DNA from: Candidatus Saccharimonadota bacterium
GTDB lineage: Bacteria > Patescibacteriota > Gracilibacteria > UBA4473
Assembly (NCBI GenBank): GCA_020632335.1
Contig: JACKFV010000001.1
Location: 180,001-212,000, forward strand
Reading direction: 5' to 3'
DNA: 32,000 nucleotides
Shown here: in pieces, positions 1 to 32,000 of the stretch
Numbering within the stretch: the stretch's first letter is position 1
How the letters are laid out: each line of letters opens with the position of its first letter
Notes under the pieces: generated by a model
What the model was told of the DNA's origin: nothing
Seen by the model: the letters and a program-made list of their open reading frames with translations, nothing else
Database searches by the model: none
Position numbers and translations under genes: made by a program

Positions 1-5
1 GCCTT

Positions 6-1139
6 ATGGGCTATCTCAGTTTTCAGCTAGGAGAGGCGTGGGCCATGCTAACCTTTGGGGTCCTCGGGCTGCTGCTCATCACCAGTCATATCCTCAAGGC
101 GATGAAGATAGCCGACCTGGGGATTACCGGTGTCATAGCGGCGCTCCTGCTCTTCTTGGTAGGGATGCTCTGTGCCCAGGGGTCGCTCTTGATTGCCTTC
201 TTGGCAACGATGCTGCTCTCGCTTTTAGACGGTTACCGGAAAGAAGTCTATCATTTTGCAGACACCCTCACCATCACAGAGTGGCAGTCTGCACTGCACC
301 TGCTGTTGCTCTCTGGGGTTTTGTTGCCCTTCCTTCCCATAGAACCCCTAGACCCCTGGGGGGTTGTGAGTTTGCGGTCGCTCTGGCTTTTGGTGCTGTT
401 CATACTGGGTATTGATTTTATTGGCTACTTTTTGGCCAAGTACATCGGCAACAGCAAGAGCATTTTTATGGTATCCCTCTTGGGTGCTATGGTGAGTAGT
501 ACCGCGGTAACCACGAGCCTCTCCCTCCAGTCGCAGCTTGCCCCAGTGGGGACTGAGCGGCTCTTTGCCGGAGGGATACTCCTGGGAACTATGGTCATGC
601 AGCTACGAGTCATGGCAGAAATACTGGTCCTCGCTCCAGAAGCACAAAAGCTCTCTCTAGCGCTTATCCCGCTCTGTATGGCTGTGGGGAGTGCTCTGGC
701 GGTACTCTGGATTACCTATGGGAAGCATAATACCTCCCCCCCTATAGACGAAGAATCCCTGACCCCCACGGTCTCGGTACAGTCTCCCTTTCGTATCCTG
801 CCGGCGCTGCTCTTTGGCGGTATCTTTGCGGGCATACTGCTCGCACTGTATTTTGCACAACGCTTCTTTGGAGAGCAAGGGGTATATGCAACCGCTTTTC
901 TCTCCGGGATGGTAGATATTGACGCTATTGTCCTCTCTGCCCTGGAGCAATTGCGTAATGGGATTATGTCTCCGCACATCGCCTCCTCCTCTGTACTCAT
1001 TGCTCTTGCCGTCAATACCGGGATAAAAGTGGTCTATACCTTCCTCTTAGGCCACCGGCGCACAGCGCTTTGGGTACTCAGTGGCATCGGTATGAGTCTG
1101 GTAGCTGGGGGCATCGGCTATGGGCTGTTTATGCTGTAG
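6..1139 (+). CDS. polytopic membrane protein, DUF4010 / MgtC-SapB-like
   Basis: 377-aa ORF made of many hydrophobic helices. The motif LLGAMVSSTAVTTSLS resembles the GGLVSSTA signature I associate with DUF4010. The ATG is 5 nt from the window edge, so the true start may lie upstream. Confidence 0.7.
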   Translation: MGYLSFQLGEAWAMLTFGVLGLLLITSHILKAMKIADLGITGVIAALLLFLVGMLCAQGSLLIAFLATMLLSLLDGYRKEVYHFADTLTITEWQSALHLLLLSGVLLPFLPIEPLDPWGVVSLRSLWLLVLFILGIDFIGYFLAKYIGNSKSIFMVSLLGAMVSSTAVTTSLSLQSQLAPVGTERLFAGGILLGTMVMQLRVMAEILVLAPEAQKLSLALIPLCMAVGSALAVLWITYGKHNTSPPIDEESLTPTVSVQSPFRILPALLFGGIFAGILLALYFAQRFFGEQGVYATAFLSGMVDIDAIVLSALEQLRNGIMSPHIASSSVLIALAVNTGIKVVYTFLLGHRRTALWVLSGIGMSLVAGGIGYGLFML

Positions 1140-1147
1140 TGATGCCG

Positions 1148-2095
1148 CTACACCCCCTGCACCTGGTAGTCAGGCGCCTGGCCATGCTGCCACTGGTGCA
1201 GCAGTCGCGCAGACTGCTCATAGAGCTGGTGGAGCGAATCATCAGCATAGAAGGCAATATGCGGCGTGGTGATGACCTGCGGGAAGGCAATGAGCGCTCT
1301 CTCCTCCGCCAGATTCGCCTCGTGCTCCAGTACGTCCAGCCCTGCGCCCCCCACCTGCCCAGACCGGAGTGCCGCCACCAGAGACGGGGTATCTATGAGC
1401 CCTCCGCGCGCGGTGTTGATGAGGATGACCCCGCGTTTCATCTGCTGGAGGGTCTGGGCGTTGATCATATGCCCGGTAGCTGGCAGCAGCGGCACATGCA
1501 GTGACAGCACATCACACTGGGGGTAGAGCTCCTCCAGACGCTCTGCGTAGGTGAAATGATAGGCCTTAGACTTCTCCTGCTGCGGCGAGACATCATAGGC
1601 CAGCACGCGCATCTGGAACCCCAGCGACGCTATACGGCACACCTGCAGGCCGATATTCCCCGTGCCCACCACCCCCAGCGTCTTGCCCCGCAGCGCCATC
1701 CCCTGCAGCCCCTGCCACGCGAACTGCCCCGCCTCCACCCGGGTATCCCCCTCACGGATATGCCGCACCAGGCTGAGCAGCAGTGCAAAGACATGCTCGG
1801 CGATGACGTAGCTGCCGTACTCGGGTATATGGCAGACCGTGATGCCCCGTGCCCTGGCGGCGGAGAGGTCGATGTGGTCATACCCCACTGAACGAGTGAC
1901 AATAAGCTCCAGATGCGGCAACTGTGCCATCACCTCGGCCGAGAGGCAGGAACTGACAAAAATGCACACCGCACGAGCAGCGCTATACCGCGGTGCCGTC
2001 TCTGCTGTGAGCGGGTCACTGGTGAGGATCGCCTCGGGCAGGAGCGCCTGGAGGGCTGGCTGGTCCGTCTCGGGCACATCAGCGATGAGCAGCAT
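1148..2095 (-). CDS. D-isomer-specific 2-hydroxyacid dehydrogenase family protein (NAD-binding)
   Basis: 315 aa. It has the Rossmann motif GKTLGVVGTGNIGLQV, the family-typical ILINTARGGLID segment, and a C-terminal TPHIAF segment with the catalytic His context. Confidence 0.9.
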   Translation of the reverse strand: MLLIADVPETDQPALQALLPEAILTSDPLTAETAPRYSAARAVCIFVSSCLSAEVMAQLPHLELIVTRSVGYDHIDLSAARARGITVCHIPEYGSYVIAEHVFALLLSLVRHIREGDTRVEAGQFAWQGLQGMALRGKTLGVVGTGNIGLQVCRIASLGFQMRVLAYDVSPQQEKSKAYHFTYAERLEELYPQCDVLSLHVPLLPATGHMINAQTLQQMKRGVILINTARGGLIDTPSLVAALRSGQVGGAGLDVLEHEANLAEERALIAFPQVITTPHIAFYADDSLHQLYEQSARLLHQWQHGQAPDYQVQGV

Positions 2096-2099
2096 CCTT

Positions 2100-2888
2100 T
2101 CAGTCTAGCACTGGCACGGCAGGCTGTCTAGTGTGCTGGGAGCCTTGCAGTGGTCGCTCTCTACCAGCAGACTGGCCAGCACTAGGGGGCATCACACTGG
2201 GGGGTGGTGGCAGTGGCCGAGAGCGCCTCACAGTGAAGCTGCGCTCCCCCGTCTGCGTGCCCATCAGCCCCACATGGGACCCCACAGCTATCTCTCGGCG
2301 CTGTAGCTCCAGCGGGTAGGTCACCTGCCATAGCGTGCCATGGGGGTCTCTTACGGTGAGGATCTCTCCCGTCACCTCGGTGATCTGCCCGTGGAGGACA
2401 CCACTCTCAGGCCGCATCCAGAGCCGTACGCGCTCCTCAGCCACCCGCGGGTAGCGCGGCATATACGCCCGCAGTGTGTTCTCCGTCAGCTCCCCCACCC
2501 CCAGCACGTAGAGGGCCCCCCCCAACAGCATCTGTGGGAGGATCACTACCCCCAGCCAGAAGAGCCCCGTATGCCGGTAGCCCCGCCCCGTGTGCCGAGC
2601 GCTATACACCGCCCACCCACCGGCAATGAGCGACCCGAGTACCCAGAGGATCGGTAGCCCGAGGAACACCGCACGCAGGCCCACAAAGGGGCTCTCTAGG
2701 AGGAAGTCCACCAGGTAGAGGTTGCGGATCAGGTGCCATACCATCGCCCAGGCCACGGCCCCCAGCGCCACCCCCAGCACCACCAGTACCCCCAGGCCTA
2801 TGGTGCGGAGCGTGAAGTACCAGGCGCTGTGCTGTGGTGCTTGCCCAGCGGTGATTTGTTTGAGGATGGTGGACTTCAGGTCAGTCAT
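2100..2888 (-). CDS. multi-pass membrane protein, putative anti-sigma factor partner of the ECF sigma
   Basis: 262 aa. Its ATG overlaps the sigma-factor stop (ATGA, 2885-2888), which implies translational coupling. It has about 4 TM helices, then a soluble beta-rich domain and a Pro-rich tail. No HxxxCxxC zinc anti-sigma motif is present, so the role is inferred from position only. Confidence 0.55.
   Translation of the reverse strand: MTDLKSTILKQITAGQAPQHSAWYFTLRTIGLGVLVVLGVALGAVAWAMVWHLIRNLYLVDFLLESPFVGLRAVFLGLPILWVLGSLIAGGWAVYSARHTGRGYRHTGLFWLGVVILPQMLLGGALYVLGVGELTENTLRAYMPRYPRVAEERVRLWMRPESGVLHGQITEVTGEILTVRDPHGTLWQVTYPLELQRREIAVGSHVGLMGTQTGERSFTVRRSRPLPPPPSVMPPSAGQSAGRERPLQGSQHTRQPAVPVLD
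2102..2130 (-). promoter_or_regulatory. putative leaderless promoter for the dehydrogenase gene (TAGACA-N17-TAGACT-N6-ATG)
   Basis: On the minus strand, the -10 TAGACT is at 2102-2107, the -35-like TAGACA is at 2125-2130, and the ATG at 2095 is 6 nt after the -10. Confidence 0.35.
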
Positions 2889-3445
2889 GCGTGGGGGGAA
2901 TAGAGCATCTCATAATGGGCAGCAAAGGCTTCTTTAGCGCGTCGCAGGCGGGTAGATACGGTACCCATGGGCAGCTGGAGCACGTCCGCGATCTCGTCGT
3001 AGGGGATGTCTTCTAGGTAGTAGAGCAGCAGTACCTCTTGGTACTCGGGCTTCAGCAGGGCGAGCACCGCACGCACCTCAGTGCTGTTCTCGGTACGCAG
3101 CACGCCCTCGTGGGGGGTGTCGGCGGGATCTGCTATCTGCAGGGTATCGGTATCCAGCACCGTCATGCGCGGGCGGGTACTCACGCGGCGGTAGTAGCTA
3201 TAGACGGCATTGCGCGTGATGCGGTAGAGCCAGGTGCTCAGCCTATAGGCCGGGTCATAGCCGTGGAGGTTCCGCCAGGCCGAGAGGAATACCTCCTGTA
3301 GCGTATCGTCTACGCTGGGGTCATCGGTCAGCCCCAGGCGGTAGATATAGCTTCGCAGTCGCCCCTCATAGGTGTCTATGATGGTCGCAAAAGCCTCGGC
3401 ATTGGCCAAGGCTTCGCGTACCATATCCTGGTCTGAAGAGGTCAT
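2885..3445 (-). CDS. RNA polymerase sigma-70 family, ECF subfamily
   Basis: 186 aa. Region 2 resembles FLSAWRNLHGYDP..STWLYRITRNAVYSYYRR. Region 4 has the helix-turn-helix YQEVLLLYYLEDIPYDEIADVLQLPMGTVSTRLRRAKEAF. Confidence 0.92.
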   Translation of the reverse strand: MTSSDQDMVREALANAEAFATIIDTYEGRLRSYIYRLGLTDDPSVDDTLQEVFLSAWRNLHGYDPAYRLSTWLYRITRNAVYSYYRRVSTRPRMTVLDTDTLQIADPADTPHEGVLRTENSTEVRAVLALLKPEYQEVLLLYYLEDIPYDEIADVLQLPMGTVSTRLRRAKEAFAAHYEMLYSPHA

Positions 3446-3456
3446 ACTGCCCGAGA

Positions 3457-4227
3457 TTACTTCGCATCTTTGGTTCGTCCAGCATCGTCCTCTTCCCCAT
3501 GTCCGCGTCGGCCAAAGAGCTGCCCTTCGGCTACCTCAGCGTGGTCACCCTCGCCATGGCCGCGGTGCATCCCTGGGTGCATGCCCTTGGGGCCTCGCTC
3601 ACCCCCGGGCATACCACCGAAGAATCCTTTGCCGTCAGCGGCGTGGTCTTGCAGGCGGCTGAGGGTATCCGCGTCGTCAGTTGTCATGGTGATGCGCACG
3701 CCGTTGCTGATGTTCTCCTTGGTACGGGTGATACTCTCGTTCTCCCCTCGGGGGCCGCGAGCCTCTTTACCGGCATGCATATCATCGCTCTGCAGCAGGG
3801 CTACCGCGTCAGGGTTATCAGACGTCATGGTCATCACCACGCCGTTGCTGGTCACCTCTGTGGTGCGAGTGATGGTCTTTTGCAGCTCCATCTGCGCCTC
3901 TCGCGCTTGCATCTGGGTCATGCGGTCTTGGATCTTCGCCACCGTATCCGCGTCGCTAGACGTCTCGGTGATGGTGTAGCCGGTGGCGGTTTTCACCACA
4001 TTCCGGGTGATGTTGCTGTCCTGAGGGGTGCGGTCTTGCATTCGCTCCTGCAGGTGCTCGAGGCGCGCCAGAACGTCAGCATCCGTGGTGGTGAGGGTGG
4101 TTTGTCCTCCGTTAGGGAGGAGGGTCATCGTACGAGTGACCGCATCGTCACCCATCATGTGCCCGCCGAAGGCAGCCGCAGAGGCCGCGGTAAGGGCTAT
4201 GGCACCGGTAAGCAGTGTTTTGTTCAT
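3457..4227 (-). CDS. secreted repeat protein (4 x ~45-aa ITRT..NG..T.T.DDAD..L units) with a His/Met/Gly-rich C-terminal tail
   Basis: Start chosen at the internal ATG 4227 (MNKTLLTGAIALTAASAAAFGG, a Sec-type signal peptide). The track's 4338 start would run through the putative promoter. Four internal repeats are readable in the translation. The gene lies 11 nt upstream of the ECF sigma gene. Confidence 0.75.
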   Translation of the reverse strand: MNKTLLTGAIALTAASAAAFGGHMMGDDAVTRTMTLLPNGGQTTLTTTDADVLARLEHLQERMQDRTPQDSNITRNVVKTATGYTITETSSDADTVAKIQDRMTQMQAREAQMELQKTITRTTEVTSNGVVMTMTSDNPDAVALLQSDDMHAGKEARGPRGENESITRTKENISNGVRITMTTDDADTLSRLQDHAADGKGFFGGMPGGERGPKGMHPGMHRGHGEGDHAEVAEGQLFGRRGHGEEDDAGRTKDAK

Positions 4228-4289
4228 CGTAAGGAAATAAAGAAGAAGAAGGAACGGAGGGAGATCTCGTGCCTCGGTTCGCTCTTGTA

Positions 4290-4315
4290 TACGCGGGGAG
4301 AGGCGCTCTGTTTCA
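4290..4315 (-). promoter_or_regulatory. putative ECF-type promoter TGAAAC-N16-CGTA
   Basis: On the minus strand, TGAAAC is at 4310-4315 and CGTA at 4290-4293, with a 16-nt spacer. This matches the published Bacillus SigW-type consensus TGAAAC-N16-CGTA. It sits about 60 nt upstream of the repeat-protein ATG. Confidence 0.45.
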
Positions 4316-4344
4316 CAAAAGGAGTAAAAAGACAGCACGCCGCT

Positions 4345-4527
4345 CTAGGACTGCTTTTGCTGTGGCTGCTCTGGCGTCATATCCAGTGACACCAGCCGGT
4401 GCAGCACCGCCCTGTGCGCCTGCCGCACACTCTCTGAATGCCGCCCCAGAGACTCTATCAGGTAGAGCAGACTCTGCACCTGCAGCAGCAGCTCGCGTTC
4501 TACACGGTGGGGGGAGGGCATGGTCAT
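4345..4527 (-). CDS. small hypothetical helical protein (60 aa)
   Basis: The frame has strong G/C third-position bias like the neighbouring genes. A TTGCGT-N16-TATAGT promoter precedes it, with the -10 ending 6 nt before the ATG. I recognise no motif. Confidence 0.45.
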   Translation of the reverse strand: MTMPSPHRVERELLLQVQSLLYLIESLGRHSESVRQAHRAVLHRLVSLDMTPEQPQQKQS

Positions 4528-4533
4528 AGCCCC

Positions 4534-4561
4534 ACTATAGCGAGAAAGAATTTACACGCAA
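4534..4561 (-). promoter_or_regulatory. putative sigma-70-type promoter TTGCGT-N16-TATAGT (leaderless onto ATG 4527)
   Basis: On the minus strand, the -35 is at 4556-4561, the -10 at 4534-4539, and the ATG follows after 6 nt. Confidence 0.45.
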
Positions 4562-4588
4562 CCGGTAAATGTAAAGGTAGTGTAAATA

Positions 4589-5311
4589 CTACCATTCTGC
4601 CCCCAGAGAGATCTCGTCTACGTCCTCTACCTCATTTACTCGGTCGAGGAACTTCTCGATCTTCTCTATGACTGCTGCATCGCTGAGCTGCTGGGGGTCC
4701 TTAGCGCGGTAGACGTGAGTAGATTTACTCACCGTAACGCCCTGCGCTTGCAGCGCCGTCTCCACTGCAGAGAGCTCGGTGAAGGCGGTGATGAGCAGGC
4801 TCTCCTCCGCGTCATAGACGATGTCCTCAGCCCCTGCGTCCAGCGCGAGCTCCAGCACGGCGTCCTCGCTGCGGCCATCAGTGGGGAGGGTAATGACGCC
4901 CACATGGTCAAACATATACCCCACACTGCCCGACTGCCCCAGCGTCCCCCCAGCCTTGCCAAAGGCCAAGCGAAGCTCGGGGAAGGTGCGGTTGACGTTC
5001 TCGGTGATGGCGCTGACCATCACGGGGATCCCCCCTGGCGCGTAGCCCTCGTAGAGCATTTCTTGGTACTCGGCGCCGTCCTTGCCCTCGCCGCTGAGCT
5101 TCTTGAGTATCCGCGTGATGTTGTCGTTCGGCACGTTGTCAGCCTTGGCATTTTGTATAGCGCTTCGGAGGGTGGGGTTACTCTCGGGGTTTGGGTCGGT
5201 CTTGCCGGCCATCATCAGTAGCTTGGAGTGCCGGCTGAGGATTTTATTCTTCTGCGCGTCTACCGCGGCTTTCCGGTGGCGGATATTCGCCCATTTACTA
5301 TGACCAGCCAT
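4589..5311 (-). CDS. yebC: YebC/PmpR family DNA-binding transcriptional regulator
   Basis: Start set at the internal ATG 5311, giving the family-typical N-terminus MAGHSKWANIRHRKAAVDAQK. The product is 240 aa. The 40 upstream codons in the track overlap the trxA divergent promoter region. Confidence 0.92.
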   Translation of the reverse strand: MAGHSKWANIRHRKAAVDAQKNKILSRHSKLLMMAGKTDPNPESNPTLRSAIQNAKADNVPNDNITRILKKLSGEGKDGAEYQEMLYEGYAPGGIPVMVSAITENVNRTFPELRLAFGKAGGTLGQSGSVGYMFDHVGVITLPTDGRSEDAVLELALDAGAEDIVYDAEESLLITAFTELSAVETALQAQGVTVSKSTHVYRAKDPQQLSDAAVIEKIEKFLDRVNEVEDVDEISLGAEW

Positions 5312-5333
5312 GAGGAGAGTACTAAATGTCCGC

Positions 5334-5361
5334 ACCCTACTCCGCCGAGAAACCCTGGCAA
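5334..5361 (-). promoter_or_regulatory. putative yebC promoter TTGCCA-N16-TAGGGT
   Basis: On the minus strand, the -35 is at 5356-5361 and the -10 at 5334-5339. It lies back-to-back with the trxA -35. Confidence 0.4.
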
Positions 5362-5365
5362 GTGC

Positions 5366-5393
5366 TTGCCATCTATACCGTGGGGGGTATGCT
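5366..5393 (+). promoter_or_regulatory. putative trxA promoter TTGCCA-N16-TATGCT
   Basis: The -35 is at 5366-5371 and the -10 at 5388-5393. The ATG at 5415 is 21 nt downstream of the -10. Confidence 0.4.
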
Positions 5394-5414
5394 AGGGGGG
5401 TGTAACCGCTCCTC

Positions 5415-5723
5415 ATGACCACCATTACCACCGTTGCTGACTTTAAGACAAGCGTCCTCCAGGCCGAGAAACCCGTGCTGGTGGACTTCTACGCCGACTG
5501 GTGCGGCCCCTGCCAGGCCATGATGCCCACCGTAGAAAACCTCAGCACTACCCTCAACGGCACCGCGGAAGTCTACAAAGTGAACGTCGACGAAGGCCGA
5601 GAAATAGCGCAGCAGTACGGCATCATGAGTATCCCCACCTTTATCGCCTTTAAGAACGGGAAGGAGGTGGCCCGCCACACCGGCACCAGTGACCTGGAAG
5701 GCCTGAAGCGACTGCTCGGGTAG
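5415..5723 (+). CDS. trxA: thioredoxin
   Basis: 102 aa with the WCGPC active site in the context VLVDFYADWCGPCQAM and the IPTFIAFKNGK motif. Confidence 0.95.
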   Translation: MTTITTVADFKTSVLQAEKPVLVDFYADWCGPCQAMMPTVENLSTTLNGTAEVYKVNVDEGREIAQQYGIMSIPTFIAFKNGKEVARHTGTSDLEGLKRLLG

Positions 5724-5740
5724 AGAGTTGCCAGGTAGCT

Positions 5741-6304
5741 ATGGGGAGCTATAGTAGCGCCATGGCTGATGAACTCCTCGACGTCGTGGATGAGCAGGGC
5801 ACTGTTATCGGCACCGCGATGAAGAGTGAGTGCCACCGGAACCCCGCGCTCATTCACCCTGTGGTGCACTGCTGGGTCTTCAATAGCGCAGGGCAGGTGC
5901 TCCTGCAGCAGTGCTCCCTCCAGAAGCAACTTGCCCCTGGCATGTGGGATGTCTCCGGAGGCGGGCATGTAGGCAGTGGCGAGCACCCTGATGATGCTAT
6001 CCTCCGGGAGCTAGAGGAGGAGCTGGGGGTGACCGGCGTACGGCCAATTTGGGTGACGAAGCAACTATTCCGCTACCCGACACAGACCGAGCTCACCTAT
6101 GTGTATTTTTTACTGCTGGACCGTCCAGCAGAGAGCTTCTCACTGGAAGAGGACGAGGTGAGCGCTGTGCGGTGGTATGACATCCAGACCCTTGTGGAGG
6201 CCGTTCACTCGGGAGAAATACAGTCCACATCATTCTATAGAACGCATCTCCAGGCCACGCTCCAACATATTGCGGCGCAGTACTTCCAGCTTACTCATTC
6301 CTAA
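5741..6304 (+). CDS. NUDIX hydrolase
   Basis: 187 aa. The Nudix box GGGHVGSGEHPDDAILRELEEELGV fits GX5EX7REUXEEXGU. Confidence 0.85.
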   Translation: MGSYSSAMADELLDVVDEQGTVIGTAMKSECHRNPALIHPVVHCWVFNSAGQVLLQQCSLQKQLAPGMWDVSGGGHVGSGEHPDDAILRELEEELGVTGVRPIWVTKQLFRYPTQTELTYVYFLLLDRPAESFSLEEDEVSAVRWYDIQTLVEAVHSGEIQSTSFYRTHLQATLQHIAAQYFQLTHS

Positions 6305-7372
6305 ATGCGTATAGCGGTAGGGCTCAGTGGCGGGGTAGATAGCAGCGTGGCGTTGCAGCTATTGCAGCAGCAGGGGCATGACTGCACGGCCTTCTACATG
6401 AAGAACTGGGACGAGCATGACCCCCTCTGCCCCAGCGCGGTAGATAGCGCTGATGCCCGTCTGGTGGCTGAGAAACTCGGGGTGCCCTTCTATACGCTTG
6501 ACCTCAGCAGCGCGTACCGAGAGCGGGTATTCCGCCAGTTCATCGCCTATAACCAGCGGGGGATCACCCCAAACCCGGACATCTGGTGTAATGAGTACAT
6601 CAAATTCGCGGCCTTCTGGGACGCCGTGCAGGCGCTGGGGGACTATACGCACATCGCCACGGGCCACTACGCACGGGTGAGAGAAACCCCCCAGGGCCAT
6701 GCGCTCTGCACCCCCACTGATGCGCAAAAAGACCAGACCTACTTCCTCTACCGGCTGAGCCAGAAGCAGCTCTCACGCGCGCTCTTCCCACTAGCGGAGC
6801 TCACCAAGCCCGAGGTACGACACCTGGCAGAGACCACAGGGCTCCTCACCGCCGAGAAGAAGGACAGCACGGGGATTTGCTTCATCGGCAAGCGCCACTA
6901 CCGCGACTTCATCGCCGAGCACCTGGACACGGCACAGATCCTCCCCGGCCCCCTGCAAGACCTGCGCACAGGCCAGGCAGTGGGCACGCACACGGGGCTG
7001 CCCTACTACACGCTTGGCCAGCGGAAGAACCTGCTCATTGGGGGGCTGAGTGCCTTCCGCGAGCTGCCGTGGTTTGTGGTACGGAAGGACTTTGCCAGCA
7101 ATACCCTGCTGGTGAGCCAGTACGAGGAGGACCTGCTGGAGCGGCGTGTGACGGCTACAGAGCTCCACTGGATACAAGCGCCGCCCATGGTCGGGCAGCG
7201 CTACACGGCCAAGATCCGCTACCGGAGCGACGCCGTGCCCTGCACCGTCATCAGCCTCAGCGCCGAGCAGCTGGTACTGGAGTTTACGAAGCCCGTCCGC
7301 AGCCCTACCCCTGGGCAGGCGGTAGTGCTGTATGACGGCCCTTGCGTAGTCGGCGGCGGAGAGATAGCCTAG
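6305..7372 (+). CDS. mnmA: tRNA 2-thiouridine(34) synthase MnmA
   Basis: 355 aa. It has the PP-loop RIAVGLSGGVDSSVA, plus NPDIWCN, KDQTYFL and GICFIG motifs typical of MnmA/TrmU. It starts 1 nt after the NUDIX stop. Confidence 0.93.
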   Translation: MRIAVGLSGGVDSSVALQLLQQQGHDCTAFYMKNWDEHDPLCPSAVDSADARLVAEKLGVPFYTLDLSSAYRERVFRQFIAYNQRGITPNPDIWCNEYIKFAAFWDAVQALGDYTHIATGHYARVRETPQGHALCTPTDAQKDQTYFLYRLSQKQLSRALFPLAELTKPEVRHLAETTGLLTAEKKDSTGICFIGKRHYRDFIAEHLDTAQILPGPLQDLRTGQAVGTHTGLPYYTLGQRKNLLIGGLSAFRELPWFVVRKDFASNTLLVSQYEEDLLERRVTATELHWIQAPPMVGQRYTAKIRYRSDAVPCTVISLSAEQLVLEFTKPVRSPTPGQAVVLYDGPCVVGGGEIA

Positions 7373-8061
7373 GCTGCCTCGGGGTTCAGATTCACCACCA
7401 CGCCCGGGCCCATAGTGCTATTCAGGGTCAGTTTCTTCAGGTAGAGGCCCTTCTGCCCGGCGGGTTTGGTGTCCTTCAGGGTCTGGATGAGGTACTCCAG
7501 GTTCTCCTGCAGCTGCACGTCGGTAAACGACACCTTCCCGATAACCGTATGGAGCAGGCCCGCTTTGTCATTCCGCAGCTCAAATCGCCCGCCCACCAGC
7601 GCCTTCACCGTCGTGGTCAGATCATCGGTCACGGTGCCCGCTTTGGGGCTGGGCATCAGTCCCTTCGGCCCCAGAGTACGCGCGGCTTTGGCCAGCGAGC
7701 GCATCATGTCTGGCGTGGCCACCAGCACGTCAAAGTCCGTCCACCCCCCCATAATCTTGTCGATCAGCTCCTCGCCCCCTGCTTCTACCGCGCCGGCCTG
7801 CTTAGCGTCGGCCCACTTGTCGTCTGTGGTCACTACCGCCACGCGCGCCTTTTTTCCCGTCCCGTGGGGCAGCGTCACGGTAGTCCGCAGCTGCTGGTCC
7901 GCATGACGGGGGTCAATCCCCAGGTTAAAATGCGCCTCCACCGTAGCATCAAATTTGACCGTGGTGGTTGCACGCACAATGCCAATGGCATCCGCGAGAG
8001 AGTAGCTCTGCTGAGCGTTATAGGCTTTAGCAGCGGTGGCGAGTCGTTTAGAGGTTTTCAT
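7369..8061 (-). CDS. rplA: 50S ribosomal protein L1
   Basis: 230 aa. KFDATVEAHFNLGIDPRHADQQLRTTVTLPHGTGK is the canonical L1 N-terminal region. Confidence 0.95.
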   Translation of the reverse strand: MKTSKRLATAAKAYNAQQSYSLADAIGIVRATTTVKFDATVEAHFNLGIDPRHADQQLRTTVTLPHGTGKKARVAVVTTDDKWADAKQAGAVEAGGEELIDKIMGGWTDFDVLVATPDMMRSLAKAARTLGPKGLMPSPKAGTVTDDLTTTVKALVGGRFELRNDKAGLLHTVIGKVSFTDVQLQENLEYLIQTLKDTKPAGQKGLYLKKLTLNSTMGPGVVVNLNPEAA

Positions 8062-8128
8062 GAGAGGGTATGAGTGGTACTAGCGGAGCCCAGTGGCTCC
8101 TCCCACGGAGAAATAACGAGGATGATGG

Positions 8129-8569
8129 CTAGTGGAGTTCTGGCTCCAGGCCCATCTGCACGGCCGTCCCGGCGATGATCTTCACCGCGGCGTCCATGTC
8201 ATTGGCATTCAGGTCGGGCATTTTTCGGGTAGCTACCGCCTCCAGTTGCTGGCGGGTGATCTTCCCGATCTTCTGCGTATTGGGCTTACTAGAGCCCTTA
8301 GGGATCCCCAGCTCCTTCATAATGAGCATGCTCGCGGGCGGCTGCTTGAACTCCAGCTCAAAGGTCTTGTCCTCAAACACATAACAGATGGTAGGGATCT
8401 TCAGCCCGCTCCCCTTCTGGTCTGCTGTGGCGTCGTTAAATGCCTGGCAAAACTGCGGGATACTCAGCCCGTACTGCCCCAGCACCGGCCCCACCGGTGG
8501 CGCTGGAGTAGCGGCTCCGGCCAGCAGCTGGATCTTGAACTTCTTGACGTAGGGTTTTTTAGGAGGCAT
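8129..8569 (-). CDS. rplK: 50S ribosomal protein L11
   Basis: 146 aa. [34 protein letters not shown] is the canonical L11 N-terminal domain. Confidence 0.95.
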
Positions 8570-8578
8570 GGGAGTCGA

Positions 8579-9244
8579 TTAAGCAAGAGCGTCGATGAGG
8601 GTCTTGGTCACAAAGGTCAGCGCAGGGATAGAGTCATCATTAGCCGGGATGGGGTAGGTGACGCCATCAGGGTCGGCGTTACTATCCACCAGCGCTATCA
8701 CGGGCACACCGCTCTGCACGGCTTCGTCGATGGCGTTGCGGTTGCCTACGGCGTCCAGCACCACCAGCGCGTCGGCTTTCTTCCGTATGCCGGCCACCCC
8801 GTGGTAGACGCGGTCCAGCTTCTCCAGCTCTTTACGGAATACCGCCACTTCCTTCTTGGTGTACTTGAGGATCTCATCCGTAGCGAACTGGTCCTTCAGC
8901 CGCAGGTACTGGTCTATACGCGTGCGCAACTCGTTAAAGTTAGTGATGAGCCCCGGGCTCCATTTCTCGTCTACATAGAGGAGCTTGTCATTCCCCACAG
9001 CCAGCTGCTGCAGTACAAAGCTCGCTTGGGGCTTTGTACCCACAAAGAGCACCTGCTTGTGCTCCTTCTTACACGCCTGGAGGAAGGACACCGCGGCGGC
9101 CAGGGCGGTACTAGTCTGCTGGAGGTCTAGCACGTGCGCGCCATCAGCCTTCCCGGCAATATAGGGGCGCATCTTGGGGTTCCATTTGCCCGTGCGGTGG
9201 CCTATATGCACCTGGGCGTCGGCGAGTTGTTGCACTGTTGTCAT
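8579..9244 (-). CDS. rpsB: 30S ribosomal protein S2
   Basis: Start set at ATG 9244 (MTTVQQLADAQVHIGHRTGKWNPKMRPYI), because the 9271 start overlaps a TTGCAC-N16-TATTTT promoter-like motif. The S2 signature is present. The product is short (221 aa). Confidence 0.92.
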   Translation of the reverse strand: MTTVQQLADAQVHIGHRTGKWNPKMRPYIAGKADGAHVLDLQQTSTALAAAVSFLQACKKEHKQVLFVGTKPQASFVLQQLAVGNDKLLYVDEKWSPGLITNFNELRTRIDQYLRLKDQFATDEILKYTKKEVAVFRKELEKLDRVYHGVAGIRKKADALVVLDAVGNRNAIDEAVQSGVPVIALVDSNADPDGVTYPIPANDDSIPALTFVTKTLIDALA

Positions 9245-9336
9245 ACCAGAGGAAGGTCTAAAATCGTGCATAAAATAGGATAATTCGCACGGCGTGCAAG
9301 TTTTTTTGGCAGAGTCTTGGGGAGTCTTACGGGGGG

Positions 9337-9909
9337 CTAGTACTTCAGCGGTGGGCGTGCGGGCTCGGTGTGCATGACCCCTATGATGGTACAGCTGGCC
9401 GTCGGGCTCACCTGGTGCAGCGCGCGGAGTACCCCCGGCAGGCGTTTGCGCTCCACGGTGCCGTGCAGTACATACTCGGGGGTGTCCTCGCTGGCGTCTC
9501 GGCGTAGCTGAGTGTGGCTCACCGTGTGGGAGACCCCCAGCCGCTGTAGCGCCTCAGACACCGGTGAGAAGTCCTCCTCCGCTACCTCCAGCCGCATGTG
9601 CACCTGGCCGAGGGCTATAGACCGCTCCAGGAGCATACCGAGGTAGGTTCCCAGCGCATAGCCCCCCGCATATGCCGTGAAGCCTACCGCGTTATCTGCA
9701 GACTCTAGCAGGGCACTGATCAGCGCTATCCAGAGGAAGCAGTACACAAACCCCAGCACCACCGCGGGCATGAGGACATCCTTGGCCATATACACCGTGT
9801 GGAGCGTGGCGATCGTCACAATGCCCGCTCGCGCGACGAAGACCACCAGCGGGACCACCACCCACTGTACCGTCCACGGGTCTGCCAGCGACGCGAGAAA
9901 AGCCTCCAT
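9337..9909 (-). CDS. UPF0316 / DUF2179 family membrane protein
   Basis: Three N-terminal TM helices followed by a soluble C-terminal domain, the same architecture as the Bacillus UPF0316 family. Start chosen at ATG 9909 (MEAFLASL), which sits 6 nt after a TACACT -10. The track start at 9939 is a GTG. Confidence 0.65.
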   Translation of the reverse strand: MEAFLASLADPWTVQWVVVPLVVFVARAGIVTIATLHTVYMAKDVLMPAVVLGFVYCFLWIALISALLESADNAVGFTAYAGGYALGTYLGMLLERSIALGQVHMRLEVAEEDFSPVSEALQRLGVSHTVSHTQLRRDASEDTPEYVLHGTVERKRLPGVLRALHQVSPTASCTIIGVMHTEPARPPLKY

Positions 9910-9915
9910 CACCTC

Positions 9916-9944
9916 AGTGTACACCAGACGAAAAATCACTACAA
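9916..9944 (-). promoter_or_regulatory. putative leaderless promoter TTGTAG-N17-TACACT-N6-ATG
   Basis: On the minus strand, the -10 is at 9916-9921 and the -35 at 9939-9944. The ATG is at 9909. Confidence 0.35.
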
Positions 9945-9951
9945 GGAGGGT

Positions 9952-10428
9952 ATGCGTACTGTATGGCGCCGGCTACAGCAGCAGAATTACCTCGCGGCTA
10001 TCCGCAATAGCCTGGGGAGCCGCCAGTACCAGGACGTCTGGCTAGAGAATGACACCCAGTGTGTGAACGTCACTGAGGCGGGCATCATCAGCTGCGCGTG
10101 GTACGCCAGTAGCCTGCTGGTGCTGCACGGGGTGCTGCAGAGCGTCCACGGCACGGTGGAGGGCACCGAGTGGGAACTCCGTGAGCGCTGTGATCTCCTC
10201 CCCGCTCCCTACAGCGCTCTCCAGCCGGGGGATATCCTCCTCTGGGAGGCGGTACACTTCCCTAATGGGGGCAGGCATGCGCATATAGGGTTCTTTGTAG
10301 GTGAGGAGCAGGCCATCAGCAATAGCGCCCGCACGCGGGTACCCGCGCTACACCACTGGACGTACGAGGGCACGCGCGCCATCACCGCTGTGTACCGCCC
10401 CCGGTGGGAGCAGCCTCAGAGCCGCTAG
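9952..10428 (+). CDS. putative papain-fold cysteine hydrolase (CHAP / NlpC-P60-like), no signal peptide
   Basis: Start at ATG 9952, preceded by the AAGGAGG Shine-Dalgarno at 9943-9949. The Cys..His pattern SCAWYASSLL ... GDILLW ... HAHIGFFVG ... AISNS resembles the order of CHAP/NlpC catalytic motifs. The family assignment is tentative. Confidence 0.55.
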   Translation: MRTVWRRLQQQNYLAAIRNSLGSRQYQDVWLENDTQCVNVTEAGIISCAWYASSLLVLHGVLQSVHGTVEGTEWELRERCDLLPAPYSALQPGDILLWEAVHFPNGGRHAHIGFFVGEEQAISNSARTRVPALHHWTYEGTRAITAVYRPRWEQPQSR

Positions 10429-10655
10429 CCCTGCGCAAAGACCTCTACCATCAGCACGTTCTGCGTGTTGATCATCAGCAGTCGGCCGTCTTTCGTCTTC
10501 ATCTTGGTGAATTCTCCCTGCTTGATACTGGCCGTGTCGATATCATGGAAGGTTCGTTTCTCTCCGCCAAGGAAGTGAATGATCTGCGTGACGTACTTGC
10601 CCATCTCCTCAGTGGTGGAGTGGAGGTCTACGGGGGTGGGAGTGTCGTGGTCCAT
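10425..10655 (-). CDS. small hypothetical protein (76 aa), co-transcribed with valS
   Basis: Strong G/C third-position bias. It starts 18 nt after the valS stop, and its stop overlaps the convergent gene's stop in a shared CTAG. I recognise no motif. Confidence 0.6.
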   Translation of the reverse strand: MDHDTPTPVDLHSTTEEMGKYVTQIIHFLGGEKRTFHDIDTASIKQGEFTKMKTKDGRLLMINTQNVLMVEVFAQG

Positions 10656-10673
10656 GGGAGGTGTGGGGGGAAA

Positions 10674-13319
10674 TTAAAGCGAAGCCAGTAGCTCACGGAG
10701 GGTCTGGAGCGTTGCCTGGGCCTGCTGGAGCTGCTGGCGCGTCTCGGCCACCAGGTGCGCTGGCGCGTTGGCGGTATAGCCGGCATTGCTGAGCCGGGCC
10801 TGGAGCGAGGTGATATCCAGCCCTGTACGGGTGATCTCCCGGGTGAGGCGCTCTCGCTCTGCGTCGGTATCCACCGGGACACGCAGGTATATGCTCGCCA
10901 TGGGCAGCACTATCTGCACGTCATCATACTGCGCCGCGTGGTCGTCGCTCACCGTTTCCTTCACGCTAGAGAGCCGCCCCAGGTGCCGTATACTCGCCAG
11001 TGCCTCTTCCTCCAGCAGGGTATGAGAGACTATCCGCACGCCCAGGGTCTGGCTCGGGGCAATGTTTCGCTCGGCCCGGATACGACGAATATCCGTCACG
11101 ATAGTCTGCACATGCTGGAATTGCTCAGCCGCATGGGGATTACTATAGTCCAGCACTGGGTAGGGCAGCGTGCAGAGGATGGCCGGCCGGCCAAAGACCT
11201 CTCGGTAACACACCTCAGAGATAAACGGGCACAACGGATGCACCATGCGGAGGATATGCTCCAGCACCTGCGCGAGGAAAGTAGGCCGCACCTGGCGCTT
11301 GCTGAGCTCGATAAACCACTTGCAGAACGTCCCCCACACAAAGTGGTACATGGTGTCCCCTGCCTCCGAGATGCGGTAGGCCTCTAGGCTCTGCGCGATG
11401 GACTGCAGCGCCGCGCTCAGCTCGTGGGTGATCCACTGCTCGGTGAGGGTCTGAGGGGCCAGTGGAGAGGTGAGGTCCACCGGGGTGTCCCCCAGCTGCA
11501 GCTGCACGAACCGGCTGGCATTCCAGAGCTTATTAGTGAAGTGGCGGTAGCCCTGAATTTTACTCTCCCCCAGCGCCAGCGCCTGCCCCGGGGTGGAGCC
11601 AATCACCAAGCTCAGGCGCACTGCATCAGCCCCATACTGCGCTATTACCTCCAGCGGGTCTATCCCGTTGCCCTTGGACTTGCTCATCTTTTTGCCGCGT
11701 TCGTCTACCACCATGCCGTGCAGGTAGGTGGTATGGAAGGGGTACACGCCCGTAGCGTAGCGGCACATGAGGATCATGCGCGCCACCCAGTTGAAGATAA
11801 TATCATGCCCTGTCTCCAGCACGGCGTTGGGGTAGAACTGGGTAAAGTCAGCCCCTGCATCCGGCCAGCCTAGGGTAGAGATAGGCCAGATGCCACTGCT
11901 GAACCAGGTATCCAGCGTGTCCTCGTCTTGGGTCAGCCCCGGGAGCGACGGCGCGCGGTACTCCCCGTCTATGCGCTCGGCCAGGTGCACGGCGCCCTCA
12001 GCGTCGTACCACACGGGGATGCGGTGCCCCCACCATATCTGCCGGCTGATGCACCAGTCGCGTAGGTTTTCTATCCAGTGGTAGTAGATCTTCTCAAACC
12101 GCTCGGGGATAACCGTTACATGGCCCTCCTTCACCGCATCGAGGGTGAGGCGCTGCAGGGTGGTCTTCTGCCCGGTGTGCGCATCGAGAAACTCCTTGTG
12201 GACGTCGATGAACCACTGCTGGCTCACCATGGGTTCTATCACGCAGCCCGTACGGCTACAAAGTGGCACCCCGTGTGTGTAGGGCTCCTCCTTGAGGATG
12301 AGTCCCTTCTGCCGCATGATCTCTACCGCTTGGCGCCGAGCCTCCGTTACTGTCAGCCCCTCCAGCAGCCCGGCGGCGGCGGTCATCTTCCCGTCAAAGC
12401 CGATCTTCGGCGTCATCAGCCCCAGCTCCCGCGCGAGCCGCTGACTGTCATTCTCGTCCGCTTGGGGCCTGTCCCAGCCGTGGCGAGAGGCCATTTCGTA
12501 GTCATTCAGGTCATGCAGCGTGCTGATGGTCATACACCCCGAGCCAAACTCCGGGTCAATATGCTCGTCGCCCACCACCCAGAAGGTGCGCTCCCCGGCG
12601 TAGGTCTCTGCCGTGAAGCTCGTCCCGATGAGGTGCTTATAGCGCCCGTCATGCGGACTTACCACCACGGGACTGTGCCAGCACTTGGTCTCGGGTCGCA
12701 CGGTGGCGATGATGAAGTCCCCACAGCGGATGTAGTAGAGTGTCTCCTCGCGGTCTTCCCACACTACTTCGTCGTCGCTGATGACACTCTCGGCGTCTAC
12801 ACTCCAGTTGATCATGCGATACCCACGGTAGAGGAGCCCATCGCGGTAGAGGCGGTTGAACATCTCGATGACGCCGGTGTTACGCGGGTCATCCAGCGTG
12901 TAGGCCAGCCGCGACCAGTCCAGCCAGGCCCCCATCTTCTTGCACTGAGTGATGATCGTCTCCTGGCTCTCGGCCGCAAAGCGCTTACACGCGGTGATGA
13001 AGTCCTCACGCGTCATCTGCTTGCGGTCCTCTATACCCAGCACCTGCAGGACTTTCGTCTCGGTAGCGATGGCCGCATGGTCTGTCCCGGGTATCCAGAG
13101 GGCCTCGTGGCCTGTCATCTTCTTATAGCGGATGAGGATATCCTCCACCGCGAGCATCATGGCATGGCCCAGGTGCAGGGTGCCGGTTACATTCGGTGGT
13201 GGCAGCGGGATGGTGAATGGTGGACGGCTACTGCTCGCATCAGCGCGCATGGCACCGCTCTGCTCCCACCCGGCATAGAGCGCGTCTTCGTACTCGTTAT
13301 GGGCATAGTTCTTCTGCAT
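10674..13319 (-). CDS. valS: valine--tRNA ligase
   Basis: 881 aa. It has the class I HIGH motif (PPPNVTGTLHLGHA), the KMSKS motif (KMSKSKGN), and a C-terminal coiled-coil typical of ValRS. Confidence 0.97.
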   Translation of the reverse strand: MQKNYAHNEYEDALYAGWEQSGAMRADASSSRPPFTIPLPPPNVTGTLHLGHAMMLAVEDILIRYKKMTGHEALWIPGTDHAAIATETKVLQVLGIEDRKQMTREDFITACKRFAAESQETIITQCKKMGAWLDWSRLAYTLDDPRNTGVIEMFNRLYRDGLLYRGYRMINWSVDAESVISDDEVVWEDREETLYYIRCGDFIIATVRPETKCWHSPVVVSPHDGRYKHLIGTSFTAETYAGERTFWVVGDEHIDPEFGSGCMTISTLHDLNDYEMASRHGWDRPQADENDSQRLARELGLMTPKIGFDGKMTAAAGLLEGLTVTEARRQAVEIMRQKGLILKEEPYTHGVPLCSRTGCVIEPMVSQQWFIDVHKEFLDAHTGQKTTLQRLTLDAVKEGHVTVIPERFEKIYYHWIENLRDWCISRQIWWGHRIPVWYDAEGAVHLAERIDGEYRAPSLPGLTQDEDTLDTWFSSGIWPISTLGWPDAGADFTQFYPNAVLETGHDIIFNWVARMILMCRYATGVYPFHTTYLHGMVVDERGKKMSKSKGNGIDPLEVIAQYGADAVRLSLVIGSTPGQALALGESKIQGYRHFTNKLWNASRFVQLQLGDTPVDLTSPLAPQTLTEQWITHELSAALQSIAQSLEAYRISEAGDTMYHFVWGTFCKWFIELSKRQVRPTFLAQVLEHILRMVHPLCPFISEVCYREVFGRPAILCTLPYPVLDYSNPHAAEQFQHVQTIVTDIRRIRAERNIAPSQTLGVRIVSHTLLEEEALASIRHLGRLSSVKETVSDDHAAQYDDVQIVLPMASIYLRVPVDTDAERERLTREITRTGLDITSLQARLSNAGYTANAPAHLVAETRQQLQQAQATLQTLRELLASL

Positions 13320-13338
13320 AGATCTCTCCTATGCCCGC

Positions 13339-13366
13339 ACTATAGGAATCTCCTCCACCTTGGCAA
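13339..13366 (-). promoter_or_regulatory. putative valS promoter TTGCCA-N16-TATAGT
   Basis: On the minus strand, the -35 is at 13361-13366 and the -10 at 13339-13344. A 19-nt leader containing the AGGAGA Shine-Dalgarno precedes ATG 13319. Confidence 0.5.
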
Positions 13367-13386
13367 CCCCGTCTGGCGCCTCTCAG

Positions 13387-14901
13387 TTAGCGTCGCACAC
13401 TGGGTACCAGCACCGAGCCATCGTCATCCGCGGGGTCGTCTTTGCCCAGCAGCACCTGGATGTCCACCATTCCATCGGGCTCCTCCGATGGCGTCACTTG
13501 GCTGGCATGTGGCCCCAGTGCCTCCCGCGCGCGAGCCTCCTGCACCACGGGCAGGCCCATCTCTTTGCTCAGGTAGTTGAGCGTCTCGGGTACGGGCTTC
13601 TCGCTCACCGAGAACACCAGCGTATACGGCAGCTCCGCAGCACCCACCGTGCTCTTACTCGAGGAGTCTTGGGCGGTATCCTCCGGGCGATAATTCCCCA
13701 CCTCCACCACCTGGAACCCCAGCAGCTGCAGCTCCGCGGCCAGCTCCCCTGCCTTGCCGGGCTCCTTGGTGCCATTGTGTACTGAGATGTGGGCCCGCTC
13801 CAGTAGCGCCTCGGGGTGGAGGAGATTGAGCTGCAGGAACTGCTGCAGTAGCCCGCTCTGGTAGGGCCGCAGCACAAACTGCCCGCCGTAGTCCCGCGAG
13901 TCTGGCGTGTAGAGAATGCCCCCGCGCGCCGTGTCGTCATTGCTCAGCACCGCGCTGGTGACGGTATCCATGTCTATCCCCGCGCCGATTTTCGCCAGGG
14001 CCAAGAGCGCGCTCAGGGGGAGATCCGTATGAATGCGCGCCCGGAAGCTCCCCCACAGGTCACTCAGCGTGCCCACGTCGGTCAGTACCTTGTGGCTCAT
14101 GGCCTTCTTCCGCAGGGCTATGAGGATGTCTTGCTGGCGCCTAGCGCGGTCAAAGTCTGAGGTGGTGGAGCGGCTGCGCGCGTACATGAGCGCCATCTGG
14201 CCGTCCAGGTGCTGCTGCCCAGCGTCTATATGGAAGGTCTGGTACTGGTAGTTGGGGGCAGGATACTGCGTGTCGTGCAGCGTCTGGGTCACATAGACGT
14301 CCACCCCGTCTAGCGCGTCGATGATGTCTGAGAAGAGTTCGTAGTCCACCACCACTGCGTAGTGCAGCTCTATCCCCAGGGGGGTCTCCAGCGCCTTGCG
14401 GAGCTCTGGCAGGGTATCATCAGCCGCCTTATCTGCCGCGGCGGTGCGCTCCTCACGGGTGAAATTCTTGCCGTATACCTCCAGATTCTCGAGCAGATGC
14501 TGATAACGTATAGCCGCGTAGAGCTCGTTTATCTTACGGTTGCCCGCTGGCGAGATGACAAAGAGATCCCGCGGGATGCTCACCACGCTCACCGTGGGCG
14601 CCTCGGGGTCGATGCTGACGATCATAATCGAGTCGGTCAGATTCCCCCCTTCGGCCTGCTCGCCCCCGGTGCCCAAGAGGAGCATATTGGTGTGGCCATT
14701 CACGTCCCGCTCCAGCGCAAACTGCGGCGCCCGCCCGGGAAGAGCTGGCACCAGCGATTTATTATTGTAGGTGCGGTGCGCGGCATAAGCCCCAAAGGCC
14801 AAGAGCCCCAGTACCAGCACTCCCGCCCACTTCCAGCGGCGGAAGAACGACGGCGAGGATTTCTCCTCCTCGGATCGCAGCGGACGCATCTGGAAATCCA
14901 T
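13387..14901 (-). CDS. LCP (LytR-CpsA-Psr) family protein with C-terminal LytR_C-like domain
   Basis: It has a cytoplasmic tail, one TM helix, then NMLLLGTGG...TDSIMIVSIDP...SIPRDL, which is characteristic of LCP. Start chosen at ATG 14901 (the track start at 14928 is a TTG), because a TTGCGT-N16-TAGTCT promoter ends 7 nt upstream. Confidence 0.88.
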   Translation of the reverse strand: MDFQMRPLRSEEEKSSPSFFRRWKWAGVLVLGLLAFGAYAAHRTYNNKSLVPALPGRAPQFALERDVNGHTNMLLLGTGGEQAEGGNLTDSIMIVSIDPEAPTVSVVSIPRDLFVISPAGNRKINELYAAIRYQHLLENLEVYGKNFTREERTAAADKAADDTLPELRKALETPLGIELHYAVVVDYELFSDIIDALDGVDVYVTQTLHDTQYPAPNYQYQTFHIDAGQQHLDGQMALMYARSRSTTSDFDRARRQQDILIALRKKAMSHKVLTDVGTLSDLWGSFRARIHTDLPLSALLALAKIGAGIDMDTVTSAVLSNDDTARGGILYTPDSRDYGGQFVLRPYQSGLLQQFLQLNLLHPEALLERAHISVHNGTKEPGKAGELAAELQLLGFQVVEVGNYRPEDTAQDSSSKSTVGAAELPYTLVFSVSEKPVPETLNYLSKEMGLPVVQEARAREALGPHASQVTPSEEPDGMVDIQVLLGKDDPADDDGSVLVPSVRR

Positions 14902-14908
14902 GGCCAAG

Positions 14909-14936
14909 AGACTAGAGAAGCGGCCCAAGCACGCAA
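14909..14936 (-). promoter_or_regulatory. putative leaderless promoter TTGCGT-N16-TAGTCT-N7-ATG
   Basis: On the minus strand, the -10 is at 14909-14914 and the -35 at 14931-14936. Confidence 0.4.
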
Positions 14937-14957
14937 GTAAAGACCCCTTGACGCGGG

Positions 14958-15182
14958 CTATTTCTCATACCGCACAAAGGGCAAAAGCCCCATAATGCGC
15001 GCACGCTTGATGGCGCGGGCCAGTTTCTTCTGGTTCTTGAGCTTCACCCCGGTGTGGAACCGACTCTGGATAGAGCGGTAATGCGTGATGTACTGGCTCA
15101 GCAGTCGCGGGTTTTTATAGTCGATGTGGGTGATCCCCGCGAGCTCAAACGGATCAATGAATTTTTTAGGCTTGGGTGGCAT
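14958..15182 (-). CDS. rpsR: 30S ribosomal protein S18
   Basis: 74 aa. IDYKNPRLLSQYIT...KNQKKLARAIKRARIMGLLPF is the canonical S18 pattern. Confidence 0.93.
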   Translation of the reverse strand: MPPKPKKFIDPFELAGITHIDYKNPRLLSQYITHYRSIQSRFHTGVKLKNQKKLARAIKRARIMGLLPFVRYEK

Positions 15183-15191
15183 AAGAGAAAA

Positions 15192-15596
15192 TTAGTCAGA
15201 AGTATCAGCCGTATCCATATTTAGCACTTTGTCTATCTTGCGGTCGGTATCCAGCGCGTCCCATTCTTTCTTCTGCTCGCTGTACTTCACCGGTGCGGGG
15301 CTGTCCTTCTCTACACTGGTGAGTAGCCAGCGCAGCAGGCTGGTGTTGATGTTCAGGCTCTTCTTGATCTCAATGAGCGCCGCGCTACTGGCCCCCGTGA
15401 AGCGGCACACAAAGTAATACCCCCACTTCTGCCCCTTGATGGTGTAGGCCAGCCCGCGACTCCCCCAGAAGTCCTGGAAGGTCATCTGCACGCCATTTTC
15501 TTCGAGCATCGCCACCACACTCTCCCGGCTCAGCGCTTCGGCCTCGCCATCGGTGAGCGTGCTCGTGATCAGCACCATGAGTTCGTATTCTTGCAT
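15192..15596 (-). CDS. rpsF: 30S ribosomal protein S6
   Basis: Begins MQEYELMVLI, followed by an S6-like fold pattern (WGSRGLAYTIKG..GYYF). Start taken at ATG 15596; an ATG at 15608 is also possible. It lies directly upstream of rpsR with no ssb between them. Confidence 0.88.
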   Translation of the reverse strand: MQEYELMVLITSTLTDGEAEALSRESVVAMLEENGVQMTFQDFWGSRGLAYTIKGQKWGYYFVCRFTGASSAALIEIKKSLNINTSLLRWLLTSVEKDSPAPVKYSEQKKEWDALDTDRKIDKVLNMDTADTSD

Positions 15597-15650
15597 AGAG
15601 GGACGCATTACAGCACGCCAAACCTACAGATAGTGCGGCGCTTGGCAAGT

Positions 15651-15688
15651 GAAAATGACAAAAAGTCCCCAGCACTGCCGAGGACTTT
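15651..15688 (-). terminator. putative rho-independent terminator after the surface-protein gene
   Basis: On the minus strand: AAAGUCC, a 13-nt loop, GGACUUU, then UUGUCAUUUUC. The stem arms are at 15662-15668 and 15682-15688. Confidence 0.45.
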
Positions 15689-15715
15689 CGCGAGATTCTT
15701 ACGCTTTAGCAGGCA

Positions 15716-16297
15716 CTAGGAGGCCTTCCGACGCGGCACCACTGCAATGCACAGTAGGCCAAAGAGCACCAGCACCCCCACCACAAACCAGTGCATGCCC
15801 GGCCCCACGGTGGTCAACACGGGCGGCTCCTCACTACACATGGCGCCGTCTACCGTCACGCTATGCCCAGCGGCCGTCACCGTCATGCCCGCGTCGCCAC
15901 AGTCCTTCACCCGAGCCACAAAGACAAATTCCTGCTCGCAGGGCGCCTGGCCACTATAAGCGGGGTAGGTGAGCATATTCCCCGATCGCGTGGCATTCTG
16001 CGTGTCTATCAGCACCGCGCCAGTACTCAGTAACCCCGAGACGTCAAACTGCGCGATGTAGTCCTTCACGTCCGCAGTGGCAGAGGTGAGCTTCAGGCTA
16101 TAGCGCAGCACATCACCCGGCTGCGCCACTACGGTAGTGGCATCGGCATTGCCCTGGCTCATATTCACCACCGAGAGGCTGGTGCTGGCACCACTGGGGA
16201 GGGACTGCGCGCCCGCCACGCCCGCAAACAGGGCCGATATACCGAGAGCGATGAAGGAGAGAAAGCGCATCATTACCGAGAGAATCAGTACCCTCAT
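15716..16297 (-). CDS. cell-surface protein: signal peptide, DUF11-like beta domain, C-terminal TM anchor with basic tail
   Basis: 193 aa. The N-terminal signal is ...FIALGISALFAGVAGAQS. The segment AQPGDVLRYSLKLTS resembles DUF11/CARDB-type repeats. The C-terminus is EPPVLTTVGPGMHWFVVGVLVLFGLLCIAVVPRRKAS. Confidence 0.7.
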   Translation of the reverse strand: MRVLILSVMMRFLSFIALGISALFAGVAGAQSLPSGASTSLSVVNMSQGNADATTVVAQPGDVLRYSLKLTSATADVKDYIAQFDVSGLLSTGAVLIDTQNATRSGNMLTYPAYSGQAPCEQEFVFVARVKDCGDAGMTVTAAGHSVTVDGAMCSEEPPVLTTVGPGMHWFVVGVLVLFGLLCIAVVPRRKAS

Positions 16298-16366
16298 TGT
16301 GTGGAAGTAGCGATGGGGGTCAATGCAATTGCCCTTGCGAAGGGGGGAAACTGTGGGTAAAGACTA

Positions 16367-17020
16367 CTACACCGCCACGGCAAAGGTGCAGGCAAAGACA
16401 TCACTATAGCCCGCTGCGTGCAGTGCCCCCGCCGCCGAGCGCATGGTGGCACCGGTAGTGTAGACGTCATCTACCAGCACTATACGGGTACTCCGTGGCA
16501 GGCTGCAAGCACACTTCCGCACGACAAACGCCCCGGTGAGGTTCTGCTCGCGGGCTGCCTTCCCCAGCCTGGCCTGCTGCTGCGTACGCCGACGCCTCCT
16601 CAGCAGGGCACATTGGGGGATTCCCGTCGCCTCAGCCAGTGCACGAGAAAGCAGCGCCGACTGGTTGAACCCTCGCCAGAACTGCCGCGTCCAGTGCAGC
16701 GGTATGGGCACGAGGAGCGTCGTCTCCGGCGTCCACTCTGGGGGGAACTTGGGGAGGATCTCCGCCGCAAGCACAACCGCCAGACTGCGATCCCCGGTGT
16801 ATTTATAGGCCTCCAGCAGGGGCACCGCCGCGCCGCTATACGCCACCGGCGCCACCAGCCCTGCCAGTGGAGGGGCTGCCTCCCGCACCGGAGCAGGGGT
16901 AAAGACCGCATGCGCACTGCACAGCGCCGCCCCTCGCAGCCCGCACACCACACACCGCGAGGGGAAGAGCCCTCGGTAGAGGTACTGCACGAGCGCCACG
17001 GGCCAGTTTCTCCAGCGCAT
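16367..17020 (-). CDS. comF: ComF family protein (phosphoribosyltransferase domain)
   Basis: 217 aa. It has an N-terminal Cys cluster (CVVCG...C) and the PRPP-binding loop IVLVDDVYTTGATM. Confidence 0.88.
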   Translation of the reverse strand: MRWRNWPVALVQYLYRGLFPSRCVVCGLRGAALCSAHAVFTPAPVREAAPPLAGLVAPVAYSGAAVPLLEAYKYTGDRSLAVVLAAEILPKFPPEWTPETTLLVPIPLHWTRQFWRGFNQSALLSRALAEATGIPQCALLRRRRRTQQQARLGKAAREQNLTGAFVVRKCACSLPRSTRIVLVDDVYTTGATMRSAAGALHAAGYSDVFACTFAVAV

Positions 17021-17026
17021 GGTGGC

Positions 17027-17054
17027 AGTGTAGCGCCCGCTCGGCAGGGTTCAA
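17027..17054 (-). promoter_or_regulatory. putative leaderless promoter TTGAAC-N16-TACACT-N6-ATG
   Basis: On the minus strand, the -10 is at 17027-17032 and the -35 at 17049-17054. The ATG is at 17020. Confidence 0.4.
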
Positions 17055-17063
17055 GTAGGGGGA

Positions 17064-17702
17064 CTACTCGATGATGAAACTGCCCGCAGAGTCCGCCGCG
17101 CCGCCCTTGGCCTTCTCAATAATGATATTAATGTGCTCCTGAATGAGGTCAAAGCTGAGGTAATCCAGCAAGTTGAGGTTGAAGAATCGCCCCACAATCG
17201 CCACGATGGTAAAGCTAAAAATGGTGATAATAATGCCGAGAATCGCCCAGCGTATCACCCCCCAAGCCTCGCCTACCTTGGCCTGATCCCCTCCGGAGGA
17301 GATGAGTTTGATCCCTCCCCAGAAGACAAAAATAGCCGACAGCGCCGCCGCAATGATGAAGGCGTACACCACAAACATCTGGATGATATCCAGCAGCGTC
17401 ATGTTATTCCAGAAGACCGGCCGCTGGGTGAGGTTCTCCGCTATTTGCCCCGTGGAGGTAGTGCGGAAGCCCCCGAGCGTGTCTGAGAGCCTATCGGCCA
17501 CGATGCTATCGGTCGAGGTGCTGGTCTGCACCGCCGTAGACCCAGAGGAGCGCACGGTGGTGTCTCCCGCCGGGGTAGCAGCAGCGCTGCTGGTGGGCGT
17601 GGTGGTGAGGGTAGGCGTGGTATCCAGCACATTACCGTCGGCGTCGAGGTAATAGACGGGCGCGCGCTGAGTAGTGGTAGTCTGTGCAAAAGCAGTAGCC
17701 AT
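17064..17702 (-). CDS. Thr/Ser-rich protein with C-terminal two-TM hairpin, VirB2/TrbC-like (T4SS-type) pilin-like
   Basis: 212 aa. A low-complexity T/S-rich N-terminal half is followed by two TM helices flanking the loop SSGGDQAKVGEAWG. This layout is typical of the TrbC/VirB2-like pilin family common in candidate-phyla bacteria. The family call is tentative. Confidence 0.6.
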   Translation of the reverse strand: MATAFAQTTTTQRAPVYYLDADGNVLDTTPTLTTTPTSSAAATPAGDTTVRSSGSTAVQTSTSTDSIVADRLSDTLGGFRTTSTGQIAENLTQRPVFWNNMTLLDIIQMFVVYAFIIAAALSAIFVFWGGIKLISSGGDQAKVGEAWGVIRWAILGIIITIFSFTIVAIVGRFFNLNLLDYLSFDLIQEHINIIIEKAKGGAADSAGSFIIE

Positions 17703-17736
17703 AATAGGTACACGTTACGAGAAATACTCTCTGCGT

Positions 17737-17766
17737 ATAGTATGCAAAAAACCTCCCCCAGGGCAA
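17737..17766 (-). promoter_or_regulatory. putative promoter TTGCCC-N18-TACTAT for the pilin-like gene
   Basis: On the minus strand, the -10 is at 17737-17742 and the -35 at 17761-17766. It shares the GGTTTT(TT)GCATAC block with the rpsP promoter. Confidence 0.35.
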
Positions 17767-17798
17767 GTAATCCTCTGGGTATTCTCGGGCAGCAATGC

Positions 17799-18059
17799 CT
17801 ATACCGTTGCCCCGGATTCATCGAGGAAGAGCAGGAAGCGCTGCTCCTCTCGCGCGCCCATAGACCGTACTAGCGTCCGTAGCGCGTCTATCGTGCGGCC
17901 CCCCTTACCGATCACCCGCGGCATATCTTCCTCATGCACTCGCACGCGGTAGACCACCGTACCGGTCTCTTCCGCCTGGTGGGTGATGTGAATATCCGCC
18001 GCGTGCTCGCAGTACTGCTGCAGGCAATGGCGGAGGAAAGGAGTAACAGCGTCAGTCAT
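17799..18059 (-). CDS. KH domain-containing RNA-binding protein (YlqC/UPF0109-like)
   Basis: VIGKGGRTIDALRTLV is the KH GXXG loop. Start set at ATG 18059, so it does not overlap rpsP. This is the conserved position downstream of rpsP. Confidence 0.85.
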   Translation of the reverse strand: MTDAVTPFLRHCLQQYCEHAADIHITHQAEETGTVVYRVRVHEEDMPRVIGKGGRTIDALRTLVRSMGAREEQRFLLFLDESGATV

Positions 18060-18069
18060 AGCAGGGTAT

Positions 18070-18354
18070 TTAGGCAGTAGCGCGCCGCTGAGGGACAAAG
18101 GCCTTCGCAGCCTCAACACCGTCCTTAGCCAGCAGCCGCGCCACGGTGTCGCTCATCTGCGCGCCGGTAGACACGCGGTAATTCACTCGTTCTGCGTTGT
18201 ACTCTAGCGCGCCCTTGCCCCCCTCAGCCAGGGGGTCATAGTAACCCAATTTCTCGATGAATTGCTTCTGCGTGGCGCGGGCTTTCTCCGCACAAACGAT
18301 GTGGTAGAAGGGCTGCTTTTTACGACCTTGGCGTGCCAGACGAATAACGAGCAT
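18070..18354 (-). CDS. rpsP: 30S ribosomal protein S16
   Basis: 94 aa. MLVIRLARQGRKKQPFYHIVCAEKARATQ is the canonical S16 N-terminus. Confidence 0.95.
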   Translation of the reverse strand: MLVIRLARQGRKKQPFYHIVCAEKARATQKQFIEKLGYYDPLAEGGKGALEYNAERVNYRVSTGAQMSDTVARLLAKDGVEAAKAFVPQRRATA

Positions 18355-18381
18355 AGGGGGATTCTCTTAGAAACGAGGGCT

Positions 18382-18409
18382 AGCGTATGCAAAACCACCC
18401 TGTTGTCAA
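18382..18409 (-). promoter_or_regulatory. putative rpsP promoter TTGACA-N16-TACGCT
   Basis: On the minus strand, the -35 is at 18404-18409 and the -10 at 18382-18387. A 27-nt leader follows. Confidence 0.5.
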
Positions 18410-18451
18410 CCCCTGGGAGGAGAAATGCACAGAGCGCGCGGAGCAAAACAC

Positions 18452-18479
18452 TTGCGTGATTTCTTCATCTTTCTATAGT
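18452..18479 (+). promoter_or_regulatory. putative promoter TTGCGT-N16-TATAGT
   Basis: The -35 is at 18452-18457 and the -10 at 18474-18479, upstream of the CDS at 18506. Confidence 0.45.
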
Positions 18480-18505
18480 TTCGCCGTTTCTGCTCCACCA
18501 TCTCT

Positions 18506-19003
18506 ATGGCTGATCAGTCCCCCACGCCCCCCATTATGACGGTCTCCCTCCCGCTGCCGGAGGAACTCTTTGCCTTCCCGCAGAAGCGCCTGATCCTCGA
18601 CGACACCGACTATATCCTCCGCCAGAGCTTCAGCGTGCCACTGCTTACCGAGAAAATGAGTGAGATTATCCGCGAGACACTGGGCGATGACCCCGCTGCT
18701 TATGAGCCGCTCTATGCGCTGCTGGAGGCCTTTGAGCCCGAGTGCCAGTTCCGCGAGGAGTACTATCTGGTGCATGACGAGGTTCTCCAGTGCTCCAGCA
18801 TCATCGAGATCTTGGAAATCCCCGAGCTGGAGACGCTCTATACCGCCATAGAGGCGTGCATCGGCTGTCCCCTCCCACTGCGCCCTGTGCCGCATGTGGT
18901 GCTCTTTTCCACCAGCCCGGAGCAGTGCGTGACGGTCCACTCGGCCGCAGACCTGGAGTACAAGACCCTCCGGGAGCTCAGCCCCGAGGAACTTATGGGA
19001 TAG
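18506..19003 (+). CDS. acidic hypothetical protein (165 aa)
   Basis: Chosen over the antisense 213-aa ORF (18473..19114) because the plus frame has consistently G/C-rich third positions when read codon by codon. I recognise no motif. Confidence 0.7.
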   Translation: MADQSPTPPIMTVSLPLPEELFAFPQKRLILDDTDYILRQSFSVPLLTEKMSEIIRETLGDDPAAYEPLYALLEAFEPECQFREEYYLVHDEVLQCSSIIEILEIPELETLYTAIEACIGCPLPLRPVPHVVLFSTSPEQCVTVHSAADLEYKTLRELSPEELMG

Positions 19004-19045
19004 ATATGGGGAAGATGACGAGGCAGTGTCACTCCGCCGGGGGTA

Positions 19046-19074
19046 TTGCCAAGCCAAGAGAATATGCCTATAGT
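19046..19074 (+). promoter_or_regulatory. putative leaderless hrcA promoter TTGCCA-N17-TATAGT-N6-ATG
   Basis: The -35 is at 19046-19051, the -10 at 19069-19074, and the ATG at 19081. Confidence 0.5.
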
Positions 19075-19080
19075 GAGGGT

Positions 19081-19800
19081 ATGAAGGAGCGAACCCAGCA
19101 GATCCTCCGCGCACTGGTGCAGGAATTCATCCGTACCGCGCACCCCGTGGCCAGCAAACGCCTGCTGGAGACGGGGCAATTCCGCGTGAGTAGTGCCACC
19201 GTGCGCAATGAATTCGCGCTGCTGGAGGACGTAGGGTATATAGAGTCCCCCCACACCAGCGCCGGCAAGGTACCCACCAGTAAGGGATTCCGCTACTATG
19301 TGGATAGTTTCGTTGGCCCCACGAAGGAGATGCCCCTGCCCAGCAACCTCCAGCAGACACTCCAGCAGGGCCTCTCGGCGTACAAACTCCATAAGTCAAA
19401 AGAGAGCGTGCTGGACGGCCTGGAGCTGCTCAGTCACCTCACCGGGAATGTGGCCTTTGCGGTGGTGGAGGACGACCGCACCATGTACCTGGGGCTCAGC
19501 AGTGTGCTGCGGAAGCCGGAATTCCTGCAGAACCCCGAGCTGGCCGCGCAGATAGTAGAAGTGCTGGAGGGCCGGGAGCGGTTCCACGCACTGCTGGAGA
19601 AGCTGGAGACGCCCGAGGGGGTGGTCAAAATCTTCATCGGGGAGGAGAATATGCTACAGGAGATTAGCAGCTGCGCCATGCTGGTGGTGCGGTTCACGGC
19701 CAGCTATAGCCAGGGCTACCTGGGGGTACTGGGGCCCATGCGCATGCACTACACGCTGAATAAGTCACTGCTGGAGCAGGTATATACCATGCTGGTGTAG
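19081..19800 (+). CDS. hrcA: heat-inducible transcriptional repressor HrcA (short form, 239 aa)
   Basis: The N-terminal winged helix is RTQQILRALVQEFIRTAHPVASKRLLE...SSATVRNEFALLEDVGYIESPHTSAGKVPTSKGFRYYVD. The C-terminus has GYLGVLGPMRMHY. Start set at ATG 19081; the track ORF begins 97 codons earlier, inside the upstream gene. Confidence 0.87.
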   Translation: MKERTQQILRALVQEFIRTAHPVASKRLLETGQFRVSSATVRNEFALLEDVGYIESPHTSAGKVPTSKGFRYYVDSFVGPTKEMPLPSNLQQTLQQGLSAYKLHKSKESVLDGLELLSHLTGNVAFAVVEDDRTMYLGLSSVLRKPEFLQNPELAAQIVEVLEGRERFHALLEKLETPEGVVKIFIGEENMLQEISSCAMLVVRFTASYSQGYLGVLGPMRMHYTLNKSLLEQVYTMLV

Positions 19801-19831
19801 AGACCCCCCAGAATATCTCCGGGGGGGGTCT
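19801..19831. terminator. GC-rich hairpin between convergent hrcA and the repeat-protein gene
   Basis: AGACCCCCC (19801-19809) pairs perfectly with GGGGGGTCT (19823-19831), leaving a 13-nt loop. No clear U-tract is present, so terminator function is uncertain. Confidence 0.4.
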
Positions 19832-19835
19832 GGTA

Positions 19836-20936
19836 TCACCCTGCGGATTGTGACTGTCTGTGTTTGTTCGCACTATAGCGCAGATAGCTATCAATCCCGC
19901 TGGTGTCCAGTTTACCAGCATCAGGGGGCAAGAGAGTAGTCAAAAAACTATAGAGCGCCTCAGGCGTCTTCCCCTGAGTATATATGATTTCTTGGAGATT
20001 AAGAGAATCACCATTTATTTCCAGGATGTCAGCCAAGATGCTCTCAGCAGTCATGCCAGCATGCTCTGGTTTTGCCAAGTATGCTTGTACATATGACTGT
20101 ACAGTATCATATTTTGCGTGGGTTTCTGGTGCCTGCACCCCAAGGGGATCTGCCTCAGGTGCCACTCCCCCCAGGTTATTTCCCTCTTCATCCTCCCATA
20201 ATCGTATTTTTATGGGCGCCCCTCCTGCTATATGGTAGATCTCTTCTCTCCCATTACGATACACATGTACAACGGGGTCTACTGCATCTAACGACATTTC
20301 ATCAGCCGGCGTCTCCTTCCCGTACTTTATTGCCTCTCCGCCTGCTATGGGGTAGATCTCTTCCTTCCCATCACGCTCCACAATTACATAATTGTTATCT
20401 CCAGATATGATAATCCAATCAGCCGTCGTCTGCCCCCCATACTTTATCGCCTCTCCGCCTTCTTTGGGGTAGAATTCTACCTTCTCACCACGCTGCACAA
20501 TTACATAATTGTTATCTCTAGATATGGAAATCCAACCAGCCGTCGTCTCCTTCCCGTACTGTATCGCCTCTCCGCCTCCTGTGGGGTAGGCTTCTTTCTT
20601 CCCATCACGCTCCACAATTACATAATTTTTATCTCTAGATATGGAAATCTTATCAGCCGTCGTCTGCCCTCCATACACTATGGCCTCTCCTGTGAAGGTG
20701 TCATAGCACACCCTCTTGCCGTTTTCCTCCCGTACCTCATACCGCTCCGGGACTTCTCTTCCGTCTTTTGCCTCAGTAGCAGCCGCAGCAGCCGCTGGCG
20801 ACGACTCCGCGTCACCCACAGCAGCGCCTGCTAGGTCCTTATTGACCTCCTTATCAAGTGAGGCTAAGTCCTCCATAGGAGAGTACGGTTGTTCTACCGC
20901 ATTAGTGCCATGATCGATAGTGAGATTTTCATTCAT
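19836..20936 (-). CDS. hypothetical protein with ~5 tandem 39-aa repeats (GGEAIKYG..TTADWI.ISRDNNYVIVERDGK.E.YP)
   Basis: 366-367 aa with no signal peptide. It has an acidic, Ala-rich N-terminus, the repeats, then a helical C-terminal domain of about 110 aa. The second ATG (20936) sits 6 nt after a GAGAAT -10. The DNA is visibly AT-richer than its neighbours. Confidence 0.8.
   Translation of the reverse strand: MNENLTIDHGTNAVEQPYSPMEDLASLDKEVNKDLAGAAVGDAESSPAAAAAATEAKDGREVPERYEVREENGKRVCYDTFTGEAIVYGGQTTADKISISRDKNYVIVERDGKKEAYPTGGGEAIQYGKETTAGWISISRDNNYVIVQRGEKVEFYPKEGGEAIKYGGQTTADWIIISGDNNYVIVERDGKEEIYPIAGGEAIKYGKETPADEMSLDAVDPVVHVYRNGREEIYHIAGGAPIKIRLWEDEEGNNLGGVAPEADPLGVQAPETHAKYDTVQSYVQAYLAKPEHAGMTAESILADILEINGDSLNLQEIIYTQGKTPEALYSFLTTLLPPDAGKLDTSGIDSYLRYSANKHRQSQSAG
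20262..20729 (-). repeat. tandem 117-bp coding repeats (4 clear units; degenerate copies extend to ~20180-20741)
   Basis: The block CACAATTACATAATT recurs at 20379, 20496 and 20613, exactly 117 bp apart. Units are roughly 80% identical by eye. Confidence 0.85.
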
Positions 20937-20942
20937 CATTGG

Positions 20943-20972
20943 ATTCTCTCACACCGGCGTATGCGGTGTCAA
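20943..20972 (-). promoter_or_regulatory. putative promoter TTGACA-N18-GAGAAT-N6-ATG
   Basis: On the minus strand, the -35 is at 20967-20972 and the -10 at 20943-20948. The spacer contains the small hairpin CACCG-N7-CGGTG. Confidence 0.35.
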
Positions 20973-21102
20973 ATAAAAACCCCATTTTCTCAGTACGTCT
21001 GACCAAGCAGTACCATCACCCAGTACTTGACAAGCCACTCTACTCCCCTATAGGTAAGGGTAGTTTCTTACAACACTGGTACATCCAGTTGCGGAAGAAC
21101 AC

Positions 21103-21176
21103 GGCCAGGTAGCTCAGTTGGTTAGAGCGTGACACTGCCAGCGTCAAGGTCACAGGTTCGAGTCCTGTACTGGCTA
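21103..21176 (+). tRNA. tRNA-Gly (anticodon GCC), no encoded CCA
   Basis: Hand-folded cloverleaf. The D arm is GCTC-AGTTGGTTA-GAGC. The anticodon arm is TGACA-CTGCCAG-CGTCA, with the anticodon at 21137-21139. The T arm is ACAGG-TTCGAGT-CCTGT. The acceptor is GGCCAGG/ACTGGCT with a G1-U72 pair and a G7-A66 mismatch, and the discriminator is A. Confidence 0.8.
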
Positions 21177-21244
21177 CAAATATGAGGGTGCCGATATAAT
21201 GGCAGCCTCTTTCCTTTTGCTGCATTTTCTACTAGAATAGGGCT

Positions 21245-22477
21245 ATGTGGCGTACGCTTCTCTCCCTCGCGGTGCACTCTATAGAGTCTAACCGCAAGCG
21301 TACCGTACTGACGCTGCTGGGCATTGTGGTGGGGACGCTCACCCTCATATTGGTGCTCAGCCTGGGTAACGGCCTCCAGCAGATCATCTATCAGCAGCTG
21401 GGCAGCCTGGCGTCGGATAACGTCTATCTGGAGGTCAAGTCGCCCGATACGGTTAAATCCGCAGGGCTGAGCATGCTGCAGATCACCACGCTGGACGAGA
21501 AAGACGAGCAGGACGTGCTGGCGCTGCCCAACGTGCAGCGTGCCTACGGGTGGTATAACGGCCAGGGCAAGCTGCAGTACGGGCAGGGCGAGCAGACCGT
21601 GACCATCATGGCTGTGGGGGCAGACTACGCGGTAGCCAGCGGCCTGAGCATGCAGAGCGGGCGCTTCTACACCCTGGCCGAGAACGCCAGCCAGAAGCGC
21701 GTCATCGTACTGGGGAAGAAGCTCGCCGCGGAGGTGTCTCCTCAAGGAGAGGCAGGCGCCATAGGCCAGACCGTCAAGCTACTGGGCAAGAGCTTCACCG
21801 TGGTGGGGGTGCTGGCCGAGCAGGGCACGCAGGGCTTCTTTGACCCAGACAAGGGCGCTTACGTCCCCGTGAAGACCGCACAGAAGCAGCTCTTCGGTAT
21901 AGACCACTACCAGGCCATTGTGGCCCAACTGCTGGATATGGAGCAGGCCGATAAGACCATCTGGCAGATGACACAGATCCTCCGCCGCAACCACCACATC
22001 ACTGACCCCGCCAAGGACGACTTCCGCATCACCAGCTATGATGAGGTCCTCAGCATCGTGGGTGACATCACCGGGGGGGTCTCACTGTTGCTGGGGGTGA
22101 TAGCCGGTATCTCGCTGCTGGTGGGGGGGGTGGGTATCATGAATGTCATGTACGTCACGGTGGCCGAACGCACGAAAGAAATCGGCCTGCGCAAGGCTCT
22201 GGGAGCTCCTGAGGCTAGCATCATGCGTCAGTTTCTCATCGAGGCGGTGCTCGTTACCGCGCTGGGCGGCGGCCTGGGGGCGGTGCTGGGGGTGCTGATG
22301 GCCTGGGGGCTGAGCGTCGTGGGGGGGCACTTTGGCTATGGGTGGGCGTTTGTCTTCCCCTGGGAGGCGGTGGGCATCGGCATGGGGACGGTCCTGCTGA
22401 TCGGCTTTGTCTTCGGCTACAGTCCGGCGCGGCGGGCCAGCCTGCTCGACCCCATCACCGCCCTACGCAGCGAGTAG
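21245..22477 (+). CDS. ABC transporter permease, MacB/FtsX family
   Basis: 410 aa. An N-terminal TM helix is followed by a large periplasmic MacB-like domain and a C-terminal FtsX 3-TM bundle with the motif ERTKEIGLRKALGA. TAGAAT ends 6 nt before the ATG. Confidence 0.9.
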   Translation: MWRTLLSLAVHSIESNRKRTVLTLLGIVVGTLTLILVLSLGNGLQQIIYQQLGSLASDNVYLEVKSPDTVKSAGLSMLQITTLDEKDEQDVLALPNVQRAYGWYNGQGKLQYGQGEQTVTIMAVGADYAVASGLSMQSGRFYTLAENASQKRVIVLGKKLAAEVSPQGEAGAIGQTVKLLGKSFTVVGVLAEQGTQGFFDPDKGAYVPVKTAQKQLFGIDHYQAIVAQLLDMEQADKTIWQMTQILRRNHHITDPAKDDFRITSYDEVLSIVGDITGGVSLLLGVIAGISLLVGGVGIMNVMYVTVAERTKEIGLRKALGAPEASIMRQFLIEAVLVTALGGGLGAVLGVLMAWGLSVVGGHFGYGWAFVFPWEAVGIGMGTVLLIGFVFGYSPARRASLLDPITALRSE

Positions 22478-22508
22478 ACAGCCGCTCTCTCCGCCCTAGC
22501 ATGGGGGT

Positions 22509-22946
22509 ATGACGCCCCTGCAACTGGCCCTCGAGGACTCCTGGGAGCCGCCCATTCCCTTCCTCCGGCTCGAGCATCTCCTCCGCGACAGGGGCTCTGT
22601 CTATAGCGCTACGGCCTGGAGGATAACCCATAGCAGCGACTTTCCACCGCTCCTGCAGCAGCTGAGGCAGACCAAGCAGTACGCCAAGGCCACGCACCAC
22701 AGCTCCGCCCTGCGGGTAGCCGAGCAGCCCGGGGTGCTCTATGAGACCAAGCAAGACGATGGCGAGACCGGCGCTGGTATGGTGATCCTCCGGCAGCTGC
22801 GGGCCAGTATGGCGGTGAATATAGCCGTGGTAGTGACCCGATGGTACGGCGGTACACGCCTGGGCACGGACCGCTACCGCCATGTACAAGACGCCACGCA
22901 GCAGCTCCTGGCCCAGTTGCGTGCCTCGGCCACAGCGCTAGACTAG
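22509..22946 (+). CDS. yigZ: IMPACT/YigZ family protein (UPF0029 domain only)
   Basis: 145 aa. KATHHSSALRV...DDGETGAGMVILRQL...NIAVVVTRWYGGTRLG matches the YigZ N-terminal domain pattern. Confidence 0.82.
   Translation: MTPLQLALEDSWEPPIPFLRLEHLLRDRGSVYSATAWRITHSSDFPPLLQQLRQTKQYAKATHHSSALRVAEQPGVLYETKQDDGETGAGMVILRQLRASMAVNIAVVVTRWYGGTRLGTDRYRHVQDATQQLLAQLRASATALD
22917..22944 (+). promoter_or_regulatory. putative leaderless promoter TTGCGT-N16-TAGACT-N6-ATG inside the yigZ 3' end
   Basis: The -35 is at 22917-22922, the -10 at 22939-22944, and the ATG at 22951. Confidence 0.45.
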
Positions 22947-22950
22947 CCCC

Positions 22951-23868
22951 ATGCACCTGCACGCCGCCATCACGCAGTACCTCCGCTACCAGCAGCAGCT
23001 GCGCAACGCCTCACCCCATACCCTGCGCAACTACTCCCGCGCGCTTGCATTGCTGGAAGAAATAGCCGGGCCAGAGACGCCCCTCTCCGAGCTCTCGTTG
23101 CAGACGATAGACCACTACCGCGACGCCCTCTTTGCCAAGCAGACCCCCAGCGGCCAGCCCATCGCGCGCCGCACGCAGAACCTCTACCTCAGCGCCGTAC
23201 GGTCATTTCTCCGCTACGCTGTCACGCGGGAGCTCAGCCCCATGCAGCTCTCCCCCGACAAAGTAGAGCTGGTGAAACTCGCCCCCACAGACGTCACCGG
23301 GCTCACTCAGCGGGAGCTCCAACAGCTGCGCGACTACACCGAGCCCGACCCCGTGAAGGACGCCCGTGACCGCCTCATCATCGAGCTGCTCTATAGCACC
23401 GGGCTGCGCGTAGCAGAGCTCCACCGGCTGAACCGCCTGCAGGTCGCGCACGATGTACACGAGCTCAGTATCCTCGGGAAGGGGAAAAAACGGCGCGTCA
23501 TCTACCTCACCCCCCGCGCCAGAGCCGCCATAGAGGCCTACTTCCACCAGCGCCGTGACGCCTATATTCCCCTCCTGCTGAGCCTCCGAGAGACCAAAAA
23601 CGACCTCCTCCATCAGGGCGAGAACCGCCGCCTGAGCACCGTGAGCATCGAGAAAATCGTGCGAGACCGGGCGCGGCTCAGTGGCATCACCCGCACCGTG
23701 ACCCCGCATACGCTACGGCATACCTTTGCTACCACGCTGCTGCGCAATGGCGCCGACCTCCGCAGCGTGCAAGAACTCCTCGGCCACAGTAATATCGCCA
23801 CCACGCAGATCTACACCCACGTGGTCAACGCGGACCTGCGACGCACGCACCAGCAGTATCTGGAGTAG
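22951..23868 (+). CDS. tyrosine recombinase, XerC/XerD family
   Basis: 305 aa. An N-terminal SAM-like domain is followed by the catalytic region with RLIIELLYSTGLRVAEL, HTLRHTFATTLL and LGHSNIATTQIYTHV (the R..HxxR..Y pattern). Confidence 0.9.
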   Translation: MHLHAAITQYLRYQQQLRNASPHTLRNYSRALALLEEIAGPETPLSELSLQTIDHYRDALFAKQTPSGQPIARRTQNLYLSAVRSFLRYAVTRELSPMQLSPDKVELVKLAPTDVTGLTQRELQQLRDYTEPDPVKDARDRLIIELLYSTGLRVAELHRLNRLQVAHDVHELSILGKGKKRRVIYLTPRARAAIEAYFHQRRDAYIPLLLSLRETKNDLLHQGENRRLSTVSIEKIVRDRARLSGITRTVTPHTLRHTFATTLLRNGADLRSVQELLGHSNIATTQIYTHVVNADLRRTHQQYLE

Positions 23869-23883
23869 AGGCTCTCGCATTAC

Positions 23884-23911
23884 TTGACAAGGCGTAAACA
23901 TATGATACTGT
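23884..23911 (+). promoter_or_regulatory. putative promoter TTGACA-N16-TACTGT
   Basis: The -35 is at 23884-23889 and the -10 at 23906-23911. The track's TTG start for ORF 23884 is the -35 hexamer itself. Confidence 0.45.
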
Positions 23912-23937
23912 CAGTATGTTTTACTCTCCTCCCTCCT

Positions 23938-24321
23938 ATGAACCGTCTTCTTTTTTTGCTCTTGCCGATGATCCCCCTAATGGCTTCTGCCACCACGCTG
24001 GAGTACCTGATAGCGCGCAATGCTACCGGCAGTGTGCAAGATGTCACGCAAATGGGGATACACCGCTATGCCGTGCAGGGTATGAGCCCCGCTGTCGTGT
24101 GGCTCCCGCTGGAGAAACGGGAGACCCTCAGCTGGGTGAATAATGGCCTGGTAGACCAGTCTCCTGCAGTGGATACTCCTGCTCTGCTCCCCCGTACAGA
24201 TGCCATGACGCCCACTCCTGGGCAGGTGGTCTTTCGCCTCCAGCACCTAGACGTCGTCACCTATATGCCCTCCACGGGGGCGCCGGTACGCCACCCTCGC
24301 ATACCGGTGGTGACCCGCTAA
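23938..24321 (+). CDS. small secreted hypothetical protein
   Basis: Start at ATG 23938 gives the signal peptide MNRLLFLLLPMIPLMASA. The frame has higher GC3 than the overlapping 23916..24143 frame, and it ends 18 nt before a strong terminator. Confidence 0.6.
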   Translation: MNRLLFLLLPMIPLMASATTLEYLIARNATGSVQDVTQMGIHRYAVQGMSPAVVWLPLEKRETLSWVNNGLVDQSPAVDTPALLPRTDAMTPTPGQVVFRLQHLDVVTYMPSTGAPVRHPRIPVVTR

Positions 24322-24339
24322 GGACTATACCACCGAGAT

Positions 24340-24366
24340 AAAAACTCCCCAGCTGGGGAGTTTTTT
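24340..24366. terminator. bidirectional rho-independent terminator
   Basis: AAAAACTCCCC-AGCT-GGGGAGTTTTTT is a perfect hairpin with A- and T-runs on both sides. It lies between the convergent genes 23938..24321(+) and gap(-). Confidence 0.85.
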
Positions 24367-24394
24367 ACAGACTCTGCCCTATGCTTGAGCGGTT

Positions 24395-25393
24395 CTAGGC
24401 GCTCGCCACCCGCAGCCCCAGCTCCACCAGGCGGTTAGAGTAGCCCCACTCGTTGTCGTACCAGCTGAGCACCTTCACGAGTGTGCCGCCCTGCACCATG
24501 GTCTGCTCGGCGTCGATGATGCTACTGCGCGAGTCTTGCTTGAAGTCCGTACTCACCAGCGGCAGGGTGCTGAACCCCATGATGCCCGGCATCTGCCCCG
24601 CCGCCGCCTGGAGCGCCCCATTGACGGCCTCTACGGTAGTGGGGGTCTTGACCACCGCGGTGAGGTCTGTGATGCTGACCGTAGGCGTAGGTACCCGCAG
24701 GGCTATCCCGCTGAGCTTGCCATTGAGGTGCGGGAGCGTGAGCCCCACCGCCTCGGCCGCACCGGTAGAAGTCGGGATGATATTCAGCGCCGCAGCGCGT
24801 GCCCGGCGGGGGTCCTTATGCGCGGCGTCCAGCAGATTCTGCGTATTGGTATAGCTGTGCACGGTGGTCATCAGCCCCTGCACAATGCCAAAGCGATCAT
24901 CGAGCACCTTGGCCAGGGGTGCCAGGCAGTTGGTGGTGCAGCTGGCGTTGCTGTAGAGGTGGCGGCCGCTCTGTATCTCGCCCTCGTTCACCCCCAGTAC
25001 CACGGTAGTGAAGCCCTCGCTCTTGGCCGGGCTGCTCAGCACTACCTTGCGTGCGCCACTGCTGAGGTGCGCCTCTACCTGCTCAGCCTTACGGAAGACC
25101 CCCGTGCACTCCAGCACCACGTCTATCTGCAGGTCCTTCCACGGGAGGTCGCTGATGTTGCGCTCGGAGTAGTAGCGGATGCTCTGCCCGTTTACCTCCA
25201 GGCTGCTGGGGGTGCTGCTGACATTGCCCGGGTAGGGCCCGTAGTTGGAGTCATAGGCAAAGAGCTGGGCGCTCAGGTCACTGCTGAGCAGGTCGTTGAT
25301 GGCCACGAGGGTGGCGCCCGGGTGCTGCTGGAGGATGATACGCGCGGCACTGCGGCCAATGCGTCCGAAACCATTGATGGCGATGCGAGTCAT
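24395..25393 (-). CDS. gap: type I glyceraldehyde-3-phosphate dehydrogenase
   Basis: 332 aa. It has INGFGRIGR, the active site SNASCTTNCLAP, and a C-terminal WYDNEWGYSNR. Confidence 0.96.
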   Translation of the reverse strand: MTRIAINGFGRIGRSAARIILQQHPGATLVAINDLLSSDLSAQLFAYDSNYGPYPGNVSSTPSSLEVNGQSIRYYSERNISDLPWKDLQIDVVLECTGVFRKAEQVEAHLSSGARKVVLSSPAKSEGFTTVVLGVNEGEIQSGRHLYSNASCTTNCLAPLAKVLDDRFGIVQGLMTTVHSYTNTQNLLDAAHKDPRRARAAALNIIPTSTGAAEAVGLTLPHLNGKLSGIALRVPTPTVSITDLTAVVKTPTTVEAVNGALQAAAGQMPGIMGFSTLPLVSTDFKQDSRSSIIDAEQTMVQGGTLVKVLSWYDNEWGYSNRLVELGLRVASA

Positions 25394-25485
25394 GAGAAGG
25401 TGCTAGCACCTCTAGCCTACAGGATTTATCTGTCCCTGGCGAGGAAAGTCTGTTGTAAAGAGAGCCAGAGAGCATGAAAACATAC

Positions 25486-25513
25486 TTGACACAATAAATA
25501 AAATATGTATTAT
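25486..25513 (+). promoter_or_regulatory. putative strong promoter TTGACA-N16-TATTAT at the left edge of the AT-rich island
   Basis: The -35 is at 25486-25491 and the -10 at 25508-25513. Confidence 0.5.
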
Positions 25514-25519
25514 GAGAAA

Positions 25520-25650
25520 GTATCCGATACAAAAGGATACGCTGCTCTCTTACAATTCATCAGAAGGATAAAAAATGCGAGTGAAGAAATACTCCAGCAC
25601 AGAGTAACGCTTCTTGGTTGGGGTATTTCTTCACTTATTTATTCATTATT
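25520..25650 (+). other. structured 5' leader or small RNA
   Basis: It begins with a 5' hairpin GTATCC-N9-GGATAC (25520-25540). A perfect 12-bp inverted repeat follows: GTGAAGAAATAC (25581-25592) and GTATTTCTTCAC (25623-25634). A U-rich run follows at 25635-25650. Confidence 0.4.
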
Positions 25651-25670
25651 AAAAACGAAATTCAAAAAAG

Positions 25671-26225
25671 ATGAAACAGATTATCAATTATTTTCAGAAT
25701 ATATTTAAAGCTATATTCTGTCCGTGGGCAATCGAAGCCCGACGCGTTGTCATATTTGAGCTTGATGATACAGGTTCACCTCAATCTCCCCAATCTCCCG
25801 AATATAACCCTGAGAAAATCACTATGGCTAAATTTATAGCCCTATATTGGGAAAAAGTTCAAGATTATTCAGACCGAAATCGTAAAGAACGTATTGAGAA
25901 TGGGCAGGCCGACTGGACCTCCCTGCAAAAAATTATAGACATGTTTTCTGGCGAAGCATACGCTAGAAATTTAAATCAGCCATTATCATTTTATTTAACT
26001 AAAGTAGCTGAAATGAATACATTAGAAGACAGAATAAAGCTCTATAATCTATCATTTTTAGCCTTTGATTTATTAGAGGAATTACTAGCAGAATTACCAG
26101 GAGAACTCCGGATACTTTTCATGAATGCATTTGAATTATATGATCCAAATGCACCAGAAACTCCCCTTACTCCTGTGGATACGGAAAACGATACTGCGGA
26201 TACAAGTAATGAAAACTTCTGCTGA
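25671..26225 (+). CDS. orphan hypothetical protein (184 aa) encoded in AT-rich DNA
   Basis: It is the longest open frame in a stop-codon-rich AT-rich segment. It has AT-rich codon usage unlike all neighbours, and I recognise no motif. An alternative start is ATG 25824. Confidence 0.6.
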   Translation: MKQIINYFQNIFKAIFCPWAIEARRVVIFELDDTGSPQSPQSPEYNPEKITMAKFIALYWEKVQDYSDRNRKERIENGQADWTSLQKIIDMFSGEAYARNLNQPLSFYLTKVAEMNTLEDRIKLYNLSFLAFDLLEELLAELPGELRILFMNAFELYDPNAPETPLTPVDTENDTADTSNENFC

Positions 26226-26342
26226 TGTTTATGAAAATGGTCATAGCGGTGTTGTGGGAACTATCCCACTAATTCCATAGATCATAAAGAGCAATGCTAG
26301 TGGAGTAACTTGTTATCTCCGCTCAGCAAAAAACAATTAAAG

Positions 26343-26375
26343 CCTTGGTATTAATTACTTACCAAGGTTTTTTTT
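26343..26375. terminator. rho-independent terminator, probably bidirectional
   Basis: CCTTGGTA (26343-26350) pairs with TACCAAGG (26360-26367) and is followed by T8. An A-run lies upstream. It sits between the convergent ORFs 25671..26225(+) and 26397..26555(-). Confidence 0.8.
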
Positions 26376-26396
26376 CGTACACCATAGATCCCTCCA

Positions 26397-26555
26397 CTAG
26401 CGGCACCGCAGGCCGTGCTGCTGTGCCAGTGCTGCGCGTCGCAGGCGTGCTTTGGCTTTATTCCGCTTCTTGGCGCCGCTCACATGGCTGCCCTTACTCT
26501 TGTGCCACTCGCCATAGACGTTGGGGCCTTTGCTGCTGCTACTGCGATTGGTCAT
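26397..26555 (-). CDS. small basic protein (52 aa), below the ORF-track length cutoff
   Basis: Hand translation gives MTNRSSSSKGPNVYGEWHKSKGSHVSGAKKRNKAKARLRRAALAQQHGLRCR. Third positions are mostly G/C, TATAGT ends 8 nt before the ATG, and the terminator lies 22 nt after the stop. Confidence 0.5.
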   Translation of the reverse strand: MTNRSSSSKGPNVYGEWHKSKGSHVSGAKKRNKAKARLRRAALAQQHGLRCR

Positions 26556-26598
26556 GATGCTGCACTATACACGCGGACTTCTACAGCGATATTCTGTC

Positions 26599-26626
26599 TT
26601 GTCAAGCATGTCTGCGGCACTACGCT
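26599..26626 (+). promoter_or_regulatory. putative leaderless promoter TTGTCA-N16-TACGCT-N6-ATG
   Basis: The -35 is at 26599-26604, the -10 at 26621-26626, and the ATG at 26633. Confidence 0.45.
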
Positions 26627-26632
26627 CTCTCC

Positions 26633-27142
26633 ATGCACTTCTATCGCCCAGCCGCACTTGCAGATGCTCCCGCGCTGGCAGAGATACATAACCGCGCTAC
26701 CGAGCGGTACAAAGAGGTCTACACCCCCGCAGAATGCGCCGAACGCGGCTATGTTCTCAGCACCGTAGACGACATGCTGGCGATGCTCGAGAGCCGAGAA
26801 ATCCTCTGTGCTGAGGAGGATGGGCAGCTGCTAGGGTATGCCGCGTATCGGCTCAAGCACCCCTCCACCGTGTGGGTGTCGTCCCTCCATGTAGTGCCCG
26901 AGGCGCAACGCCGGGGCATAGGCGCGGGGCTCCTGCAGCGGGTAGAGGACTGGGCACGCGCGCAGCAGGCCGTGGTAGTGGCGCTGGAGACGGACCAGCG
27001 CTTCCTCTGGGCGGTAGCGTTTTATCAGCGGCAGGGCTACCAGACCATGACCGACGAGGCCCTCGCCCTCCCGCCATACCAGCACGTGCTGGGGAAACCG
27101 CAGGTCCCCGGGCGGTATATCTTTGTGCGGCGGGTCAGCTAG
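26633..27142 (+). CDS. GNAT family N-acetyltransferase
   Basis: 169 aa. The acetyl-CoA binding motif is VVPEAQRRGIGAGLLQRVEDWA (Q/RxxGxG/A). Confidence 0.88.
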   Translation: MHFYRPAALADAPALAEIHNRATERYKEVYTPAECAERGYVLSTVDDMLAMLESREILCAEEDGQLLGYAAYRLKHPSTVWVSSLHVVPEAQRRGIGAGLLQRVEDWARAQQAVVVALETDQRFLWAVAFYQRQGYQTMTDEALALPPYQHVLGKPQVPGRYIFVRRVS

Positions 27143-27148
27143 AGATGC

Positions 27149-29524
27149 TTAGCGCACCACTACCTGCGCAGACGTCTCGGAGATAAGGCCATTGCGGTCG
27201 GTCACCTTAAGCGTAGCGGTGTAGGTACCCGGCTGGGTATAGGTGTGCTTGGGGCGGGTGTCGGTGGAGAGATTCCCATCACCGAAGTCCCACGTGTACC
27301 CATAGATCGTCCCCTCAGACCCGGTGGGGCTGAACTGCACCGTCAGCGGCGCGGCACCTGCAGCAGGCTCAGCAGTCATGCGGGCGCGCACGGCACGGGG
27401 CCGCACGGTGATCCTCGTTACGGTGTCCTTGGTCTTGCCCGCTGCGGTGACGATCTTCAGCCCGATCTCGTACATGCCCACGTCGGTGAATTCATAGCTG
27501 ATCTGCGCGCCATAGCTGATGGGCGACTGCCCCGGCAGGCTCCAGATGTAGTTGACGATAGTATCGCCCTCCTCTGCCCGAGAACCCGACGCGTCAAACT
27601 CCACCCGCAGTGGCACCTCTCCGTTACTCGGGAGGGCGCTGATAGCGGCCCGGATGCTGGCGCCATTCACCTGGACTTTCTGCACCTTCTCATAGACGTT
27701 CTCGTCACTGTCGATGACCTGCAGCTGCACCTCGTAGATGCCCGGGGTGTAGTAGGTGTGCTTCACCACGGGGCTAAATTTATCCACAATCCCATCGTTT
27801 TCGAAGTCCCACTGGAACTCTATGGGGTTATCTATCTGGCTATTGGTCGCGTTGAAGACCACCTCCAGCGGCGCCTCCCCGGTGAGGAATTCTGCGCCGC
27901 CGTGGTCTGGAGTGGTGTCTATCCGCAGCTCTATGTCTTGCACGCGGGGCAGGACTTTCACGGTCTTGACGGCCTCGGCCTTCACCCCGGTGTCGTCCTC
28001 TATCACCAGCTTCACCTCGTACTCGCCCGCGCGGCGGAAGGTCTTCTCGTACTTACGCCCCACAAAGCTCTCCGCGTCCCCCTCCACAAACCACTCGTAC
28101 TTGACGATGCGCCCCACCCGCGCAAACGACGCCGAGCCGTCCAGCACCACGCTCAGCGGCGCCTCGCCCTCCAGGGGGGTCAGCGCGCCTATCTCTGGGC
28201 GGAGATTCTCGTCTGGTGGCAGGACTTCTATGGTCTTCTGCGCGGTAGCAAAGTCGCCATTCCGACCCGTCACGCGCAGGTTCACGATGTAACTCCCCAG
28301 CTGCGTATAGGTCTTCACCACATTCACCAGGTCAATCCCCTGCTCCTCATAGGTGCCGTCGTTGTTCAGATCCCACTCGTAGTAGACGATGTCGCCGTCA
28401 GGGTCGGTCGATTTAGCGGCTGAGAGCTCCACCGAGAGCGGGCCCACCCCACTCTCCGGCGAGGCGATGATATCCGCCGCGACCGACTCATTAGCGATGA
28501 TCACCTGCCGCGGAGCCTCGTACGTCCGCACGGGTGAGAGCGGGTCGCCGGGGTTTTCTCGGTAGGTTACGGTGGCCTTCACGTTATAGACGCCGCCGTT
28601 CTCGCCCAGGTTGAGGAAGCGGTAGGTCACGGTGTCGCCCCGCGCGTCTGTGATGCCATCGGAGTCAAAATCCCACTCGATGCTATTGACGGCATTTTGC
28701 GGCAGCTGCTGGTAGAGCTTGGTCCCGATATCAAAACGCACCAGCACCGGCGCGCTGAGGTTCCGTACGTCTACCGGGTCGGTGATGATCATGGCCTCGG
28801 AGACCTGCTCCCGCGCGGCTACTTGCTGGCGGTTGATCACCATAAAGAGCGCAATCCACAGCCCCCCCATGAGGAGAAACAGCAGGAGGTATAGCACCCC
28901 CCGCCCCAGCCGACCCCGGCGTATCTGCGGGCTGGCCTTGGTATTACTAAAGTACTGGAAGAATTTGATCAGCGTGAGGATGAGCAGCCACAGCGCGATG
29001 AGCCCAAAGATGATATTGGTCATCAGCACCAAAGCGTTCTTCAGCCCCACGCCGTCCAGCCCCAGGGTCTTGAAGAGCGCGTTATCCAGCGAATTACTCA
29101 TCAGCCCCCAGAGCATGAGCCCGTAGAAGGTAAAGACACCGAGAAACAGCACTGCGAGAAAGCCAACCAGCACCCGCTTGACCGTAGCCGACGACGCGGG
29201 AGTACTGCTCGGGGCGGCCACCCGGCGGCGGATTATCCGCTTGCGGCTGCCGTCTGGCATCACCCGTATGAAGGTTTTTTCGGTGTCGCTCTCGCGCTCG
29301 GGCACGTCTACTGCGTCGCCGGCCTGCTCCGCCTGCACCAGCGCGGCGGCCAGCTTCTCCTCCATCGTCATGCCCCCAGGGGTCGTCGTGGTTGCGGGCA
29401 CTGCGGGCTCTGGCTCTGCTGCCGGAGTGGCGCTATTCTCGTCCTCCGCCTGGCGTGGAGGGTTTTGCTGCAGGCTCTCGGGCAGCTGACGAATGCGCTG
29501 ACGGTGCGGGGTATTCTCTTCCAT
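27149..29524 (-). CDS. polytopic membrane protein with at least six extracytoplasmic PKD domains
   Basis: 791 aa. A charged N-terminal region of about 115 aa is followed by 3 TM helices and repeated PKD signatures: WDFDSDG, YEWDLNNDG, FQWDFENDG and YTWDFGDG, each followed by a ...Y....G.Y.V.L.V.D pattern. Confidence 0.9.
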   Translation of the reverse strand: MEENTPHRQRIRQLPESLQQNPPRQAEDENSATPAAEPEPAVPATTTTPGGMTMEEKLAAALVQAEQAGDAVDVPERESDTEKTFIRVMPDGSRKRIIRRRVAAPSSTPASSATVKRVLVGFLAVLFLGVFTFYGLMLWGLMSNSLDNALFKTLGLDGVGLKNALVLMTNIIFGLIALWLLILTLIKFFQYFSNTKASPQIRRGRLGRGVLYLLLFLLMGGLWIALFMVINRQQVAAREQVSEAMIITDPVDVRNLSAPVLVRFDIGTKLYQQLPQNAVNSIEWDFDSDGITDARGDTVTYRFLNLGENGGVYNVKATVTYRENPGDPLSPVRTYEAPRQVIIANESVAADIIASPESGVGPLSVELSAAKSTDPDGDIVYYEWDLNNDGTYEEQGIDLVNVVKTYTQLGSYIVNLRVTGRNGDFATAQKTIEVLPPDENLRPEIGALTPLEGEAPLSVVLDGSASFARVGRIVKYEWFVEGDAESFVGRKYEKTFRRAGEYEVKLVIEDDTGVKAEAVKTVKVLPRVQDIELRIDTTPDHGGAEFLTGEAPLEVVFNATNSQIDNPIEFQWDFENDGIVDKFSPVVKHTYYTPGIYEVQLQVIDSDENVYEKVQKVQVNGASIRAAISALPSNGEVPLRVEFDASGSRAEEGDTIVNYIWSLPGQSPISYGAQISYEFTDVGMYEIGLKIVTAAGKTKDTVTRITVRPRAVRARMTAEPAAGAAPLTVQFSPTGSEGTIYGYTWDFGDGNLSTDTRPKHTYTQPGTYTATLKVTDRNGLISETSAQVVVR

Positions 29525-29596
29525 ATCTCTTCAACATACCAGAAAAGGACAGTGCTAGTCTAGGATTCCTCCGCAAAATAACAAGCCCAAGAGCGC

Positions 29597-29624
29597 TTTA
29601 CACCCGCGCAGAATATGGTAGAGT
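29597..29624 (+). promoter_or_regulatory. putative leaderless rbfA promoter TTTACA-N16-TAGAGT-N6-ATG
   Basis: The -35 is at 29597-29602, the -10 at 29619-29624, and the ATG at 29631. Confidence 0.45.
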
Positions 29625-29630
29625 CAGCGT

Positions 29631-29987
29631 ATGAAGCTCTCTGCACGGAGCCTGAAAATGGGCAAGGAACTCCAGCGGCAGCTCCCCCTGCTTATCCCGC
29701 AGCTGCTCAGCCCGAACCAAATAGGCCTCCTCACCATCACCGCGGTAGAAGTCAGTGGGGACCTGCGCCACGCGCACGCCTACGTCAGTTTCCTCCACCA
29801 GCGGCCAGGCGCCATAGCGGTGCTAAATGCCCATGCAGAGCAGCTCACCGAGGGGCTCAGAAAGACCGTGCGGCTCACCCGCTCGCTCCAGCTGATCTTC
29901 AAAGCCGATGCCTCTCAGCAGCATGTAGAGGCCATGAGCCGGCACTTTTCTCCTCCCACCCCGCATGACCAAAGCCCCCCACAGTAA
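29631..29987 (+). CDS. rbfA: ribosome-binding factor A
   Basis: 118 aa. R..K.GKELQRQL...LLTITAVEVSGDLRHAHAYVSFL matches the RbfA KH-like pattern. Confidence 0.87.
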   Translation: MKLSARSLKMGKELQRQLPLLIPQLLSPNQIGLLTITAVEVSGDLRHAHAYVSFLHQRPGAIAVLNAHAEQLTEGLRKTVRLTRSLQLIFKADASQQHVEAMSRHFSPPTPHDQSPPQ

Positions 29988-30531
29988 CGATCTCTGCATC
30001 GTCATCGACATGCAACAGGGCTTCCGCTACCCCGAGGCCACCGCTATCCTCCCCCAAGTACAGCAGCTGGTGGAGCGCTTCCCTGGGCAGGTGGTGCTGA
30101 GTCTCTTCCGTAATGAGCCGGGGAGTTTCTTCGAGACCCGCCTCCGGTGGAAGAAGATGCAGCGTGAAGAGGAGAGAGCCCTCATGCCCGAGCTCGACCG
30201 GGCTTTACTCCCGCGGTTCTGGCACAGTGGGTACACGGTGCTCACCCCCGAACTCGTGCAGTATATAGAGGCCTACGCGCCTGATAGGGTCTATATAGCG
30301 GGCATTTATACCGACGTCTGCGTGCTGCACACGGCCCTCAGCGCCGCTGACCACGGGTGGCATACGCTGGTGGTGCGTGACTGCTGCGCGTCGCTGCATG
30401 GCTACCGGCACCACGTCATGGCGCTGGAGACGCTCCTCTATGCGCTGGGAGAGGAATATATGGTGCCGCTGCAGTCGCTCCTCCCGCAGGAAGATTCCCC
30501 CTTGCCAGCCCGTAAAAACGCCCTAGAGTAG
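29965..30531 (+). CDS. isochorismatase-family cysteine hydrolase
   Basis: 188 aa. LCIVIDMQQGF holds the catalytic Asp context, and IAGIYTDVCVLHTALSAADHGW holds the catalytic Cys context. It overlaps the rbfA 3' end by 23 nt. Confidence 0.82.
   Translation: MTKAPHSNDLCIVIDMQQGFRYPEATAILPQVQQLVERFPGQVVLSLFRNEPGSFFETRLRWKKMQREEERALMPELDRALLPRFWHSGYTVLTPELVQYIEAYAPDRVYIAGIYTDVCVLHTALSAADHGWHTLVVRDCCASLHGYRHHVMALETLLYALGEEYMVPLQSLLPQEDSPLPARKNALE
30502..30529 (+). promoter_or_regulatory. putative leaderless ccdA promoter TTGCCA-N16-TAGAGT-N6-ATG
   Basis: The -35 is at 30502-30507, the -10 at 30524-30529, and the ATG at 30536. Confidence 0.45.
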
Positions 30532-30535
30532 GAGT

Positions 30536-31306
30536 ATGACCCTCACGCTACTAGCGTATTGCTTTGGTCTGCTAACGGTACTGGCCCCGTGTGTGCTGCC
30601 GGTGCTGCCGGTGGTCATTGGCGGTACTGTGGCGGGTGAGGGCCGCTGGCGCCCCTATGTCATCACGCTGTCGCTGGGGGTGAGTATTTTCCTCTTCAGC
30701 GTAGGGCTGCAGCTGCTGAGCCGCGTTATATTCATCAACCCCGTGTGGCTGAAGACTGTATCGGTGGTGATTCTCATCGGCTTTGGGCTCATCACGCTCT
30801 TCCCGCAGCTCTGGGAGGGGGCAAAGCGCGTACTGCACCTGCGCGATGGCACCGCGGCTCTCTCCGTTGCAGGGCGTACACCGGGGCTCTGGGGGGCGAT
30901 ACTGACGGGAGCGGCGCTCGGCCCGGTCTTCAATAGCTGCTCACCCACCTACGCGCTCATCCTCTCTACTGTGCTGCAGCAGCAGTTCTGGTACGGGGTG
31001 TGGCTGCTCTTGGTGTATGTCTTGGGACTGAGCACTATTGTGCTCCTCATTGCGGTATACGGCGGCCGACTGATACAGCGGCTGCGCGGCGCGGCAGACC
31101 CTCGCGGGTGGTTCAAGCGCCTCCTTGGGGTCCTCTTTATCCTCGTGGGGGTGATGGTGTGGCAGGGGTGGGATAAGCAGCTCGAGGCCTTTATTATTCG
31201 CCAGGGGTGGTATATAGATACTACCGCACTGGAAGAAACCTCCCTCAGCCCTACGCGTGAGCACCTGCAACGCCAGAAAGCTCCGCCAGGGAACGCTTCT
31301 TCTTAA
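30536..31306 (+). CDS. ccdA: cytochrome c biogenesis protein CcdA / DsbD-family thiol-disulfide transporter
   Basis: 256 aa with 6 TM helices. The conserved Cys motifs are LAPCVLPVLPVV and NSCSPTY. Confidence 0.87.
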   Translation: MTLTLLAYCFGLLTVLAPCVLPVLPVVIGGTVAGEGRWRPYVITLSLGVSIFLFSVGLQLLSRVIFINPVWLKTVSVVILIGFGLITLFPQLWEGAKRVLHLRDGTAALSVAGRTPGLWGAILTGAALGPVFNSCSPTYALILSTVLQQQFWYGVWLLLVYVLGLSTIVLLIAVYGGRLIQRLRGAADPRGWFKRLLGVLFILVGVMVWQGWDKQLEAFIIRQGWYIDTTALEETSLSPTREHLQRQKAPPGNASS

Positions 31307-31317
31307 CCCCCTTTCTT

Positions 31318-31536
31318 ATGAAGCACACTCCTCTTCACTCGGCTGCGTGGATCCTCGTTCTGGTCGGCGCGCTCAACTGGGGCCTTGTTGGCCTTGGTAG
31401 CTTCTTCGGCGGCAACTGGAACGTGGTGAACCTTATTTTTGGTTCTGTTCCCGTACTCGAGAGTATCATCTACCTCCTGGTAGGGATTGCCGGTGTCCTC
31501 ATGCTTACCTCCTGCGGCAGCTGCAAGACCAAGTAA
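31318..31536 (+). CDS. DUF378 domain-containing membrane protein
   Basis: 72 aa with two TM helices. The motif GALNWGLVGL is typical of DUF378. Confidence 0.82.
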   Translation: MKHTPLHSAAWILVLVGALNWGLVGLGSFFGGNWNVVNLIFGSVPVLESIIYLLVGIAGVLMLTSCGSCKTK

Positions 31537-31539
31537 TAC

Positions 31540-31568
31540 TTGCTCTCAGAGGTCAAACCCCCTAGGGT
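31540..31568 (+). promoter_or_regulatory. putative leaderless murJ promoter TTGCTC-N17-TAGGGT-N6-ATG
   Basis: The -35 is at 31540-31545, the -10 at 31563-31568, and the ATG at 31575. Confidence 0.35.
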
Positions 31569-31574
31569 CACCTC

Positions 31575-32000
31575 ATGGAATTCTGGCGGTCTATCACCCC
31601 TCCCTTGCTGCGGCTCTGGCAGAGCGGAGGGGTGTGGCTGCTCGTCAGCGCAGGGGTGAGCAAAGTGCTGGGCATCGTGCGGGATAACCTGCTGCTCAGC
31701 CTCTACCACGACCCCCACACGGTAGACGCCATCTTCACGGCCTTTCGTGTGCCGGATTTTTTCTTTGCGCTGCTCATCTCTGGCACGGTGGCGAGCCTGC
31801 TGCTGCCCCGGGTGTCGGCCCTTGGGGAGGCAGAACAACGCCAGTGCACGCAGAGCTTCTTGTGGGGGGTGATTCTCCTCTTTGGCGTGGTGGTGGGAGT
31901 GGCTATAGTCCTCGCGCCGTGGCTGCTGCGGGTCTTTGCCAGTGGCTTTACCCCCGCCGAGCAACTGCAGATCCTCCCGCTGGTACGGCTGCTTTTTGGC
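31575..32000 (+). CDS. murJ: lipid II flippase MurJ (N-terminal 142 codons; continues past the window end)
   Basis: My own translation from ATG 31575 gives ...SKVLGIVRDNLLLSLY..TVDAIFTAFRVPDFFFALLISGTVASLLLP. This matches the MurJ N-terminal signature (SR.LGF.RD......G....DAF..AF..PN). It is absent from the ORF track because there is no stop codon in the window. Confidence 0.85.
   Translation, partial: MEFWRSITPPLLRLWQSGGVWLLVSAGVSKVLGIVRDNLLLSLYHDPHTVDAIFTAFRVPDFFFALLISGTVASLLLPRVSALGEAEQRQCTQSFLWGVILLFGVVVGVAIVLAPWLLRVFASGFTPAEQLQILPLVRLLFG

Follow-up and report, generated by a model that had tools for sequence, protein, structure and literature searches.

Why does a GC-rich Candidatus Peribacteria genome carry, upstream of gap, an AT-rich patch with a gene of its own, and where did this patch come from? 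We addressed this question in a window of 32 kb, the whole stretch of DNA that was analysed, in which the patch lies between the gap promoter region and the 3′ end of a 52-codon ORF of host composition. Our preferred answer, to which we assign a probability of roughly 0.6, is that the patch is a laterally acquired single-gene islet of ∼0.9 kb that evolved in an AT-rich genome and now lies in the intergenic space upstream of gap. Its composition deviates from that of the host, its product has no detectable homologue outside this genome, and by coding statistics its ORF is a real gene.

Composition and Edges of the Islet

The islet (25460..26385, + strand) was delimited from G+C windows and the composition-normalised tetranucleotide correlation. 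Its G+C content is 0.358 (∼36%) compared with 0.602 for the rest of the window, and the lowest value in any 950-nt segment elsewhere is 0.485. In 300-nt windows, G+C drops from 0.60-0.67 to 0.34-0.38 across ∼25450-26350, and the islet is the one stretch of at least 200 nt in the 32 kb that falls more than 0.17 below the mean. Both edges are sharp. At a resolution of 40 nt, the left edge is a drop in G+C from 0.45 (25440) to 0.20 (25480), and the right edge is a rise from 0.40 (26360) to 0.65 (26380). The composition-normalised tetranucleotide correlation is 0.347 for the islet versus 0.622 ± 0.077 for the host (z −3.6). The abrupt switch in composition described in an earlier, sequence-only reading of this DNA is borne out by the G+C, tetranucleotide, and codon-adaptation statistics that this reading had asked for, and its hand counts of 15/60 and 43/60 G+C for one line inside and one outside the islet are exact on recount. 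We also considered a replication origin and rejected it; there is a single DnaA-box-like 9-mer, a skew inversion is absent, and the ORF is coding.

A Coding Frame with Foreign Codon Usage

The islet contains one ORF of at least 100 aa, a 184-aa orphan protein gene (25671..26225, + strand) that is recorded at NCBI as MCB9809540.1, locus tag H6771_01010, and annotated as "hypothetical". All other ORFs in the islet, on both strands, are of chance length (51-84 aa). Two that overlap the gene, of 67 aa (25505-25708) and 51 aa (26125-26280), were set aside because shuffled sequences yield, on average, a longest open frame of 73 codons. The open frame around the 184-aa ORF spans 190 codons. Frames of at least 184 codons arise in 2 of 5000 mononucleotide shuffles and in 2 of 5000 first-order Markov shuffles, the position-by-base chi-square gives p 2.6e-5, and the period-3 signal of 4.24 is matched in none of 1000 shuffles. 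This signal is absent from the leader and the trailer. The claim that an unbroken frame of this length is unlikely by chance thus holds, and the frame behaves statistically like a genuine coding sequence, with its expression predicted.

The codon usage of this gene is not that of the host. Its GC3 is 0.29 compared with 0.76-0.85 for host genes, GC1 and GC2 are likewise shifted, and its codon adaptation index is 0.30, where the host mean is 0.68 and the host minimum 0.55. The encoded protein has a FYMINK fraction of 0.33 (0.15-0.22 in host proteins) and a GARP fraction of 0.20 (0.27-0.33 in host proteins). The AT bias is therefore carried by the protein itself, beyond silent sites, and all four measures (base composition, tetranucleotide signature, codon usage, and amino-acid usage) mark the islet DNA as foreign.

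PMC3514957 describes ORFans as shorter than other genes and richer in AT, in line with what earlier studies had led its authors to expect. Like AT-rich ORFans and acquired islets, the islet is short, far more AT-rich than its host, without relatives, and located between core genes. It differs from them in the extreme contrast (∼25 points of G+C, with GC3 of 0.29 against 0.8), in residing in a candidate-phyla-radiation bacterium, and in being unusually complete, with a consensus promoter, a structured leader, and a terminator.

The promoter is of sigma-70 type, TTGACA-N16-TATTAT (25486..25513, + strand), and matches the consensus at 11 of 12 positions, in agreement with the sequence-only reading. 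Host promoters in the window follow the pattern TTGnCA-N16-TAnAnT; the islet promoter has the same −35 type and the same 16-nt spacer and should therefore be recognised by the host. From its position, we infer a transcription start near 25520. Most host genes in the window look leaderless, in contrast to the leadered mRNA predicted for the islet gene. The literature searched contained no paper on leaderless transcription in Peribacteria and none that refers to the sequencing runs SRR12358675 and SRR12358676.

Orphan Status and the Case for a Native Gene

Neither a donor nor a second copy of the islet was found in any collection searched. With the 184-aa protein as the query, a word-indexed homology search of 5.8 billion clusters returned the protein itself and nothing else, and an exhaustive HMMER search of 1.84 billion representatives returned it together with one marginal, repeat-inflated hit. 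Searches of Pfam (E ≤ 1), PHROGs, NCBIfam, and PDB sequences gave nothing significant, in keeping with the earlier statement that the product contains no recognisable motif. At the DNA level, tblastn and DNA scans of phages, plasmids, and viral and metagenome contigs were negative, a blastn search with the islet as the query gave nothing in phages or plasmids, and exact scans of viral and metagenome contigs for the leader hairpin and the terminator were equally empty.

We note that this orphan status is weak evidence because the neighbours of host composition are also singletons in this lineage, which is itself unsampled. The adjacent GNAT gene matches itself alone at E ≤ 1e-10, and the best match of gap in a scan of species-representative genomes (its own genome not being among the matches) is 57% identical; the collections searched thus contain no close relative of this genome in which the gap-to-GNAT interval might be seen without the islet. 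The suggestion that the islet is the best candidate in the window for something undescribed was accordingly overstated, as a missing homologue says less where neighbours lack them too. The two Peribacteria loci that we retrieved are not syntenic with the window.

The same neighbours lend some weight to a different reading, in which the gene is native and lineage-specific, has long been kept AT-rich, for example for regulation or nucleoid-protein binding, and is an orphan only through the unsampled lineage. A native gene would also fit the host pattern of the promoter, down to its 16-nt spacer, and the lack of insertion scars; the islet edges have no direct or inverted repeat of at least 6 nt and no other mobile-element scars, and there is neither a tRNA at the edges nor an adjacent recombinase to account for entry. 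It is harder to see how amino acids, GC1, GC2, and normalised tetranucleotides could all stay shifted under a host GC pressure that holds GC3 at ∼0.8, and the long leader contrasts with the leaderless pattern of the host.

A 152-aa gene from other Peribacteria-like genomes (L008-type) bears on both sides of this question. Like the islet, it is a small AT-rich single-gene patch of no known family, with a G+C content of 0.39-0.41 in loci of 0.52-0.56. It stays AT-rich between copies that are 68% identical, as a native gene under long-term AT bias might. Its copies occur in two GC-richer genomes, where their loci are unrelated, and in one natively low-GC genome, a distribution that fits transfer rather than inheritance. 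By analogy, this gene may serve as a precedent for an AT-rich single-gene islet, with the differences that it has no sequence similarity to the 184-aa protein and that its homologues are found in three genomes, whereas the islet gene has none. On balance, we regard a native origin as unlikely and retain lateral acquisition as the preferred explanation.

A Structured Leader with a Candidate Attenuator

The inferred transcript begins with a stem-loop, GUAUCC...GGAUAC (25520..25540, + strand; −7.9 kcal/mol, z −5.7). It is followed on the same strand by a Shine-Dalgarno-like GAAGGA (25563..25568), recognised by reading the sequence, 6 nt before a 10-codon mini-ORF, MRVKKYSSTE* (25575..25607), and by a leader hairpin of 20 contiguous and 4 apical pairs (25579..25636; −32.7 kcal/mol, z −7.8). 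The mini-ORF spans the entire 5′ arm of this hairpin, with its start 4 nt 5′ of the stem and its stop codon within the apical loop, and from this geometry of sequence and fold we predict that it encodes a leader peptide. The hairpin is stronger as + strand RNA because it includes four G·U pairs specific to that strand; the minus-strand fold has fewer pairs. Right behind the hairpin is a U-rich tract, UUAUUUAUUCAUUAUU (25635..25650, + strand), a candidate attenuator tail with a putative terminator function. The whole leader is more stable than its shuffles (z −5.1), as expected from its earlier description as structured.

The exact overlap of a Shine-Dalgarno-led mini-ORF (GAAGGA-N6-ATG) with the 5′ hairpin arm suggests a ribosome-sensitive attenuator. 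This reading is based on a single sequence without covariation, and both the interruption of the U-tract and the A-U-rich base of the hairpin stem count against it. In the mechanism that we propose, the gene would be transcribed from ∼25520 as a leadered mRNA, and its expression would be gated within the leader by the mini-ORF, the hairpin, and the U-rich tract. A ribosome on the mini-ORF close behind the polymerase would block the hairpin and allow read-through into the gene. When no ribosome occupies the mini-ORF, the hairpin would form, and either transcription would end or a long double-stranded cleavage site would arise.

Transcription attenuation of the pyrBI type and translational attenuation of the erm/cat type are ribosome-mediated and depend on leader peptides. 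The islet leader resembles these systems in that a short Shine-Dalgarno-led ORF covers one arm of a stable hairpin that precedes a gene, with translation of the leader ORF and formation of the hairpin predicted to be mutually exclusive. It differs from them in that the hairpin leaves the downstream start free, 35 nt further on, and in that no alternative anti-terminator pairing was identified in the leader. In addition, MRVKKYSSTE lacks a run of regulatory codons and does not match any known stalling peptide, and the downstream gene is not among the known resistance or biosynthetic genes. No Rfam 15 family reaches its gathering score in the islet, the best being the His leader, which scores 22.4 bits where 49 would be needed (E 0.51); within the window, the tRNA at 21103-21176 is the only passing match.

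The 3′ Region and the Possibility of an RNA Product

Two hairpins follow the gene in the 3′ UTR (26237..26328, + strand), one at 26237-26285 (−17.9 kcal/mol, z −2.7) and one at 26295-26328 (−14.3 kcal/mol, z −4.0), and the 3′ UTR as a whole is more stable than its shuffles (z −6.4). The unit ends in an intrinsic terminator (26339..26375, + strand; −14.9 kcal/mol, z −5.5), the stem of which (26339-26371) overlaps a T8 tract (26368-26375). A pattern scanner missed this terminator only for its 9-nt loop. On the minus strand, CTTTAATTGTTTTTT comes directly after the hairpin, which may therefore also end the convergent 52-codon ORF on that strand. The hairpin and T8 terminator of the sequence-only reading is thereby confirmed, as is its picture of a self-contained unit, since the promoter, structured leader, ORF, and terminator are all present.

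With both ends of the transcript this stable, the functional product could in principle be a structured noncoding RNA, either the ∼115-nt RNA from the promoter to the U-tract, the 3′ region, or both, with the ORF incidental. The leader hairpin and U-tract could end such a short transcript. Moreover, the ATG of the main ORF has no Shine-Dalgarno sequence upstream, which leaves its translation in the host in doubt. The strong coding statistics of the ORF speak for a protein product instead, permissive thresholds bring up no matching Rfam family either, and a short leader RNA is compatible with a coding mRNA, as an attenuator yields both. We therefore give an RNA-only function a slim chance and continue to treat the islet as a probably acquired protein-coding gene.

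Assembly Support and Mode of Entry

An abrupt composition switch at both ends is also what would be produced by an assembly or binning chimera, in which DNA from an AT-rich organism was spliced into a Peribacteria contig. The left junction is lacking in the independent-assembly look-ups, where exact searches for the orphan, gap, and the 145/139-aa neighbour gave no entry; an independent contig carrying the Xer gene stops short of gap, and the 184-aa protein is recorded solely from the NCBI assembly. The right junction with host DNA, in contrast, is present in an independent assembly. A single-run Logan contig (run SRR12358675) begins at position 26230 of the window and crosses the AT-rich/GC-rich boundary in a match of 5771 nt that contains 0 mismatches. 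A chimera would require two false joins 0.9 kb apart in a 631-kb contig with host DNA on both flanks, and the islet is tidily placed, with a host promoter region on one side, the end of a host ORF on the other, and a terminator that can serve both strands. We consider an artefact very improbable.

It is equally hard to credit that the islet is the single surviving gene of a larger decayed mobile element (a prophage, integrative element, or cassette array), for although its composition is foreign, a tyrosine recombinase lies 1.6 kb to its left (22951-23868), and a tRNA-Gly and a gene of intermediate G+C lie 4-5 kb to its left, the recombinase resembles XerC/D, has the codon usage of the host (GC3 0.83), and is separated from the islet by genes of host composition, there is no phage, plasmid, or PHROG similarity, edge repeats are absent, and the unit is complete and untruncated from promoter to terminator. 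An integron cassette was rejected on related grounds; the islet has its own consensus promoter, no GTTRRRY core was seen at its right edge, and the recombinase is XerC/D-like and of host composition.

Features and Possible Role of the Protein

The 184-aa protein is acidic (pI 4.4, 21 kDa), lacks a transmembrane segment, and is predicted to be all-helical with a disordered acidic C-terminal tail. The aromatic N-terminus, the PQSPQSP stretch, and the acidic tail ending in Cys are as noted earlier. Single-sequence AlphaFold2 gave models of low confidence (pLDDT 40 when the whole protein was modelled and 50 when the model was limited to residues 47-160), and a Foldseek comparison of the low-confidence model of residues 47-160 with the PDB gave only matches at E ≥ 4.7, which we disregarded.

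The marginal HMMER hit (P0002) pointed to DUF285 (PF03382). Residues 82-118 resemble ∼1.5 units of its 25-residue repeat, K-[IV]-x-D-M ... N-Q-P-L ... K-V-x-x-M-N, with the correct spacing. A two-unit DUF285 repeat profile scores 11 bits (i-Evalue 5e-5 for one comparison), while the best of 20,000 shuffles reaches 10.8 bits, and the Pfam DUF285 model does not match the protein at E ≤ 1. The library-wide E of 3.8e-4 for P0002 adds up six hits in which one stretch of the query is aligned to different repeats of a protein picked from 1.84 billion sequences. As the relationship is repeat-inflated and was chosen post hoc, we do not count it as homology.

A defence, toxin, or immunity role, as had been proposed, finds no support in these data. 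No PADLOC defence family matches the protein at E ≤ 1, and there is no partner gene, toxin-like feature, or mobile-element scar. In a search for a toxin-antitoxin or immunity partner, the neighbours proved to be gap and a GNAT gene of host composition, and the 184-aa protein has no Pfam or NCBIfam hits. Our guess, made with low confidence, is that the protein might work by binding a macromolecular partner, in the manner of an inhibitor or an immunity-type accessory protein, rather than by catalysis. In a more ambitious proposal, it would be the first member of an undescribed family of small, acidic, helical proteins. Self-regulating cassettes of a single gene with its promoter, leader-peptide attenuator, and terminator would carry this family between candidate-phyla-radiation bacteria or their phages, and its members would act as inhibitors or immunity factors against phages or neighbouring cells, here in a mostly leaderless host. 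We offer this as speculation and think it doubtful.

Significance

Read as a laterally acquired orphan gene, the islet documents in detail something that is common, and not a new kind of system; the findings answer no long-standing question. If our preferred reading is true, the locus is a compact case of a reduced, GC-rich candidate-phyla-radiation genome taking up a foreign gene together with its own regulatory signals. With one promoter, one leader, and one 21-kDa protein, it is a defined target for expression and structure work. The pairing of an apparently leaderless host with the Shine-Dalgarno-led, structured leader of the islet could show whether such hosts translate canonical leadered mRNAs.

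An AT-Rich Islet Beside gap

G+C falls from 0.60–0.67 to 0.34–0.38 in sliding windows from about 25450 to 26350, which bears out the abrupt switch proposed in the sequence-only reading; the hand counts offered there (15/60 and 43/60) are both exact on recount. The 951-nt islet interval has a G+C of 0.358 versus 0.602 in the remaining window, where the next-lowest 950-nt stretch is at 0.485, and it is the sole stretch of at least 200 nt in the window with G+C more than 0.17 under the mean. Both edges are sharp in 40-nt windows: 0.45 at 25440 to 0.20 at 25480 on the left, and 0.40 at 26360 to 0.65 at 26380 on the right. Because the region upstream of gap (25394 to ∼25440) is host-like in composition, we place the left edge at ∼25460. 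The islet's distinctness exceeds mere base composition. With tetranucleotide profiles normalized for base frequencies, host windows correlate with the host at 0.622 ± 0.077, whereas the islet reaches 0.347 (z −3.6). The CAI of the 184-codon orphan frame is 0.30; host genes average 0.68 and do not fall below 0.55. Host composition holds in the flanks, namely gap (24395–25393, minus strand), a GNAT acetyltransferase gene (26633–27142), a XerC/D-like recombinase gene (22951–23868), and the gene for a 791-aa PKD-repeat protein (27149–29524, minus strand). The last product, in which a membrane region at the N terminus accompanies five or more PKD domains, is probably a surface protein of this episymbiont-type bacterium.

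Origin of the Islet

With a probability of about 0.6, we read this locus as a single-gene islet laterally acquired from an AT-rich donor, encoding a real, soluble, acidic, helical protein under a host-compatible promoter and a proposed leader-peptide/hairpin attenuator. The orphan might instead be a long-resident native gene. Its orphan status carries less weight because even ordinary genes of this lineage are singletons: gap finds no closer match than 57% identity among 185,579 species genomes, and the GNAT neighbor has no relative at E ≤ 1e-10. The amino acid make-up of the orphan is AT-biased too (FYMINK 0.33 versus 0.15–0.22 in host proteins, GARP 0.20 versus 0.27–0.33), which argues for a long evolution of the protein within an AT-rich genome and against a de novo origin from host DNA.

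A parallel is found in L008, a locus of another Peribacteria genome, where a 152-aa gene that fits no known family (7251–7709; no Pfam or NCBIfam match) forms its own AT-rich patch. Like the orphan, this gene is small, AT-rich, and solitary, although the families are unrelated. The family, which spans 149–152 aa, has further members at L083 (6001–6453) and L086 (6001–6450); one homologue is 68% and one 54% identical to the L008 copy. In two GC-richer genomes the gene has a G+C of 0.39–0.41 versus 0.52–0.56 for the locus; a third genome with the gene is natively low in G+C (0.38). Since the copies lie at unrelated loci and their DNA similarity stops at the ORF boundaries, comparison of these sequences indicates that solitary AT-rich genes move among Peribacteria-like genomes. 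Taken together, we regard long residence as unlikely.

The Orphan Gene and Its Product

The orphan (25671–26225, plus strand, stop codon at 26223–26225) is NCBI MCB9809540.1, [quoted passage not shown], on a 630,865-bp contig. Its frame had been judged improbable by chance, and indeed, when the islet was shuffled 5000 times by mononucleotide and 5000 times by a Markov model, just 2 shuffles of each kind reached at least 184 codons. The surrounding open frame is 190 codons long. G occupies codon positions 1, 2, and 3 at 0.29, 0.10, and 0.13 (chi-square p 2.6e-5), and Fourier analysis gives a period-3 signal of 4.24 times background, a value that none of 1000 shuffles reaches; the same test detects no such signal in the leader or trailer. 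For the 51 codons ahead of the second Met, the probability of remaining open by chance is only ∼0.02, which points to the first ATG (25671) as the likely start. We are confident that the orphan is a real coding gene of foreign composition. Overlapping ORFs of 67 and 51 aa are at chance level in length, as shuffled sequence yields a longest open frame of 73 codons on average.

The product had been described as lacking a recognizable motif, and it matches nothing in Pfam, PHROGs, PADLOC, or NCBIfam. Only the self match was recovered among 5.8 billion clusters, and an exhaustive HMMER search of 1.84 billion representatives gave no accepted homologue. Nothing in PDB sequences falls below E 0.16, and phage/plasmid translations and viral or metagenome contigs contain no match. 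Besides itself, the exhaustive search returned a marginal match (E 3.8e-4) to P0002, a 928-aa DUF285 repeat protein, in which one 36-residue query stretch aligns with many repeats. A two-unit DUF285 repeat profile scores 11 bits against the orphan (i-Evalue 5e-5 for one comparison), which none of 20,000 shuffles reaches; however, the best shuffle nearly equals it at 10.8 and Pfam DUF285 gives no match, leaving an unproven resemblance. With a pI of 4.4 (30 D+E versus 17 K+R), the protein is acidic, and it has no transmembrane segment. It is predicted to be all-helical at unusable confidence (pLDDT 40 at full length, 50 for the core), and a fold search found nothing. Any specific function is doubtful.

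Promoter, Leader, and Terminator

The promoter, leader, and terminator proposed earlier were all recovered. The promoter, TTGACA-N16-TATTAT (25486–25513), has 11 of 12 matches. We infer a transcript start near 25520, where a small stem-loop lies (25520–25540, plus strand; −7.9 kcal/mol, z −5.7). The roughly 150-nt leader is structured and includes a plus-strand hairpin at 25579–25636 with 20 contiguous and 4 apical pairs (−32.7 kcal/mol, z −7.8); four G·U pairs make it stronger as the plus strand than as the complement. A plus-strand GAAGGA (25563–25568) stands 6 nt ahead of a 10-codon mini-ORF read from the sequence (MRVKKYSSTE, 25575–25607, plus strand), which starts 4 nt ahead of the hairpin stem and stops inside its apical loop, so that a ribosome translating it and the hairpin are mutually exclusive. 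UUAUUUAUUCAUUAUU directly follows the stem, and the region upstream of the main ATG is A-rich without a Shine–Dalgarno sequence. We tentatively propose an attenuator, in which translation of the mini-ORF would block the hairpin and thereby gate the orphan gene.

The 150-nt trailer after the orphan stop holds three hairpins (z −6.4). The last is the terminator (stem 26339–26371, T8 26368–26375; −14.9 kcal/mol, z −5.5), absent from the pattern scan solely because its loop is 9 nt. These structures would suit an RNA-only locus, but no Rfam family matches the islet (best, His leader, 22 bits versus a gathering score of 49) and the period-3 signal lies in the orphan frame; we consider such a locus improbable.

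Host genes in the window carry TA[GC]A[ACG]T-N6-ATG eight times, versus 0–1 at each other spacing from 0 to 15. Examples are at 22929–22953, 21223–21247, 26611–26635, and 30514–30538, and upstream of 17020, 2095, and 9271 on the minus strand. Judged by eye, TTGnCA lies 16–17 nt upstream of the −10-like box in six of seven cases. This pattern suggests that the host widely uses leaderless mRNAs from sigma-70-type promoters. L008 has a similar N6 peak (TANNNT 14 versus about 4–6), and a further locus, L037, has none; we found no literature linking Peribacteria to leaderless transcription. The islet promoter conforms to the host pattern down to its 16-nt spacer and should therefore be used by host polymerase, whereas the islet leader departs from the leaderless pattern.

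Edges and Assembly

The islet edges have no target-site duplications or terminal repeats, and the surroundings hold neither an adjacent tRNA nor a recombinase of foreign composition. We note a 12-nt inverted repeat, 25480–25491/26600–26611 (ACATACTTGACA/TGTCAAGCATGT, 92% complementary), which contains the TTGACA-type −35 hexamer of the islet promoter and a second in the divergent promoter region between a 52-codon ORF and the GNAT gene; it probably reflects two unrelated promoters rather than element ends. That the islet is an element remnant is highly improbable.

The 52-codon ORF (26397–26555, minus strand) has host composition and is convergent with the orphan, with its stop ∼12 nt from the right edge and a TATAGT box 8 nt ahead of its ATG. 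It encodes a very basic peptide (MTNRSSSSKGPNVYGEWHKSKGSHVSGAKKRNKAKARLRRAALAQQHGLRCR) with no family match, and the Logan annotation does not call it. A T-rich tract follows the islet terminator hairpin on the minus strand, so this terminator may also end the convergent ORF. Elsewhere in the window, a 367-aa ORF (19836–20939, minus strand) lies beside tRNA-Gly (21103–21177), the sole tRNA in the window; it has no family match, a region G+C of 0.49, GC3 of 0.48, and CAI of 0.44 versus the host mean of 0.68, and it may represent a further foreign gene, of older arrival than the orphan.

An assembly chimera is very unlikely: although Logan assemblies of the organism, which is also present in run SRR12358676, are fragmentary and the independent junction check covers the right side, a Logan contig from the single run SRR12358675 matches 5771 nt from 26230 with 0 mismatches across the right AT-rich/GC-rich junction, and a chimera would have to be double, 0.9 kb apart, and fall neatly between the promoter region and the ORF end.

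The literature already describes ORFans as short and AT-rich relative to other genes (PMC3514957). The islet belongs to this known kind and represents no new type of system; it is a tidy specimen of an AT-rich ORFan in an unusual host.
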